Made by a program: the position numbers and the translations under genes. A stretch of 37,415 nucleotides of DNA from an uncultured Rhodospirillaceae bacterium (GTDB taxonomy: Bacteria; Pseudomonadota; Alphaproteobacteria; RF32; CAG-239). Positions within the stretch are counted from its first letter, which is position 1. Each line of letters opens with the position of its first letter. The notes under the pieces are model-generated. The model was not told where the DNA came from, did not search any database, and saw nothing but the letters and a program-made list of their open reading frames with translations. Below are positions 1 through 37,415 of the stretch, one piece after another. The stretch covers positions 1 to 37,415 of the forward strand of contig ONLJ01000012.1 of assembly GCA_900318605.1 (NCBI GenBank), in the 5' to 3' direction.

Positions 1-1030
1 ATATAATTTCCGAGTTTCCGGTACCCTTAAACTCTTCAAAAATAACTTCATCCATACGCGAACCGGTATCAATCAAAGCAGTGGCAATAATAGTAAGAGA
101 ACCACCTTCTTCAATATTACGAGCAGCACCTAAAAGACGTTTTGGACGTTGCAGAGCATTAGCATCAACACCACCGGTTAAAACTTTTCCTGAAGATGGT
201 ACAACAGCGTTATACGCACGACCAAGACGAGTAATAGAATCAAGCAATATTACTACATCTTTTTTATTTTCAACCAAACGTTTTGCTTTTTCAATACACA
301 TTTCCGCAACTTGTACATGTCTTACGGCAGGTTCATCAAAAGTAGAAGATATAACTTCACCTTTAACCGAACGTGTCATATCCGTAACTTCTTCCGGACG
401 TTCATCAATCAATAAAACCATCAAATAAACTTCCGGATGATTTACGGCAATAGCATGGGCAATATTTTGCAGCATAACAGTTTTACCAGTACGCGGCGGA
501 GCAACGATAAGACCTCTTTGTCCTTTTCCCTGAGGAGATATTAAATCAATCACACGGGTTGTATAATCCTTGTCACCGCATATTATATCAAAATTAAGCT
601 TTTCCTTAGGATACAAAGGAGTTAAGTTATCAAAATTTACTCTGAGTTTAGATTTTTCCGGATCATCAAAATTAACGGTATTAACTTTAGTTAAAGCAAA
701 ATAACGCTCATTATCCTTCGGAGCTCTGATTTCACCCTCAACCGTATCACCTGTTCTCAAAGAATATCTTTTAACCTGCTGAGGAGAAACATATATATCA
801 TCGGCACTGGCTAAATAATTTGATTTAGATGAGCGCAAAAATCCGAAACCGTCCTGCATAACTTCAATTACACCGTCAGCATTTATAACGGTATCAACTT
901 CAGAGAGTTTTTTCATTATTGCAAAAATTAAATCTTGAACACGCATAGAAGATGCATCTTCAACTCCTAAATCTTCTGCCTGATTCAATAACTCGGTAGG
1001 AGATTTTTCCTTCAATTCCTTTAAATACAT
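1..1030 (-). CDS. rho: Transcription termination factor Rho (3' end runs off the window)
   Basis: Manual minus-strand translation from ATG at 1030: [15 protein letters not shown]...QDGFGFLRS...[23 protein letters not shown], Walker [21 protein letters not shown]-like motif, [11 protein letters not shown]. Absent from the ORF track because no stop codon is in the window. Confidence 0.97.
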
Positions 1031-1095
1031 TTGAACCTTTTATTTTTTAGAGATCATAAATCAAGAAAGTTAATATTGAAAATTTAACTAAAGAG

Positions 1096-1124
1096 CTTAT
1101 ATTATGTTTTGAATTAAAAGTCAA
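1096..1124 (-). promoter_or_regulatory. Putative sigma70 promoter for rho
   Basis: TTGACT (1124-1119) - 17 bp - TATAAG (1101-1096) on the minus strand. Confidence 0.45.
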
Positions 1125-1430
1125 CATTTTTTCCACACATATTTTTACAAAATAATATTTTAAAGAATCTATTTGTTGTTTATTTATCCCTGTTAAAAAT
1201 GTTCATAATAAAATATACACATTTTTATCAACAAACAATTAAAATTTTAAAATTTATAAATTCAATAATTTAAAAAAAATATAATTAAATTTATTAACAT
1301 ATATGCATATCTTTTTTAATGTTAATAACTTTTTTTATACTTTTTACAATATGTATATTGTTTGTTAGAATTTTCAATATTTGAAATCTTATAAACAGTT
1401 TTTATAATGTTCTGTTTATAAGATTCATAA
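1125..1430. other. Candidate chromosomal replication origin (oriC)
   Basis: Extremely AT-rich divergent rho/coaE spacer. DnaA-box-like 9-mers at 1129 (TTTTCCACA), 1191(-), 1200(-), 1213, 1225, 1291, 1320(-), 1389 and 1413(-). The position matches the alphaproteobacterial rho-hemE / oriC / maf-aroE-coaE-dnaQ neighbourhood. Confidence 0.7.
1385..1425. repeat. 14-bp perfect inverted repeat AATCTTATAAACAG / CTGTTTATAAGATT, 13-bp spacer
   Basis: Arms at 1385-1398 and 1412-1425; each contains a DnaA-box-like TTATAAACA. Confidence 0.85.
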
Positions 1431-1452
1431 AATTTTGTTTTAAGGTATAAAA

Positions 1453-2031
1453 ATGAAAATAATTGCCGTTACGGGTTCGATAGGATGTGGAAAAACTTAT
1501 ATATCAAACATAATAAGAAGTATAGGTTATAATGTATTTGATGCCGATAAAGAGGTTAAATTATTTTATAAAAAAGAAAAATTTTTAAGATTGATTAAGC
1601 AAAATTTTCCTGAAGTATTTGATAATAATAAATTTAATAAAAGAAAATTACGTGATTTAGTTTTCAATAATAAAAAAGAATTAAAAAAACTTGAAAGTAT
1701 AACACATCCTTTATTAAAGATAAAATTAAAAGAAAAAGTCAGAAAATTATATAAAAAAACAGACTTATTATTTATAGATGCCGCTTTAATTTATGAAATG
1801 AAATGGGATATATATTGCGATTATATAATACTTGTCGATGTTGATAAAAATATTCAAAAACAAAGAGTTATAAAAAGAGATAATATATCTGAGCAAGATT
1901 TTAAAAAAATAATTGCCAATCAAATTGATAATGATATAAAAAAAGAAAAGGCTGATTTGGTTATAAATACACAATTGCCTCAAGGAATAATAAAAAGCAT
2001 ATTGATAAGATTTATAAACGAGGTAATTTAA
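1453..2031 (+). CDS. coaE: Dephospho-CoA kinase
   Basis: IIAVTGSIGCGKT P-loop, VFDAD, LESITHP, ADLVINT; immediately upstream of dnaQ. Confidence 0.95.
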   Translation: MKIIAVTGSIGCGKTYISNIIRSIGYNVFDADKEVKLFYKKEKFLRLIKQNFPEVFDNNKFNKRKLRDLVFNNKKELKKLESITHPLLKIKLKEKVRKLYKKTDLLFIDAALIYEMKWDIYCDYIILVDVDKNIQKQRVIKRDNISEQDFKKIIANQIDNDIKKEKADLVINTQLPQGIIKSILIRFINEVI

Positions 2032-2735
2032 TGCGTGAAATTTGTTTTGATACTGAAACAACGGGTTTTAATCCATATACCGGCGACCGTTTGGTTGAGA
2101 TTGGCGCCGTAGAAATAATAAATAAAAAAAGAACAGGAAAAGTTTTTCATAAATATATAAATCCTGAAAGAGATGTTCCCGAATCGGCAGTTAATGTTCA
2201 TGGTATAACCAATGAATTTCTGGCAGACAAACCGGTTTTCAGCGAAATTGCTCAAGAATGGATAGATTTTGTCGGTGATGATAATTTAATTGCTCATAAT
2301 GCCATAGATTTTGATATGAAATTTATAAATTATGAATTAAAAAAAGCCGGATATAATGAATATGACAGTGACAGATTTATAGATACTCTCATAATAGCAA
2401 GAAATATGTTTCCCGGTGCGAGAAACAGCTTAGATGCTCTTTGTAAAAGATTTAATATCGACAACTCCGCTCGTACGGTTCACGGAGCTTTATTGGATGC
2501 CGAATTATTGGCTGATGTATATTTACAACTTTCCGGCGGTGATGAACCGAGTATAAATTTCAATAAAACAGATAATAATATTGTTATTGGCGGAGAAATT
2601 ATTTTCGGCAGTGAAAAAATACTGACACCGCGGGATTTCAATATCAGTGAGAAAGAAAATCAAGCGCATATTGAATTTATGGAAAAACACTTAAAAACTC
2701 CTATCTGGCTCAGAGAGAATAAAAAAGATGATTGA
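2031..2735 (+). CDS. dnaQ: DNA polymerase III epsilon subunit
   Basis: DEDDh exonuclease motifs FDTETTG, LIAHNAIDFD, HGALLDAELLADVY. Confidence 0.97.
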   Translation: MREICFDTETTGFNPYTGDRLVEIGAVEIINKKRTGKVFHKYINPERDVPESAVNVHGITNEFLADKPVFSEIAQEWIDFVGDDNLIAHNAIDFDMKFINYELKKAGYNEYDSDRFIDTLIIARNMFPGARNSLDALCKRFNIDNSARTVHGALLDAELLADVYLQLSGGDEPSINFNKTDNNIVIGGEIIFGSEKILTPRDFNISEKENQAHIEFMEKHLKTPIWLRENKKDD

Positions 2736-4002
2736 ATATCTGAAATACATATATAAAACATATATAAATCGTACGATGCTTAAAATGTTGGCACTTGGTT
2801 TTTCGAGTGGTTTTCCTTTTTTATTGACATTCGGAACTTTAACATATTGGTTCAAGGAAGCAGGATTAGCAATAGCTTTAATCGGCGGATTTTCACTTGT
2901 TAAAATTCCATATTCCTTAAAATGGCTATGGTCGCCGGCAATAGATAATATAAAAATACCGGTTCTTTATAAGATAGGTCGTCGCCGTTCTTGGGGAATC
3001 ATAATTCAAATACTTTTGTTTATTTCGATATTTTCACTTTCGTGTTTTAATCCGGCTCAAAAAACTTCATTGATGGCTTTTTTAGCGGTATTAACAGCAT
3101 TTTTATCAGCATCTCAAGACATAGTTTTGGATGCTTACAGAGTTGAATGTTTTGAAAAAACTCCTGATAAACAAGCCTCCGGAGTTGCAATTTTTGTTTT
3201 AGGATATCGTTTAGGGTTGATATATTCCGGAGCCGGAGCCTTATATTTAGCTTCTTTTTATGATTGGAATACATCTTATAAAATAATGGCATGCGGTGTG
3301 TTTGTCGGATTGATAACTTTAATATTTTCATCAGAAGCGGTAAAATATAAATACGAAAAAAAGAAAGTTGATATAAAAGAATTTTTCAATAAATCGGTAA
3401 TAGCACCGTTTAAGGATTTTGTAAAAAATAAAAATTGGGGTTGGATTTTATTGCTTATTTTTACATATCATTTAAGCAACGCATATTTCAATCCGGTAAT
3501 CAATCCTTTTTATGATGATATGGGATTTACCAAGATTGAAGTGGCTAATGTCATGAAACTCTACGGCATGATTGCAGCAATAATGGGCGGTATTGTCGGC
3601 GGTCTTATTATCAATAAAATAGGACTGAGAAACGGATTACTGTATTTCGGAATTTTACAATGTTTATCAACAATGTTGTTTTCAGTGCAAGCAATTTACG
3701 GACATAATATGCCCATGTTTATTTTTGTTGTAACTGTTGAAAACTTTATTTCAGGATTAGCCACTACGGCACTAGTTGCCTACATATCATCTCTTTGTAA
3801 TAAATTATACACGGCAACTCAATATGCTCTTTTATCTTCGGTAATGAGTATATCTCGCGATATTTTTTCGGCAACCAGCGGAATTGTAGCTCAATTTTTA
3901 GGATGGAAATTGTTTTTTGTTTTCAGTGCTATAATGAGTTTACCTAGTATCTTGATAATAATGATTATTTTGAAAAAAAGTGATTGTAAAATAAAAAAAT
4001 AA
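2728..4002 (+). CDS. ampG: AmpG-family muropeptide MFS permease
   Basis: LGFSSGFPF, PYSLKWLWSP, GRRRSW, SASQDIVLDAYR, TATQYALLSS; about 12 hydrophobic segments. Confidence 0.92.
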   Translation: MIEYLKYIYKTYINRTMLKMLALGFSSGFPFLLTFGTLTYWFKEAGLAIALIGGFSLVKIPYSLKWLWSPAIDNIKIPVLYKIGRRRSWGIIIQILLFISIFSLSCFNPAQKTSLMAFLAVLTAFLSASQDIVLDAYRVECFEKTPDKQASGVAIFVLGYRLGLIYSGAGALYLASFYDWNTSYKIMACGVFVGLITLIFSSEAVKYKYEKKKVDIKEFFNKSVIAPFKDFVKNKNWGWILLLIFTYHLSNAYFNPVINPFYDDMGFTKIEVANVMKLYGMIAAIMGGIVGGLIINKIGLRNGLLYFGILQCLSTMLFSVQAIYGHNMPMFIFVVTVENFISGLATTALVAYISSLCNKLYTATQYALLSSVMSISRDIFSATSGIVAQFLGWKLFFVFSAIMSLPSILIIMIILKKSDCKIKK

Positions 4003-4035
4003 GTTTAATATAAAATCAGTTTGAAGGAATAAATC

Positions 4036-5085
4036 ATGCCTTACCTGACTGATGAGGATATATTAAACGAGAATAAAGATAAAGCCGAAGAAGTTTTATC
4101 TAAAAGTTATTCATGGCAGGCAATCGCTAAAAAAGATAATGAAGAAATAAAACAACATATTGTTTTTACTGGAAAAAATTTAACCGGTGGAAATTTTGAA
4201 GGCGAAGATTTACAAAATGCCGATTTCAGTGGCAGTAATTTACAGGAAGTAAATTTCAAGAATGCCGATTTACGCGGAGTTAATTTTACCGGCGCTGATT
4301 TGTCGGGAGTTGACTTAACGGGAGCAAATTTAGAAGGTGCGATTTTTACCGGCGCTAAACTGATAGGTGCAAATTTAACCGGTACTAAATTAAAAGATGT
4401 ACGTTTTATTGATGCCGATATTCAGGATGCAATTTTTTGGGGTATTGATATCAATGATATATCTCTTGCCGATTTGCAGGAAATAATCGAATACTTAGCA
4501 AAATACTATCCGCATAAGCTGAATTTAAGCCGCATAAATTTAGCATTACTTGATTTAAGACGGATAGATTTAACACAAGTAAATCTCAAAGGTGTAGATT
4601 TTACCGGATGTGATTTTACCGGTGTTAATATTTTTGAGCTTGATTTAAGTGAATGTATTATATCGCCGGCGCAGATTGAGCAGGCAATAGGACATCAGCC
4701 GACACCTCTGGAATTGGAAAAAATATTATCACCGAAAAAGAAAAAAAATAAGAAAAAGGGAAAAGGCATAGATTTTACCAAATTTTTTGACAGCAGAGGC
4801 AGTTTTGATTGGGATACAACCAAAGGCGGTACGGATATCAATAAGCTTTTTAAGGCCGGAAAAGAATTTATCAGAAGTTTTCAGAAAGATGACGGCAAAG
4901 AAAAATTTAATGAGAAACATTCAAAAGATAAAGAAGAAAATACAGATGAAAGAGAAAATAACACTGAAGACTTAAGAAAAGCGATAGAAAAACATAAACA
5001 GGAAGTTTTGAATAAATTAAAACAAGAAAAAGAAGAAACAAAATCAATGAATCGCATAAAATCAGACAGAGGAATAGAAAGATAA
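4036..5085 (+). CDS. Pentapeptide-repeat protein with charged C-terminal extension
   Basis: Tandem A(D/N)(L/F)xx repeats (ADFSG SNLQE VNFKN ADLRG VNFTG ADLSG...) in two blocks; Lys/Glu-rich tail ending KSDRGIER. Confidence 0.9.
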   Translation: MPYLTDEDILNENKDKAEEVLSKSYSWQAIAKKDNEEIKQHIVFTGKNLTGGNFEGEDLQNADFSGSNLQEVNFKNADLRGVNFTGADLSGVDLTGANLEGAIFTGAKLIGANLTGTKLKDVRFIDADIQDAIFWGIDINDISLADLQEIIEYLAKYYPHKLNLSRINLALLDLRRIDLTQVNLKGVDFTGCDFTGVNIFELDLSECIISPAQIEQAIGHQPTPLELEKILSPKKKKNKKKGKGIDFTKFFDSRGSFDWDTTKGGTDINKLFKAGKEFIRSFQKDDGKEKFNEKHSKDKEENTDERENNTEDLRKAIEKHKQEVLNKLKQEKEETKSMNRIKSDRGIER

Positions 5086-6402
5086 ATGGAAGAAACGTTG
5101 TTTTCCAATAATGTGAAAAGACCTCTGGCAGACAGAATGCGACCGACAAAATTGGAAGAAGTTGTCGGTCAAAATCATATTGTCGGCGCTGATGCTCCGT
5201 TAGGACGCATGATAAAGTCCGGTAAGATAAATTCATTTATTTTATGGGGACCTCCGGGGTGCGGAAAAACGACGATTGCAAGGCTGATAGCCGAATATAC
5301 AAATCTTTATTTTGAGCAGATATCAGCAGTTTTTTCCGGTGTTGCCGACTTAAAAAGAGTTTTTCAATATGCTGAGGAACGCCGTAAAAATCAAGGAAAA
5401 GGAACTCTCCTTTTTGTAGATGAAATTCATCGTTTCAATAAATCTCAACAAGACGGATTTTTGCCTTATGTTGAAAACGGAACGGTAATTTTAGTCGGTG
5501 CCACAACCGAGAATCCGTCTTTTGAACTTAATTCCGCTCTTTTATCACGTTGTCAGGTATTTGTACTTAATCGCTTGAACACTGATGACTTTGAGGAGTT
5601 GTTGCAACGTGCCGAAAAATTTGAGAATAAAAAACTCCCTATTGATGATGAAGCAAGGGATTTTATTAAAGAAATTGCCGATGGCGACGGACGTTATATT
5701 TTAAATATTGCCGAGAATATATGGTCTTACGCCAAAGAAGGGGAAATTTTCAATAAAGAACAAATATTAAAAATAATTCGTTCTCGCGCGCCGATTTATG
5801 ACAAAGGCCGTGACGGGCATTATAATCTGATTTCGGCAGTTCATAAATCACTTCGAGGCTCTGATGTTGATGCGGCGCTTTATTGGGCGGCACGAATGCT
5901 TATTGCCGGTGAAGATCCGCGCTATTTATTACGCCGGTTACTTCGTTTTTCAATCGAAGATGTATCGCTTGCCGATCCGAATGCCGTAAATCAAGCGATT
6001 TCGTGCATTGAAACATACGAACGTTTAGGTTCGCCGGAAGGAGAGCTTGCGGTTATGCAGCTGGTGGCATATTTAGCAACCGCCCCGAAATCGGCAGGAG
6101 TATATAAAGCAATGGATAAAGCTTATGCTGCTGCCAAAAGAACAGGCTCATTGATGCCGCCGAAACATATATTAAATGCTCCGACTAAGCTGATGAAGAA
6201 CTTAGGTTATCATGAGGGCTATATTTATGATCAGGACTTAGAAGACGGTTTTTCAGGTCAAAATTATTTTCCTGATGATATGAAAAGAGAAAAGTTTTAT
6301 TATCCGGTAGAGCGCGGATTTGAGCGCGAAATCAAAAAGCGCATTGAATACTTTGATAAACTCCGCGCCGAAAAACAGGCAAAAATGAAAAAGGAAAACT
6401 AA
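5086..6402 (+). CDS. rarA: Replication-associated recombination protein A (RarA/MgsA AAA+ ATPase)
   Basis: RPLADRMRP, LWGPPGCGKTT, LFVDEIHRFNKSQQD, GATTENPSF, ISAVHKSLRGSD. Confidence 0.97.
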   Translation: MEETLFSNNVKRPLADRMRPTKLEEVVGQNHIVGADAPLGRMIKSGKINSFILWGPPGCGKTTIARLIAEYTNLYFEQISAVFSGVADLKRVFQYAEERRKNQGKGTLLFVDEIHRFNKSQQDGFLPYVENGTVILVGATTENPSFELNSALLSRCQVFVLNRLNTDDFEELLQRAEKFENKKLPIDDEARDFIKEIADGDGRYILNIAENIWSYAKEGEIFNKEQILKIIRSRAPIYDKGRDGHYNLISAVHKSLRGSDVDAALYWAARMLIAGEDPRYLLRRLLRFSIEDVSLADPNAVNQAISCIETYERLGSPEGELAVMQLVAYLATAPKSAGVYKAMDKAYAAAKRTGSLMPPKHILNAPTKLMKNLGYHEGYIYDQDLEDGFSGQNYFPDDMKREKFYYPVERGFEREIKKRIEYFDKLRAEKQAKMKKEN

Positions 6403-6405
6403 AAA

Positions 6406-6774
6406 ATGACAGATAAAAAAAATATAAAAGCCATTATTTATTATAAGGATTTTTTACTTTTAAGTGAAGAACAAATAAAAAATCTTTTAGAAAATAAAGA
6501 TGTCGAATTTTTGATTTCGATAAAAAAGGAAGAATACAAAAATTTAAGTTTCGAAGACAAGGAAAAACTTTACGGTTTTCGCCGTACGATAAGAGAACCG
6601 CTGAAAAAACCGATTATCAATAAGGAAGAAATATTTTTATATAAAGATTTTCCGCCAATGCCGGAGATAAAAATCATAAAAGAATCTTTTTATGAAAAGC
6701 ATAAAAAGGCATCAAAACCATATTGCCCGCGCACCATCGGTCGTCCGAATACCAAGAAAAAAGGCAGCAGATAA
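6406..6774 (+). CDS. Hypothetical basic protein
   Basis: 122-aa ORF tightly packed between rarA and rluC; no recognisable motif. Confidence 0.7.
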   Translation: MTDKKNIKAIIYYKDFLLLSEEQIKNLLENKDVEFLISIKKEEYKNLSFEDKEKLYGFRRTIREPLKKPIINKEEIFLYKDFPPMPEIKIIKESFYEKHKKASKPYCPRTIGRPNTKKKGSR

Positions 6775-7701
6775 ATGTCCGGTGTTAAAATCATAAAAAT
6801 AAAATCTGAAGATGACGGAATTCGCTTAAATCGTTGGTTTTTGCGCGAATATCCGGCGCTTAGCTTATCGCGTTTGCAAAAATTATTGCGCACCAAACAA
6901 ATAAAGGTTGAGGGAAGACGCGCGGAAACATCGACCCGTTTGCTTGCCGGTCAGGAGCTCAGAATCCCGCCGCTTGACAACGAGAAAGCTGTTCCGGAAA
7001 ATAAAGCATTAAGTAAAAATGACGCTGATTATATTGCCTCACTCGTAATTTATAAAGATAAGGATATTATTGTTATAAATAAGCCTTCCGGTTTAGCGGT
7101 ACAAGGCGGAACCAATACAACTCGCCACGTTGACGGAATGTTGGAAGCATTGAAATTTGAGAATACGGAAAAACCGAAACTCGTACATCGCATTGATAAA
7201 AACACCAGCGGTATTTTGGTTTTGGCACGCAATCGCAAATCAGCCGATATATTAACCAAGGCTTTTCGTGAGAAAAGAATCAATAAAACTTATTTAGCAC
7301 TTGTGCGCGGATGTCCTGAACCGCGGGAGGGAATTATTGAATATCCGCTCGAGAAAGTCGGCGAAAAAATGGAAGTTGTTGAAGACGGTCAAAAGGCTTT
7401 AACGCAAATAAAAGTGCTTGATAATACCGGCAAAAAATTTGCGCTTGTCGAAGCTCATCCTTTGACCGGAAGAACTCATCAAATCAGAGCGCATTTGGAA
7501 GCAATAGGCACACCGATTGTCGGCGATGATAAATATTTCGGCGAAAAAAGAGAACATTTTCAACAAATTCAGGATAAATTGTATTTACATGCTTACAAAA
7601 TTGATTTAAGTGATATATATAATAAAAAAACAGTTATAACAGCTGACCTGCCGAAGTATTTTGTTGAGGCTTGTCAATTTTTCGGATTGGAGATAAAATA
7701 A
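6775..7701 (+). CDS. rluC: RluA-family 23S rRNA pseudouridine synthase with S4 domain (RluC-like)
   Basis: N-terminal S4 domain (IRLNRWF...QKLLR), INKPSGLAVQGG, catalytic LVHRIDKNTSG, LTGRTHQIRAH. Confidence 0.9.
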   Translation: MSGVKIIKIKSEDDGIRLNRWFLREYPALSLSRLQKLLRTKQIKVEGRRAETSTRLLAGQELRIPPLDNEKAVPENKALSKNDADYIASLVIYKDKDIIVINKPSGLAVQGGTNTTRHVDGMLEALKFENTEKPKLVHRIDKNTSGILVLARNRKSADILTKAFREKRINKTYLALVRGCPEPREGIIEYPLEKVGEKMEVVEDGQKALTQIKVLDNTGKKFALVEAHPLTGRTHQIRAHLEAIGTPIVGDDKYFGEKREHFQQIQDKLYLHAYKIDLSDIYNKKTVITADLPKYFVEACQFFGLEIK

Positions 7702-7702
7702 A

Positions 7703-9538
7703 ATGAAAAAATTTTTTATAATACTGGGAATTATAATCTTTTTACCGATAGTTTGCGTAATTCTGGCGGCAATGTTTTTTGATATAAATTCATACAAGCC
7801 GCAGGTTGAAAAAATGGTGGCAAAATATGCAAAAGTTGATGCCAAAATCAACGGCGATATGAAAATCGGTTTGTCGTTTAAGCCGAGTATTGAAATTGAT
7901 GATGTAGATATATCAAATCAAGAAACAAAAGACCCGATTGCAAAAATCGGTGCGGCATTAGTGCAATTTTCCATTAAACCGCTATTTGCTAAAGAAATTG
8001 TGGTTGATACGGTACAAACCGATAACACCCGCATTTATTACTCTAAAACCGACTATGCTCAAATAAATAATCTTGATGTCAGTATGGAAGCATATGATTC
8101 ACCGATAAGCGTTGATATTGATACCGATGTTGAGGGCGTAAATATAAAAGCAGTAGGCACACTTTCTTCGCTGAAAAAAATTACCGAAAGCAAATATAAC
8201 GAAGTTGAGGCAGATTTAAAAGTCAGTGCAATGGGTTATGTTCTTGATTATAAAGGTAAGGTTTATGACTTGCAAACAGCTCCCAAGGCAGACGGAAGCT
8301 ATAAAGTTACATATAAAAACAACGTTATCAGCGGAAAAGTTTTTGCTGATTTAGGGCAAAAAGTTCCGTATATTAAGCTCAATGCCGATTCACAAAGCTT
8401 GAATTTGGCCGATTTCAGCGGCGAAAAACAGGCTTCAAACAAAGGTGGAATAATCGGTTCGGCAAATGCAAACGAGTTAGTAGCCAACACACCGATTCCG
8501 TATGAATTTTTAAAGATGGTTAATGCCGATGTTGTCTTAAAAATCAAGCAGCTTCTGATTGATTCGGAAATGTCTTTGACCGATATTAACGCTGTAATTA
8601 CTCTCAAAAACGGAGTTTTAAATGTAAATTTTAAAAACATCGGTGCCGGAAACGGTATTGTTTCCGGAACGGTTGACACCGATGCAAATAAAAAAACGGC
8701 CGCAATCAATATGAAGGGAACAGATATAATTTTGCAACAGTTGTATAAGGCTTTTGCTAACTCAGGCAACAAGGATTTATACATAAAAGAAGGCGGAAAA
8801 ACCAACTTTATGATAAAACTTAATACTTCAGGTGATAACACCGACCAATATATAGCCAACTCAAAAGGTCAGGTTATCGCACTTGTCGATTCGTCGGTAA
8901 TAAAAATTTCAAGCTTGGATAAATTGCGCGGTAACGTGATTATGCAGATTTTGGAAAATTTGAAAATCAATGTTACAAATTCGGATATGAAGCTTAAATG
9001 TGCTGTTGTGCACGGCGATATCACAAACGGCAATGTTAATTATCCGAAGGGTATTGTTTTTGATGCAAAAGATTTTTATCTGGTTGCTGACGGTACCACA
9101 AATTTGAATAATGAAAAAATAAATTTAAGTTTACAACCGTTTTCAGGAAAAATTAAAGACACAAGTATTTCTTCGATTTTAGGTTCTTTATTAAAGATAA
9201 AAGGCACATTTAAAAATCCGAGCGTCAGCTTGAATAAAGAACAAACGGCAACGGCGGTTGTTGGTGCAATTGCTACAGCCGGAATGTATAATGTCGGTGA
9301 TATGATGTTGTCAGCTGACGGAAGTCCATGCCATACAGCGCTTAAAGGCACGGATTTTGCTTCTTATTTTCCTGAAGAAAAAGGTGTAAGAAGCGGTGTT
9401 TCTAAGCAATATACCAATACCAAAGATGCAATAAAAGATGCCGGAAAACAAATAAAGACTTTAGGCAAGGATTTGAAAAATACCGGAAAAGATGCAATCG
9501 GTGGATTGCTTGGAGCATTCGGCGGAAAAAAAGAATAA
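7703..9538 (+). CDS. AsmA-family periplasmic lipid-transport-like protein
   Basis: N-terminal TM anchor then DINSYKPQVE..., beta-rich body, C-terminal AsmA_2-like LKCAVV...LVADGTTNL...LKIKGTFKNP. Confidence 0.85.
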   Translation: MKKFFIILGIIIFLPIVCVILAAMFFDINSYKPQVEKMVAKYAKVDAKINGDMKIGLSFKPSIEIDDVDISNQETKDPIAKIGAALVQFSIKPLFAKEIVVDTVQTDNTRIYYSKTDYAQINNLDVSMEAYDSPISVDIDTDVEGVNIKAVGTLSSLKKITESKYNEVEADLKVSAMGYVLDYKGKVYDLQTAPKADGSYKVTYKNNVISGKVFADLGQKVPYIKLNADSQSLNLADFSGEKQASNKGGIIGSANANELVANTPIPYEFLKMVNADVVLKIKQLLIDSEMSLTDINAVITLKNGVLNVNFKNIGAGNGIVSGTVDTDANKKTAAINMKGTDIILQQLYKAFANSGNKDLYIKEGGKTNFMIKLNTSGDNTDQYIANSKGQVIALVDSSVIKISSLDKLRGNVIMQILENLKINVTNSDMKLKCAVVHGDITNGNVNYPKGIVFDAKDFYLVADGTTNLNNEKINLSLQPFSGKIKDTSISSILGSLLKIKGTFKNPSVSLNKEQTATAVVGAIATAGMYNVGDMMLSADGSPCHTALKGTDFASYFPEEKGVRSGVSKQYTNTKDAIKDAGKQIKTLGKDLKNTGKDAIGGLLGAFGGKKE

Positions 9539-9822
9539 TGGAAGTTTTTTGGCGCATTAAAGGAAGAGTACAAAGAGTTGGCTATCGTCGTTGGGCGATA
9601 GCCAAAGCCGTCGAGATAGGCGGTATTTCCGGATATGTTTACAATTCTCCGACCGGCGATGTTTTAATTGCTGCCGACGGTCAGAATGATAAAATATATG
9701 ACTTTATGCAAGCTTGTTTCAAGGGACCTTTTTTTGCCCGAGTTGATTCGATAGACTACAATCCCGACTTAAAACAATTTTTTCCGACAATAGAAAAAGG
9801 CGTATTCAAAACAATTCGCTGA
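9538..9822 (+). CDS. acyP: Acylphosphatase
   Basis: IKGRVQRVGYR and GYVYN motifs, GPFFARV; 94 aa. Confidence 0.9.
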   Translation: MEVFWRIKGRVQRVGYRRWAIAKAVEIGGISGYVYNSPTGDVLIAADGQNDKIYDFMQACFKGPFFARVDSIDYNPDLKQFFPTIEKGVFKTIR

Positions 9823-9824
9823 TT

Positions 9825-10871
9825 TTATTTTTTATTTGCTCTGAATGAACGTCCGTTTACGATTCCGTTGAGAATGATATTTTCCTTTTCATATTTATGC
9901 GGATTTGGTAAAATTATTCGGTTAGGTTCATCTTTTTCAAAATAATGAGAGAGATAATCGGTTTTTAATTTTTTCTCCAAAAAAGAGAAGCCATAAACAT
10001 CAAAATCTATTCCCCACTTATATAAGGTATAAATAACAGCAAAACCGGTAGATGGAAAAATTTTATAAATATATCCGATTTCTTTATAAGCAACAGGATC
10101 AAGTTCACTGTAAGGAATTTTTCTCTCAATCATATTCCGATAAAAAATATCCAAATGATCATCAGTAAGCACCGGTATTTCATTATAATTAACAGCAACC
10201 GCTGCGTATAAATATTCATGATTTAAAGTTTTATCTTCAACAGCCTTGTCGCCGAAACCATGAATCCAGACGTCGGTTTTTTTGCCGTAATCCTTCTCAT
10301 AATTTTCGGTTCGATAATTATTCATTCTGATTACTATATCATGCGAATCTATTTCTTCACCTGAGTTTTTACCTATTTCAAAATCAGAATTTCCGACAAC
10401 TGCTACGGTCTTTCCTTTCAAAAGATTGTATAAAGTTTTATCTTTTTTGGCTTCTTCAAACCTTTGAAAAATCTCCGCCGATTTTTTTATTTCCGGAGTT
10501 ATAATACCGATTTTGAGGCAATAGTCTGAAAGTCGGAGATAATACTTAAATTTATTCAAAGCTATATTGCTTTGAGCTAATTTATGCAATATTTTATCTG
10601 CTTTCTTAGTTTGATTTTTATCAAGCAATAGCAAAGAATATTTAATCCAAAAATCTGCTTGAGAAGGATTTACACGTTTCAAAAAAGTTGCCTTATTAAA
10701 TTTTTCAAGCAATGTTTCATTATTTTCATAATGGTAGGAGTATTTTTTTGAAAGTTCTTCTGCAGTTTCATCTGGTACAAAGCTAAAAATGTTATCGTAT
10801 GAAATATAACCGGCTACAATAAAAAGAGAAAACAAAACACAAATTATATAATCTTTGTATTTTTTAAGCAT
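9825..10871 (-). CDS. GT29-family (eukaryote-type) sialyltransferase-like protein with N-terminal membrane anchor
   Basis: Sialylmotif L (VAVVGNS...GEEIDSHDIVIRMN...YEKDYGKKT), S (PSTG...DVYGF), III (HYFE) and VS (HKYEKE); N-terminal hydrophobic helix. Confidence 0.85.
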   Translation of the reverse strand: MLKKYKDYIICVLFSLFIVAGYISYDNIFSFVPDETAEELSKKYSYHYENNETLLEKFNKATFLKRVNPSQADFWIKYSLLLLDKNQTKKADKILHKLAQSNIALNKFKYYLRLSDYCLKIGIITPEIKKSAEIFQRFEEAKKDKTLYNLLKGKTVAVVGNSDFEIGKNSGEEIDSHDIVIRMNNYRTENYEKDYGKKTDVWIHGFGDKAVEDKTLNHEYLYAAVAVNYNEIPVLTDDHLDIFYRNMIERKIPYSELDPVAYKEIGYIYKIFPSTGFAVIYTLYKWGIDFDVYGFSFLEKKLKTDYLSHYFEKDEPNRIILPNPHKYEKENIILNGIVNGRSFRANKK

Positions 10872-12141
10872 ATTTTTTGCTCCTCAGAAGAGTTATTAAA
10901 CATAAAAAGATTGCAACAATCCAAAACAAAGTCCACTCGAAACAATTTTCGCCGGCACCTTCAAACCACCGAGAAAAAGAAATTTTTTCAAACAGTGATA
11001 ATATCCCTCCGGCACAGATTCCGGAGATTACGGCAGCAAATGATTTGCAAACATTGATAACCGAAATAAAAGTTGCAGCATCTTCTTCAGATACATGTCT
11101 TAGTGGTAGATTGTTTAAGGTTAATTTAACCGAGAAACCGGAAAAACCGATTAAAATATTGGCAACAATCAAAAGAACACAAGATAAAATAAAGGAAGTA
11201 TAAATACTTAAAATAAATAGCAAAATACAAATAGAAAAGACCGATAATCCTAAAGTTAAAGTTGTTTTATAATCCTTTCTGTCGGCTACCATCCCCCAGT
11301 ACCTTGATGATAAAATATACGAAAGCTGTGACAGCACCGTTAATAAAATAACAGATGTTGTCGAAAATGATAAATATTTTAACATAAAGGCGGTAAAAAA
11401 TGGTGTGGCGAAACAGGTTGAAAAATTCAACAAACTCATAAAATAAGTTAAATTTCGAATTTTTTCGTTTTTAAAACTTGCATATAATTTTTTATAAAAA
11501 GGAATATTTTCTTTTATAACTACTTTTATATCGTAAACTCTTGTAAAAGTGTAAACACTATACATTCCTACCAAAAACGATAAAGATAATAAGAAAGAAT
11601 AAGCAAAAATAGATTGTTGCGGATAGTTTTTATCAATATAATAAATCAGAACAGCTCCGAAAAGACTGCAAACCATTTGAGCAATCATCATGTATTTCAT
11701 TCTTAATGAGAAAAATTTACCTAAGATTTTTTGCGGAATAATATATTTCATCCACGGATACCATGCTCCGCCGGCAATTCCTCCGCATAAATAGGTAAGG
11801 GAAAAACAAATCAACAGAAGAGGTAATGCGTAAGAAGAATTATTAAAAAAAGCAAGCACTGCTGCTATTAAATAACATTGCCGTGAAATTAGGGAAGAAA
11901 CTATCGACATTTTTCGCGGCGAATATTTTTTATTTAACAAATAAGCGGCAAACAGATGCATTAAACTGCCGACATAGACAATACTTCCGAGAAAACCTAT
12001 TGCGATGTTTCCGGCATTAAACATTAATGCGTAAGCAATTAAAAATGGGCCGGTAGCAAAAGTATTCATTGCTTCGGTTGCAATACCGCCATAAATAACA
12101 TTATGCAAAGATTCGTTTTGATTCGGCTCTTTTTTTTGCAT
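10864..12141 (-). CDS. MFS transporter, substrate unknown
   Basis: About 12 hydrophobic segments in 2x6 arrangement; MFS motif A-like WGMVADRKDYK. Confidence 0.88.
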   Translation of the reverse strand: MQKKEPNQNESLHNVIYGGIATEAMNTFATGPFLIAYALMFNAGNIAIGFLGSIVYVGSLMHLFAAYLLNKKYSPRKMSIVSSLISRQCYLIAAVLAFFNNSSYALPLLLICFSLTYLCGGIAGGAWYPWMKYIIPQKILGKFFSLRMKYMMIAQMVCSLFGAVLIYYIDKNYPQQSIFAYSFLLSLSFLVGMYSVYTFTRVYDIKVVIKENIPFYKKLYASFKNEKIRNLTYFMSLLNFSTCFATPFFTAFMLKYLSFSTTSVILLTVLSQLSYILSSRYWGMVADRKDYKTTLTLGLSVFSICILLFILSIYTSFILSCVLLIVANILIGFSGFSVKLTLNNLPLRHVSEEDAATFISVINVCKSFAAVISGICAGGILSLFEKISFSRWFEGAGENCFEWTLFWIVAIFLCLITLLRSKKYA

Positions 12142-12144
12142 TTT

Positions 12145-13659
12145 TTATTTCCTTTTATAAATGCCTAAATCATTTATCTTTGTATAGTGTTCATCAATCC
12201 AAGCATCATCAACATTCCAATAATCAAAATTAACACTGATTATTTTTGAACGAAGCTGAGGATGTTCTACTAATTTATTTATTATTTTAGCATTCCGTTT
12301 TCCTATCCCTATGTTTTTAAACATAACGATATTTTCCGGCAAGGCGATGGCAGAATCTCTCAAAGGATAAATCAAATAATCCGGTTTTGTTTGTCTTAAA
12401 TACTCATTAAAATCAAAGTAATGATTAGGAGTATAAAGAATATCAATAATAGCAGCATCAAAAAATCCGAACCAATGATAATCAAAAGGTTTCTTGAAAA
12501 TAGCATAAGGATATCTGGTTAAAGGTGCAAAACTGTTTTTTTCCGATATATTATTGTTTATCCAATCGATTGTTTTCAATTCCTTTTGATAAGCAATTCT
12601 ATCCATTTTATCCGGATAGTTGCTTAATATTCCGGCTAAGGTAATCAGTAGAAAACAAAGAGTTGCGAATGTATGCTTAAAAATCTTAACATCAAGGCAA
12701 AATTTTCCTAAATAGATGGATGCTAATATGAAATAAGGAATAGTATAATGGTAGTAAGGAGCAAATAAAATAAGAGAGATAAAACTACAACCAAGCGGAA
12801 CAAAAATAATCATAGATTTAAGAGAAAATGAACAATTTTTTAATATTATCGCAAAAGAAACATAAAGTAAAAAAGTTAAAACACGAGAAATTTTCATCGT
12901 ATTGTCGTAATATTCCGTTAAGTAAGTATTAAAAGTAAAATTATAATAAAACCATTCAAAAAAAATTCCGTTGTAAACAGAATAAATCAGAAACAAAATC
13001 AGAGGTATTGAGCCGATGGTTGCAGATATAAAAAAGTCTTTGAAAAGAAGTTTTCTTTTATAAAGCAAATACAGGTTAACAAGTCCGAATCCGAATATCA
13101 TGAAAATTATTTTTTGCAAAAACAAAAAAGAAACTGAAAGTAAAAAATAACACATCGCCAGCTTAAATATTTTTCTTTCTTCCAAATAGGAATAGAATAA
13201 ATAAATTGCACCTAGAAAGCTCAACATCATAAAAATATCGGGACGAATACTAATGATATCATACCAAATCGGAATTGCAATCAGTAAAATCGTTGAATAA
13301 AGAGCGGCCTTTTTGCCGAATAAAAATTTTTCATTGATTTTATAGCTAAGATAAATACAGGAAAAGTATCCTGCAGTCGCTAAAAACCGAACAAGCGGGA
13401 TAATAATAAGATTACCTTTCAATAAACCGGTAATAGGCGCCAACATAAACCATAAAAGCGGATTATGATGTTCAAAAAAATCTTTGTAAGGAAGAAGACC
13501 TTCATAAACAAAAAAAGAAGCGCTCAAATGTTCGAGCATATCAACTAATACACCATGTGAATAAAAAATATTATACACCGAAAGGCCGGTAAAAATCGCT
13601 AAGAATACAAATAAAATAAAATTAAGATTTTCACTTAAAAAGGTATTTTTCAGTTTCAT
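12145..13659 (-). CDS. GT-C fold membrane glycosyltransferase (ArnT/PMT-like)
   Basis: First loop DMLEH...G.LPYKDFFEHHNPL, IRPD motif, about 12 TM helices and a soluble C-terminal domain. Confidence 0.75.
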   Translation of the reverse strand: MKLKNTFLSENLNFILFVFLAIFTGLSVYNIFYSHGVLVDMLEHLSASFFVYEGLLPYKDFFEHHNPLLWFMLAPITGLLKGNLIIIPLVRFLATAGYFSCIYLSYKINEKFLFGKKAALYSTILLIAIPIWYDIISIRPDIFMMLSFLGAIYLFYSYLEERKIFKLAMCYFLLSVSFLFLQKIIFMIFGFGLVNLYLLYKRKLLFKDFFISATIGSIPLILFLIYSVYNGIFFEWFYYNFTFNTYLTEYYDNTMKISRVLTFLLYVSFAIILKNCSFSLKSMIIFVPLGCSFISLILFAPYYHYTIPYFILASIYLGKFCLDVKIFKHTFATLCFLLITLAGILSNYPDKMDRIAYQKELKTIDWINNNISEKNSFAPLTRYPYAIFKKPFDYHWFGFFDAAIIDILYTPNHYFDFNEYLRQTKPDYLIYPLRDSAIALPENIVMFKNIGIGKRNAKIINKLVEHPQLRSKIISVNFDYWNVDDAWIDEHYTKINDLGIYKRK

Positions 13660-13689
13660 TTATAAGTCCTTACTAAAACACTCTGCGGC

Positions 13690-13719
13690 AATATAAGCGA
13701 AAAAAAATAAAAAAGTCAA
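13690..13719 (-). promoter_or_regulatory. Putative sigma70 promoter of the GT-C/MFS/GT29 operon
   Basis: TTGACT - 18 bp - TATATT upstream of RBS TAAGGA and ATG at 13659. Confidence 0.55.
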
Positions 13720-13728
13720 TAATTTATT

Positions 13729-14514
13729 TCACTCACATTTAATTTGAGTTATGGATTTTGCCAGTCCGGTAGCATCATCGGTTTCGACGATAATTCCGAA
13801 AATCGTACCGTTTCCGGTTGAAGGAATAAGTCTGTCATCGGTATAACGGCGCAGCAATCTGTTAATCGGTGCTTTTTTATCAAAACCCAAAATCGAGTTA
13901 TAATCTCCGCACATACCGACATCAGTAATATAAGCGCTACCGTTAGGTAAAACTCTGGCATCAGAGGTTGGAACATGGGTATGAGTTCCGGCAACACAAG
14001 ATACTCTACCATCAAGATAATATCCCAAAGAAAGCTTTTCAGAAGTTGCTTCGGCATGAACATCCACAAAAACAGCGGCGCAATTCTTACCCAAGGTGTA
14101 GTTCTTCAATATCTTATCAACCGCATGTGCCGGACAATCAACCGCTTCCATATATAAACGACCTAAAACCTGAATTATTACGATTTTTCTACCATCGGGA
14201 AGTTCAAATTCGCAATAACCACGTCCGACATTTTCCTCCGGAATATTCGCCGGTCTTACAATAACTTTACATTCATCTAAAAAACGAGTAATTTCCCGCT
14301 GGCTCAAAAAATGATTGCCGGTAATCAGGACATCAGCTCCTTTTTCTAAAAACTCGCGGCAAATTCCCGGTGTAACCCCGAAACCATGGGCGGCGTTTTC
14401 AACATTTACCAGTGTTACGTCAACATTATACTCTTCCTTCAGAGTTTTCAAATTTTCATAAACAACGTCCCTTCCGGCACGAGCTACCACATCTCCGCAA
14501 TATAAAATCCTCAT
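13729..14514 (-). CDS. ymdB: YmdB/TIGR00282-family metallophosphoesterase
   Basis: LYCGDVV, NVENAAHG, ITGNH, VDVHAEATSEK, GTHTHVPT, YITDVGMCG. Confidence 0.93.
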   Translation of the reverse strand: MRILYCGDVVARAGRDVVYENLKTLKEEYNVDVTLVNVENAAHGFGVTPGICREFLEKGADVLITGNHFLSQREITRFLDECKVIVRPANIPEENVGRGYCEFELPDGRKIVIIQVLGRLYMEAVDCPAHAVDKILKNYTLGKNCAAVFVDVHAEATSEKLSLGYYLDGRVSCVAGTHTHVPTSDARVLPNGSAYITDVGMCGDYNSILGFDKKAPINRLLRRYTDDRLIPSTGNGTIFGIIVETDDATGLAKSITQIKCE

Positions 14515-14628
14515 TTTTTTTCCTTTCGGCCGGCATTATAACAATTTGCAAAATTTATGCAATATTTTATTTAAATCTTAATTTTTTTGCCTTAGACTGA
14601 ACGTAATTTTGATTGAAAGGTTTTATTG

Positions 14629-15012
14629 ATGAAAATATTAAAACTGCTTTGTTTTGTCTTTTCGGCTTTAATGATTCTTTTTGCCGCTGAAGCGAGAACA
14701 TTATCGGAGAAGTATCCGTCGTTATATAACAACGAGTGGGAAAAAAAGGTCAAACTGACACAGTTTCAGATTGATAAAATTAAAACCATTCGTGATGCCA
14801 ATCAGGAAAAAATGAACATTCTCCTGATGGAAATGGAAACGATTCGTCATGAAATGGCGGCTTTGATTGAGGAAAATGACGAGCAAATCCGCGAGGTTCT
14901 GTCGGAAAAACAAAAAGTAAAATTCGATATGTATCAATATCAACAAAAACGCCAGAGAAACGAACATAAAGGCGAAGAAAAACCAAGCCGCAAAAAAATG
15001 CGCGTTTATTGA
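14629..15012 (+). CDS. Exported helical protein, Spy/CpxP (LTxxQ)-like
   Basis: Signal peptide (..AAEA), LTQFQ and LSEKQ motifs; ATG at 14629 follows AAAGG. Confidence 0.7.
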   Translation: MKILKLLCFVFSALMILFAAEARTLSEKYPSLYNNEWEKKVKLTQFQIDKIKTIRDANQEKMNILLMEMETIRHEMAALIEENDEQIREVLSEKQKVKFDMYQYQQKRQRNEHKGEEKPSRKKMRVY

Positions 15013-15082
15013 TATAAAAAAGGTTGAATTTATAGGTTACTTTATATAGAATTATGAGAAAGCCAGAAAAATGGAGAAGGTT

Positions 15083-15712
15083 ATGAAATTTTGTTTGTTA
15101 TCTTTTGTCAGTGCATTACTTATCGTCTCAGGCGGTTTAGCTGGTGCTGAGGAATCTGTTCAAACTCCGAATGAACCGCAAAAAGAAGCACAGGATTCTC
15201 AAGTTCAGGAGCAAAATACTGAAAATTCAGAGGACGAATTCATAACCGATGAAGAAAGAATAAAACAAAAAATAGCAAACAATAACTACTCTTTGAGTTA
15301 TTTTACCCAACGCATGGATTTGACTTTAGAGCAGCTTGATGAAGCAAAAAAATTAAGCGAAGAAGACAAAATGAAGCGCGAATCATTGCTTAAATCGATT
15401 TATATGCTTCGTGACCAATCTCGTGAGCTGGAGCAGGAAAGTCTTGATAATTTCAGGAATTTACTTACTGCCGAGCAGTTGGCCGTTTTTGAAGAATTGA
15501 GAGAAGAACAGCTGGAATATCGGGCAAATTATGACGTTCTTGAAGGCAACCTGAAAACTCAGGTTGAAAAAGAACGAAGAATTATTGAAATTGATGCTAT
15601 GCAGCGAAAAGAAGAAGAAAAGAAACAGGAAGAACTTAAAAAGTTTGAAGAAGAACTTAAGCGAGAAGAAGATAATAACATCAAACACGGTCGTTGGCAG
15701 TTGTTTGATTAA
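15083..15712 (+). CDS. Exported helical protein, Spy/CpxP (LTxxQ)-like, with acidic extensions
   Basis: Signal peptide (..AGA), LTLEQ and LTAEQ motifs; start 15083 (RBS GGAGAAGG) or 15071. Confidence 0.7.
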   Translation: MKFCLLSFVSALLIVSGGLAGAEESVQTPNEPQKEAQDSQVQEQNTENSEDEFITDEERIKQKIANNNYSLSYFTQRMDLTLEQLDEAKKLSEEDKMKRESLLKSIYMLRDQSRELEQESLDNFRNLLTAEQLAVFEELREEQLEYRANYDVLEGNLKTQVEKERRIIEIDAMQRKEEEKKQEELKKFEEELKREEDNNIKHGRWQLFD

Positions 15713-15736
15713 AAAACTCAAGCAAAAAATAGAGAA

Positions 15737-15773
15737 AAAAATAACGGATACCTTTAAGGTACCCGTTATTTTT
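15737..15773. terminator. Bidirectional intrinsic terminator between convergent genes
   Basis: AAAAATAACGG-ATACC...GGTAC-CCGTTATTTTT hairpin flanked by A and T runs. Confidence 0.85.
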
Positions 15774-17463
15774 AGAAGGTTAGCTTGTATCCGAGTTTCA
15801 TACCTAGGTCGATACCGCTCAGATTTTCGCTGACAAAATTGTCGTAATTCTCGACAGTTGTCTTTTTTCCGGCGTGATATCCGCCCAAGAATGAGGCAAA
15901 TACCTCATGGAGTTTACCGATAGACCATCCGGTTGACAGTTGCAGGTATCCGCGACCGCATAATTTCTTTGTGAAATCGCTGACATCGTCGCCGTCTTTT
16001 TTTCCTTTTAACAGTACTCCGTACTGTCCTAGACCGCCGTAAAGTTTAACACCCCAGAAGAATGGAGAATAGGGTTGTTTAACCTTGAAACCGGCGGAAA
16101 GAAGCAAAGACATGCTGTTATCTTTTAACTGCTTTTCTCCGGCCAAACCATAACTTAAGGTAGTACTTTTACTAACCTGAGTTATTTTTTCGAGTTCAGC
16201 CGTCAGTGTCATAGACTTTCTTCCGGTAAACATATATCCGGCAGAGAGGCTGGCCTGAAGTCTTTTTTCCTGCTTCAGCGGTTCAAAAGCTCCAAACTTA
16301 TAGCCTATGGCAAGACCTACGGACCAATCTGACGGGTCAAAGTCCTCATACATGAGTACCCAACCGTCAAAATTTAAGGCGTCGCTTGATGGTCTTATAG
16401 AGCGGATATATCGACCATAGAGAGCGGTGTATGTGTTTTTAGAGAAGTTTAAGCTTCCCCAAAGTTCAACACCGTACTTAAAGCCGAAAACGGATTTACC
16501 GATTACCGCATAATTCACTCCATTGCTGAAAAATGAATTGAACGGGGTAACTCCGTACCCGACCAGGGCATCTAATCCTACGGCAATATCATTGCCTATT
16601 TGGATTCCCGCTTTTCCCATGAAGCTTAAATAAGAACCTTGATCCTTCTCATACTTATAGGATACAAGTCCGCCCCATGACCAGCCGAAACCCAAAGGAT
16701 TAGGTTGCCAGTTGCCTTCTTCGTCTTCGGAACCATTTATGTATACATGGGAGTATTTTATTCCTCCTCCGTACTGGTTATTATTTTCGATTCCGATATC
16801 ATAATCTCCCCTATCGATTTGTTCAGCCGTTTCTTGGCTGAAGTTGTCGATATTTTTTCCGAAAGAACCGCTCAATTCCACAATATCGTAGGTTCTGAGC
16901 GATTTTCTCTCTTTTCGGAGAGAATAATCAGGTACGAAGGTCGAATCACGGGTAAACCTTATACCGCTGAACAGTGTTGCTGCTAAATCAACAGCTTCGA
17001 CGATATTCTCGTTAACACCGCTGCTCTTAGCGATTTGCTTTGCCAACTCTCTTTCTGTCCCGGGATGGTATCCTAGATGCTCTTGATTAAATTGAGCATA
17101 CTCCGGACTTAACTCCTCGGCAATAGAATTAGCAATCGTGGCTACCAGCGAAGCACCGGAACCGGCACTGGTCGTATCTTTTTCTGCCTGAGTAGCTTCA
17201 GCTTTCTCCACCGGCACGAATGTGTCGACGGAATCAGCTTGTTCTTCAGCTGAAGCATCAGGATTTTCTTCCTTTGCTTCCGCCATTTCCTTGTTGTCCA
17301 TTTTTAAGATAACGCTGTCATTGGCAACGATTATCTGATTGGGCAACACGCCGTCACAGGCAATTTCAATTTTTTGACCGCTTGAGGTCGTAATTGAAAT
17401 CTTCTGTGCCGATGCAGCCATTGTCGCTGACAACAGAAGCATCGTTATAAGAAATTTTTTCAT
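15772..17463 (-). CDS. Putative outer-membrane beta-barrel protein, Bacteroidota-like, probably two barrel domains
   Basis: Signal peptide MKKFLITMLLLSATMAASA-Q, alternating Gly/aromatic strands, terminal Phe (LGMKLGYKLTF). Confidence 0.75.
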   Translation of the reverse strand: MKKFLITMLLLSATMAASAQKISITTSSGQKIEIACDGVLPNQIIVANDSVILKMDNKEMAEAKEENPDASAEEQADSVDTFVPVEKAEATQAEKDTTSAGSGASLVATIANSIAEELSPEYAQFNQEHLGYHPGTERELAKQIAKSSGVNENIVEAVDLAATLFSGIRFTRDSTFVPDYSLRKERKSLRTYDIVELSGSFGKNIDNFSQETAEQIDRGDYDIGIENNNQYGGGIKYSHVYINGSEDEEGNWQPNPLGFGWSWGGLVSYKYEKDQGSYLSFMGKAGIQIGNDIAVGLDALVGYGVTPFNSFFSNGVNYAVIGKSVFGFKYGVELWGSLNFSKNTYTALYGRYIRSIRPSSDALNFDGWVLMYEDFDPSDWSVGLAIGYKFGAFEPLKQEKRLQASLSAGYMFTGRKSMTLTAELEKITQVSKSTTLSYGLAGEKQLKDNSMSLLLSAGFKVKQPYSPFFWGVKLYGGLGQYGVLLKGKKDGDDVSDFTKKLCGRGYLQLSTGWSIGKLHEVFASFLGGYHAGKKTTVENYDNFVSENLSGIDLGMKLGYKLTF

Positions 17464-17474
17464 AAGCTCTTTAT

Positions 17475-18173
17475 TTAAGATTCATTGTCGTTGCCGTTTT
17501 CGCCGTCGGTATTATCACCTTCGCCGTTACCATCTTCTCCACCTTCCGAATCATCATCTCCTTCAGAATCACCATCTCCTTCCGAATCATCATCTCCTTC
17601 ATCTTTTTCTCTTAAATCATCGATGTTATCTTTGAATTTTTCAGAGATGACAATGAAATTTTGTTGGTGTGTCCTTACAGGGATGTACCCGACAGTCAGG
17701 GTGTAATTTATATACCCGACCTGAAAGAAGTGTTGAGACTCAGGTTCCGACTTTTTTGTCGTGATAACCTTGACGAACAATCTGAGCGAATCCAGAGGCT
17801 CCAATTCTAAGTTATTACCTACATACTCGTAGGTAACCTTGGTGTTAGCAAAGGTTATCGGCAGTTCAGCGTCGTAATTATTCTCTAGGAGATAAATTTT
17901 GTTGTGATTTACGTAAATCACGCTTTCATCTACCTTGAGAGGCTCCTCTCCGACGAAAACCTGTTCACCGGAAGTGATAATCTTCCAGTCATCTTTGGTT
18001 ATTTCGTCGAAAATCAAATCAGCGATACCGCAGATTCTTAAGGTCACCGAATCTTTTGCCGTATAGCCGATCGGAAGAAAGTTATTATCTTCCGACATCG
18101 AAATTTTGTCCTCGCAAGAAGACACGACAGTTAGACCTATCAGCCCGACTATCCAAAACAAAGTTTTTTTCAT
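17475..18173 (-). CDS. Putative lipoprotein with acidic low-complexity tail
   Basis: Lipobox VVSS-C followed by EDK...SED; C-terminal EGDDDS repeats. Confidence 0.8.
   Translation of the reverse strand: MKKTLFWIVGLIGLTVVSSCEDKISMSEDNNFLPIGYTAKDSVTLRICGIADLIFDEITKDDWKIITSGEQVFVGEEPLKVDESVIYVNHNKIYLLENNYDAELPITFANTKVTYEYVGNNLELEPLDSLRLFVKVITTKKSEPESQHFFQVGYINYTLTVGYIPVRTHQQNFIVISEKFKDNIDDLREKDEGDDDSEGDGDSEGDDDSEGGEDGNGEGDNTDGENGNDNES
17542..17600. repeat. 18-bp tandem repeat x3 encoding EGD(D/G)DS
   Basis: ccttccgaatcatcatct / ccttcagaatcaccatct / ccttccgaatcatcatct then ccttc. Confidence 0.9.
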
Positions 18174-18303
18174 ACGCCTTATTTTTTTTGGTTTGACATC
18201 TTGTTTACAACAAAATCACGATCGGCTCGACAACTTTTTATGAAAAAAAAGCTACCTTCCTCTTTTGAATAATTCAAGCACTCATAATTTTGTTTCATTT
18301 TCC

Positions 18304-18331
18304 ATTATATGGATTTTTGTCAAAAAATCAA
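18304..18331 (-). promoter_or_regulatory. Putative sigma70 promoter of the lipoprotein-OMP unit
   Basis: TTGATT - 16 bp - TATAAT, preceded by phased T-tracts. Confidence 0.55.
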
Positions 18332-18351
18332 GCAAAAAAATGCAAAAAAAC

Positions 18352-18374
18352 AAAAAATCCCCGAAAATCGGGGA
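18352..18374 (-). terminator. Intrinsic terminator of accBC
   Basis: TCCCCGA-TTT-TCGGGGA followed by a T run on the minus strand. Confidence 0.85.
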
Positions 18375-18394
18375 AAAGTCAGTTTTTTTAGTTT

Positions 18395-19735
18395 TTAATT
18401 CTGTTTTTTCATAAAGGTTTCCAACCAGTGAATATCATATCTTCCGTCAAGATATTCCGGTTCTGAAATAATTTTCTGGTGCAAAGGAATCGTTGTTTTG
18501 ACGCCCATAATAACAAATTCTTCCAAAGCACGGCGCAAACGCATTAAAGCGGCATTACGGGTTTCGGCATGAACAATCAGTTTGGCAATCATACTGTCGT
18601 AATATGGCGGAATAGTATAACCGGAATAAATCTCCGAATCGACGCGCACACCTAAACCTCCCGGGGCATGCCATTCCTCGATTTTCCCCGGACAAGGAAT
18701 AAAACTCGAAGGATCCTCGGCATTGATACGACACTCAATCGCATGACCGTTAAATTTAATATCTTCTTGTGTATAACCCAAATGCGCACCTGAAGCAATG
18801 CGAATTTGCTCCTTAACGATATCGACTCCGGTAACCGCTTCGGTAATCGGGTGTTCAACCTGCAAGCGCGTGTTCATTTCCATAAAATAGAACTTACCGT
18901 TTTCATATAAAAACTCGAGCGTTCCGGCATTGCAATAACCGATTTTTTCGATTGCCTTGCGGACAATTTCTCCAATTTCACGGCGTTGTTCCTGATTAAG
19001 CGCCGGAGAAGGACATTCTTCGATAACCTTTTGATTATTACGCTGAATCGAGCAGTCGCGTTCGCCTAAGTGAATAACATTACCGTATTTATCGGCCAAA
19101 ATTTGCATTTCGATATGGCGCGGATGTTGGAGATATTTTTCCATATATACCACATCGCTCGGGAAAGAAGCTTTTGCCTCGGCTTTTGCCATTGTGAAAG
19201 CTTCTTCGATTTGCGACTCGTCGAGGGCAATTTTCATTCCCTTTCCGCCACCGCCGTCTTTAGCTTTAATGATTATCGGATAACCGATTTTTTCAGCCCA
19301 AGTTTTTGCCTCCTCAACACTTTCAAGCGCAGGAGAACCCTCGGTTACCGGCAAACCTGCTTCGATTGCCGCCTTGCGGGCGGTAATCTTATCGCCCATC
19401 AATCGCATTTGAGCAACAGTCGGTCCAATAAAAGTTATACCGTGTTTTTCAACCATTTCGGCAAAATCGGCATTTTCCGAAAGAAAACCGAATCCCGGAT
19501 GAATTGCGTCGGCACCGGTAATAATAGCGGCTGAAATTATCGCCGGTTTATTTAAATAAGAATCGGCAGATTTTGCCGGACCGATACAAACAGCCTCATC
19601 AGCAAGTCTGACATGCATAGCATTAGCATCGGCTTCAGAATGTACGGCGACCGTACGAATCCCCATCTCACGACAAGCGCGGTGGATACGTAAAGCAACT
19701 TCTCCGCGGTTAGCAATCAAAACTTTTTCAAACAT
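18395..19735 (-). CDS. accC: Acetyl-CoA carboxylase biotin carboxylase subunit
   Basis: KVLIANRGEVA, GGGGKGM, GERDCSIQR, EMNTRLQVEHP, YYDSMIAKLI. Confidence 0.98.
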   Translation of the reverse strand: MFEKVLIANRGEVALRIHRACREMGIRTVAVHSEADANAMHVRLADEAVCIGPAKSADSYLNKPAIISAAIITGADAIHPGFGFLSENADFAEMVEKHGITFIGPTVAQMRLMGDKITARKAAIEAGLPVTEGSPALESVEEAKTWAEKIGYPIIIKAKDGGGGKGMKIALDESQIEEAFTMAKAEAKASFPSDVVYMEKYLQHPRHIEMQILADKYGNVIHLGERDCSIQRNNQKVIEECPSPALNQEQRREIGEIVRKAIEKIGYCNAGTLEFLYENGKFYFMEMNTRLQVEHPITEAVTGVDIVKEQIRIASGAHLGYTQEDIKFNGHAIECRINAEDPSSFIPCPGKIEEWHAPGGLGVRVDSEIYSGYTIPPYYDSMIAKLIVHAETRNAALMRLRRALEEFVIMGVKTTIPLHQKIISEPEYLDGRYDIHWLETFMKKQN

Positions 19736-19757
19736 GGCAAAATCCTAACGTTTGTTT

Positions 19758-20243
19758 TTATTCAATAATAATCAGCGGTTCGCCGTATTCAACGGGATCA
19801 CCGGCTTCCACCAAAATTTTGGTAACACGACCGGATTTGTGCGCTTTAACCGGATTATAAGTTTTCATTGCTTCAATCAGGCAAACCGTATCGCCGACAT
19901 TAACCGTATCACCCTCGCTGACATAAGCCGGAGCATTCGGATTGCTGGCGAGATAAACAACGCCTACCATCGGCGATTTAACCGCGTTCGGCGAGTTAGC
20001 ATAGTCAACATTTTCGCTTTGAGTCGGTTCTTCTTTAGGCGCAGTAATGTTTTGAACAGTCGGTTGGTTAGGAATAACAGCCGGAGCGGAAACAGGAACA
20101 TAGGATCCGTAAACCGGAGTTCCACCTTCACGGGTTAATGAAATTTTGCAGCTTTCATCTTCATATTTCAGGGTAGTAAGCTGATTTCTATCCAAAATCT
20201 CAGCCAATTTATTTATTATTTTGGTGTCAATAGGGTTTGACAT
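19758..20243 (-). CDS. accB: Biotin carboxyl carrier protein
   Basis: VKSPMVG, biotinylation motif IEAMKT, VEYGEPL. Confidence 0.97.
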   Translation of the reverse strand: MSNPIDTKIINKLAEILDRNQLTTLKYEDESCKISLTREGGTPVYGSYVPVSAPAVIPNQPTVQNITAPKEEPTQSENVDYANSPNAVKSPMVGVVYLASNPNAPAYVSEGDTVNVGDTVCLIEAMKTYNPVKAHKSGRVTKILVEAGDPVEYGEPLIIIE

Positions 20244-20336
20244 ATCTCTTCCTTACTTAAAAAATTAACCTTAAGAATCGCTATAAACCTTTAATTTTAA
20301 AAAACAACAAAAATATGCGTTTTTTGCTCAAAAATT

Positions 20337-20391
20337 GCAAAAAATAGGGCAAAAATCGCAAAAAAATGCAAAAAAACGCAAAATTTAGCAT
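20337..20391. repeat. Helically phased GCA+A-tract repeats upstream of accB
   Basis: GCA at 20337, 20349, 20358, 20368, 20378 and 20388; the first five are followed by A-runs. Confidence 0.75.
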
Positions 20392-20414
20392 TTAAAAAAA
20401 ACAAAAATTTGAGC

Positions 20415-20456
20415 AAAAAAAGAAAATCCGAAACCAAAGATTCGGATTTCTTTTTT
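20415..20456. terminator. Intrinsic terminator downstream of the aminotransferase gene
   Basis: AAGAAAATCCGAA...TTCGGATTTCTT hairpin with flanking A/T runs. Confidence 0.8.
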
Positions 20457-20479
20457 GTTTTAATTTTATTTTTTGCCGT

Positions 20480-21640
20480 TTAGGCAGCTTTTTTCATTTT
20501 AGAAGCGGCAAATTCATTCATTTTAGAGATGATATAATCCTGCTGTTCTTTGCTCAAATACGGGTGCATAGGGATAGAACATACTGTCTTGGAAAGCTTT
20601 TCGCAAACCGGTAACGAGCGAGTATTCCACTTTTTGTATGCCGTTTGAGTATTAACAGGACGCGGATAATAAGCACCACACGGAATACCGTTATCCTTTA
20701 AGTAATTCATCAGCTCATCACGATGTTCACAGTGAATGGTATACAAAGCGTAAGCGGACTGACAATTATCCAAGATTTTTTGCTTGCCATAATAAGAGCT
20801 AAGTTCGGTATCATAACGTTTTGCGATGGTATAACGGTCTTTCAGTTCCTTATCGAATACTGTCAATTTTTGTAATAAAACTGCAGCTTGGAACGAGTTC
20901 ATACGACCGGTCATACCCAAACGAATGTTGTCATAGTGGTCTTCAGGGCTCATACCGTGAACACGGCAAGATTTAACCAATTCATTTTCTTCATTTGAAT
21001 TAGAGAAAACGGCACCGCCGTCACCATAAGCGGCCAAAGGTTTGGTCGGATAAAACGAAGTTGCGGTCATATCGGCGATTGAACCGGCTTTCTTACCGTG
21101 ATATACCGAACCGTAAGACTGGCAAGAATCGGAAAGCACTTTCATATTGTATTCTTTAGCGATTTTCATAATTTCATCGTAGTTACAAGGAGAACCGAAG
21201 ATATCAACCGGAATAATGCACTTCAGGTTAAGTTTACCTTCTTTTTTAACTTCGGCAATTGCACGCTTCAAGTCATTGATATCCATGTTGTAGGTATCCG
21301 GATCCGAATCCACGAAAATCGGAGTAGCACCTAATAAAACCGGAGCTTCGGCAGAAGCAACAAACGTGAAGGAAGAAACAAACACCGCATCACCCGATTT
21401 TACGCCCCAAGCCATTAAAGCAAGGGTCAAAGCATCGGTACCCGAACCACAGGTAGAACAATACTTTGTACCTGAATATTGAGCGAGTTTTTCATCTAAC
21501 TCTTTAGTTTCCGGACCTTGGCAATAAGCACCGTGGTCTAAAATTGTTTTAAATGCACTCAAAAATTTTTCCTGACCGATAATTTTTTGCGAAGCGGCGC
21601 AGTCAAATAAATTAATTTTTTCAGAAGGTTGATTTACCAT
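20480..21640 (-). CDS. DegT/DnrJ/EryC1/StrS PLP-dependent sugar aminotransferase (WbpE/GnnB-like)
   Basis: SGTDALTLALM, FTFVASAE, DSCQSYG, SFYPTKPLAAYGDGGA (PLP Lys), SIPMHPYL; start 21640 (RBS GAGG) or 21655. Confidence 0.93.
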   Translation of the reverse strand: MVNQPSEKINLFDCAASQKIIGQEKFLSAFKTILDHGAYCQGPETKELDEKLAQYSGTKYCSTCGSGTDALTLALMAWGVKSGDAVFVSSFTFVASAEAPVLLGATPIFVDSDPDTYNMDINDLKRAIAEVKKEGKLNLKCIIPVDIFGSPCNYDEIMKIAKEYNMKVLSDSCQSYGSVYHGKKAGSIADMTATSFYPTKPLAAYGDGGAVFSNSNEENELVKSCRVHGMSPEDHYDNIRLGMTGRMNSFQAAVLLQKLTVFDKELKDRYTIAKRYDTELSSYYGKQKILDNCQSAYALYTIHCEHRDELMNYLKDNGIPCGAYYPRPVNTQTAYKKWNTRSLPVCEKLSKTVCSIPMHPYLSKEQQDYIISKMNEFAASKMKKAA

Positions 21641-21734
21641 ATTTTTAATCCTCATATTTATAAAATTTCAACTATGGCTGATAATACAACGATTCTCATC
21701 GTTTTGCAAAACACAAAAAGTTTCTTTTTGTAAC

Positions 21735-21764
21735 AAAAAACTCCCGCTAGAATAAAGGCGGGAG
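21735..21764 (-). terminator. Intrinsic terminator of the murF-nrdR-nusB-def-SIMPL unit
   Basis: CTCCCGC...GCGGGAG stem followed by T6 on the minus strand. Confidence 0.8.
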
Positions 21765-21785
21765 CAAAATTATTCAAAACAAATT

Positions 21786-22595
21786 TTATTCCAAGAAATA
21801 TTCGACGGTTGAAACCACACGAATTTTCTTGTTAATTTGCTGAGAAGCAACGGCATTAGCGGTATCATCGCGCGGCAGAATCGAGAATACGCCTTGATTT
21901 GCCTGATGAATTTTACCAACCTTACTGTTACTGCTTTTAGCAAATTCTAATGCGGCTTTATGAGCATTTTGGGTTGCTTCTTCGAGCATCTTCGGCTTAA
22001 TTTCATTTAATTTAGTGAAGATATACGAAACCGGATAACCACTGTTTTGGCTGTCAAAAACAATCCCCTGAGCAATCAGTTCGCCCGTTTGAGCGAGCGA
22101 TTGAGCCACCAGTTCAACCTTATTTGAGCGCACTGTAATAGTTTTTGATAAAATAAAGCGTGAAGAAATTTCATCATTTCCGCGCCACGGATTCGCCATC
22201 AAATCGGTAGTTTCCAATCGACCGTTATCGATTTCGGCCTCCTCAAAACCTTTATTTAACAAAAATTCCTTGACTAAATCAGATTGACGCGACATTTCTT
22301 CTTGAGTTTTTACCAAATCATTGCCGGTAGTAACGAACTTCAAATCCCAAACCGCCAAATCAGAAACAACGTCCTTTTCCGCCAAACCCTTAACACTGAC
22401 CGTGTTAAAATTGATTTTTGCCTTATAGTAGTAATACCCCGGGAAAAAACCTCCCAAAGCTAAACCCAAAGCCAAAATCAAAGCTGAAAAACGGCTGATT
22501 TGCGGTCCGAAATGCGGTTTATGTTCCGGCTTAAGGTGCGGATGAGGTTTTTTATATTTTACAAAAGGAACTTCTTTGTTGTTGGTTTCTTCCAT
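21786..22595 (-). CDS. SIMPL (DUF541) domain protein
   Basis: TM helix then VSVKGLAEKDVVSDLAVW, FTKLNEIKPKMLEEAT, ANQGVFSI, KKIRVVSTVEYFLE. Confidence 0.9.
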   Translation of the reverse strand: MEETNNKEVPFVKYKKPHPHLKPEHKPHFGPQISRFSALILALGLALGGFFPGYYYYKAKINFNTVSVKGLAEKDVVSDLAVWDLKFVTTGNDLVKTQEEMSRQSDLVKEFLLNKGFEEAEIDNGRLETTDLMANPWRGNDEISSRFILSKTITVRSNKVELVAQSLAQTGELIAQGIVFDSQNSGYPVSYIFTKLNEIKPKMLEEATQNAHKAALEFAKSSNSKVGKIHQANQGVFSILPRDDTANAVASQQINKKIRVVSTVEYFLE

Positions 22596-22615
22596 TTTTT
22601 TCTCCTTAATAAAAG

Positions 22616-23137
22616 TTATTTTTCATTTTTTTCTTCGTAGTATTTTTCCAATTTTTTAAGCAAACGTGTACGTTTCAGGCGACTTAAATGATCGATATAT
22701 AAAATACCGTCCAGATGGTCAATTTCGTGCTGCAAAATAATAGAAAGAAGACCGCCGGCTAAAATTTCCTGTTCTTTACCGTAATAATCGATAAAATGCA
22801 CTCGTATTTTTTCATAGCGTTCAACATCGGCACGCTGATCCGGAAGCGACAAGCATCCTTCACAGAAAATAATGGTTTCTTCTGATTTCCAGATAATTTC
22901 CGGATTAACCAGATACATCGGCTTTTTTTCGGCATCTTCCTCGGTAGCATAATCAAGCACGATAACGCGTTTTGAAACACCGACCTGCGGGGCAGCCAAT
23001 CCGCAACCCTTATCGGCATACATAGTTTCGAGCATATCATCTAAAAACTTACGCATATTATCATCTACTTTTCCAACTCTTTCGCATTTTTTGCGCAAAA
23101 CTGGATGTGGATATGTATAAAGTTTCAGTACAGCCAT
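22616..23137 (-). CDS. def: Peptide deformylase
   Basis: GCGLAAPQVG, EGCLSLP, QHEIDHLDG. Confidence 0.97.
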   Translation of the reverse strand: MAVLKLYTYPHPVLRKKCERVGKVDDNMRKFLDDMLETMYADKGCGLAAPQVGVSKRVIVLDYATEEDAEKKPMYLVNPEIIWKSEETIIFCEGCLSLPDQRADVERYEKIRVHFIDYYGKEQEILAGGLLSIILQHEIDHLDGILYIDHLSRLKRTRLLKKLEKYYEEKNEK

Positions 23138-23139
23138 TT

Positions 23140-23628
23140 TTAAGCCCTTACATTTTTAGCAATCTGGTCAAGTACGGCATTAACCATTTTCGGCTCATTT
23201 TTGGTAAAGAAAGCATAAGCCAAATCAACATATTCTTGAATTAAGACTTTGGTATCGACATCGGTGGTATAAACCAACTCATAAATTGCACACAACAGTA
23301 GAGCCTGCATGGTACCGTTCATTTTTTCATAAGCCCAATCGCCTCTTAAATAGATATTGAGTGATTTTTCCAAATCTTCTTTTTTTGCATGGATTCCCCG
23401 CACCAATTTTTCAAAATATTCGGTATCGATTGCCCCGACTTCGACTAAGTGTTCATTACCATCGCCCTCGCTGTCGTCAATCACAAAGCGCCCGACCTCT
23501 CCTTTAACAAAATCTTCTATGACCTCATCTATGTTCAGTTGGCCGAAGGCTGCCATATAACAAGCCTGAACCGCCGCCAAGCGAGCTCCTGATTTCATTT
23601 TTATTTTTTCGGAAATATATTTAGCCAT
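23140..23628 (-). CDS. nusB: Transcription antitermination factor NusB
   Basis: ARLAAVQACY, VLIQEYVDLAYAFF, PKMVNAVLD. Confidence 0.9.
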   Translation of the reverse strand: MAKYISEKIKMKSGARLAAVQACYMAAFGQLNIDEVIEDFVKGEVGRFVIDDSEGDGNEHLVEVGAIDTEYFEKLVRGIHAKKEDLEKSLNIYLRGDWAYEKMNGTMQALLLCAIYELVYTTDVDTKVLIQEYVDLAYAFFTKNEPKMVNAVLDQIAKNVRA

Positions 23629-23640
23629 TGTTATTGTTCC

Positions 23641-24111
23641 TTAAATATCTTCATTATTGGTCAGTTTTTCTATTGTTGCGACAAAATCTTTTAAGTCTTT
23701 AATTGAGCGAAAATCCTTATAAACCGAGGCAAAACGGATATAGGCGATATTATCGAGATGAGATAAAGCTTCCATAACACTCATGCCGATTTCTTTAGTG
23801 GTAATTTCACTTTCGCCCGAGCTTTCGAACTTACGTTGCAAAGAATTGACGATTTTCTCCACTCTTTCGGCAGAAATCGGACGTTTACGCACTGCCAAAG
23901 AAATTGATCTTTCGAGTTTATCACGGTCAAACAGAGTTTTTTCGCCATTTTTCTTTACCACAATCAGTTCTCGAAGTTGCACTCTCTCGAAGGTAGTAAA
24001 TCTCGAGCCGCATTCCGGACACTCTCTGCGCCGCCGTACCGAGGTATTATCGTCGGTATTGCGTGAATCTTTTACTTGTGTTTCTTCGCAACCGCAGAAC
24101 GGGCATTTCAT
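23641..24111 (-). CDS. nrdR: Transcriptional repressor NrdR
   Basis: MKCPFC...VKDSR...RRRRECPECGSRFTTFE, ATP cone, AYIRFASVY. Confidence 0.98.
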   Translation of the reverse strand: MKCPFCGCEETQVKDSRNTDDNTSVRRRRECPECGSRFTTFERVQLRELIVVKKNGEKTLFDRDKLERSISLAVRKRPISAERVEKIVNSLQRKFESSGESEITTKEIGMSVMEALSHLDNIAYIRFASVYKDFRSIKDLKDFVATIEKLTNNEDI

Positions 24112-25436
24112 TTTTTAAGTTCTCCTTTTTTGATTAACTCTGATGCAACCTGATAGAGTTTTGAAGAATAGTGCGCTCCTTTTATAAGCACATTATCGCC
24201 GTTTTGCAAGAGTTTTTCAAGCAAAAATTCGGTTAATCCGTCTTTGTTTTCAAAATAGTATTGTTCTGTTGATTTCGGCAATTCCGAAAGCATATCTTTG
24301 GTTTCCGGACACACACCTATAACAATATCAATATTGCTGTTTGCCAAGCATTTTCCGACATCTTTATGACGTTGTTTTGAAGTTTCACCGAGTTCCGCCA
24401 TTTTTCCCAAAACCGCAATTTTCCGTCCCTTAATATTGCTTTCGCTTAAAGATTTAATCGCCAAAATCATTGCTTCCGGCTGACCGGAATAACTCTCGTC
24501 AATCAATGTATAATATCCGTTATTTAACAAAAGAGAATGTTTCTTTCCCCTACCCTCGAGCGCACCGAAATCTTTGATAAAAGAAGCAGCTTTTTTAACA
24601 TCTAGTCCGAGTGCTTCAACTACCGAAAGAGCGCACCAGGCATTATAAAGATGGTGTTCGCCGTTATCTTGAGTTTCAAATTTTGCATCCGTATGATGAT
24701 TTTTCCCGAAAGTAATAATTTTTCCGGCACGTTTTTCTGCGGCTTTTATCAGAATGTCGGCAAAGTTGGTATCTTCGTTGATTATTGCCGTACCGCCTTG
24801 TTTCAATCCCTCAAAGATTTCAGCTTTGGCATGGGCAATTTCCTCAAAGTTTTCAAAAAATTCGATATGCATCGGATAAACATTGGTAACAATCGCAATA
24901 TCCGGCTTAATCATGTTTGTCAGTGCCGAAATTTCGCCTTTTGCGCTCATACCCATCTCCAAGACCGCATATTTTGCGCTCATATCCAAGTCGCACAAGC
25001 TTTGCGGCACACCGACAAAATTATTATGATTACCGCTTGTGGAATAGGTTTTATCAAATTTTGAAAGCAGAAAAGCAATTTCCTCACGCGTAGTAGTTTT
25101 TCCAGAACTTCCGGTCAATCCGACAACCACACCTTTAAACAGACTGCGGTTATAAGCACCGATTTTACCATATGCTTTGAGGGTATCATCGACAACAATT
25201 TGATTTTGCGGTGGCACTCCTTCAATCAAACGGTTTACCACCATCAGGCGACAACCTTTTTGATATACATCTTTAACAAAATCATGAGCATCAAACTTTT
25301 CGCCTTTTAAGGCAATAAATAAGGATTTTTCATCTGTATTACGGCTATCGGTAGAAATCCTCTCAATTTCAATGCTGACAACTTTTGAATCAGAGCTTAA
25401 AATTTCGCATAATTTTTGGGAGTTTATTTTTTGCAT
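24108..25436 (-). CDS. murF: UDP-N-acetylmuramoyl-tripeptide--D-alanyl-D-alanine ligase
   Basis: STDSR, LKGEKFDAHDF, GLTGSSGKTTT, GNHNN, VLEMGMS, AVLGKMAELG; start ATG 25436 (RBS AAAGG) preferred to 25466. Confidence 0.95.
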   Translation of the reverse strand: MQKINSQKLCEILSSDSKVVSIEIERISTDSRNTDEKSLFIALKGEKFDAHDFVKDVYQKGCRLMVVNRLIEGVPPQNQIVVDDTLKAYGKIGAYNRSLFKGVVVGLTGSSGKTTTREEIAFLLSKFDKTYSTSGNHNNFVGVPQSLCDLDMSAKYAVLEMGMSAKGEISALTNMIKPDIAIVTNVYPMHIEFFENFEEIAHAKAEIFEGLKQGGTAIINEDTNFADILIKAAEKRAGKIITFGKNHHTDAKFETQDNGEHHLYNAWCALSVVEALGLDVKKAASFIKDFGALEGRGKKHSLLLNNGYYTLIDESYSGQPEAMILAIKSLSESNIKGRKIAVLGKMAELGETSKQRHKDVGKCLANSNIDIVIGVCPETKDMLSELPKSTEQYYFENKDGLTEFLLEKLLQNGDNVLIKGAHYSSKLYQVASELIKKGELKK

Positions 25437-25518
25437 AACTCGAATTTTCCTTTGAAAACAAAACATTTATATTCGTATATCATCAGCAAAAAATAAATGC
25501 AAGCACTTCTTTTTTTAA

Positions 25519-25661
25519 GTCATTGCGAGCCGAAGGCGTGGCAATCTCCCACGACAAGGTACTCTTCCACGTTTCCATCGTCATTGCGAGCTGAAGGCGT
25601 GGCAATCTCCTTCGTCTTTTCTGTCATCCTTGGGCAAGCCGACAGGCTTGAGCCGAGGATC
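25519..25661 (+). repeat. Cluster of three GTCAT-tagged palindromic (REP/RPE-like) elements
   Basis: GTCATTGCGAGC(C/T)GAAGGCGTGGCAATCTC at 25519-25548 and 25580-25609; GTCATCCTTGG...CCGAGGATC at 25623-25661. Confidence 0.88.
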
Positions 25662-25700
25662 CCGGCAAATTATAAAAAAACGCACTAAACAGCATCATAC

Positions 25701-25728
25701 AAAAAACCCCGCTTTCTGCGGGGTTTTT
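25701..25728 (-). terminator. Intrinsic terminator of the TPR gene
   Basis: AAAAACCCCGC-TTTCT-GCGGGGTTTTT. Confidence 0.9.
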
Positions 25729-25747
25729 ACCAATTTATCTTTCAATT

Positions 25748-26737
25748 TTATTCATCGGATTCCGGCTTTTCTTCCTCAACCACAACCTTAGCACCGCCGT
25801 CGGTCTTATCATGAGGAATAATATCCGGCAACGTACCGATAGCCTGCTTACGCTTCAATTTATTAACAAACTTAATTGAGCGCTGAGCATCCCACTTACG
25901 TTTACCTTCTTCGCTTTGATAAATCATTTTATAAACTTCGATTGCCTGATCAAATTCCGAAAGTTTAGTCAGGCAGGAAGCCAGTCCGTCATAAAGTTTG
26001 TGGGTATAGCGACCATTAACAATCGTTTGGGCCTTTTTATAGCACTTCAGGGCATCTTTAAATTTGAACATTTTCTGATATACATAACCGATACTAATCC
26101 AAGCCTGCAATTCCTGCGGGTTAATGTTCAAAATTTTAGTAAAACATTTCAAAGCCGAGTCGTTATCGCCCATCAACTGATAAGTAACACCGATTCCGTT
26201 CCAAGCCTTTGTATTATATTTATCGCCCGACAAAACCTTTTTGAAGAATGATATTGAACGTTCATACTGCTTTAATTTCTGCAAGGTTACTGCAATACTG
26301 AGCAAAGTCTGCGGATGTTTGGCATCGATTTTCATTGCCTGTTCCAAAACGTCCAAAGCTTCTTTATACGAAAACATGTGTTGGAGTGCAATAGCTTTAC
26401 CGTTTAAGGCTTCAAGCGACGTAATATCATTTGCGTACGCTTGATCAAAGCAGGCAATAGCTTCCTTATAAAGCCCGCGCATACTAAGCGTTACACCTTT
26501 GTTATTAAGCACTTCAACTGATTTAGGATTGATAGCCAATGCCTGATCGAAACAATTTACGGCATCGGTATATTTACTCATTTTCTGAAAAGCAAATCCC
26601 TGGCTGTTCATAGCCTTCCAGGCTCTCGGATTTTCCTTAATTACTTCCGAGAATTTAGCGATTGCTTCTTCATATTGTCCGGCATCTAAAAGTTCCTGAC
26701 CTCTTTTATATGCAGTATTTTCGTTTAATTTTACCAT
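25748..26737 (-). CDS. Tetratricopeptide-repeat protein (about 8 TPRs)
   Basis: 34-aa repeats (A.N.KG..L...G.Y.EA..CFD.A); start 26737 (RBS GAGG), since the upstream GTG falls inside the promoter. Confidence 0.9.
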   Translation of the reverse strand: MVKLNENTAYKRGQELLDAGQYEEAIAKFSEVIKENPRAWKAMNSQGFAFQKMSKYTDAVNCFDQALAINPKSVEVLNNKGVTLSMRGLYKEAIACFDQAYANDITSLEALNGKAIALQHMFSYKEALDVLEQAMKIDAKHPQTLLSIAVTLQKLKQYERSISFFKKVLSGDKYNTKAWNGIGVTYQLMGDNDSALKCFTKILNINPQELQAWISIGYVYQKMFKFKDALKCYKKAQTIVNGRYTHKLYDGLASCLTKLSEFDQAIEVYKMIYQSEEGKRKWDAQRSIKFVNKLKRKQAIGTLPDIIPHDKTDGGAKVVVEEEKPESDE

Positions 26738-26775
26738 TTTTCTTACCTCTGTGTCAAAATAATACAGTACCGAAA

Positions 26776-26804
26776 AATCTATCACAACAAATTTGTTATG
26801 TCAA
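26776..26804 (-). promoter_or_regulatory. Sigma70 promoter of the TPR gene with palindromic spacer
   Basis: TTGACA - 17 bp - TAGATT; spacer contains AACAAATTTGTT (26786-26797). Confidence 0.65.
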
Positions 26805-26810
26805 GTTTTT

Positions 26811-27734
26811 TTATATTATGCGTAACTGTTTGAAAACAGGGATATCCGTGCGGATTTCAATATATTTACAAGAAAATTTTTGGCAACTGCGGCGCAGATT
26901 TTCGCGCAAAAAAGCAAAATATTGCCGATATTCACTCTTAAACGAATCGGAATAGGTGTTGAATGTTAAATCCTGCGATTCGTAAACTGCGCGATATTCC
27001 CCGTCCGGAGGTGCAATTTCCTCCAAAACATCAAAAATATTGATACAGCACACTTTATTATTTTTAGCGAGTGCGGCAATCTGCTTAAATTTTTCAACAT
27101 CAATTTGAGAGAAATCACTTAAAATAAAGATAATACCATGCCCTTTTTGGTGTATTTGCAAGATTTTCAATGCTGAAGAAATATCTCCTTTAGTGCTTTT
27201 TTTCAGCACATTTTCCGAAGTTTTTGCCATCATTTTGAAAATAGCAGTCAAATTTTGGCGGTTATTTTGAGGTTTGAAGTAATGTGAATTTTCGCCGTCA
27301 AAAATCAGGGCGCCGAATCGGTCTTTATTTTTCAAGGAATACCAACCCAAAAGAGCGGCAATTTTTGCCGCCGATACTGTTTTAAGCTCATTTCTGGTAC
27401 CGAAAACCATCGAAGCCGACATATCGACAAGCACGGTAATTTCGCGGTCTTTTTCTTCATGATAAACTTTGGTAAAAGGCTCGGATTTACGCGCAGTTAC
27501 TCGCCAATCCATATCACGAATATCATCGCCGTAGGCATAAGCACGCACTTCTTCAAGCTCCATTCCCCGCCCCTTTAATGCCGACTTTATTTCACCGGAA
27601 AGAGTTGAAGTTTCGAAGTTATTTTTAATTTGCAAAAACGGCAGATAATTTTGTTGTTTAATAAGCTCCTCGAGCGAAACACTTAAACCGTCGCTTTTTT
27701 GATTTTGTGGCGAATTTTTGCGCTTAAACAACAT
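26811..27734 (-). CDS. DUF58 / VWA-like MoxR-associated protein
   Basis: GRGMELEEVRAY..GDDIRDMDWRVTAR, VDMSASMVFGT, FILSDF. Confidence 0.93.
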   Translation of the reverse strand: MLFKRKNSPQNQKSDGLSVSLEELIKQQNYLPFLQIKNNFETSTLSGEIKSALKGRGMELEEVRAYAYGDDIRDMDWRVTARKSEPFTKVYHEEKDREITVLVDMSASMVFGTRNELKTVSAAKIAALLGWYSLKNKDRFGALIFDGENSHYFKPQNNRQNLTAIFKMMAKTSENVLKKSTKGDISSALKILQIHQKGHGIIFILSDFSQIDVEKFKQIAALAKNNKVCCINIFDVLEEIAPPDGEYRAVYESQDLTFNTYSDSFKSEYRQYFAFLRENLRRSCQKFSCKYIEIRTDIPVFKQLRII

Positions 27735-27749
27735 TTTTTCAACTCCGCA

Positions 27750-28736
27750 TTAAGGCAAAGGAACGGCTTTTAAAAGACGGGCGATGACACTGTCGGTGTT
27801 CAAACCCTCAGCCTGTGCCTCAAAGCTTAGAATTATGCGGTGTCTTAGAATATCATAAACCACGGCGTGAATATCTTCCGGCAACACAAAATCCCGGTTT
27901 TCAAGCCAAGCGTTAATTCTGGCGCATTTATCTAAAGCAATCGTGGCACGCGGGCTGGCACCATAAGCAACGGCATTTTTCAGTTCAATATCATATTTTT
28001 CCGGATGCCGAGTTGCCATAATCAGCTGCACCAGATATTCCTCCAGTGATTCGCTGCAGTGAATTTGTTGAGCTTCTTTACGAGCATCAAAAACATCATC
28101 AGCGGTAATAATACCGTTTTTCTCTTTGAATGTCGCTAAATCGCGCTTTTCGCCCTCATTATTATCTTCATCGCGCACCAATTTTAGGATACTGTGTTCG
28201 GTTGCTCCGTTCGGTTGGTCGATTTTAACATACATCAAAAAACGGTCAAGTTGTGCTTCCGGCAGATTATATGTTCCTTCATGCTCAATCGGGTTTTGGG
28301 TTGCCATAACCATAAACAGCGGCGGTAATTTATATTGCTTTCCGCCTACGCTTATTTGATGTTCCGCCATGGCTTCCAAAAGAGCCGATTGCACCTTTGC
28401 CGGCGCACGGTTAATTTCATCGGCTAAAACAAGGTTGGCGAAAATCGGACCGGCGCGAAACTCAAAATCGCCCTTTTGTGCCACAAAAATATCGCTTCCG
28501 GTAATATCGGACGGCAACAAATCAGGTGTAAACTGGATTCGATTAAAGCTTGCATCAACACACTTTGCCAAAGTTTTGATAGCCTTTGTTTTAGCCAATC
28601 CCGGCGCACCTTCCACCAAGATATGACCATCAGCCAAAAGGGTAATAATCAACTTTTTAACTAAATCTTCCTGCCCCAAAATACGGCTTTCCAGATAATT
28701 TTTTAATCCGATAATTTTTTGTTTTGCCTGAACCAT
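27750..28736 (-). CDS. MoxR-family AAA+ ATPase
   Basis: GHILVEGAPGLAKT, RIQFTPDLLPSD, LADEINRAPAKVQSALLE, ATQNPIE, LPEAQLDRF; start 28736 (RBS GGAG) or 28757. Confidence 0.96.
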   Translation of the reverse strand: MVQAKQKIIGLKNYLESRILGQEDLVKKLIITLLADGHILVEGAPGLAKTKAIKTLAKCVDASFNRIQFTPDLLPSDITGSDIFVAQKGDFEFRAGPIFANLVLADEINRAPAKVQSALLEAMAEHQISVGGKQYKLPPLFMVMATQNPIEHEGTYNLPEAQLDRFLMYVKIDQPNGATEHSILKLVRDEDNNEGEKRDLATFKEKNGIITADDVFDARKEAQQIHCSESLEEYLVQLIMATRHPEKYDIELKNAVAYGASPRATIALDKCARINAWLENRDFVLPEDIHAVVYDILRHRIILSFEAQAEGLNTDSVIARLLKAVPLP

Positions 28737-28854
28737 TTTTATATCTCCGAAACCCATTTAAAAATCTGCCGACAACGGCAAAAAAACACTTTTCTTTGCC
28801 GACATAATACTATATATAGTTTTTAAAAATGTTTAATACAAGAAGATTTATCAA

Positions 28855-31146
28855 ATGGACAGTAATTTTGATTTAGACGATAATAACTGCGCACCGCAGA
28901 TATATGATAATATCAGCGCTTTAAGACCGCAAGTATCTTTTGCGTGGCTTGATGAGCTGAATCCTGAGCAAAAGCAGGCGGTTGAAAACACTCAAGGTCC
29001 GCTTCTTGTACTATCGGGCGCTGGGACCGGAAAAACCAAAGTATTGACCACCCGTCTTGCCTATATTATCAATAAAAATCTGGCAAACCCGTGGAATTGT
29101 CTGGTAGTAACGTTTACTAATCGTGCCGCCAAAGAAATGCGCGAACGAGTGCAAAACTTAATCGGCGATATAGTATCATCGGTTTGGCTCGGAACATTTC
29201 ACAGTGTATGTGTAAAAATTTTGCGCCGCCATTCAGAAATTGTCGGATTAAAGCCGAACTTTACAATTTTAGGCGAAGACGACCAAAAACGCGTGATTAA
29301 GCAGATTCTCGAGGAGTTTGGGATTGACGATAAAAAATATCCGCCGCAAAGCTTAGTTGACAGCATTTCTCGGCTTAAAGACAAGGGTTTAACGGTTGAT
29401 AAAGCGGCTCAGCAATACCGCCAAAGCACGTTATTACAGGTCTATCAAAAATATCAGGCACGCCTTTTGGAGCTTAATGCCGTTGATTTCGGCGACATAT
29501 TGCTTTATACTCTGATTATTCTTTCCACCGACAAAGAAATCTTGGAAAAATATCAGGAACAGTTCAAATACATAATGGTTGATGAGTATCAAGACACCAA
29601 CGTTACGCAATATTTATTTTTGCGCCTATTATCGCAGAAATACCGCAATCTTTGTTGTGTGGGAGATGATGACCAATCGATTTATTCATGGCGCGGTGCG
29701 GAAATCGAAAACATTATGCGCTTTCAAAAGGATTTTGAAGATGCCAAAATCATTCGCCTTGAGCGCAATTATCGTTCGACCGCCAATATTTTGAACGCCG
29801 CTTCGAGTCTGATTTCTCATAATACCACCCGTTTGGGAAAAACTTTGCATGTAGCGGAAAATTCGCCGGCTTTAAATAGTGAAAACGAGAAAATCAAACT
29901 GGTTTCATTATACAACGGCAAGGAAGAAGCTTCGTGGATAACGCAGGAAATTGAGCGCTTACACCGAAACGGAAAAAGCTATTCCGAGATGGCGGTTTTA
30001 GTGCGCACGGCAGCGCAAACTCGTGAGTTCGAAGAAAAATTTATCAACGAAGCAGTGCCATATCAGGTCATCGGCGGTCCGAAATTCTATGAGCGTGCCG
30101 AAATCCGTGATGCGCTGGCATATTTGCGGGTTGTTTTACAATCAGGCGATGATTTGGCATTGGAGCGTATCATCAACAAACCGGCACGAGGAGTAGGAAC
30201 AAAAACAATTGATAAAATCCGTGAACTTGCCCGTCAGAAACAAACATCGATGTTTGAAGCGGTTAAAATCATGATAGCCGAAGATCTATTGAGCGGAAAA
30301 ATCAAAAATTCTCTTTCTGAACTGATGAATAATTTTGCCGAGTGGCGCCGCAATTTGAACGCTTTGTCGCCGAATGATTTAATGCGACAGATTATGGATG
30401 ATTCCGGCTACTGGGAAATGCTTAAAAATGACAAGTCACCTGAATCACAAGGCCGGATGGAGAATATTCGCGAACTTATCGGCGTAATGGGCGATACGCA
30501 AAATTATCCAAGCGCCGCTGAATTTATGGAACACGTCAGTCTGGTAATGGAAAATGACAGCGCTTTGGATAGGAACAAAGTCATGCTGATGACCATGCAC
30601 TCGGCTAAAGGTTTGGAGTTTGATACAGTATTTTCCGCCGGTTGGGAAGAGGGAATTTTCCCGCATGAACGGAGTTTAAATGAAAACGGATCTGCAGCCT
30701 TGGAAGAAGAACGCCGGCTTGCTTATGTTACGATTACCCGCGCCAAGAGAGGACTTTATATTACACTGGCAAATCAGCGTATGCTTTTCGGGCAAATACA
30801 AAGCAATGAACCGTCTAGGTTTTTAAATGAGATTCCGACTTCTTGTTTAAATATCAGAAATTTATCGGCCGGAAGTTACAGCACCGGAAGTTATAGCGGT
30901 TACAAAAAACCGAGCGCCACACAACATCAAAAAAATTCCTATTATTCAGCCAAACCGACTTACAGCCGCGATTATGACTATGCGCAAGATGATTATGATG
31001 ACGGCAATAGCTATGTCGGCGTGCGTGTATATCATCAAAATTTCGGTTACGGTCGGATTTTAGAGGTTGACGGCAACTGTTGCAAAGTTCTTTTTGAAAA
31101 TGCCGGCATCAAAAAAATCATGGGCAACTATCTGCGCCGCGCCTAA
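28855..31146 (+). CDS. uvrD: UvrD/PcrA SF1 DNA helicase
   Basis: GAGTGKT, VTFTNRAA, VDEYQD, VGDDDQSIY, LERNYRS, TMHSAKGLEF, EEERRLAYV; C-terminal V.HQNFGYG domain. Confidence 0.96.
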   Translation: MDSNFDLDDNNCAPQIYDNISALRPQVSFAWLDELNPEQKQAVENTQGPLLVLSGAGTGKTKVLTTRLAYIINKNLANPWNCLVVTFTNRAAKEMRERVQNLIGDIVSSVWLGTFHSVCVKILRRHSEIVGLKPNFTILGEDDQKRVIKQILEEFGIDDKKYPPQSLVDSISRLKDKGLTVDKAAQQYRQSTLLQVYQKYQARLLELNAVDFGDILLYTLIILSTDKEILEKYQEQFKYIMVDEYQDTNVTQYLFLRLLSQKYRNLCCVGDDDQSIYSWRGAEIENIMRFQKDFEDAKIIRLERNYRSTANILNAASSLISHNTTRLGKTLHVAENSPALNSENEKIKLVSLYNGKEEASWITQEIERLHRNGKSYSEMAVLVRTAAQTREFEEKFINEAVPYQVIGGPKFYERAEIRDALAYLRVVLQSGDDLALERIINKPARGVGTKTIDKIRELARQKQTSMFEAVKIMIAEDLLSGKIKNSLSELMNNFAEWRRNLNALSPNDLMRQIMDDSGYWEMLKNDKSPESQGRMENIRELIGVMGDTQNYPSAAEFMEHVSLVMENDSALDRNKVMLMTMHSAKGLEFDTVFSAGWEEGIFPHERSLNENGSAALEEERRLAYVTITRAKRGLYITLANQRMLFGQIQSNEPSRFLNEIPTSCLNIRNLSAGSYSTGSYSGYKKPSATQHQKNSYYSAKPTYSRDYDYAQDDYDDGNSYVGVRVYHQNFGYGRILEVDGNCCKVLFENAGIKKIMGNYLRRA

Positions 31147-31159
31147 AGCCGTCTTTTAA

Positions 31160-31188
31160 TTGACTTATTTCCGATTATATGCTATAAT
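31160..31188 (+). promoter_or_regulatory. Near-consensus sigma70 promoter (extended -10) of glgX
   Basis: TTGACT - 17 bp (ending TGC) - TATAAT. Confidence 0.75.
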
Positions 31189-31228
31189 ATGCCCGAATTT
31201 TTGAGCTTAAGCGAACAAGGAGCAAAAA

Positions 31229-33322
31229 ATGGCAAAAGAATTAAAGCTCGGCGTAACCAAGCAAGGCAACAAAACGAATTTTTCGGTATTTTCGGAACAC
31301 GCTGAAAATATTGAATTATGCCTGTTTTCCGACGATGAAAAAACCGAAAAACGGGTTCCTCTTAAAAAAGGAGAAGACAATGTTTGGTCTGTTTCTCTGG
31401 ATAACATCAGGGAAGGTCAGAAATACGGTTACCGCGCGCATGGCGAACTCAACCCGCAAAAAGGTCTTTATTTTAATCCGCACAAGCTTCTGATTGATCC
31501 TTATGCCAAAGATTTATCTTCCACTTTCACCGCGCACGAAGATCCGGCCATTCGTTTAGACAACGACATTGACAGCGCTTTTGCCATACCGAAATCGGTG
31601 GTAGTGTTTGATAATTCCGAGGAAGATGAAAAAAACTATCCTTATTTGCATAAAAAACCGCATACAGAGTGGAAAAATACAATCATTTACGAGGCAAATG
31701 TCAAAGGCTTTTCGGCTCAACATCCTGATTTGCCCGAAAAAGTCAGAGGAAAATTTTTGGCTTTTGCCGAGCCGGAGGTTATTCAATATTTAAAATCTCT
31801 CGGTGTAACTCAGCTTGAACTGATGCCGGTAACAACCACCTGCGGCGGTTTGCAGCTTGAAAAAGCCAAGGGTTTGAGCGACTATTGGGGCTATAATCCG
31901 ATTAACCATTTTGCTTTTGACAAGCGTTACGGCACGCGTGAAGACTTCAAAAAGATGGTCAACGAGTTGCACAAAGCCGGCATTGAAGTAACGCTTGACG
32001 TGGTGTATAATCACACCGGCGAATACGGTGCCGAGCATAACCTCTTGTCATATAAAGGTTTGGACGCTCCTCAATATTATCGCATGACCGAAAACGGACA
32101 ATTCATTGATACCACTGGTTGCAAAAACAGCATCAACACCAATACTCCGGTAACCCGCCGGTTATTGGAAGATTCTTTAACATATTTCACTAAGGATTTA
32201 GGCGTTGACGGTTTCCGTTTTGATTTAGCCGGCGATTGTGCTTTGAACGGAGATAATCGTTTTGATGAGGACGGACAATTCTTAAAAATCATCCGCGACA
32301 TATCGGAAAAATATTCTGCCAAAGTCAGCGGTGAACCTTGGAGTGCTTTAGGCGGATATTATCGCGGCAACATGAAAGGCATGATGGAGTGGAATGACAA
32401 GCACGAAGCGGCAATCCGCAGTTTTTATCGTGGCGATGAATGGATTGTGCCGGAGCTGGCGGGACATATATCCGGCGGCGAAGGTTTATGGTACGGGCAA
32501 AATCAGTCAAAGTATATCCGCTATGTTGCCGCACATGACGGTTTTACCGCTTTTGACGTAGTCAGCTACAACGAGAAAAACAACTGGGCGAACAACGAGA
32601 ACAACAACGACGGCAATAACAACAATCACTCTTCGGCCTCTCCCAACAAAGAAATAGCCTTCCGCCGCTTAAAATCTATGTTGTCGGCGAACATTTTATC
32701 GCGCGGCGTACCGATGATTTGCGCCGGCGATGAGTTGGCTCGCACTCAGCAAGGCAACAACAACGCCTATTGTCAGGACAACGAGCTGACATGGCTGAAG
32801 TGGAAAAACTTTTCCAAAGAACAGCAGGAGTTATATATTCACATTCGCAAGCTCACGGCCTTACGTGCCGAGCATCCGAGTTTTGCCAACTTAGATGTTT
32901 TTTCGGGCGAGAAAGTACCGTCGAACGGCAGAAAAGATATCGAGTGGATTCGTCCCGACGGTCAGGAAATGCAGGAATCCGATTGGCACAATCAATACAA
33001 TCACATTTTGGCTTGTGTGATTAACGGCAAGGGCAGTGAGGTTTCCAAAAACCCGAAAACCAAGAAAACAACCGACGATGATTTTATGGTTTTGATGTGC
33101 GGAAACACTTACGGTGTGGTTGATTTCAAGCTTCCGACTTCTCCGAACGGCCAAAAATGGGAACTTGTTTTTGACACGGCGGGAAAGAACAAGAAAATCA
33201 ATGACAACGGAACATATTCTCTTGAGCCGTACAGTTATGTTCTGCTCAAATCTCCGAAAAAGGAAAAACAAAATACGCGCAATTTGAATTTAGCGAAAGC
33301 AAAAAGAGAGAAAGTGCATTAA
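31229..33322 (+). CDS. glgX: Glycogen debranching enzyme / isoamylase (CBM48 + GH13)
   Basis: KLLIDPYA, YWGYNP, LDVVYNHT, catalytic GVDGFRFDLA / GEPW / AHDGFT, RTQQGNNNAYCQDNE. Confidence 0.95.
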   Translation: MAKELKLGVTKQGNKTNFSVFSEHAENIELCLFSDDEKTEKRVPLKKGEDNVWSVSLDNIREGQKYGYRAHGELNPQKGLYFNPHKLLIDPYAKDLSSTFTAHEDPAIRLDNDIDSAFAIPKSVVVFDNSEEDEKNYPYLHKKPHTEWKNTIIYEANVKGFSAQHPDLPEKVRGKFLAFAEPEVIQYLKSLGVTQLELMPVTTTCGGLQLEKAKGLSDYWGYNPINHFAFDKRYGTREDFKKMVNELHKAGIEVTLDVVYNHTGEYGAEHNLLSYKGLDAPQYYRMTENGQFIDTTGCKNSINTNTPVTRRLLEDSLTYFTKDLGVDGFRFDLAGDCALNGDNRFDEDGQFLKIIRDISEKYSAKVSGEPWSALGGYYRGNMKGMMEWNDKHEAAIRSFYRGDEWIVPELAGHISGGEGLWYGQNQSKYIRYVAAHDGFTAFDVVSYNEKNNWANNENNNDGNNNNHSSASPNKEIAFRRLKSMLSANILSRGVPMICAGDELARTQQGNNNAYCQDNELTWLKWKNFSKEQQELYIHIRKLTALRAEHPSFANLDVFSGEKVPSNGRKDIEWIRPDGQEMQESDWHNQYNHILACVINGKGSEVSKNPKTKKTTDDDFMVLMCGNTYGVVDFKLPTSPNGQKWELVFDTAGKNKKINDNGTYSLEPYSYVLLKSPKKEKQNTRNLNLAKAKREKVH

Positions 33323-33356
33323 AAGGGCATAATTATAAAACCGCACAAATAAACAG

Positions 33357-33385
33357 TTGACAGCGATAAAAAAAATCATTATACA
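33357..33385 (+). promoter_or_regulatory. Putative tRNA promoter
   Basis: TTGACA - 17 bp - TATACA, about 15 nt upstream of the tRNA. Confidence 0.55.
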
Positions 33386-33399
33386 TCTGTTTGTAAAAT

Positions 33400-33486
33400 G
33401 CTCTGGTGGCGGAATTGGTAGACGCGCATGCTTCAGGTGCATGTTGGAGAACTCCAGTGGAGGTTCAAGTCCTCTTCAGAGCACCA
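33400..33486 (+). tRNA. tRNA-Leu (CAG)
   Basis: Acceptor GCTCTGG/TCAGAGC + ACCA, D-loop GGAATTGGTAGAC, anticodon arm CATGC-TTCAGGT-GCATG, long variable arm, T-loop GTTCAAG. Confidence 0.97.
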
Positions 33487-33493
33487 TTAAAAC

Positions 33494-33518
33494 AAGTCCG
33501 AAAGTTCGGGCTTTTTTT
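33494..33518 (+). terminator. Intrinsic terminator after tRNA-Leu
   Basis: AAGTCCGAA-AG-TTCGGGCTT then T run. Confidence 0.8.
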
Positions 33519-33659
33519 ATACTTGAAAACAGAAAATCGATGATTACATAAATAAATAATTTCAACTCTCCTATTATTATAATAAAAACCCTAAAAATTC
33601 CCGATTCGCCAGATTTTGCAAATCGGAAATTTTTTATTTTAAACACTCAAATATTTTTG

Positions 33660-33688
33660 TTGAAATTTCGACAAAAGCATGATAAACT
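33660..33688 (+). promoter_or_regulatory. Putative sigma70 promoter of the HEXXH protein gene
   Basis: TTGAAA - 17 bp - TAAACT, upstream of RBS AAAGG and ATG 33717. Confidence 0.6.
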
Positions 33689-33716
33689 GCCCTTAAAGAT
33701 AAGAAAGGCAGAAACG

Positions 33717-35657
33717 ATGTCCACTCAAAAAGTAATGCTCTATACCAAGGATAATAAGATAATCGTAATCGATATTGACCTTACCGGTTATGATGAAACT
33801 CGCAAACGCCTTGAATTACAACGTATTCAGCACTATTTTTCCCAATATTTTTATAAAGATATTTGCCTTAATAAATTCAATAATCGTCATACCAAATCCG
33901 ATGAGGAGAAAAAGCTTCTTTCTCTCATGGACCCTGCGAACACTTCTTTTGTAAACAAGTATGTGCCGTCATTCAATTATGCCAAGAATCGCCACGCTTA
34001 TAAAAATTCGGTTAAACAGGATAATTTTCACGAGCCGAATGTTATGCACTTTGCATATGGCATAGATGATTCATCGGTACCGGAATTTGTTAAAAATCTC
34101 GGTTTTAATATTGTTCCGCAAGAATCCACGGAGGAGATTAACGTTGATGATCCGAACTTTGAAAAAGATTTTGATGAGCAAAAAACTCTGATGCAGGTCA
34201 ATGCTCAGAACAAGCAGATTACGATTTACCGCCATCATTACAAATTACCGCCGGCTGATTATGTCCGCCTGCGCCGTCTGATAACTTCCTACAACTCTCT
34301 TTCTCCGCGACCGGATGTTGAGGAATACGGGGCATTTATGGCTAACGACCGTGATCGCAAGCTTTTCAAAATTTATTCCAAAGAAACAAAGCTTAATCAG
34401 GGCAAGGAAACCTTTCTTCATCACGAGTTTCATCACATAAAGAATCGGATGATTTTCAGCGGCATCATGTGCAAGCCGGATGTCAAGCGTTTAACCGCCG
34501 AAGACGCATATCGCTTAGAGGTTGAAAACGAGCATAGCGCCTATTTATCACAAACGATAGAGTGTATCAATCGTTATTTAAAAGGCGGGGATTTCAACGA
34601 TTATTCGATGTTTGACAATTTTACCTCGGATTTACCTGAAAAGTTAAAGACCATGACCGATTCTCAGAAGCTGTCATATTTAACCGATATGGATAAGATT
34701 GTAAATTATGCGATTAACCGCTTTGAAGAAAACAAGCGCAAGCATTATGATAAAATTCAGTTTAAGGATTCGCTTCAAAGTTCTCTTTTATCACAACCGA
34801 TGGACGTACCTGAGGATTTAAGCGGCGAGCAATATCGGCTTATGCGCTCGGCATATTACAGTATATCGGTATATAATCCGGCAACCGGCAAGAACGAGAT
34901 TAGCAATCTTTCGAAGTTTATCAGACCCGAAGATGAGGTTAAGATTAGCACCGAAGAAATGCAGAAAATCATTGACCCGGCAAAAGAAAAGTTAAAGGAT
35001 AGGCTCAAAGAATTTGAAAAAGATTCTCAAGCTTCGGGCATTGATATAAGCCTTCTTGATGAAGCCCGCGCTTTTTACCGCAAGACATTACGCACCCCTC
35101 GGATAATCAGCGAGGCTCAAACCATCAACGTAGCTGATTTGGTTGACGGCAAACCTCAGATTGATGAGCACACCTCGCCGACCGCCTCCGTTCCGCCGAC
35201 ACCGGTACCGGACGACAAAGCCGATTGGAGCGACGATTTGCAAAAATACTGGAGCAAATTTGAGGGTTATAAAGAACAGGCCAAAAACAACGCTGAATAT
35301 CGTTTTGAAATTAACAAACAAGAGGTCCGATACACTTCCAAAACCGATGTATCATTAGGAAAAACCTGCGGTTATGAGATGTACGACCGCTTAGTCAAAG
35401 AGCCGTCGGGTGCGAACAAAGCGATTCGCTTTGAAAACACTTTATCGAAAGAGCAAGCACTTATGTTGTACGTTGCTTGTATCAACAACGGCCGTCGCAT
35501 GCGCGGAGCAATTCCGCATGATTTATCGGCGATTGATACCATGACATCTATTCCGCAAGCCGAGCGTGACAAGTTTAAGTCTTTAACGACACCGCCTTCG
35601 GCAAGTCGGGTAACCGCCTCCCCCCGCCCGCTGTCGCGTACCGCACATACCCGTTAA
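33717..35657 (+). CDS. Large hypothetical protein with HEXXH zinc-metallopeptidase motif
   Basis: TFLHHEFHHIKN with downstream ENEHSAY; Pro-rich linker and a separate C-terminal domain; no signal peptide; ATG 33717 preferred to TTG 33657. Confidence 0.75.
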   Translation: MSTQKVMLYTKDNKIIVIDIDLTGYDETRKRLELQRIQHYFSQYFYKDICLNKFNNRHTKSDEEKKLLSLMDPANTSFVNKYVPSFNYAKNRHAYKNSVKQDNFHEPNVMHFAYGIDDSSVPEFVKNLGFNIVPQESTEEINVDDPNFEKDFDEQKTLMQVNAQNKQITIYRHHYKLPPADYVRLRRLITSYNSLSPRPDVEEYGAFMANDRDRKLFKIYSKETKLNQGKETFLHHEFHHIKNRMIFSGIMCKPDVKRLTAEDAYRLEVENEHSAYLSQTIECINRYLKGGDFNDYSMFDNFTSDLPEKLKTMTDSQKLSYLTDMDKIVNYAINRFEENKRKHYDKIQFKDSLQSSLLSQPMDVPEDLSGEQYRLMRSAYYSISVYNPATGKNEISNLSKFIRPEDEVKISTEEMQKIIDPAKEKLKDRLKEFEKDSQASGIDISLLDEARAFYRKTLRTPRIISEAQTINVADLVDGKPQIDEHTSPTASVPPTPVPDDKADWSDDLQKYWSKFEGYKEQAKNNAEYRFEINKQEVRYTSKTDVSLGKTCGYEMYDRLVKEPSGANKAIRFENTLSKEQALMLYVACINNGRRMRGAIPHDLSAIDTMTSIPQAERDKFKSLTTPPSASRVTASPRPLSRTAHTR

Positions 35658-35668
35658 AAACATTTCTC

Positions 35669-35740
35669 CGTCATCTGCGAGGAGCGTTTCCCTTCTGTTC
35701 GTCATCACGAGGAGGTGCAACGCACCGACGTGCCAATCTC
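35669..35740 (+). repeat. GTCAT-tagged palindromic elements (one partial, one complete)
   Basis: CGTCATCTGCGAGGAGCG (35669-35686); GTCATCACGAGGAGGTGCAACGCACCGACGTGCCAATCTC (35701-35740). Confidence 0.82.
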
Positions 35741-35899
35741 CATTTCCAAGCACCACCAACGATAAAAACATCGGCCTCGATAAATGCTTTTTTAATTGCA
35801 TATTTAACAAAAAATGATTATACAATCATAAAAGCACTGATTTACGCTCCAGGGGCAAAAAATCGGCCTTAAATCAGATAAGGGAGTTTTCATCGCAAA

Positions 35900-37240
35900 A
35901 TGGATAACAAAACAATTTACGCACTTTCGACAGTCATGGGAAAATCCGGAGTCGCTGTTATCAGAGTATCAGGAGAAAGAGCATTTGATATTTTTTCTCT
36001 TATGACAAATATTGATACCGAAAATCTTGTTTTTCGCAAGATGTATTTAACTCCTCTTTTTGATTCTGTTTCTAAAGAGTTACTTGATAACGTATTGATT
36101 TCAGGATATAAAGCACCTCATTCATTTACCGGCGAGAACACTGTTGAGATTAACTGCCACGGCTCAAAGGCGGTAATAAAAAGCATAATAAACGCCCTCT
36201 CCTCGCTACAAGACTTCCGTCAGGCAGAGGCCGGAGAGTTCTCGCGTCGCGCTTTTTATAACGGCAAGATGGATTTAACCGAAGCTGACGGTTTGGCAGA
36301 CTTAATTGATGCGGAAACTGAATTACAGCAAAAAATCGCTTTACGTCAGATGGGGGGAACACTGTTCACGCTTTATGACAGCTGGCGTTCACGTTTGGTG
36401 GAAACACTGTCTTTTGTTGAAGCATACATTGATTTTCCCGATGAAAATATTCCTCAAAACACTGTATTTAAACTCCAAAACACTGTATTTAAAGTTTCTC
36501 AAGAAATTCGAGAGCATTTAGCGACCAATAATGTTGAAGAGCGCTTAAGAGATGGTTTCAGCGTAGTTATATCAGGCCCAACCAATGCCGGAAAATCCAG
36601 TTTAATCAATACGATAGCTAAGCGCAATGTGGCGATTGTATCTGACATTGCCGGCACTACTCGCGATTCGATAGATTGCTATATTGACTTAAAAGGATAT
36701 CCGATAATTTTTTCGGACACGGCAGGTTTACGTCCGGCAAGCGATGAGATTGAGAAAATCGGCATAGATATTGCTTTAAGGAAGATTGAAAATGCCGACT
36801 TCAATATTTTCTTATTTGATTCCGAAGAAGATTCGCCGGAAGTATTTTCACGTTTTATGGGCAGTAAAAACAATTACTTAATTGTCGGTAACAAAGCCGA
36901 AAATTTAACTTTGGCTCAGCGCGAAGTTTTAGAAAAACAGAATGTTCTTTTGATTTCCGCCAAGCAAAATCAGAATATTGATGTTTTATTAGATAAAATT
37001 TGCGCATATTTATCCGAGCAATATTCTTTGGCGAATGCAAATCTGATAACCCGCCAGCGTTATAGAGAGAATCTTGAGGAATGTTTAGCAAATCTTGACC
37101 GCTTTGATTTAGAAAAAGAGATTGAACTTGCGGCAGAAGATATTCGCCTTGCCTGCCGTGCGATTGGCAAGATTACCGGACAAGTCGAGGTATCCGAGAT
37201 TTTAGATAAGATTTTCGGTACCTTCTGCATCGGCAAATAG
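35900..37240 (+). CDS. mnmE: tRNA modification GTPase MnmE
   Basis: TIYALST, PHSFTGE, EINCHG, GEFSRRAF.NGKMDL, GPTNAGKSS, AGTTRD, DTAGLR, NKAE, terminal FCIGK. Confidence 0.98.
   Translation: MDNKTIYALSTVMGKSGVAVIRVSGERAFDIFSLMTNIDTENLVFRKMYLTPLFDSVSKELLDNVLISGYKAPHSFTGENTVEINCHGSKAVIKSIINALSSLQDFRQAEAGEFSRRAFYNGKMDLTEADGLADLIDAETELQQKIALRQMGGTLFTLYDSWRSRLVETLSFVEAYIDFPDENIPQNTVFKLQNTVFKVSQEIREHLATNNVEERLRDGFSVVISGPTNAGKSSLINTIAKRNVAIVSDIAGTTRDSIDCYIDLKGYPIIFSDTAGLRPASDEIEKIGIDIALRKIENADFNIFLFDSEEDSPEVFSRFMGSKNNYLIVGNKAENLTLAQREVLEKQNVLLISAKQNQNIDVLLDKICAYLSEQYSLANANLITRQRYRENLEECLANLDRFDLEKEIELAAEDIRLACRAIGKITGQVEVSEILDKIFGTFCIGK
36455..36493 (+). repeat. 21-bp-period in-frame tandem duplication in mnmE (QNTVFKL QNTVFKV)
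   Basis: CAAAACACTGTATTTAAA at 36455-36472 and 36476-36493. Confidence 0.92.
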
Positions 37241-37256
37241 TTGTTTATTTCTTTCT

Positions 37257-37378
37257 GTCATCACGAGGAGCGGTTATCAAACCGCGACGTGGCAATCTCC
37301 CTCGTTTCTGTTCGTCATTCCCTCTCCCTTTTCCTGTCATCCCTTTCGCGGTGCGGCGCATCCGCGAATCAAGGGATC
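37257..37378 (+). repeat. Cluster of GTCAT-tagged palindromic elements
   Basis: GTCATCACGAGGAGCGGTTATCAAACCGCGACGTGGCAATCTC (37257-37299), a GTCATTC stub (37314), GTCATCCCT...AGGGATC (37336-37378). Confidence 0.85.
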
Positions 37379-37415
37379 TTTGCTCCGGCGGTTGCGCTTT
37401 TTAAGCGCATAAATC

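Follow-up and report, generated by a model that had tools for sequence, protein, structure and literature searches.

A predicted membrane-anchored GT29 enzyme and its MFS partner in a putative envelope-glycosylation island of an uncultured ruminant-gut alphaproteobacterium

How might a bacterial sialyltransferase-like enzyme that appears to face the periplasm be supplied with an activated sugar that is made in the cytoplasm? This question is raised by three genes in the 37,415-nucleotide stretch of DNA that was analysed (the window; contig ONLJ01000012.1 of assembly GCA_900318605.1). Its minus strand carries ORFs for a GT-C glycosyltransferase (504 aa), an MFS transporter (425 aa) and a GT29 sialyltransferase-like protein (348 aa), the first two separated by a gap of 3 bp (12142-12144) and the last two overlapping by 8 bp (10864-10871), so that re-calling of the ORFs bore out the tight coupling which an earlier note on this DNA had described. 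The AT-richness claimed there was found as well: the GC content of the cluster is 30.2%, as compared to 39.4% for the genome, and among 835 genome windows of 3.8 kb (mean 39.4%, sd 2.3%) 0.12% are as low. In three further studies (X2, X4, X8), Logan contigs built from sequencing runs span the gene junctions, which indicates that the order of the genes was not created by the assembly, and the identical arrangement occurs at 95-99% identity in sequencing runs from several studies. The cluster had also been credited with a promoter of its own. A promoter-like site (TTGACT-18-TATATT; 13690..13719, minus strand) agreeing with the consensus at 10 of 12 positions does lie in the 69 bp that separate the GT-C gene from the YmdB gene, but the region holds 15 such sites against a mean of 22.4 in shuffles, which is no excess over chance, and the claim is thus reduced to a consensus match. 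The three genes together are best explained as an accessory, laterally acquired island for envelope glycosylation.

Judged by its sequence and its modelled fold, the last gene of the cluster (9825..10871, stop codon included, minus strand) encodes a bona fide GT29 enzyme whose motifs are intact. The protein matches Glyco_transf_29 (PF00777) with 72 bits (curated cut-off 23), and its AF2 model (pLDDT 82) superimposes on pig ST3Gal-I (2wnb) with a Z-score of 14.2 and an rmsd of 4.0 over 198 aligned residues, whereas GT42 enzymes reach Z 9-10; among the Foldseek matches listed at E ≤ 1e-3, all are mammalian GT29 proteins. The membership proposed earlier therefore holds, and the four sialylmotifs lie on the minus strand in the order that had been given. 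Sialylmotif L, the CMP-sugar binding region (residues ~149-203; 10263..10427), aligns to residues 93-144 of ST3Gal-I (E 1.9e-6) and includes G160, G171, E173, D175, H177, D178, R182 and N184, which are invariant among homologues; sialylmotif S (residues ~272-297; 9981..10058) is the second stretch aligned to ST3Gal-I, with G276, D291, Y293 and G294 invariant. Motif III, HYFE (residues 309-312; 9936..9947), was assigned by sequence position and falls in a poorly modelled segment (pLDDT <50 over residues 303-322). In motif VS (H325 to E330; 9882..9899), E330 is invariant in 18 homologues and H325, the putative catalytic histidine, is present in at least 90% of them. The only two cysteines, C11 (anchor) and C118 (stem), are both outside motifs L and S, in line with the earlier remark that the L/S cysteines are missing.

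Bacterial GT29 proteins as such have been reported before; 19 of the 23 bacterial sequences in the set of Petit et al. (2018, Sci Rep, PMC5811610) are alphaproteobacterial, and none of that set is presented there as biochemically characterised. Most bacterial members either are soluble or have cytoplasmic GT domains as fusion partners (e.g. DUF4422-GT8-GT29). What sets the window's protein apart from nearly all GT29 relatives compared here, and what seems to be new, is a predicted one-helix N-terminal signal anchor together with an MFS partner. Such an anchor is rare among bacterial GT29 sequences, being found in 1 of the best 150 representatives and in none of 12 relatives examined from the same bacterial order. 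After the start MLKKYKD there is a hydrophobic core of 18 residues (8-25; 10797..10850, minus strand), with a net charge of +2 before it and -5 across the next 15 residues, and AF2 places a helix at residues 2-28; the type II orientation (N-in, C-out) that had been suggested for this segment is what hydropathy and charge predict. All five proteins of the anchored clade begin with a K/R-rich stretch that leads into a hydrophobic core; a single split (support 100) unites them, and in a midpoint-rooted tree they are a small branch within the soluble bacterial forms.

The same polarity is seen in other transferases that are linked to related MFS genes. When the five anchored GT29 proteins are taken together with 17 MFS-linked GT80-like proteins, the N-terminal flank is the more positive one in 19 of 22, with three ties and no reversals. 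At locus L051, a NeuC (UDP-GlcNAc 2-epimerase) domain is fused to a transferase by way of KKPRINRIFR and a hydrophobic helix (383-402); since NeuC is necessarily cytoplasmic and one helix intervenes, the transferase domain should lie across the membrane from it. By its anchor, the GT29 domain of the window probably faces the periplasm. Between anchor and catalytic domain is a helical N-domain (residues 31-148; 10428..10781, minus strand), the stem of the earlier note, which AF2 supports with helices over residues 34-151. It resembles the TPR domains of OGT and PP5 (Z ~5) and is shared, from about residue 70 onward, with homologues that have no anchor, and from the model it looks TPR-like and more than a mere spacer.

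The gene upstream of the GT29 gene (10864..12141, minus strand) encodes the MFS transporter and candidate CMP-ulosonic acid carrier. The protein matches MFS_1 with 92.8 bits (cut-off 33.4) and is modelled with pLDDT 89 and pTM 0.88; the fold matches, MFSD2A among them, point to no particular substrate. Gene context is more informative. We counted 35 loci of this family (at least 35% identity) and searched within three ORFs for CMP-nonulosonate synthetases (CSS; PF02348) and sialyltransferases (PF11477/PF07922). A synthetase and/or a non-homologous, GT80- or GT52-like sialyltransferase is present at 26 of them, 18 with a transferase; in genomes of CSS-only loci, GT80-like transferases were found elsewhere in five of five tested. 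Across the order, all six genomes with PF11477 above cut-off carry the MFS gene on the same contig, and none of 274 genomes without it reaches that cut-off. In G002 and G072 the MFS gene is part of a pseudaminic acid operon, where it stands between PseI and the transferase, with PseF near. Seven of the 35 loci have neither synthetase nor transferase nearby, and four of these form a clade of their own; a decayed remnant of an MFS gene was seen at locus L060. As far as gene neighbourhoods can show, the MFS family thus keeps company with CMP-nonulosonate synthetases and with sialyltransferases that are anchored but unrelated in fold, and a functional tie between transporter and transferase, as proposed earlier, is borne out.

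Within the GT29 family, anchor and MFS go together, although for the other anchored proteins the evidence is indirect, by way of size-matched contigs. The anchored GT29 proteins P0004 and P0005 are on contigs of 4742 and 4975 bp, and the closest relatives of the window's MFS protein, P0042 (54%) and P0041 (60%), are on contigs matching these in size and source; the three MFS proteins form one clade (support 99). Conversely, no helix is predicted for any of 11 GT29 genes fetched from other genomes of the order, and the 109 ORFs within about 5 kb of them include no MFS gene of this type. Of the 36 genomes of the same genus that were searched, just two have a GT29 match, G020 (30% identity) and G017 (34%), and the G020 gene is likewise without helix and without MFS nearby.

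The GT-C gene (12145..13659, minus strand) is less firmly attached. Its product is PMT_2- or ArnT/PMT-like (34.8 bits; cut-off 26.1). Its 11 hydrophobic segments suggest about as many membrane helices, and some 155 aa at the C-terminus make up a soluble domain; D40, E43, H44, D60, E63, H64, H65 and R139-P140-D141 are invariant across 21 homologues. A conserved linkage of all three genes was not found: a scan of 33 related loci, over about three ORFs around the MFS gene, gave no GT-C gene, and none of five loci of GT-C relatives has an MFS or sialyltransferase gene. Nor did the neuA/neuB genes looked for on the strength of the note turn up in the window's genome (85% complete), where Pfam searches and tblastn with relatives' proteins detected neither NeuB nor a NeuA-type synthetase; of CMP-sugar synthetases KdsB alone was detected, and WaaA is present too. 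Thus, what had been observed in the sequence was confirmed as a whole (ORFs, composition, Pfam, motifs, N-terminus), and of the interpretation the GT29 membership, the predicted anchor and the MFS-transferase tie stand, while the three-gene linkage and neuA/neuB do not.

Our best reading, held tentatively and at somewhat less than an even chance, is a periplasmic capping module in which the MFS protein exports a CMP-activated sugar. A CMP-ulosonic acid made in the cytoplasm would pass the inner membrane by way of the transporter, perhaps exchanged for CMP, and the GT29 enzyme, held in the periplasm by its anchor, would use it to cap a periplasmic acceptor, most likely LPS and possibly a protein, which the GT-C enzyme would also modify with a sugar borne on a lipid carrier. 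The carrier role of the MFS protein is suggested by its company of outward-facing transferases in related bacteria, and if it is true, the protein may be the first example from bacteria of a carrier that moves an activated sugar. We know of no MFS-type nucleotide-sugar carrier, which counts against export, as do the absence of GT-C linkage elsewhere, the seven unlinked MFS loci and the lack of NeuB and NeuA here. The donor would be either CMP-Kdo, since no other CMP-sugar pathway was detected, or a CMP-nonulosonate whose genes fall in the 15% of the genome that was not assembled. According to PMC8092323, GT52 sialyltransferases can use CMP-Kdo, as shown for Lst and LsgB; CMP-Kdo is also described there as very short-lived, which is a point against this reading. 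The plant GT29 protein RCKT1/MGP2 is described in PMC11288761 as a putative CMP-Kdo transferase for rhamnogalacturonan II that acts in the Golgi; as a GT29 protein of an organism without sialic acid, with a luminal site and CMP-Kdo as the supposed donor, it is comparable to the window's enzyme, for which only KdsB was found, but it is eukaryotic, Golgi-resident and has a pectin acceptor.

The transporter could also work inward, like NanT, importing free sialic or nonulosonic acid that a cytoplasmic synthetase activates and a transferase adds to LPS. We regard this as unlikely, though it deserves attention: the gut is rich in free sialic acid, CMP-synthetase is the commonest neighbour of the MFS family, with MFS followed by CSS making up the entire local unit at 8 of the 26 linked loci, and 4 of 14 MFS-bearing genomes tested have no NeuB, including G061 (95% complete) and G018 (94%), which possess MFS, CSS and transferase. 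No sialic acid importer of TRAP (DctM), SSS/SSF or NanT type was found in five genomes tested (G000, G061, G018, G002, G072), so that in those without NeuB the MFS protein is the obvious candidate, and import keeps some probability. A simple importer role is nevertheless disfavoured by NeuB in 10 of the 14 genomes and, in G002 and G072, by the MFS gene within operons for pseudaminic acid, which is not a host sugar. It would also leave unexplained the outward-pointing anchors of 18 of 19 interpretable MFS-linked transferase ORFs (NeuC fusion included), the window's genome shows no synthetase to activate an imported nonulosonate, and the MFS protein fails to match the NanT family model. Distinctly improbable, in our estimate, is a GT29 domain merely tethered at the cytoplasmic face, as with other LOS glycosyltransferases, with the MFS protein serving some other step of the pathway (for example, export of a product or by-product) or being a hitch-hiking general efflux pump. 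The CMP-sugar pool is cytoplasmic, and most bacterial GT29 proteins are soluble or joined to cytoplasmic GT domains; the prevailing view places LOS/LPS core assembly and sialylation in the cytoplasm, and one group argues for this site for bacterial LOS sialyltransferases including Lst (both in PMC8092323). Yet the charge bias is nowhere reversed, the NeuC fusion puts its transferase outside the cytoplasm, and hitch-hiking is hard to invoke for a strict pairing of anchor and MFS across three GT families.

Very little weight goes to an arrangement in which the GT29 enzyme loads the sugar onto a polyprenyl phosphate on the cytoplasmic side, the lipid-linked sugar is flipped by the MFS protein, and the GT-C enzyme hands it on to LPS or protein in the periplasm. 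The trio of transferase, carrier and GT-C enzyme resembles ArnC/ArnEF/ArnT and GtrB/GtrA/GtrC, in that a PMT_2/ArnT-type GT-C enzyme in the periplasm is combined with a membrane carrier and a second transferase; MFS lipid flippases such as LtaA exist, MFSD2A came up as a fold match, GT-C paralogues occur in 33 of 49 other genomes of the genus (up to five copies each), and a GT2 gene adjoins the closest GT-C relative (G011, 53% identity). However, the cluster itself has no GT2 polyprenyl-phosphate sugar synthase, its carrier is an MFS protein and not a small SMR- or GtrA-type one, its second transferase is a CMP-dependent GT29, and to our knowledge no sialyltransferase-family enzyme makes a polyprenyl-phosphate sugar. 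An N-out orientation would be required, contrary to charge bias and NeuC fusion, and the 33 scanned MFS loci are without a GT-C gene. Least credible of all is that the island arrived without its donor pathway and that, in this strain, it stands idle or is being lost. The missing NeuB/NeuA-type genes, the outlying GC content, the scarcity of GT29 in the genus and the MFS remnant at L060 would fit, but none of the three ORFs is disrupted and their catalytic residues are conserved, the arrangement is kept at high identity across several studies' runs, GT29 and GT-C relatives of 83-87% identity exist elsewhere, and the genome is incomplete and has CMP-Kdo available.

If the capping module with export is adopted, it shares a synthetase with GT80- or GT52-like transferases (in the related MFS loci) with the bacterial LOS sialylation sets of CMP-Neu5Ac synthetase and GT42, GT52 or GT80 enzymes (Lst, LsgB, PmST1), and differs from them by the outward-pointing anchors and the dedicated MFS. 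Its general plan of cytoplasmic activation, a carrier and an anchored, stemmed GT29 enzyme beyond the membrane is that of eukaryotic Golgi sialylation, with CMP-sialic acid synthetase, the CMP-sialic acid/CMP antiporter SLC35A1 and type II GT29 enzymes. The candidate carrier, however, is an MFS protein (MFS_1 only) instead of a DMT/SLC35 nucleotide-sugar transporter, the cysteines of the Golgi L/S disulfide are lacking, and the anchored clade is nested among soluble forms, so that the resemblance looks convergent rather than ancestral.

The cluster comprises three genes on the minus strand, encoding a GT-C protein of 504 residues (12145-13659; PMT_2, 34.8 bits against a curated Pfam cut-off of 26.1), an MFS protein of 425 residues (10864-12141; MFS_1, 92.8 bits, curated cut-off 33.4) and a GT29 protein of 348 residues (9825-10871; Glyco_transf_29, 72 bits in two stretches, cut-off 23). 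The tight coupling and AT-richness reported in an earlier note on this DNA were found again: the first two genes are separated by 3 bp, the last two overlap by 8 bp, and the GC content is 30.2% versus 39.4% for the genome, a value so low that just 0.12% of 835 equally sized genome windows match it. The promoter proposed earlier is a minus-strand site at 13719-13690 that agrees with the consensus at 10 of 12 positions, a kind of match that the region does not have in excess. The flanks are of a housekeeping nature, with a YmdB phosphoesterase gene upstream and a convergent acylphosphatase gene and an AsmA-like gene downstream. In five relatives, the stretches retrieved downstream of YmdB did not include the genes for AsmA, acylphosphatase and the RluC-like protein, and so gave no clean 'empty site'. 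Since both junctions are spanned at 95-99% identity by Logan contigs from three further studies (GT29/MFS by X4 and X8; MFS/GT-C by X2, X4 and X8), the gene order is real and recurs in animal-gut samples; no RNA run is among those listed as carrying the cluster.

Membership of the last protein in GT29 is secure, whereas its transfer of a CMP-activated ulosonic acid is putative. The L motif (around residues 149-203) aligns with pig ST3Gal-I (E 1.9e-6), the S motif (around 272-297) is the second aligned stretch, and motif III (HYFE, 309-312) and motif VS (H325...E330) follow in the expected order. Residues G160, G171, E173, D175, H177, D178, R182, N184, D291, Y293, G294 and E330 are invariant in 18 homologues, at least 90% of which retain H325. 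As had been noticed before, the L and S cysteines are missing: C11 and C118 are the only cysteines present, so the animal-type disulfide between the two motifs is lacking. We take the bond to be a eukaryotic trait, and its absence to be no bar to membership. The AlphaFold2 model (pLDDT 82.2, pTM 0.81, weak only at residues 303-322 and 342-348) has the modified GT-A fold, and the proposed structural comparison with sialyltransferases pointed the same way. It superimposes on pig ST3Gal-I (2wnb) with a Z score of 14.2 and an rmsd of 4.0 over 198 aligned residues, mammalian GT29 enzymes fill the first 14 places, with Campylobacter GT42 following (Z 9-10), and the Foldseek matches listed at E <= 1e-3 are likewise all mammalian GT29. 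The presumed helical stem corresponds to a TPR-like helical domain (residues 31-148), which is shared with soluble homologues from about residue 70 onwards. Bacterial GT29 as such is not new: the available text of Petit et al. (2018; PMC5811610) already reports such proteins, mostly from alphaproteobacteria, and the available part of a 2023 review repeats their occurrence without functional data. Bacterial GT29 also occurs in a cytoplasmic form that combines several transferases, a 949-residue protein with DUF4422, GT8 and GT29 domains encoded beside a UDP-galactopyranose mutase gene (L126:5508-8357).

The N-terminus of the window protein reads MLKKYKD and continues with a hydrophobic core of 18 residues (8-25), with a net charge of +2 on the N-terminal side of the core and of -5 over the 15 residues that follow it. 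The same positive-inside, single-helix pattern occurs in four sister proteins (P0001, P0003, P0004 and P0005), so a type II orientation (N-in, C-out) is predicted for all five, in line with the topology suggested earlier. A search of 1.84 billion representative proteins gave 1665 GT29 matches at E <= 1e-3, and among the best 150 of these an N-terminal helix of the window kind is present only in P0003, from a sister cluster, with a polytopic N-terminal domain in three others. GT29 matches occur in 13 of the 282 other genomes of the order, and the helix is predicted in none of 12 GT29 proteins of the order (11 retrieved sequences and that of G020). The matches in G017 and G185 are weak. In a tree calculated after removal of the first 30 residues, the five anchored proteins form one split (SH-aLRT 100). 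With midpoint rooting, which does not establish the true root, they adjoin soluble forms, as fits a single gain of the anchor. The tree suggests that the type II layout arose secondarily in an alphaproteobacterial GT29. This predicted, eukaryote-like layout bears on the proposal, made in the available text of the same paper, that the Golgi GT29 enzymes of eukaryotes derive from alphaproteobacteria (Petit et al. 2018; PMC5811610). In the homologues P0214, P0232 and P0254, the GT29 domain stands behind a polytopic N-terminal domain of 8-11 predicted helices that may be flippase-like.

The middle gene encodes a genuine member of the MFS, as judged from the MFS_1 profile and the 12-helix fold of its model (pTM 0.88), which gave at least 448 PDB fold matches at E <= 1e-3, the 50 listed all being MFS transporters. 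Pfam gives MFS_1 only, which places the protein outside the SLC35/DMT nucleotide-sugar transporters; if it carries CMP-sugars, it works like these without belonging to their family. It also falls outside the NanT/sialate:H+ symporter family: the sole NCBIfam match, to TIGR00900, scores 33.5 bits where the cut-off is 319.6, and no match to TIGR00891 (NanT family) was found in the genome. The idea that this transporter is a CMP-sugar carrier gains nothing from comparisons of fold and profile. Foldseek retrieved VMAT2, MFSD2A, ferroportin, G6PT, FLVCR1, MdfA, sialin and NupG, with no hint of the substrate, a profile of the MFS protein run against PDB sequences gave just one chance-level match (aquaporin Z, E 0.2), and the ESM Atlas returned generic MFS clusters only.

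What speaks for such a role is the company that the family keeps. In four genomes of the same genus, relatives with 36-39% identity directly adjoin genes for PM0188/GT80-like sialyltransferases, with CMP-synthetase genes nearby and NeuB genes in two of the genomes. A scan of species-representative genomes yielded 49 loci, 35 of them at 35% identity or higher. A CMP-nonulosonate synthetase (PF02348) and/or a GT80-like or GT52-like transferase (PF11477/PF07922) lies within three ORFs at 26 of these 35, a transferase being present in 18 of the 26. Neither is nearby in seven, one of them cut by a contig end; two loci of 2.3 kb each (L026 and L042) were too short and were left out of the neighbour scan. 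Four of the unlinked MFS proteins form a clade of their own, and no such neighbours were detected at 13 distant loci (L059 and L061-L072; at most 30% identity), where the longer neighbouring ORFs were scanned. All five genomes tested in which the MFS gene adjoins only a synthetase encode GT80-like transferases elsewhere. Within the order, 9 of 283 genomes match the MFS profile, one of them (G069) having contributed a row to it. PF11477 exceeds its cut-off in six genomes, each with the MFS gene on the same contig, and in none of the 274 without it; as the genomes are kin from three genera, this is to be read as a pattern and not as a statistic. Around anchor-less GT29 genes, none of 109 ORFs within about 5 kb encodes an MFS protein of this family. 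The two closest relatives found, P0041 (60%) and P0042 (54%), group with the window protein (support 99), and their source contigs are identical in size and source to those of the anchored GT29 proteins P0005 and P0004, respectively. By this indirect evidence, the GT29-MFS pair appears to recur; a relative at about 85% identity, expected from the P0001/P0072 strain, was absent among those found. In the literature searched, the pairing of an anchored GT29 with an MFS protein appears to be undescribed, and so does an MFS family that accompanies sialyltransferases of unrelated folds with predicted outward-facing anchors.

Some loci deserve separate mention. A distant family member (27% identity; L021:4983-7150, genome G069) lies beside a GT11 fucosyltransferase with a lysine-rich start and a hydrophobic helix, which hints that MFS-transferase pairing may extend beyond CMP-sugars. 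At L060:3769-4162, between CorA and UDP-glucose dehydrogenase genes, an MFS remnant covers residues 10-188 only, and loci L024 and L027 have MFS, sialyltransferase and CMP-synthetase genes at the same spot; the module has apparently decayed in the L060 genome. The records of L025, L029 and L054 are titled as Lactobacillales or Bacteroidaceae bins, and the loci and their MFS proteins group tightly with Alphaproteobacteria, the contigs probably being misbinned or mislabelled.

The partner enzymes, too, are predicted to point outward. Of 20 transferase ORFs beside an MFS gene, one is truncated at the end of its contig; in 17 of the other 19, a K/R-rich start leads into a hydrophobic helix. The exceptions are a GT52-like protein without an anchor and a fusion, a 742-residue ORF (L051:4783-7011, plus strand) in which a NeuC-type UDP-GlcNAc 2-epimerase is followed by KKPRINRIFR, one hydrophobic helix (383-402) and a GT80-like sialyltransferase. 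NeuC uses cytoplasmic UDP-GlcNAc, so with a single spanning helix the transferase domain of this one assembled sequence is predicted to be periplasmic. The fusion gene sits between NeuB and the MFS gene, with a CTP synthase gene directly after. When the five anchored GT29 proteins and the 17 GT80-like ones are considered together, the N-terminal flank is the more positive one in 19 of 22, the flanks are equal in three, and the order is never reversed. Elsewhere in MFS-bearing genomes, six of eight further GT80-like proteins pass the hydropathy threshold, the other two having a weaker hydrophobic stretch after a window-like MLKKYK start. The MLKKYK start of the GT80-like transferases L150 and L151 (genomes G074 and G075) is that of the window GT29, although the catalytic domains are unrelated; this could be chance or a common anchor module. 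If the transferases face the periplasm, these bacteria each need an exit route for CMP-sugars, and the adjoining MFS protein is the only candidate in view.

In this view, the MFS family would move CMP-activated ulosonic acids (Neu/Leg-type, Pse, perhaps Kdo) out into the periplasm, where signal-anchored Leloir-type transferases would use them. These would belong to at least three unrelated families, namely GT29, GT80-like and, through a more distant MFS member, possibly the GT11 fucosyltransferases. The opposite direction, import of a free sugar, would agree with the finding that a synthetase is the commonest neighbour of the MFS gene, with the lack of NeuB in G061 and G018 (95% and 94% complete), and with the absence of a DctM, SSF or NanT-type transporter from all five genomes tested. 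On the other hand, NeuB is present in 10 of 14 tested MFS-bearing genomes, and in G002 and G072 the gene belongs to a pseudaminic acid operon that also includes PseF, its place being between PseI and a transferase (PseI and PseF both exceeding their NCBIfam cut-offs); an importer of host sugars makes little sense there. We favour export of a CMP-sugar over import, as a possibility that is still rather open to doubt, because transferases that face the periplasm would need an exit route for their donor and because a carrier that recognizes the CMP part fits, and would explain, a family serving different sugars. A shade more tentatively, the family may represent a bacterial nucleotide-sugar carrier for anchored periplasmic transferases, a Golgi-like arrangement that arose independently in gut alphaproteobacteria.

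For the window enzyme itself, the candidate donor is CMP-Kdo or a CMP-nonulosonate. The host genome bin (1.23 Mb in 123 contigs, completeness 85%, contamination 5%), for which run habitats and the titles of related records agree with a rumen or gut origin, has no NeuB by Pfam and only two PF02348 matches: KdsB, which exceeds the TIGR00466 cut-off and is the only CMP-sugar synthetase found, and a general NTP-transferase. A tblastn search of the genome with the synthetases, NeuB and GT80/GT52 proteins of relatives gave no match. WaaA is present, so CMP-Kdo is made in this bacterium. According to the available text of PMC8092323, Lst and LsgB can use CMP-Kdo, and a plant GT29 enzyme is described as a putative CMP-Kdo transferase in that of PMC11288761. 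The former also stresses the short life of CMP-Kdo and makes a case for sialylation in the cytoplasm. The nonulosonate genes may, alternatively, be located in the unassembled 15% of the genome.

For the GT-C gene, a tie to the other two has so far been seen in this species only. In the protein, 11 hydrophobic segments are followed by a soluble domain at the C-terminus, and its PMT_2 profile, polytopic domain and conserved acidic loop residues agree with an ArnT/PMT-like GT-C fold. Acidic and basic residues that include D40, E43, D60 and E63 (acidic residues of the first outer loop) are invariant in 21 homologues, from which the enzyme looks active. PMT_2-type GT-C genes occur in 33 of the 49 other genomes of the genus, in up to five copies, and tandem arrays of three or four exist as well (e.g. 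G062:C10:1315-6576 and G008:C99:121583-125826). The closest relative (53% identity, G011) is surrounded by GT4, epimerase, GT2 and WavE genes in what resembles an LPS cluster, and none of five GT-C loci examined contains an MFS or sialyltransferase gene. Conserved linkage of all three genes, one of the predictions made earlier, was therefore not found. In contrast to Arn/Gtr systems, where a GT2 synthase is adjacent, the cluster has no gene for a GT2 polyprenyl-phosphate sugar synthase, although the G011 relative adjoins a GT2 gene. Given the shared operon, the GT-C enzyme may build the acceptor. Of the glycosylation operon as originally envisaged, the genes, the GT29 identity, the predicted anchor and the tie between MFS and transferase were upheld; GT-C linkage elsewhere and NeuB/NeuA in the genome were not found.

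In the textbook picture of bacterial glycosylation, nucleotide-sugar chemistry is cytoplasmic and lipid carriers serve the outside, and the titles and abstract openings of the literature searched contain no report of a bacterial carrier for an activated sugar. If the MFS protein moves CMP-sugars, Leloir-type sialylation would be shown to be able to run in the periplasm, the open transport question would have a concrete candidate family, and tools for making sialylated products in the periplasm of E. coli would come within reach. If only the ordinary reading is true, the cluster simply adds to the accessory islands with which gut commensals decorate their LPS. Elsewhere in the window, the lowest GC content (19%) is found at 1001-2000, around the gap between an ORF ending at 1030 and CoaE, which starts at 1453. 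A second, unrelated MFS gene (2728-4002, plus strand) matches both MFS_1 and the acetyl-CoA transporter (Acatn) profile, a pattern shown by the muropeptide permease AmpG, and its product may be AmpG-like.
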